DNA of 18,101 bases from Planctomycetota bacterium (GTDB lineage: Bacteria; Planctomycetota; UBA8108; UBA1146), in contig JAYZBV010000010.1 in NCBI GenBank assembly GCA_036338595.1, positions 1 through 18,101 on the forward strand, given 5' to 3'. Every line of letters starts with the position of its first letter. Position 1 is the first letter of the stretch. The notes beneath the pieces were generated by a model. That model saw only the letters and a list, made by a program, of their open reading frames with translations, did not search any database and was not told where the DNA came from. A program made the translations under genes and the position numbers. Positions 1 through 18,101 of the stretch are shown one piece after another.

Positions 1-278
1 AACAGGAACAAGAGGATGGCTGGCACCCTCACACCAGGGGTGCCAAAAAACAACTGAGCAGCCAACAGGATGCAGAAAACTCCAAGCAACACATCCGTGA
101 GTTGCGATTGCCATCGCAGAGCAGTATCCAGAGATGAAAATGCGCTGAAGATCCAGAATCCACCACGCACGGTCAACCACCCTGCGGCTAGAAGCGCTAT
201 ACGTCGCGTTCCGACGGATGGAACTGGATCGTGGACCTGCATCTGGAGATGGGCTCCGCTTCGTATTTCTCCCACCAT
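1..278 (-). CDS. Partial (runs off the left edge) hypothetical membrane protein
   Basis: Manual translation of the - strand from ATG 278 (alternative ATG 242) is open to the window edge: MVGEIRSGAHLQMQVHDPVPSVGTRRIALLAAGWLTVRGGFWIFSAF...DVLLGVFCILLAAQLFFGTPGVRVPAILLFL. It has several hydrophobic segments and is divergent from the proline dehydrogenase gene. It is absent from the ORF track because it has no stop in the window. Confidence 0.6.
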   Translation of the reverse strand, partial: MVGEIRSGAHLQMQVHDPVPSVGTRRIALLAAGWLTVRGGFWIFSAFSSLDTALRWQSQLTDVLLGVFCILLAAQLFFGTPGVRVPAILLFL

Positions 279-384
279 GGGATAGTCCAGAGTATGCTAA
301 GGGGAATGGCCCTGAGATGCTGCCTGTTCAGGGGTATCCAGGCAATCGCATGAAGTTGTTCAGGAACAACTAGGGAAAAGGGAC

Positions 385-1281
385 GTGATCAACAAAGCCA
401 TCGTTGCGCTTCTACCGCTGGTTCCACGACCCATCGTCTGGAAGATTTCTCGTCGATACATCGCCGGCAAAACTCTCGATGATGCCCTGCGATGTGTCGA
501 GGATCTCAACGCAAATGGTATGAGTGCCACCCTCGATGTGCTGGGAGAAGACACCACTGATCAGCAACAAGCTCTCGAAGGTGAAAAGATCTATCAGAGC
601 GCATTGAGCGAGATTTCAAGCAGAGGCCTGGATGCAAATATCTCGGTCAAACTGTCGATGCTGGGATTGCGGTTCGACCCTGCCCTTTGCGAATCGATCA
701 TGCGTCGATTGCTCCAATCTGCCGAGTCATTCAACAGTTTCGTCCGCATCGACATGGAAGATTCAACGGTGACAGACGTCACACTCCAACTCTATGAGAA
801 ACTCCGGAGAGATTCCGATCGCGTTGGTGCCGCCGTCCAGGCATATCTGAGAGGTACAGAAAGCTCGGTTCTTGACCTGCTCGGTGATGGCGAGACGAAC
901 CTGAGGTTGTGCAAGGGGATCTATGTCGAGCCAGAAGAGATCGCATTTACCGAGTTCAAGGAAGTACAGGCTTCGTTCAGAAACTCCCTGCAAGCACTCC
1001 TGGAAGGGGGAGCCAGAAGAGTGGGCATTGCCACGCACGATCCGGAACTGGTCGAGTCTGCGCTGGAGATGATCCGCAAACTCGATGTTCCCCGGGATCG
1101 TTACGAGTTTCAGATGTTGCTGGGAGTCGCCAAGGCGATGCGAACGGACCTGGTCAACCAGGGCCATCCTCTGCGCGTGTATGTTCCTTTTGGCGAAGAG
1201 TGGTACGCCTACTCGACGCGTCGGTTGAGGGAAAACCCTCAGATCGCAGGTCATGTCGTCAAGAATCTCTTCAGGGGTTGA
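385..1281 (+). CDS. putB: Monofunctional proline dehydrogenase (PRODH, FAD TIM barrel)
   Basis: 298 aa with PRODH motifs RYIAG, LDVLGE, ISVKLSMLG, VRIDMED, QAYL, LRLCKGIY, IATHD, YEFQMLLG, RVYVPFG..WYAYSTRRLRENP. GTG start. Confidence 0.93.
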   Translation: MINKAIVALLPLVPRPIVWKISRRYIAGKTLDDALRCVEDLNANGMSATLDVLGEDTTDQQQALEGEKIYQSALSEISSRGLDANISVKLSMLGLRFDPALCESIMRRLLQSAESFNSFVRIDMEDSTVTDVTLQLYEKLRRDSDRVGAAVQAYLRGTESSVLDLLGDGETNLRLCKGIYVEPEEIAFTEFKEVQASFRNSLQALLEGGARRVGIATHDPELVESALEMIRKLDVPRDRYEFQMLLGVAKAMRTDLVNQGHPLRVYVPFGEEWYAYSTRRLRENPQIAGHVVKNLFRG

Positions 1282-1301
1282 GTTCGAGGAGGAATCCAGC
1301 G

Positions 1302-1880
1302 ATGCGCGGGCAATACTGGAGTCCGGGAGATGAAAGACTGTCTGCCAACATCTCGTTGATGTATGCCAGCACGCTCATCGAAGGCTATCTGGCAACGGGC
1401 ACCCTGCAGCAGCAGTTCAAGGACCGGATCCTCGAGATGTGCACCATTCACCCTCGCTTGCTGGATCGAGATTGCATGCCGGGCCATCTGACAGCATCCG
1501 CTCTCGTGGTCAACGAAGATCGATCTCGAGTGATGCTGCATCATCATGCAAAACTGAACCGTTGGTTGCAATTCGGTGGTCATTGCGATGGCGATGCCAA
1601 TCTGCCCGCTGTTGCACTACGAGAAGCGATCGAGGAGTCCGGTGTGGGCGAGCTCTCCATCGATCCAGAGATCACGGATATTGATATCCATACCATTCCT
1701 CGACGAAAAAAAGTACCCGAGCATCTTCACCTGGACATCCGGTTCATGGTGATGGCTCCCGATCATTGCCTGCCAATGAAGAGCGAAGAGTCCCTTGAGG
1801 TTTGTTGGTATGATGTGGACGATCTGAACAAGATCGAACTGGATGAATCAGTGATGAGATTGGTGAGGACCATCTGCTGA
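1302..1880 (+). CDS. Nudix hydrolase
   Basis: Nudix box variant GGHCDGDANLPAVALREAIEESG, preceded by GHLTASALVV and HHAKLNRWLQ and followed by DIDIHTIP..EHLHLDIRF. GAGGAGG Shine-Dalgarno lies just upstream of ATG 1302 (alternative ATG 1359). The ORF-track start at 909 is a shadow extension over PRODH. Confidence 0.88.
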   Translation: MRGQYWSPGDERLSANISLMYASTLIEGYLATGTLQQQFKDRILEMCTIHPRLLDRDCMPGHLTASALVVNEDRSRVMLHHHAKLNRWLQFGGHCDGDANLPAVALREAIEESGVGELSIDPEITDIDIHTIPRRKKVPEHLHLDIRFMVMAPDHCLPMKSEESLEVCWYDVDDLNKIELDESVMRLVRTIC

Positions 1881-1888
1881 GGTCAACG

Positions 1889-2359
1889 TTGGTAGATGGG
1901 ATGGTCCCGGTGAGCGAGATCAAGAGTGCCATGAAGATGGGCATGTGGATGAATCGAGTGCTGGTTGCTGTTGCGATCGGTTTCGTGATTCTAGCGGGAG
2001 TACTGAGTGTCGCTATTCCCTACGACGGGATGCTGAAATGGACCGGCCTGCTGTATATCAGTGGTGGGGTGAGCCTGCTCAGCATCGTGGTAGGATTTTG
2101 GATCAGATATTCCCTCATCCCGTCCCTGGGCCTACAGCCAACGATGAAGGGAATGGGAGTTCACGCGATATGGATGTCAATGATTGCCGGATTCCATGAA
2201 GCCAGCGGATTGCTCTGGGCCATCTGCTCCTTCCTCTATCAGGACCCAACCGGACTCGTGGGAACCGGGGTCCACGTGTTCCTGCTAGCGTTGATGTGGA
2301 ATGCAGGTACTGACCTGGAGCGGTTCAGCAGTCAAGAAGAAGCGGAGAGCGAATCATGA
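1889..2359 (+). CDS. Hypothetical integral membrane protein (~4 TM)
   Basis: About four hydrophobic segments. It fills the gap between the Nudix and peroxiredoxin genes, and its stop overlaps the next start (ATGA at 2356-2359). The start codon is uncertain (1889-1949). Confidence 0.65.
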   Translation: MVDGMVPVSEIKSAMKMGMWMNRVLVAVAIGFVILAGVLSVAIPYDGMLKWTGLLYISGGVSLLSIVVGFWIRYSLIPSLGLQPTMKGMGVHAIWMSMIAGFHEASGLLWAICSFLYQDPTGLVGTGVHVFLLALMWNAGTDLERFSSQEEAESES

Positions 2360-2919
2360 GCAGTAATCGAGCAACCAGAGCGATGGCGGTCCTGGGAGGG
2401 ATGGTGATCATGGGAGTGCTAGCGGGATTATTTTCTTCAGGTGCGAATGGGGAAGTCGGACTCAAGGTCGGGGATCCAATTCCTGATCTGACTCTGTCGG
2501 GTTCAGACGGCAAGAAACACACGTTACGGGAAGGAATGACACGCGGGGAGGGCTTGATCATCGCATGGATTCCAAAAACCTCCACTCCCGGCTGAACTGC
2601 TCAGTGCAAGGCTCTGCGTGACAGTGCCGAGGAGATCAAGCAGTTCAAGGTCAAGATGTTTGTCATCTGCTGTGACAGCATCGAGAAGGTGAAGAAGTTC
2701 GGAGCGGATCTGGGCACGCCATTCCCGGTTCTCAGCGATCCAGACCGTGTTGCCGCGAAAAACTTTGGCGTCGATCGAGCCTTTGGCCTGTCCCGACGCC
2801 ACACCTTCTTCTTCGGTCCCGAGGGGAAGTTGCGTGAGATCGACAAGAAGGTGAAAGTGAAGAGTCACGGCGAAGACGTGGCCATCAAACTCGAGAAACT
2901 TGGTTTCCCGAAAAGGTAA
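2356..2919 (+). CDS. bcp: BCP/PrxQ-type peroxiredoxin (AhpC/TSA family), predicted selenoprotein (Sec80 encoded by TGA 2593-2595), with an N-terminal signal/anchor
   Basis: ORF-track pieces 2356..2595 and 2656..2919 are one reading frame interrupted only by a TGA: LKVGDPIPDLTL..G...IAWIPKTSTPG-[TGA]-TAQCKALRD...FPVLSDPDRVAAKNFGV...RRHTFFFGPEGKLREI...HGEDV. The TGA occupies the peroxidatic Cys position of PxxxTPGC. 187 aa with read-through. Confidence 0.88.
2600..2631 (+). promoter_or_regulatory. Putative bacterial SECIS element
   Basis: Upper stem GGCTCTG (2610-2616) pairs with CAGTGCC (2622-2628) with one U-U mismatch. The apical loop CGTGA (2617-2621) has G at its second position and starts 21 nt after the UGA. 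A possible lower pairing is CTC 2600-2602 with GAG 2629-2631. Folded by eye. Confidence 0.6.
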
Positions 2920-2942
2920 CCATGGATCAGATGTAGTTCAGA

Positions 2943-3935
2943 TCAGACCATCATCGGTAATACCCACAGGAAAGAACAGCCGAGCAGGCCAATCAGTGGC
3001 CCATCTGCTGTGTGTGGGCTGATGGCCTCTGCGACGGTCATCAGGATGGGCAAACAGATCAGTGCGATCGTCAACTGAGGCATCGTGAAATATGCGGAGT
3101 ACCAGAGCAACGCCAGCACGGTGACAATGAATACCATCGCACTTCCTTCAAGACTGCGGTGGTATTCTCCATTCCAGAACTTTCCGTCGTGCCAGATTGC
3201 TTTTGTCTTGTAGCGATGCTTGCCAAATCGAAGACCAACGGGCTCCGCAAGGCCATCACCGAACTCGTTCACGAGTTGAGGTATCAAGGTGATGATCTTG
3301 TTGTCGACGATGGCGATGAATGGCATGTAAATCAAAAATCTCAACACATCCTCGATCATGTCATAGCGCATGCTGTAGGGGCGATCTTCCAGGCGATCCC
3401 ACGAGATGAAGGCGAATCGAAAGATCGGTACCTGTCTTCGGATGACATTCCATTCGGTGAAGATGATCTTGAGCTGTTGTAGTGAGAAGAGGAACGCCGT
3501 ATCAAAGAGAATCTTGTCTCCCTCGACAAACAGGAACGGAATCACGAATGCTTGCAATTTTCGCCAGGGGCGCAGGCCTAGCTTTCGGACAAAATTGATC
3601 CGGATGTTGTATTTCATCACCAGGTGTGAGCAGAACACCTTGCCCATGAGTTCAAAGACTGCAGCTGCGAGGAAGAACTTGATGGCAGGAAGACTCAGGG
3701 TCGGGATCCATCCCTCGGTGGATGCCATCAGCATGCCGAGGGCCAGCATCAGGTAGGCGATTCCCGTGACGGCTACAAACCGGTCTTCGCCACTCCAGTC
3801 ATAATTCGAGTTTTCGAGGCCATAGGGATCTGCGTGGAGGGTCTTGAAGTATTTGTCTAGATCTTCGTGAATGTCCATCGGTCGCGATGGTGGAAGGGGG
3901 TGCGGCTGGTCTGGAGTTTTTTCTGGATCGGTCAT
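2943..3935 (-). CDS. Polytopic membrane enzyme of the phytol/dolichol kinase - cytidylyltransferase (CTP_transf_1-like) superfamily
   Basis: Multiple TM segments, with the signature GDGLAEPVGLRFGKHRY...RSLEGSAMVF and C-terminal AEAISPHTAD. GGAGG Shine-Dalgarno upstream of ATG 3935. Confidence 0.75.
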   Translation of the reverse strand: MTDPEKTPDQPHPLPPSRPMDIHEDLDKYFKTLHADPYGLENSNYDWSGEDRFVAVTGIAYLMLALGMLMASTEGWIPTLSLPAIKFFLAAAVFELMGKVFCSHLVMKYNIRINFVRKLGLRPWRKLQAFVIPFLFVEGDKILFDTAFLFSLQQLKIIFTEWNVIRRQVPIFRFAFISWDRLEDRPYSMRYDMIEDVLRFLIYMPFIAIVDNKIITLIPQLVNEFGDGLAEPVGLRFGKHRYKTKAIWHDGKFWNGEYHRSLEGSAMVFIVTVLALLWYSAYFTMPQLTIALICLPILMTVAEAISPHTADGPLIGLLGCSFLWVLPMMV

Positions 3936-4042
3936 TCTGCGGGCACCCTCCTGTTACCCATATCAGGAATACGAACTAGGTAGGACCGAAGTTCCATAAA
4001 TTCTTTGAAACGACCGAGTTGGACCCGAAATTCAGTTCCGCG

Positions 4043-6046
4043 TCACTGGTTCTTGTAGCAACGGATCTCAAAAACTCGGATCTGTTTGGATTGCTGCGTC
4101 TGGCTGATTTCAAGGCGAAGTGCCTGCACAGGGCCCGAATCGAGTCTGTGGCGGCGAAGTCTCAGGTAATTCTCCTCGGTCCTGACCACTTCACTGCGAA
4201 CGCCGTCTGCCGAAACGACGCTCACCACATACTCCTTGACCGTCTCGGGCTGGGGGCCTCGGATGATGTTCTTCGAGGCTGAATCAGAGGCGGATAACGT
4301 CAATTGACGGTGGAAGCCACTATCGAAAGTGATCTGAACCTCGTCGATCTGTACCGGAGTTTTCCAGCTCAACTCGATCCACTGACCCCCATCGACCATC
4401 TCTGCACCCCATCGATGCTCCCACTTGCCTGGAACATCTCTCACGATTCCATCGAGGATGTGAATCGGCTCAGCGCCATCAAGATGCGCAGAAGCAGTGA
4501 CGGTGGCAGATTGGGCGAGATCAGCGGGATCCTTGTTGGAAATATTCCTGATCGATTGATCATCCCTCAACAAGCGTTGCTGTAGCTCTCCAATGTGATG
4601 TTTCCTCAATACAGGAGGAGTCACACTCTTCTCGGTGCAGATGGCGGCAGCGGTTCCGATCGCTTGACCGGTGCACGCACAGGTTGCCATCACTCGTGTA
4701 GAGGTGAAGGCGACATGAGAGTTTGAAATGTTTCGTCCCGCCATCATCAGATTCTCGATGTTGCCGCTGAAGAGCGCTTCGAATGCGATGTTGTAGGGTT
4801 CCTTGATTGGCTTTGAATAAAAAGGAGGCTGGTCCCAGTCATCGAATCCTCCGGGGGGATGTTCATCGAAGGGCCAACCACCGATGGATACGCCATCATC
4901 TCGCAGTTTCCATCCGTCGGTCAGGTCATCTTGCGTCTGGATGTGCGCACCGGTGAGACGGCGGCTCTCACGCTTCCCGGGGATCATGCCAACTCGTTGA
5001 AGTGCCCAGTTGGCGGAGTCGGGCCGTTCACCGGAATTCTTGATCCAATCCCAGACTCCCATCACGATTCGTAGCAAGTCGAACCTCAACTCCTCATTGT
5101 CCTGAATTACATCGCGATCTCCGCCCAGCTCGATCCACCAGTATCCGTACTCGTAAGAACCCTTCGGGATCTTTCGAAACAGGAAGTCGTTTTCTGTCAT
5201 CTTTCGAGACCAGGGAGGAGCGAGAAAATCGATGGGGCTTTCATGTTTGGTCGCCGTGAACAGAATCGTGGCTCCCTGTGAGTTCTCGTCGCCCTTTTCC
5301 AGCGCCAGGGATTCGTTGTAGAGTGATCTAGGTTCGCGTCCCTTGCGAAAATCAGCACCTGCCTCGAGCGCGAGCCGGCAGTCGCCGGTGCAGTCACAAT
5401 AGGTACTCGCTTCGATGCGATAGATGGTTTCAGTCTTGTCACAACGAGCCATCACTCGAGTGATCTGGTTCTTGGATACTTCTGCAGAGTATACAGATGT
5501 ATCCAGTTTCAATGTGAGCAGCTCTTCTCGCTGGCACAGGTCATAAAGGGTCAGATCAAACAGTTCGAAGGAACGATGAGGATTTCTTCGAGCATCTTCG
5601 AGGCGGATTTCCTCAATCAGTCCACCTTCTCGCCAGCCGGATCGCTGACCATGAACATCGGCCCCAACGATGTGCATTCCTATTTCGCTGGAAGCGTTGC
5701 CTCCGAGGCGTGATCGGTCCTGTACCAGAAGGGTACGCGCGCCATTGCGAGCGGAAGCAAGAGCAGCACAAACTCCAGCCATTCCTCCGCCGGCAATCAG
5801 CACATCGACAGCAATGTCGATGATTCGCATGTGCTTTTCATCTACAGAAACCGACCCCAACTCGCTGGTCTTGTCGTCGGTGAAGGAGGATTCCTTGCTG
5901 TCGATGGGCGGGTGAGATGCAGAAACAAATCTTCTACCATCGATGGCCACGGATAGACCAGCCAGTAATCCGATCTGGCCGATGAAGTTCCTTCTGTCCA
6001 GAGCTGGAAATTCAGGCTCGGGAGTATCGGAGTCCAGATCGTTCAC
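4043..6046 (-). CDS. Tat-exported FAD-dependent oxidoreductase (FAD_oxidored/PF12831-like) with a C-terminal discoidin/galactose-binding-like domain
   Basis: N-terminal RRNFIG followed by a hydrophobic stretch (twin-arginine signal). Dinucleotide motif DVLIAGGGMAGVCAALASARNGA, plus LGGNASSEI, DCTGD, GKRESRR, NLMMAGRNIS and STRVMATC. C-terminal WIELSW..QIDEVQITFD...RVFEIRCY. The GTG start overlaps the upstream stop (GTGA). Confidence 0.85.
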   Translation of the reverse strand: MNDLDSDTPEPEFPALDRRNFIGQIGLLAGLSVAIDGRRFVSASHPPIDSKESSFTDDKTSELGSVSVDEKHMRIIDIAVDVLIAGGGMAGVCAALASARNGARTLLVQDRSRLGGNASSEIGMHIVGADVHGQRSGWREGGLIEEIRLEDARRNPHRSFELFDLTLYDLCQREELLTLKLDTSVYSAEVSKNQITRVMARCDKTETIYRIEASTYCDCTGDCRLALEAGADFRKGREPRSLYNESLALEKGDENSQGATILFTATKHESPIDFLAPPWSRKMTENDFLFRKIPKGSYEYGYWWIELGGDRDVIQDNEELRFDLLRIVMGVWDWIKNSGERPDSANWALQRVGMIPGKRESRRLTGAHIQTQDDLTDGWKLRDDGVSIGGWPFDEHPPGGFDDWDQPPFYSKPIKEPYNIAFEALFSGNIENLMMAGRNISNSHVAFTSTRVMATCACTGQAIGTAAAICTEKSVTPPVLRKHHIGELQQRLLRDDQSIRNISNKDPADLAQSATVTASAHLDGAEPIHILDGIVRDVPGKWEHRWGAEMVDGGQWIELSWKTPVQIDEVQITFDSGFHRQLTLSASDSASKNIIRGPQPETVKEYVVSVVSADGVRSEVVRTEENYLRLRRHRLDSGPVQALRLEISQTQQSKQIRVFEIRCYKNQ

Positions 6047-6627
6047 CTGGCAGCGATTTTCTTTGCAGTCTGTTTCTTTACCGACTTCTTCTTCGCGGCC
6101 TTCTTCTTGGTAGGAGATTTCCGTGTGGTTTTCTTTGCTGCTGGCTTCTTCTTGCCCGCCTTCTTCTTTGCAGCGTTTTTCTTTCTGGTGCTGGTCGCCG
6201 CATTTGTTGCTGAAACGAACTCCTTCATCGGAACCGATGCGATGGCTTCGGCGATCAGGTCATGTTCGCATTTCTCCCAGCTGGCAAGCCTTATGCAGCT
6301 CTTGCCGATGTCCAGTCGGGTGCCACGCTTCTTCCATTCGGTGGAGAGACGCTTGAAGACGCGCGGAATCACATAGATACCGCACATGTAGACGCCGTAA
6401 TGCCTTTTCTGGGATGCGATGGCTGCATACATCAGCGGTTCTCCATTGTAGGTATCAGGGCATTCAGAAAGAGGAACCTCGTAGCAGATGAATCCCCATC
6501 GCATCTGTTCCTTGTATCCCTTGGGCAGGTTTTTCCTGATCAAGGTGCGGAGTTTCTTGATGGTATCTCTGCGGTCCTCTGGCAGGGAATCGATGTATTC
6601 TTGTGGCGTTTTTGCCTGGCTTTGCAC
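6043..6627 (-). CDS. DUF1801 (YdhG-like) domain protein with a Lys/Ala-rich histone H1-like C-terminal tail
   Basis: TPQEYIDSLPEDRR..LRTLIRKNLP.GYKEQMRWGFICYEVPL...YNGEPLMYAAIASQKRHYGVY...LDIGKSCIR is typical of DUF1801. The tail reads KKNAAKKKAGKKKPAAKKTTRKSPTKKKAAKKK. AGGAGGT Shine-Dalgarno precedes GTG 6627. Confidence 0.85.
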   Translation of the reverse strand: MQSQAKTPQEYIDSLPEDRRDTIKKLRTLIRKNLPKGYKEQMRWGFICYEVPLSECPDTYNGEPLMYAAIASQKRHYGVYMCGIYVIPRVFKRLSTEWKKRGTRLDIGKSCIRLASWEKCEHDLIAEAIASVPMKEFVSATNAATSTRKKNAAKKKAGKKKPAAKKTTRKSPTKKKAAKKKSVKKQTAKKIAAR

Positions 6628-6780
6628 GACACCTCCTCTACAGACGCAGGATCGATCTGTAATGCCAGATTGTCCTCGATCCAGTTGGCATCTTCAACGA
6701 GCAGTTCCCTCTGTGTATGCTGACGCCACAAGCCACGATATGGATCGTCTTGTAGGTATGTTCATGAAGGGAGGAACACC

Positions 6781-6990
6781 ATGTCAAATTCTGATTCCGA
6801 TCCAGAATTCTGGACCTTGTTGCAAACCATTGCGGTCTTCGTGCTGGGGGCCTGGCTCATCGACTCCGGCCTGGACTGGTCTTCGACTCTTGCACTGAGC
6901 TATGAAGGGGGAGTGGCTCATGGGATGGCAAGAACCCTGGTTCTGCTTGTGGGGATCGCGGTCATCATCCTGAGGGTCCGGAGATCTTGA
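6781..6990 (+). CDS. Small 2-TM membrane protein (69 aa), first gene of the plsY-like run
   Basis: GGAGG Shine-Dalgarno (gggaggaacaccATG), two hydrophobic helices and a basic C-terminus (RVRRS). Confidence 0.65.
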   Translation: MSNSDSDPEFWTLLQTIAVFVLGAWLIDSGLDWSSTLALSYEGGVAHGMARTLVLLVGIAVIILRVRRS

Positions 6991-7063
6991 ACCGAGACAG
7001 AAAAACTGCACAGGTAATCACCTCGATTCGGTGCGCATCTCTTCTCGTGCACGGTGGCGACCT

Positions 7064-7642
7064 ATGACCCGCGAAGAGATCATCGGTATCGGTGTTGCTT
7101 ACCTGTTCGGAGGGTTCTGCACCGGTTACTTTCTCGTCCGCTTCAAGGCCAAACTCGACATTCGCGACCATGGGAGCCATGGAGTCGGGGCTCGAAATGT
7201 AGGTCGCGTTCTGGGTCGGGGCGGTTTTATTGTGACCCTGTTCGGGGATGCGCTGAAGGGCGCACTGGCGATCATCATCGCTCGCCATTTCGAGTTCTCC
7301 GAGATCGCGGTTTCTCTTGTCCTGGTGGCCGTGGTGGTGGGCCATATCTGGCCGTTTCTGCTGAACTTTCGTGGGGGACGCGGGATTGCCACGGCGTTTG
7401 GCGGCTACCTCGCACTCGATGTCCAGTTGGCCCTGTGGGTGCTGGTCTCGACAATTGTGTTGCTGGCTCTGGGTCGTGGCGTCATCTTGAGCGGTCTTGC
7501 GGCGTTTGCATTGTTGCCACTGATCGCCTTTGTGCTGGATCTTTCTGGTCACATCGTGGCTGCTCTGGCGGGCTGTTCAGTGGTTATTCTGTATGCGCAT
7601 AGACATCACCTTCGAGGAGCGCTACCGATCAAGGGAGAGTAA
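7064..7642 (+). CDS. plsY: PlsY-family acyl-phosphate-dependent acyltransferase (divergent paralog)
   Basis: Membrane protein with the PlsY layout: AYLFGGFCTG, DIRDHGSHGVGARNVGRVLG, DALKG, GHIWPFLLNFRGGRGIATAFG and C-terminal YAHRHHLR. The likely start is ATG 7064. The stop TAA (7640-7642) directly abuts the next ATG. Confidence 0.85.
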   Translation: MTREEIIGIGVAYLFGGFCTGYFLVRFKAKLDIRDHGSHGVGARNVGRVLGRGGFIVTLFGDALKGALAIIIARHFEFSEIAVSLVLVAVVVGHIWPFLLNFRGGRGIATAFGGYLALDVQLALWVLVSTIVLLALGRGVILSGLAAFALLPLIAFVLDLSGHIVAALAGCSVVILYAHRHHLRGALPIKGE

Positions 7643-9298
7643 ATGGGCTTGCTGGATGGGTTCACCTACAAGATCGCAGAGGAACCCTGGGAACTGGAAG
7701 CAGTCCACGCCCTGAACTACAGGACCTTCGTCGAGGAAATTCCTCAACACGAACCCAATGCAGATAGAATACTGACCGACAAATTCCACGAGGAAAACAC
7801 CTACATCATCTGCCTCAATGAAGAGAAACAGATCCTCGCCGGCATGATCGCCTTTCGAGATCAACGCCCCTTCTCCCTGGATGCGAAACTGGACGATCTC
7901 GATTCCTATCTTCCGGATGGTCGATCACTTTGTGAGATTCGACTGCTGGCGGTGGAACGAGATTACCGCTACACGAGAATCTCCCAGGGGCTCATCGCGC
8001 AACTTGTTCAGTACTCGACCGATTGCGGATATGACATGGCCGTGATCTCTGCCACCGTGCAGCAACTCAAGTTGTACAAGTACCTTGGCTTCGTCCCCTT
8101 TGGTCCCGTCGTTGGGCCCGAGGAAGCAAGATACCAGCCGATGTATTTGACGGTGGAGGCGTATCAGGAACTCAAAACCCGTTCGAGTTCTTTTGCCAGG
8201 GAATCGGTGGAGCTGACCAACGACGACACGATGGCCTTCAACTTTCTCCCGGGCCCCGTCGATTTTGCCAAACAGGTGCAGGATGCTTACAACGAAGCCC
8301 CTTGCTCTCATCGTGGCCAGGGGTTCGTGAGAGACTTCCAGAGGGTGCGCCAGTTGCTCTGTGAAATGTCGGGAGCAGGTCAGGTCCAGTTATTGATGGG
8401 ATCCGGCACGCTGGCCAACGATGCCATCGCGGCACAGTTGTCGCTGAAAGAAAGCACCGGACTGATTCTTGTCAGTGGCGAGTTTGGACGACGTCTTCAG
8501 AATCATGCCAGGGGTGCCAGGTTAAACTTTCACACGCTGGAGATTCAGGAGGGCCAGGCATTCGAGGCCAGAGACATCGAACAGGCTCTCGCCGATCACT
8601 CCGATATCGAGTGGATCTGGGGAACGCATTGCGAGACATCCACAGGGGTACTCAATGATATCGAGATGTACAAATCGATCTGTGCCTCGCGCAACATCCG
8701 GCTCTGCCTCGATTGCATCAGCTCTCTGGGAACGGTTCCGGTCGCTTTGGCGGGGGTCTACCTCGCCTCCGGGACCAGCGGCAAGGGCATGGCATCGATC
8801 GCGGGGCTGTCGATGGTGTTCCATCATCACGAGATTGTGCCGGCTCCAGAGAACATCCCGTGTGCACTGGATCTCGGGATTTACCAGCAGCACGAGGGCA
8901 TTCCATTCACCATCCAGTCCAATCTCGTGTATGCCTTGCTCGCTTCCTTACAGCGAGATGACTGGCAAAAGAGGTACGAGGATGTCAGCAGCTGGTCACG
9001 GAGTGTCCGACAGCAGTTGACGGAAATCGACTTACCCACCATGGCGCCCGACTCGTGCGCGATGCCGTCTGTTGTGACGATACCTCTGGATAAATCTCAT
9101 TCTTCGGAGGCCATCGGAGAGACACTGGGGAAGCATGGAATTCTCATCAGTTACAGAAGTGGTTATCTGCTCGAACGAAACTGGATTCAGGCGTGTAGGC
9201 TTGGCGAAGAAAGCAAGCCCGCAGAAAAACTGGTGCGTCTGCTGAAGAAAGAACTGAAGCGCTCGGATGTGCCGTCGGCTTCTCATCCGGGTCCCTGA
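7643..9298 (+). CDS. Two-domain protein: N-terminal GNAT-fold N-acyltransferase (N-acyl amino acid synthase/FeeM-LuxI-like) fused to a class V PLP-dependent aminotransferase
   Basis: Residues ~1-175: KIAEEPWELEAVHALNYRTFVEE...DKFHEENTY...CEIRLLAVERDYR...LYKYLGFVPFG. Residues ~195-551: FLPGPV, SHR, GSGTLAN, SGEFGRRL, HCETSTGVLND, LDCISS and SGTSGKG (PLP Lys381, nt 8783-8785), which resembles the PhnW/serine-pyruvate aminotransferase group. Confidence 0.85.
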   Translation: MGLLDGFTYKIAEEPWELEAVHALNYRTFVEEIPQHEPNADRILTDKFHEENTYIICLNEEKQILAGMIAFRDQRPFSLDAKLDDLDSYLPDGRSLCEIRLLAVERDYRYTRISQGLIAQLVQYSTDCGYDMAVISATVQQLKLYKYLGFVPFGPVVGPEEARYQPMYLTVEAYQELKTRSSSFARESVELTNDDTMAFNFLPGPVDFAKQVQDAYNEAPCSHRGQGFVRDFQRVRQLLCEMSGAGQVQLLMGSGTLANDAIAAQLSLKESTGLILVSGEFGRRLQNHARGARLNFHTLEIQEGQAFEARDIEQALADHSDIEWIWGTHCETSTGVLNDIEMYKSICASRNIRLCLDCISSLGTVPVALAGVYLASGTSGKGMASIAGLSMVFHHHEIVPAPENIPCALDLGIYQQHEGIPFTIQSNLVYALLASLQRDDWQKRYEDVSSWSRSVRQQLTEIDLPTMAPDSCAMPSVVTIPLDKSHSSEAIGETLGKHGILISYRSGYLLERNWIQACRLGEESKPAEKLVRLLKKELKRSDVPSASHPGP

Positions 9299-9445
9299 TC
9301 TGAAGACTCGAGACAGCAGACCTGGAGCCCGGTTTCTGTTACTCTCCGTTCGATGATTTTCATCTGCAAACTCCCGGCTACCGACTCTGAGTGCTGGTCT
9401 GCTTCCACCCCGAGTGCGCTGGCCAAAGCGGAACGGACCGAACCG

Positions 9446-11146
9446 ATGCGAGTTGGTATTCGGCCGCTGCTGCCGGAAGCAGTAGCACTGATCACGCTGC
9501 TTCCCCTGGCCCTGGCGATGTCGGCAGGATGTACTACCGACGATGTCCCTTCGACGGTAGGCGCAGAAGATCACCGATTTCTGGATGTGACCGATCAATC
9601 CGGGCTGACCCCGCAGCATCTTCAGGAAAAATCCAAGGATCGCTTCATGCCAGAGAGCATGACGGGCGGCGTAGTGCTGTTCGATTGCGATGGAGATGGC
9701 GATCTCGATCTCTATCACATCCGACACGGACTCACTTCCGATCGTTTCACCGCATCCGCTTCGGCGGGAAATCGACTCTACAGGCAAGATGACCACTGGC
9801 ACTTCACCGATGTCACGGAAACCTGTGGAGCTGCAGATCGTGGCTATGGGATGGGCGCAGCCGCTGGAGACATCGACAACGATGGAGACCTGGATCTCTA
9901 CATAGGAAATCTAGGACAAGATCGATTGTTGAGAAACGATGGGAGTGGGGTTTTCACCGATATCACGGAGGCATCCGGGATCGATGTGTCGGGTTGGAGC
10001 AGTTCGATCCTGTTTGCCGATATCGATGCGGATGGACACCTCGATATCTATGTCTGCCGTTATCTCGACTTCGATGAACAGGTGAGAATCAACGATTCTG
10101 CCGGGCGACCCGAATATCCGGCGCCAGGGATGTTTCGGGGAGCGCAGGATCAGCTGTTGCGAAATAACGGCGATGGATCCTTCGTCAACATCACCATCGA
10201 AGCTGGATTGAAACGGGCTTCCAGGGGACTCGGGGTAGTGGTCTCCGATCTGGATGCAGATGGAAACATCGATTTCTACATCGCAAATGATGGAGAACCC
10301 AACCAGGCGTGGATCGGCGATGGAGCCGGAGGATTTCGAGACGAGGCTCTTGCCATGGGACTGGCGGTCAACATCTTCGGTCAGCCGGAAGCGGGGATGG
10401 GCATCGCTCACGGCGACATCGATGACGATGGACTGGAAGACCTGATCGTGACACATCTGGTGAGCGAGTCGGACACCCTGTATCGCAATCTAGGTGACGG
10501 GAACTTCGAGGATGCGACCGGTTCTCGTGGGCTGGCTCATCCGACGCTGGATTACACGGGGTTCGGTTCGGCGCTCTTCGATGCAGATGGAGATGGAGAC
10601 CTGGATCTGGTCACGGTTCATGGCCGGGTGTTACGAGGATCCGAGCATCCTGGGGCCACGGGAGATGCGTACTGGAAGCGATACGCAGAGCAAGATCACC
10701 TCTTCATCAACGATGGTCGGGGCCGCTTCTTGCTCGATGCCAACAGCGGATTTTCCAGCAGGACAGCGGTGAGTCGTGGGCTAGCGATCGGCGACATCGA
10801 TAACGATGGGGATCTTGATGTCGTCATCGCCGAGGCGGATGGATCGCTACGACTCTGGAAAAACCAGTCGGAAGCCGCCCTTTGGTGGTTACTGGATGTC
10901 ATCGATGCCTCGACAAATCGGTGCGATACCGGCGCAGTCGTCGAGTTCCATCAGGGGGATGCAGTACACATCAGAAGAGTCGCTGGCGGCGGCAGCTATC
11001 TTTCTGCCAGCGACCTGCGCGTTTATTTTGCATCCACCGACGAAGTCACTCAATTGAAGGTACGCTGGAGCGATGGAGAACAAGAGCGATTTACGGTTCC
11101 AGCCCCTGGTCGAGTGAGCACCATCCGGAAGGGGGCCGGAGAATGA
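9446..11146 (+). CDS. CRTAC1-family FG-GAP repeat / ASPIC-UnbV protein, predicted lipoprotein
   Basis: Seven DxDxDGxxD repeats (DCDGDGDLDLY, DIDNDGDLDLY, DIDADGHLDIY, DLDADGNIDFY, DIDDDGLEDLI, DADGDGDLDLV, DIDNDGDLDVV). The C-terminal GAVVEF..RRVAGGGSYLSASDLRVYF..VRWSDG is ASPIC/UnbV-like. From ATG 9446 there is a signal peptide ending LAMSAG-C. Confidence 0.88.
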   Translation: MRVGIRPLLPEAVALITLLPLALAMSAGCTTDDVPSTVGAEDHRFLDVTDQSGLTPQHLQEKSKDRFMPESMTGGVVLFDCDGDGDLDLYHIRHGLTSDRFTASASAGNRLYRQDDHWHFTDVTETCGAADRGYGMGAAAGDIDNDGDLDLYIGNLGQDRLLRNDGSGVFTDITEASGIDVSGWSSSILFADIDADGHLDIYVCRYLDFDEQVRINDSAGRPEYPAPGMFRGAQDQLLRNNGDGSFVNITIEAGLKRASRGLGVVVSDLDADGNIDFYIANDGEPNQAWIGDGAGGFRDEALAMGLAVNIFGQPEAGMGIAHGDIDDDGLEDLIVTHLVSESDTLYRNLGDGNFEDATGSRGLAHPTLDYTGFGSALFDADGDGDLDLVTVHGRVLRGSEHPGATGDAYWKRYAEQDHLFINDGRGRFLLDANSGFSSRTAVSRGLAIGDIDNDGDLDVVIAEADGSLRLWKNQSEAALWWLLDVIDASTNRCDTGAVVEFHQGDAVHIRRVAGGGSYLSASDLRVYFASTDEVTQLKVRWSDGEQERFTVPAPGRVSTIRKGAGE

Positions 11147-12912
11147 TCACGCAATCGGGCAGGGCACACCTTCGTGGCATGCTCATCCCCTTGACGTTTC
11201 TGGTGCTACTGGTCGGTGGGTGGTGGGCGATCCGCCAGGCCGGCCCGGAGTTACCACCGATCGATCGACACGGCCTTCATCGGTCGGTAGAAATACGCCT
11301 GGATGAACTGGTCGAGCAACTGGCGGCATCTCCCACGGAGGCATCTTCATGGGGTGAGCTTGCTATATTGCTCGATCTTCACCAGCAACCCGCCGCAGCG
11401 ATCACCTGCTATCGAAAGGCGATGGAGATCGATCCGGCAGATGCACGCTGGCCCTACCTCGCTGGAATCTGTGCCAGCCTTGGAGATACCGATCAGGCAC
11501 TCCTCTTTTTCGAGATGGCTGCAATGACGATGCAGCATGCTCCACTGCCGATTCGCCAGGGCCAATTGCATCTGGGTCGAGGCGAAGTGGATCTTGCAAG
11601 AGATCTGTTCGAACAGGGAGTGCAGCTCGATGCCACCCTGATCCAGGGGCATCTCGGACTGGCGCGATGCGCCCTGGCCAGTGGCGATCCGGCCGAAGCC
11701 GCATCTCATCTGGATCGTTGCGAACAGTTGCAACCCTCTGCCGGAGAAGTCGCCAGTGCCCGAGCCATCTGGTGGCGATTGCAGGGAGACATGGAACGCG
11801 CCGCCAGCAGTCTCGAGGAAGCTGCTGACAAATTACCTCGTGAACCGTTGCCGGATGGCGTGCGACAGGATGCGGTGAACAGTCAGGGAGTGGGCCCCCG
11901 CTGGAGACGAGAACGCAGTCAGAGATGGTTGGTCTCGGGGCGAACCGACCAGGCAAGAGCTCTCTGGCAACAGGCGATCTCCGATGATCCCACCGATGCC
12001 ACGGCGAACCTGGAACTGGCGCATATAGCCCAGCTCCAGAACGATTATCCGCTAGCGCAGGCAAGCTACACCAGAGCAGCCGAGCTGGATCCTGACCTGG
12101 CGGCGGCGCATGCAGGTCTTGGAGTGCTGCAGATGCGAGGTCAATCGTTCGAAGCAGCAGAGAAGTCGTTTCGTCGGGCACTCGATCTCGATCCGGAATC
12201 GGCGCAGGTTCGAGCGAATCTGGGTTCATTGCTGGTGGCTACAGCCAGAGGCGCGGAGGGATTGCAACTACTGACCGATGCCTGCGAGCGGTTGCCAGAA
12301 GATACGGATCTACGATTCAATCTGGCGATGGCATACCGGAAACTGGAGCAGTGGCCAGAATCCAGCGATCAGTTCTCGGTGTTGCTCGATCTCGATCCCG
12401 ACCGCACCCGGGCGCGCTTCGAGTGGGGAGTGGTGCTGGCGCAGCTGCAACGATTTTCAGCCGCAGCCGATCAGTTCAAGATCGTTCTCGAGAGTGAGCC
12501 GGGCCGCGCATCGGTCTGGATGAATCTGACCCGAGCACAAGTGCGAGAGCAGCTTTACGGCGACGCACTCGCATCGCTTCGTTCGGCTCATGCTGCCGTA
12601 CCCGGCGACTGGCGCATCGCATCGGAGTTGGCGTGGCTGCTGGCCACCTGTCCCGATGAGCGCTGGCGAGACGGTTCGGAAGCCAGACAACTCGCTGCGA
12701 TCTTGTGTCAGAAACAAGGTCCCACTTATCCACGCTCCCTCGATGTCTGGGGTGCAAGCCTTGCGGAATGTGGTGAGTACGATGCCGCCATCGAGAAACT
12801 GCTGCTGGCCAAGAAATACCTCGACGAGCATCCCGAACTACCGCGGGATCCGGAGCTGGATGAGCGCCTGGCCGGATATCGCAGCGGCACCCCGTATCGA
12901 TTTGATCGCTAG
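11143..12912 (+). CDS. Membrane-anchored tetratricopeptide repeat protein
   Basis: ATG 11143 overlaps the upstream stop (ATGA). There is an N-terminal TM helix (LIPLTFLVLLVGGWW), many TPR units (AITCYRKAMEIDP, YTRAAELDP, FRRALDLDP, LLDLDP) and a C-terminal LAWLLATCPD..RDGSEA module. Confidence 0.85.
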   Translation: MITQSGRAHLRGMLIPLTFLVLLVGGWWAIRQAGPELPPIDRHGLHRSVEIRLDELVEQLAASPTEASSWGELAILLDLHQQPAAAITCYRKAMEIDPADARWPYLAGICASLGDTDQALLFFEMAAMTMQHAPLPIRQGQLHLGRGEVDLARDLFEQGVQLDATLIQGHLGLARCALASGDPAEAASHLDRCEQLQPSAGEVASARAIWWRLQGDMERAASSLEEAADKLPREPLPDGVRQDAVNSQGVGPRWRRERSQRWLVSGRTDQARALWQQAISDDPTDATANLELAHIAQLQNDYPLAQASYTRAAELDPDLAAAHAGLGVLQMRGQSFEAAEKSFRRALDLDPESAQVRANLGSLLVATARGAEGLQLLTDACERLPEDTDLRFNLAMAYRKLEQWPESSDQFSVLLDLDPDRTRARFEWGVVLAQLQRFSAAADQFKIVLESEPGRASVWMNLTRAQVREQLYGDALASLRSAHAAVPGDWRIASELAWLLATCPDERWRDGSEARQLAAILCQKQGPTYPRSLDVWGASLAECGEYDAAIEKLLLAKKYLDEHPELPRDPELDERLAGYRSGTPYRFDR

Positions 12913-13083
12913 CCGTATTGGCCATCTGAAGGCCTTTCCTGGCCATTCCTGAATATTCGAGATTGCCGGTCCAGTGTGCCGTTCGTTTCGGATTTCATCT
13001 TGCTGGCATGTTTGCGAGCAACCTCTGGCGCCCGCCCTTGAGGACACTGAAGTCACCGAGAATATCGAGGGATAGGAGCAGTC

Positions 13084-13983
13084 ATGACACAACCCACCGA
13101 TAACAGCATCAGTTCGAGTCGTATTGGCATCGTATTCAGTCTGGCGCTGATGGTTCTGGTGAGTTTCGGATCTGCCGTCGTAGCAGCCGACACTCAGGGC
13201 CGTCCTGCAAAGGATCCGGTCGTCGGATCTTCCGGAGACGGCAAGCCCACGCCGGACTCTGCAGCCAGTGTTTTTCTGGGACCGATGGAAAAAGCATCGC
13301 TGGTGCTCATCACTGACCTCGAGAGCGCAAAGAGCTCCGTCACTTCCACCGATGGCAACGGCCAGTACAGGCTCCCCAAGGGCCTTCCCAGCACGGTCAT
13401 CTATGTTGCGACCAGAGGCCGGGTGTTCGACCTCAGTAGTGGGCGATTGACGGACTCCACGGTCATCCTGTCAGCAGTCCAGGTTCGTGGTGTGGCCGAT
13501 GACGATCCTCAGGTGAACATTCTCACGACTCTGGTGGCCGCACGTGCCAATGCCCTGGCCGGTCCCGCCTCGCGCGGCCCCTTCGCCCGCATTGCGATGC
13601 CATCTTCCATCCAGCAGGCAGAGCAAGAGGTACAAGATGCTCTCGCTGTTGCACTCATCGAGATGCGTCAAGATGAGAGCACGCTGGCTACCGAGAAGGA
13701 TCCTCGCGCCGATGGAACAGCAGGCCAGGCCCAGTTGATCCATGTCAGCATGGTGGTCAGCGAAGCCGCTTCTAGGAGAGTGGCCAGGGGCACCGATCCG
13801 GCGGTGGGAATCGAATCGATCATCGAGGATATGGTCCAGCAGATAGCAAACCTGGGTCGATTCGAATCGAGCCTGGTCCAGGAATTACGAGCTGCCGAGC
13901 AGAACATGAATGCGGTCCAGATGCTGCGCACGCTGCAGCAGGAGTTCGGTTTCGGGGCCAACCTGTTGCCCTTTTACCGATGA
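13084..13983 (+). CDS. Exported hypothetical protein
   Basis: AGGAG Shine-Dalgarno and a signal peptide (RIGIVFSLALMVLVSFGSAVVAA). A beta-rich segment GPMEKASL...TDGNGQY...VNILTTL is followed by a helical C-terminal half. Confidence 0.75.
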   Translation: MTQPTDNSISSSRIGIVFSLALMVLVSFGSAVVAADTQGRPAKDPVVGSSGDGKPTPDSAASVFLGPMEKASLVLITDLESAKSSVTSTDGNGQYRLPKGLPSTVIYVATRGRVFDLSSGRLTDSTVILSAVQVRGVADDDPQVNILTTLVAARANALAGPASRGPFARIAMPSSIQQAEQEVQDALAVALIEMRQDESTLATEKDPRADGTAGQAQLIHVSMVVSEAASRRVARGTDPAVGIESIIEDMVQQIANLGRFESSLVQELRAAEQNMNAVQMLRTLQQEFGFGANLLPFYR

Positions 13984-13989
13984 ATGCCT

Positions 13990-14085
13990 CCTCGGAAATG
14001 TCCCGATAGCCAGGAAGCCACGAGAGTCTAGCCCAGCAACAAGGAAACGATCTCCCCGGCCTCTTCGAGGTGCGGGGAGATCTAC
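13990..14085 (+). repeat. Intergenic repeat, copy 1 (27-bp leader + 30-bp extra segment + hairpin core)
   Basis: 14042-14085 is identical over 44 bp to 15316-15359. 13990-14016 matches 15294-15320 at 24 of 27 positions. Confidence 0.9.
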
Positions 14086-14091
14086 TCTTTT
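14049..14091 (+). terminator. Probable intrinsic terminator (hairpin core of repeat copy 1)
   Basis: Perfect 10-bp stem GATCTCCCCG/CGGGGAGATC with an inner GCCTC/GAGGT stem, followed by TACTCTTTT. It lies about 65 nt after the stop at 13983. Confidence 0.6.
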
Positions 14092-14262
14092 GCAGTGCGG
14101 GTTCATCGATTCAAAAATTTGGATAGGCGTTTCCGGCGCTGTTTTTCGTTGCAAGGCTCTTGTACGAATAGAAAACCCATCTGGGTACAATGCCAGGCGG
14201 GATTGCCGTGGGGGCATTGCTCGGATGATGGATGATTTATTTCACCTTGAAGCGAGGGCAAG

Positions 14263-15264
14263 ATTCATCATCAACGCAGCTGGACAGCGGTTTTTGCGCT
14301 TCTTCTACTCGCCTCCTGTAGCCCGCTACCACGAAACGATTCATCCTTTTCCTGGCAAAGGGCCGAGGAGCGTTTGTCCGAAGGGTTGTTTCGACCGCAG
14401 CAGGATCCTCCGGAATATATCGTGATGGATGGTTATCCGGAAAGGTTCCAAACGGCTCTCGCATCTGGAATTGATGAGGCTCGCAGTTTCCTGGGAAACT
14501 ATGGTCCCGTCCGGGTCTATGTCTTTGGCGAACCCGGCGATGACGAGGCTTCCCGGCAGGCATTGAAAGATGTTGCCGAGTCCTACTGTCGAGCACGACG
14601 GGAAACGGCACTTCCTGGATTTGAAGAAGACTGCCTGGATGGTCCTGCCAAACGCCTGGTCGAGGTAGCAACATCAAGTGGTCAGGAAGCCTTTCTCTCG
14701 GCGGTCATCTTCACCGACCCACCGTTTGCCGAACTTATTTTTATCAATGCCGATCACTGGGGAGCCTCTGATTTACCGCTTCGAGGCATCCATGAATACA
14801 CTCATGTTTTCCAGCAAGCCCATAGAGAATCTCCCGGCTGGCTGATGGAAGGCGGAGCAGTCTTTTTCGAGGCATGGCTCGGCAGCGAGAGAGGCTGGGT
14901 GGACTTCCCGCGGGCGATGAAGAGGTCTATGCAGAGTGCCCAGACGGGGAGATCTGCAGGTCGCGGTCTCAAGGACATGGAATACACCCGAGACTTACCC
15001 GGAGAAATGGAACCCTTCCATCGCAGTATCGCTTACGACATGGGGGTCTGGGCCGTCACCTTTATCATCGCTCATTCCGAGACTGGAAGCATTGAGAGCT
15101 ATCGTGATGAGTTCTACCCGCTTTTGCAGGAACACGGCTGGAGAGTGGCGGTGGCGAAATATACGAGGACCAGTGACATCGATGAGTTTTATCAGCAGTT
15201 CGATGAGTTTCTGGCCATTCCATTACAAGAGCAGATGAAATTACTGGAAAACATCCGGCGCTGA
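14263..15264 (+). CDS. Putative gluzincin-type zinc metallopeptidase, predicted lipoprotein (start codon uncertain)
   Basis: HEYTH (14791-14805) followed by WLMEGGA gives HExxH plus a downstream Glu. The frame stays open upstream of the ORF-track TTG 14374 to 14251 and encodes HHQRSWTAVFALLLLAS-C (Cys 14317-14319). The only plausible start before this signal is ATT 14263. Confidence 0.7.
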   Translation: MHHQRSWTAVFALLLLASCSPLPRNDSSFSWQRAEERLSEGLFRPQQDPPEYIVMDGYPERFQTALASGIDEARSFLGNYGPVRVYVFGEPGDDEASRQALKDVAESYCRARRETALPGFEEDCLDGPAKRLVEVATSSGQEAFLSAVIFTDPPFAELIFINADHWGASDLPLRGIHEYTHVFQQAHRESPGWLMEGGAVFFEAWLGSERGWVDFPRAMKRSMQSAQTGRSAGRGLKDMEYTRDLPGEMEPFHRSIAYDMGVWAVTFIIAHSETGSIESYRDEFYPLLQEHGWRVAVAKYTRTSDIDEFYQQFDEFLAIPLQEQMKLLENIRR

Positions 15265-15293
15265 TGGAGTTGGCGATGGATATCGCAAACCTG

Positions 15294-15359
15294 CCTCGGA
15301 AATATCCCAGTAGCCAGGAAACGATCTCCCCGGCCTCTTCGAGGTGCGGGGAGATCTAC
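15294..15359 (+). repeat. Intergenic repeat, copy 2
   Basis: Same leader and 44-bp hairpin core as copy 1, without the 30-bp segment. Confidence 0.9.
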
Positions 15360-15366
15360 CCTTTTT
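15323..15366 (+). terminator. Probable intrinsic (possibly bidirectional) terminator between convergent genes
   Basis: Same hairpin (15323-15356) followed by TACCCTTTTT. It sits between the stops at 15264 (+) and 15393 (-). Confidence 0.6.
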
Positions 15367-15392
15367 CAACAAGTTGTTCCGTGTTTCGAGCC

Positions 15393-16832
15393 CTATCCGT
15401 TCTCGACCAGGTATTCCGGATCGTTCTCATCGAACTTCCGCTCGAACCGTTCCTCCATCGCCGGAGCAAAACGGCTGGCGACATGCTGCTCGTAGAGTTT
15501 CTCGTAACAACTCTCCTCCAGCACTCCCTGAAGCCCGCGGATCCTGTGTAGCAGATGATCGCGATCCGATTCCTCGAGGTGATTCACCGCATACGAGAGC
15601 AGGTTGCCCAGCGCATGCATCATCAAGGCCGGGTTCTGGATCATGTGGATTCGCTCGAGCACATTGTCGAAAGCAGCCCTCGTCGGCGGATCACTACTGA
15701 TGAAGAACCAGGTCTGCAGCAGCAGCGCCCGCGAACGCATCGGGAAGCAACCACGCTCCCCCGCCTCCTCGATGAGGCTACGAATGATCGCCCAGGCCAT
15801 GCGCAAATCATCCTGGAACAGCGCATAGGTGCCGAGTGCAATCTTGGTTTCCAGCAGGCCTTCATGACATGGAGGTTCAATGGTGCGGAAGAAGTCGAGC
15901 GCCTGCCGCAACAACCGCTCACCGTCCTCGTAACGCTCTTCCAGAGTCGCCAGCTCTCCTTCACGGAGGTACTGGAAGCCCTGTAAACGAGAATCACGGC
16001 TCGAGACATCGGGAAGCAGTTCAGAAGATGCCTCGAGTTCGGCTCTGGCAATATCCGACAGTTTGGAATCGAGGGCGCACTGTGCGGAGTTGAGGTAGTT
16101 GACCGCGAGTGTCGTCCAGTCGCATGTGTGGACAAGGCGGTTTCTCAAGTCGCTATCTTGCCAGATTTGAAGAGCCTGATCCGGTTGCCCTGATTCTCGG
16201 AGTAGTTTTGCGAAGATGAACTGAGAGCGAGTTGCGCAGCCAAAGTTCAATCCGGAAGCCGTAGAAAACACACGAGTCAATTTCTCATGAGCAGACTTGA
16301 AGTCGCCCATCATGAAGGCTGCTTCAGCCTGGACAAAGTCAAACAACGTTTCGCACCAGATGGACATCACTCCTGCTTCGATCACCGGCACATTTGCTTT
16401 GAATGCAGAGAGCAGCTCAGCAGTTTCACCCGCATGGCTCTGGTAATTGGAGCGGCGGCATTCCAGATAGATCGAGTAGAAATGTAGTGGTGAATTGTAA
16501 GGAAGGTAGTTCCGAATCGTCTGGTAATGGGTGCTGTGATTTCGAACTGATATCGAGAAGACGTTTTGCCGTTTCAGGAAATAGGCACAACAGATTTCTC
16601 TGGCGGTCATGGTCGGAGCGATGTCTGAATTCAAGAGAAGTGGAAGAATCTCATCGACGGTGGCAAATAGGCACTTCTCAGTAGCAGATAGAAAGTGGTC
16701 GGTGTCCCTGTAACCCAGTTTTGAAACGATGGTCGGGTGTTCCATCGCCATCGTGTGCCGTTGTTCCAGTCTGGAGAAGGCGATCCACGCCGCCTGTTGG
16801 TATGAGTCGGCTTCTGGAGTGCGGAGGCTCAT
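15393..16832 (-). CDS. Hypothetical alpha-helical (TPR-like) protein, 479 aa
   Basis: The true start is most likely ATG 16832 (MSLRTPEADSY...). It has a GGAGGT Shine-Dalgarno and overlaps the upstream stop (ATGA). The C-terminal two-thirds shows TPR-like helices (AKLLRESGQPDQALQIW, GELATLEERYEDGERLLRQALDFF). Confidence 0.72.
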   Translation of the reverse strand: MSLRTPEADSYQQAAWIAFSRLEQRHTMAMEHPTIVSKLGYRDTDHFLSATEKCLFATVDEILPLLLNSDIAPTMTAREICCAYFLKRQNVFSISVRNHSTHYQTIRNYLPYNSPLHFYSIYLECRRSNYQSHAGETAELLSAFKANVPVIEAGVMSIWCETLFDFVQAEAAFMMGDFKSAHEKLTRVFSTASGLNFGCATRSQFIFAKLLRESGQPDQALQIWQDSDLRNRLVHTCDWTTLAVNYLNSAQCALDSKLSDIARAELEASSELLPDVSSRDSRLQGFQYLREGELATLEERYEDGERLLRQALDFFRTIEPPCHEGLLETKIALGTYALFQDDLRMAWAIIRSLIEEAGERGCFPMRSRALLLQTWFFISSDPPTRAAFDNVLERIHMIQNPALMMHALGNLLSYAVNHLEESDRDHLLHRIRGLQGVLEESCYEKLYEQHVASRFAPAMEERFERKFDENDPEYLVENG

Positions 16833-17614
16833 GGCTGCACCTCCAGATCCAGAAATCCCCCGCCTGCGGTAGGCTGCCAGGAGATCTCGGTTCGCCAGTA
16901 GGTGGCGATACCGTTGGGGGGTTGTTCTTGACCGGTGAGAAGCAGGCAAACCCGTTTTCCCTCTCGCCAGGTCTTGAGATGGTCGATGCGGGTATCGGCT
17001 AGTTCGAGCCATTGCCGAAGCGGCAGCAACTCTGTCGGGGTCGCGCCCTCTTCCATCCAGTCGCACACCTGCAACAGCAGATCCAGCTCCTGAACCGACC
17101 CGATGATCGAAGCCGATCGTCGAGAGGCAGTCGCCGGGTACTCCTGCATGACAAAGGTATCCTCGGCCAGATCGGGCGGCGCCGTGTTGTCCTGGTGCAG
17201 GTAGCCCCAGCGAGAAACGCTGGTCGAAGGCAGCCACGGTCCATTCCCCAGGCCGAGCGGAGCCGGATCACCCTCGATGCGAATCGCACCGAGATAGACA
17301 TCGGAGCCGTTGGCGCTGACCACCCTGCTGAAGCGTAATCGGGTGATGTCATGTCGAGCCAGCAGGTGCGGCACCAGGTAGCCATCTCGCATCGACTTCA
17401 ACGAGTTCCCCATGCACATCATCTGCGGGGGAGTGGTGATCACTGTTTCGTCGGGTTCCCCGGGTCCCTGCCCCCATGAAACAGCGGGCAAGAGAACGAA
17501 ACTGGCGATCAAAAGAAAAAACACACGCATGGAAAGACATCGGACACGCGTCGGTCCCCGGACAGGGTTCCACGTGTCGGACCTCATGCGGTCAGACGAA
17601 ACGGTGCCACTCAT
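16829..17614 (-). CDS. Hypothetical exported/membrane-anchored protein
   Basis: GGGAGGT Shine-Dalgarno before ATG 17614 (alternative ATG 17530). Signal-like segment MRVFFLLIASFVLLPAVSWG-Q. It is translationally coupled to the downstream gene. No family was recognised. Confidence 0.65.
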   Translation of the reverse strand: MSGTVSSDRMRSDTWNPVRGPTRVRCLSMRVFFLLIASFVLLPAVSWGQGPGEPDETVITTPPQMMCMGNSLKSMRDGYLVPHLLARHDITRLRFSRVVSANGSDVYLGAIRIEGDPAPLGLGNGPWLPSTSVSRWGYLHQDNTAPPDLAEDTFVMQEYPATASRRSASIIGSVQELDLLLQVCDWMEEGATPTELLPLRQWLELADTRIDHLKTWREGKRVCLLLTGQEQPPNGIATYWRTEISWQPTAGGGFLDLEVQP

Positions 17615-18101
17615 GGCGCACCTCCCGAGTTGTATTGAGACCAGAGCCCTGGTGCAGTCCGGTGAAAGTGATATCAAGAACCGATATCAAAACACCGCCT
17701 GCAACTCCTCTTCCGGTCACGGTCCAGTGGCGGGCTGAACCGGCGCCTCTCCCTCATGCAAAACAGGGAAAGAACTCCCGACAGCGCCAACCTACACCGC
17801 CCAAACCCCCAATTGCAAGAACGCAATTCCCCCCTCCCCGGCCCTGCCCGGAAACAACACGGTTACTGCACGCACCACCTGAATTCGGTACCCTGTAGCG
17901 TCTCCTGAATGGATATGCACCAGATCGGGCTCGATTCGAATACCGGCATACCCACACAGAAGCCACAACCTGGACCGAAACCCCGCCCATCACCGTCCGG
18001 CTTCGGACGGAGTGCGCGGCAATTACAGAGACGTTATTCGAACAATAAAAAATAAACGGCACCAGAAAGGCACCGACCATGACCTCTCCAGAATTCGGAT
18101 C

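Follow-up and report, generated by a model that had tools for sequence, protein, structure and literature searches.

The 18,101-nucleotide stretch of DNA analysed here (the window) comes from a Planctomycetota bacterium (assembly GCA_036338595.1, contig JAYZBV010000010.1) and carries two adjoining forward-strand genes (Table 1). The first encodes a paralogue of the acyl-phosphate acyltransferase PlsY, termed PlsY2, and the second a fusion of a GNAT-fold N-acyltransferase and a class V aminotransferase. A preliminary description of this DNA had reported that the two genes abut, and the TAA of plsY2 (7640-7642) is indeed followed directly by the ATG of the fusion gene at 7643. An in-frame GTG at 7031 is an alternative to the ATG start of plsY2. 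The upstream gap is the presumed promoter region of a two-gene operon; the promoter is presumed rather than seen, since 6400-9600 contains no sigma-70 consensus. A combined scan for sigma-70 promoters and terminators gave nothing above shuffled sequences, and the window holds no tRNA genes or Rfam matches. The sequencing-run listing contained no run holding this DNA that is on record as RNA. In a run that may be RNA, three contigs lie on 8142-8798 with 95-99% identity, which does not demonstrate expression.

Table 1. Features of the plsY2-fusion locus in window coordinates; aa, amino acids of the encoded protein.
Feature	Position	Strand	Basis or remark
DUF1801 gene	6043-6627	minus	Divergent from plsY2
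Upstream intergenic region (presumed promoter region)	6628..7063	+	Gap between DUF1801 gene and plsY2; ORF map, Pfam
PlsY-family acyl-phosphate acyltransferase paralogue (PlsY2), 192 aa	7064..7642	+	PF02660
PlsY motif 1, aa 37-48, GSHGVGARNVGR	7172..7207	+	5xj5 alignment, comparison with housekeeping copies
PlsY motif 2, aa 102-108, FRGGRGI	7367..7387	+	R106 in place of Aquifex clamp residue K104
PlsY motif 3, aa 179-184, HRHHLR	7598..7615	+	H179 equivalent to Aquifex H177; H182 in place of N180
GNAT-aminotransferase fusion protein, 551 aa	7643..9298	+	Pfam, NCBIfam, alignment, AlphaFold2 model
FeeM/GNAT N-acyltransferase domain, aa 1-186	7643..8200	+	PF21926, PF13444; compact alpha/beta in model
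Disordered interdomain linker, aa 187-205	8201..8257	+	pLDDT <50 in model
Class V (PhnW-like) aminotransferase domain, aa about 206-541	8258..9265	+	TIGR03301; sequence and fold matches to 7e7g
D357 codon	8711-8713	+	Invariant in alignment
K381 codon, predicted PLP Schiff-base lysine	8783..8785	+	Invariant; aligns with SGK lysine of 7e7g

The fusion protein and its aminotransferase domain

Profile and structure searches run domain by domain agree with the preliminary assignment of a GNAT domain joined to a class V aminotransferase with an intact PLP lysine. In Pfam, the N-terminal domain matches FeeM (PF21926) over aa 21-157 with 46.4 bits against a cut-off of 27, PF13444 with 30.7 bits, and several further GNAT families, while Aminotran_5 (PF00266) matches aa 222-393. 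The AlphaFold2 model (mean pLDDT 86) consists of two domains with a disordered linker between them. K381 and D357 are invariant in all 26 sequences of an alignment and, set against 2-aminoethylphosphonate (AEP) transaminases, fall on the PLP lysine and aspartate of these enzymes. With the lysine, the pyridine-nitrogen aspartate, and the fold all present, this domain is a class V (fold type I) PLP aminotransferase. A match of aa 198-393 to PDB 9os7 at the same offset was discarded as irrelevant, this entry being a Mycoplasma Met-tRNA synthetase with ancillary domains.

The nearest families of the aminotransferase are AEP transaminases, with no known dihydroxyacetone phosphate (DHAP) aminotransferase among them. 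PhnW/AepZ 2-aminoethylphosphonate:pyruvate aminotransferases (7e7g, 1m32, 9kk8) are the best match of aa 200-540, and 7e7g is the best PDB match by both sequence (4.5e-18) and fold (Foldseek TM-score 0.84, normalised to target). This resemblance would fit a reading with an amine other than serinol phosphate: the PhnW-like domain would make 2-aminoethylphosphonate, phosphoethanolamine, or phosphoserine for N-acylation by the GNAT domain, and the PlsY paralogue would have some other lipid acceptor. However, the domain is fused to an acyltransferase and falls far short of the PhnW/AepZ equivalog cut-offs (TIGR03301, 135.6 vs 360.8; TIGR02326, 89.8 vs 400.8; NF010006, 90.3 vs 296). PEP mutase (TIGR02320) was found in none of six carrier genomes, among them the 88% complete genome of the window, in a search where a Bacteroides control scored over the cut-off, making a phosphonate route unlikely. 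These other amines would also leave a PlsY-type enzyme without a hydroxyl to acylate, and therefore the linkage and natural fusions described below would go unexplained. An amine other than serinol phosphate is thus considered improbable.

Transamination of DHAP has precedents. Cj1437 of Campylobacter jejuni is a DHAP aminotransferase that gives serinol phosphate. In RtxA from Bradyrhizobium elkanii, the N-terminal domain likewise transaminates DHAP to serinol phosphate according to the accessible part of PMC3222319, as the preliminary description had stated. Both enzymes catalyse the reaction proposed below for the first step.

For the fusion as a whole, a close parallel is the characterised N-acyl serinol synthase (Gemella nas, hm-NAS family), which we take to be a two-domain acyltransferase/aminotransferase. 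Both appear to carry an N-terminal FeeM/PF13444-type N-acyl synthase domain, a likeness drawn by description. The FeeM/PF13444 plus aminotransferase architecture is present in the window fusion; for the characterised enzyme it has indirect support only, from nas expression (PMC13012048) and from its frequency in Bacillota clusters, and the literature searched yielded no printed statement of two domains in the Gemella enzyme. The hm-NAS family and nas of Gemella haemolysans M34 were reportedly described by Cohen et al. in 2017 (Nature 549:48). More widely, FeeM joined to Aminotran_5 is a frequent arrangement in clusters from Bacillota and Verrucomicrobiota. E. coli itself makes no N-acyl amides, and a single nas gene of G. 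haemolysans suffices for it to produce N-oleoyl serinol, as given in the accessible sections of PMC13012048; the synthase of human-associated bacteria invoked in the preliminary description is thereby documented. The window fusion differs in that its gene translationally abuts a PlsY paralogue, a part that the published system lacks as far as those sections go.

The PlsY paralogue and its altered pocket

PlsY2 matches the PlsY profile PF02660 (G3P_acyltransf) with 123.9 bits against a cut-off of 24.1 and scores under the NCBIfam PlsY equivalog cut-offs (TIGR00023, 110.3 vs 137.2; NF001254, 115.2 vs 199). It aligns along its whole length with Aquifex aeolicus PlsY (PDB 5xj5-5xj9; PMC5700162), aa 11-185 being aligned to 5xj5. 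Retained are S35, R45, H92, and H177 (Aquifex numbering), of which S35 and R45 correspond to S38 and R48 in motif 1, and the GG-x-G phosphate-hole loop. PlsY2 differs from the Aquifex enzyme by six pocket changes, N37G, T41R, T44G, K104R, S142G, and N180H, the first three lying in motif 1 as G40, R44, and G47 and S142G being G144 of PlsY2. It differs further in its sub-equivalog scores and in being a second copy that always lies next to, or is fused with, the GNAT-aminotransferase.

The Aquifex structures define a phosphate clamp of S35, R45, K104, and N180, 2-OH binders S142 and H177, and an acyl-phosphate site comprising H92, the backbone loop 104-107, and the T41 hydroxyl (PMC5700162). The full glycerol-3-phosphate pocket is absent from PlsY2, which keeps S35, R45, and H177 and carries K104R, N180H, and S142G. 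Its acyl-phosphate site keeps H92 and the GG-x-G loop, with T41 replaced by arginine. Conservation of the changed sites across 7,288 homologues is 86-95%, S142 (53%) excepted, and an N180H mutant of Aquifex PlsY has 0.95% of its activity left (PMC5700162, Table 2). The housekeeping PlsY copies of the same genomes carry the canonical residues. The 150 nearest cluster representatives have glycine at position 44 in 114 cases and at position 142 in 111, and arginine or lysine at position 41 in 95; K104 is retained in 136 and N180 in 98. Judged from the sequences, the linked PlsY has a changed acceptor pocket, with K104R and N180H/R being traits of the window's subclade and not of the whole linked class.

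The label of PlsY paralogue given to this gene at the outset is correct because the window's genome encodes a second, canonical PlsY at G000:C37, followed by gpsA. This copy scores 145.4 bits, the linked copy 123.6, and has canonical motifs. Exactly two PlsY matches occur in all eight pair-carrying genomes checked, with 145-188 bits for the housekeeping and 113-133 bits for the linked copies, so that a second plsY does co-occur with the linked fusion. A single match was found in each of eight checked genomes lacking an adjacent plsY, seven with the fusion and one (G009) with the GNAT part alone. The Planctomycetota sample contains further second PlsY copies (G135, G184, G217, G031), which form a different, more divergent class outside this system. 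Their neighbours are unrelated and include SpoIIE-type phosphatase genes in G135 and G184 and a DegV gene in G031.

Conservation of the linkage and natural fusions

In all 30 informative loci, a plsY gene is found immediately upstream of the fusion. Loci counted as informative if their upstream DNA measured about 350 nt or more, which the other seven of the 37 fetched lacked. The 30 loci belong mostly to Kiritimatiellales/Pontiella, together with metagenome-assembled genomes (MAGs) labelled Planctomycetota, Gemmatimonadaceae, and Bacillaceae. Cultured carriers named by the searches are Pontiella agarivorans, 'Verrucomicrobia bacterium S94', Pontiellaceae B1224, B12219, and B12227, and Desulforhopalus singaporensis. 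The same arrangement occurs in all 12 full-length fusions of a Verrucomicrobiota sample of 301 genomes, ten of them newly fetched and the others being G301, identical to L012, and G436, with the coordinates of L021. The adjacency is far beyond chance. The preliminary description had named as contrary outcomes an unconserved adjacency and a plsY that is the genome's sole, ordinary glycerol-3-phosphate acyltransferase; a conserved linkage and a second PlsY were found. Seven of the ten full fusions in the Planctomycetota sample have neither an adjacent nor a second PlsY, and hence the fusion can work without the paralogue. The tree requires three gains or losses of the plsY linkage.

Single-chain forms also occur. 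PF02660, FeeM, and Aminotran_5 are joined in P0186 (768 aa) and P0231 (734 aa), and all three domains lie in one 739-aa open frame in G343. When the 120 best relatives of P0186 were examined, 11 proteins of 756-884 aa proved to carry PF02660 plus FeeM. The fused forms were obtained through a search of representatives; a homologue search from PlsY for longer proteins returned one 580-aa protein only. Apparent PlsY fusions at L033 and L044 were rejected, as their long upstream frames are domain-free and that of L033 overlaps an opposite-strand porin gene.

The domain order of the triple fusions (PlsY, GNAT, aminotransferase) says nothing on the order of catalytic steps. A complex prediction pairing the PlsY paralogue with aa 1-190 of the fusion, the GNAT domain, scored 0.00 and speaks neither for nor against an interaction.

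The linkage also bears on whether the fusion product, N-acyl serinol or its phosphate, is itself the end product, a signal or minor lipid, with the linked PlsY a co-regulated isozyme still acylating glycerol-3-phosphate. For such an architecture, no product other than N-acyl serinol has been demonstrated as far as the accessible sections of PMC13012048 go, and K104 and N180 are kept across most of the wider linked class. Cultured Pontiella have, moreover, no reported serinol phospholipids: when Pontiella desulfatans F1 and P. sulfatireligans F21 were cultured with glucose at 20 C, PG, MGDG, cardiolipins, and lyso-cardiolipins made up 100% of their intact polar lipids (PMC7356697, Table S6). 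As only glycerolipids were reported, serinol lipids are either not major in these strains or went unrecognised. A MAG labelled P. desulfatans has the fusion (L031), and F1 and F21 themselves are possible carriers of the cassette. On the other hand, single-chain triple fusions and strict adjacency are hard to square with an unrelated isozyme, the canonical PlsY of all eight carriers checked already provides the housekeeping copy, and the window enzyme has histidine at the N180 position, the very mutation that nearly abolishes Aquifex PlsY activity. A mere isozyme beside a finished product is therefore held to be distinctly unlikely.

A candidate route to serinol-backbone phospholipids

Taken together, the pair is a good candidate for the genes that build serinol-backbone phospholipids. 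The reading preferred here, at a probability of about one half, is that it makes an amide-and-ester-linked serinol analogue of phosphatidic acid. In the first step, the PhnW-like domain would form serinol phosphate from DHAP by transamination, the amino donor probably being of the alanine/pyruvate type. The GNAT domain, going by its FeeM-type family, would then use acyl-ACP to form N-acyl-serinol phosphate. Finally, the PlsY paralogue would esterify the free hydroxymethyl group with acyl-phosphate from PlsX to give N,O-diacylserinol phosphate, a step suggested by the linkage, the natural fusions, and the altered pocket. This product could go on to head-group pathways through CdsA. A fusion without the paralogue would yield N-acyl-serinol phosphate, or N-acyl serinol once dephosphorylated.

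A PlsY acceptor needs a phosphate as well as a free hydroxyl. Among the phospho-amines that a PhnW-like enzyme could plausibly make, serinol phosphate would be the only one to offer the two together, in keeping with the pairing. A shared pathway is further supported by the triple fusions, the altered pocket, the failure to find PEP mutase in the six carriers, and the G340 locus, where the fusion is followed in the same orientation by a second gene of the CdsA family in a genome with two CdsA matches. Among the loci compared, G340 is the single cassette with such a CdsA neighbour, the tblastn matches L068 and L079 being the same G340 gene. Against the preferred reading stand the glycerolipid-only profiles of the two Pontiella strains, the AEP transaminase affinity of the aminotransferase, the paralogue-free fusions of Planctomycetota, the three gains or losses of the linkage, the restriction of K104R and N180H/R to the window's subclade, and the existence of other second PlsY copies. 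The serinol-lipid pathway of the preliminary description thus gains partial support from the gene architecture, conserved linkage, fusions, and residue changes, with substrate, product, order of steps, and any standing as a bulk membrane lipid staying presumptive. Its proposal that just two genes make the lipid likewise stays conjectural, as PlsX, the acyl-phosphate supplier, is encoded away from the pair in the window's genome.

The same end product could arise in another order or from another acceptor. The paralogue might O-acylate free serinol phosphate, or DHAP followed by transamination of the acyl-DHAP, with the GNAT domain N-acylating the lyso-lipid last. The changed contacts on the 2-OH side (S142G and the surroundings of T41 and T44) accommodate this, as they fit any acceptor altered at C2. 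FeeM-type synthases, however, acylate soluble amines. The GNAT domain must take a soluble amine because paralogue-free fusions are common, as in the Planctomycetota sample, and because the Gemella gene alone yields N-acyl serinol (PMC13012048, accessible sections). Nor does a gene neighbour point to an acyl-DHAP route: the FAD-linked oxidase encoded immediately upstream of plsY in Pontiellaceae, considered as an alkyl-DHAP synthase, is a relative of p-cresol methylhydroxylase and vanillyl-alcohol oxidase, and given this family and the company of FadL and sensor genes it is an unrelated neighbour. A different order or acceptor is accordingly rated as unlikely, and N-acylation of serinol phosphate ahead of O-acylation is retained as the preferred sequence.

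A comparable logic is seen in the ornithine-lipid pathway of OlsB/OlsA and the fused OlsF, where GNAT-type N-acylation is followed by glycerolipid-type O-acylation and fused single-chain versions exist. That pathway differs in using a PlsC-like O-acyltransferase on a hydroxy-fatty acid, with no aminotransferase and no phosphate backbone. Phospholipids have been assumed to rest on glycerol or sphingoid bases, and it was only in 2025 that a serinol backbone was reported from chemical work. The serinol phospholipids of a thermophilic verrucomicrobium mentioned in the preliminary description are traceable to Limisphaera ngatamarikiensis and its 'serinophospholipids' (Vyssotski et al. 2025, J Nat Prod 88:373, as cited in the accessible part of PMC13388977). 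These lipids, diacylated on a serine-derived backbone, are the product class predicted here; as far as that text goes they are described as chemistry only. The searchable literature, which does not cover the original lipid description, yielded no gene assignment for serinol-backbone phospholipids.

If the preferred reading is true, this class of lipids would have a compact and directly testable genetic basis, and PlsY, thought to be locked to glycerol-3-phosphate, would have a widespread paralogue with another acceptor. N-acyl serinol signals of the gut microbiome would be tied to a membrane-lipid pathway, and a marker gene for such lipids in marine and soil bacteria would be at hand. More tentatively, the cassette might be the missing entry point to serinophospholipids, a recently described 'third type' of phospholipid, with a PlsY paralogue adapted to an amino-backbone acceptor and a DHAP-aminotransferase/N-acyl synthase replacing GpsA, PlsY, and PlsC, and these lipids might be far commoner in marine and soil bacteria than one thermophile indicates. 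The pair or its single-chain form is present in Verrucomicrobiota, including Kiritimatiellales, in Planctomycetota and Gemmatimonadota, and in MAGs labelled Bacillota.

A two-gene unit in the window

The pair consists of a PlsY-family ORF (plsY2) and an ORF in which a GNAT domain is fused to an aminotransferase domain (the fusion). In the ORF map of the window, the TAA of plsY2 is followed without a gap by the ATG of the fusion at 7643. plsY2 matches the PlsY family PF02660 in Pfam with 123.9 bits (cut-off 24.1) and lies under both NCBIfam PlsY equivalog cut-offs (TIGR00023, 110.3 vs. 137.2; NF001254, 115.2 vs. 199). The fusion's N-terminal portion is a FeeM-type N-acyl synthase/GNAT domain (Pfam PF21926, 46.4 bits; PF13444, 30.7 bits). 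Its second part is a class V aminotransferase, whose top family, PhnW-AepZ TIGR03301, scores 135.6 bits, well below its cut-off of 360.8. K381 and D357 of the fusion are invariant across an alignment of 26 relatives and align to the PLP lysine and aspartate of the AEP transaminase 7e7g. An AlphaFold2 model of the fusion (mean pLDDT 86) has a disordered linker (aa 187–205) between two compact domains, with the AEP:pyruvate aminotransferase 7e7g as its top Foldseek match. The preliminary description had reported a PlsY-family gene abutting a GNAT and class V aminotransferase fusion with an intact PLP lysine, and is correct in all details that could be checked.

Features of the window with positions in nucleotides
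Feature	Position	Strand	Remarks
Long ORF without family	2943-3935	-	No Pfam/NCBIfam match
FAD_oxidored/DUF7402 gene	4043-6046	-	Pfam; upstream of the cassette
DUF1801 gene	6043-6627	-	Pfam; upstream of the cassette
PlsY-family ORF (plsY2)	7064-7642	+	192 aa from ATG; in-frame GTG at 7031
GNAT-aminotransferase fusion ORF	7643-9298	+	551 aa
FG-GAP/ASPIC gene	9353-11146	+	Pfam; downstream of the cassette
TPR gene	10882-12912	+	Pfam; downstream of the cassette
Long ORF without family	13084-13983	+	No Pfam/NCBIfam match
Long ORF without family	14374-15264	+	No Pfam/NCBIfam match
Long ORF	15393-17237	-	Weak TPR_12 match alone; otherwise no Pfam/NCBIfam match

The window is 18,101 nt long, with a GC content of 0.52–0.60. 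Scans of it gave neither tRNA genes nor Rfam matches, and consensus promoters and terminators did not exceed shuffled sequence. The FG-GAP/ASPIC and TPR ORFs overlap by ~265 nt when counted from their first possible start codons, and the true start of the TPR gene is probably further downstream than listed. The four family-less long ORFs (296–614 aa) are present in the closest relatives only. The cassette flanks are likewise common only to the closest relatives (loci L003, L004, L019 and L020, with single ORFs also at L005 and L038), while among 37 loci with fusion relatives plsY is common to 30 and the fusion to 36. The unit is a two-gene cassette.

Linkage, copy number and distribution

The 37 loci were collected in a scan taking one genome per species. 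The majority are Kiritimatiellales/Pontiella (fusion identity 66–74%), and the others come from MAGs labelled Planctomycetota, Verrucomicrobia (50%), Gemmatimonadaceae (45%) and Bacillaceae (46%). By tblastn, PlsY lies immediately upstream of the fusion at 30/37 loci; the remaining seven have ≤186 nt ahead of the fusion or hold its C-terminal part alone. The full fusion is encoded by 12 of 301 sampled genomes from the phylum to which a Pontiellaceae carrier belongs. PlsY lies immediately upstream in all ten newly fetched examples; the other two, L012 and a contig whose coordinates are those of L021, had already been scored among the 37 loci. The plsY adjacency is conserved in both sets. Linkage is patchier in the window's own phylum, where the nearest kin are labelled Planctomycetota. 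Both domains of the fusion occur in 10/301 genomes there, with an adjacent PlsY in three (G000, the genome of the window, G166 and G240) and unrelated neighbours in the other seven. On the fusion tree, linkage requires three changes; a core clade of 12 is linked throughout and deeper nodes are without resolution.

Natural triple fusions are the best evidence for a shared pathway of the PlsY paralogue and the fusion. A HMMER search with the window's PlsY against 1.84 billion cluster representatives returned 11,546 matches at E ≤ 0.001, 43 of them at E ≤ 1e-30. Two of the best 150 representatives, of 768 and 734 aa, carry PF02660, FeeM and Aminotran_5. PF02660 with FeeM also occurs in 11 of the 120 best relatives of the 768-aa protein (756–884 aa; labelled Nibricoccus sp. 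and Verrucomicrobia), and genome G343 has one stop-free 739-aa frame with all three domains on a 371-kb contig.

Copy number agrees with the earlier designation of plsY2 as a paralogue. The genome of the window (2.9-Mb assembly, 114 contigs, 88% complete, 7% contamination) encodes another PlsY (contig 37, 145.4 bits) that has canonical motifs and is followed by gpsA, the classic arrangement, and PlsX and one CdsA are encoded elsewhere. Exactly two PlsY matches were found in 8/8 pair-carrying genomes and a single match in 8/8 checked genomes lacking an adjacent plsY (seven fusion carriers and G009, which has the GNAT part alone). As read from the match table, about 20/301 genomes of the window's phylum have at least two. 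Four unlinked extra copies from other Planctomycetota families (loci L061–L064) form a different, more divergent class (88–107 bits). Those of G135 and G184 adjoin SpoIIE-type phosphatase genes, that of G031 adjoins a DegV (fatty-acid-binding) gene, and that of G217 sits between DTW-domain and alpha/beta-hydrolase genes.

The closest relative of the fusion (92% identical, L003) has the same flanking genes and belongs to a record with the label 'Bacillota bacterium MAG 7'. Every other close relative carries a Planctomycetota label, and the Bacillota assignment probably reflects a mistake in binning or naming. The window's fusion shares 72–74% identity with its counterparts in four Planctomycetota-labelled MAGs, 66–72% with the Kiritimatiellales fusions and ≤51% with the remaining fusions of its own phylum. 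When the cassette lineage (L003, L004, L005, L019 and L020) was compared with L007–L039, identity to Kiritimatiellales was 66–74%. None of five other genomes of the window's own family has the fusion. Together, these values point to lateral transfer, and it looks from the sequences as if the whole two-gene unit moved between Kiritimatiellales and this planctomycete lineage, in either direction. Cassette DNA was detected in 19 marine/seawater DNA runs from seven studies; three contigs covering 8142–8798 come from one run guessed to be RNA, which does not show expression.

Phosphatase-type genes recur by the fusion, with calcineurin-like phosphoesterases at two loci and a HAD hydrolase at a third. 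The former lie directly after the fusion in G162 (L040 2239-3174) and, as a Metallophos gene, two genes downstream at the linked locus of G240 (L044 4180-5586); the latter lies two genes upstream in G003 (L043 9864-10892). Such enzymes could dephosphorylate N-acyl-serinol phosphate.

The acceptor site of the linked PlsY

In Aquifex PlsY, the phosphate of glycerol-3-phosphate is clamped by S35, R45, K104 and N180, and the 2-OH is bound by S142 and H177 (PMC5700162). The acyl-phosphate site comprises H92, the backbone of residues 104–107 and the T41 hydroxyl, with N37 as the probable oxyanion stabiliser; N180H, K104R and H92N retain 0.95%, 25% and 6.9% activity (PMC5700162, Table 2). plsY2 aligns to this protein without difficulty (PDB chain numbering is residue number + 1). 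It keeps S35, R45, H92 and H177 and carries N37G, T41R, T44G, K104R and N180H, as well as S142G with a serine one position before. The linked PlsY motifs of Kiritimatiellales are GSGGVGARNVGR / FRGGRGIAT / ILSGL / AHRERIR, against GSGNIGATNVFR / FKGGKGVAT / SLASI / LHRxNIK in the housekeeping PlsY of these genomes. The marks of the class as a whole, judged from the 150 nearest representatives, are Gly44 (114/150), Gly142 (111/150), non-Asn37 (107/150) and Arg/Lys41 (95/150), with K104 (136/150) and N180 (98/150) mostly retained. This pattern suggests that the linked PlsY has kept the phosphate- and acyl-phosphate-binding framework while the surroundings of the acceptor C2 were rebuilt, as an acceptor with an amine or amide in place of the 2-OH would lead one to expect. 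The H92 position of the linked PlsY is Asn (VVGNVWP) in a sister lineage of the window, made up of G166 and two MAGs related to it (L049/L004/L005); the window keeps His.

Candidate substrate and pathway

By family, sequence and Foldseek comparison, the aminotransferase domain is most like AEP transaminases. A profile search for PEP mutase found it in 0/6 carrier genomes, with a Bacteroides control scoring over the cut-off. A PlsY-type enzyme would require an acceptor with both a phosphate and a free hydroxyl. N-acylated AEP, phosphoethanolamine and phosphoserine would offer no free hydroxyl, whereas serinol phosphate, the amino analogue of glycerol-3-phosphate, would have one. The Gemella haemolysans N-acyl serinol synthase is reportedly a two-domain enzyme, and in the ESM Atlas many Bacillota and Verrucomicrobiota proteins combine FeeM with Aminotran_5. 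Transamination of DHAP to serinol phosphate, put forward earlier as a precedent, is established for RtxA (PMC3222319). A single G. haemolysans nas gene yields N-oleoyl serinol in E. coli, which by itself makes no N-acyl amides (PMC13012048).

We infer a three-step route in which the aminotransferase domain would convert DHAP to serinol phosphate, the GNAT domain would N-acylate this from acyl-ACP to N-acyl-serinol phosphate, and the PlsY paralogue would O-acylate the product, using PlsX-derived acyl-phosphate, to yield N,O-diacylserinol phosphate. The chance that this whole mechanism is right is put at about one in two. N-acylation before O-acylation is preferred since the fusion commonly occurs without the paralogue and the Gemella gene alone gives N-acyl serinol; on the same grounds, the GNAT domain would have to take a soluble amine.

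The lipids of two Pontiella strains count against this mechanism. In Pontiella desulfatans F1 and P. sulfatireligans F21, PG, MGDG, cardiolipins and lyso-cardiolipins alone make up 100% of the intact polar lipids (PMC7356697, Table S6), and lipids of unknown identity are given for Kiritimatiella glycovorans only (PMC7356697). If F1 and F21 carry the cassette, its products there would therefore be minor under those conditions or unrecognised. Support for the mechanism in this clade is sequence-based, and the three linkage changes also weigh against it.

The literature search found no gene assignment for serinol-backbone phospholipids and no link between PlsY and serinol; a 2025 paper describing the lipids lay outside the search and may bear on this point. 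Such genes go unmentioned in a 2026 paper on new Limisphaera species. The enzyme families of the cassette are all already known. The new element is a widespread PlsY paralogue whose acceptor site is apparently rebuilt and which is linked with an N-acyl-serinol-type synthase.

A further hint at the proposed pathway is that in one Verrucomicrobiota genome (G340), but at no other cassette locus compared, a second CdsA-family cytidylyltransferase gene stands beside the cassette. It lies after the fusion in the same orientation (L068 4836-5495, the same gene as L079 36-698) in the order plsY2 - fusion - cdsA2, and the genome has two CdsA matches.
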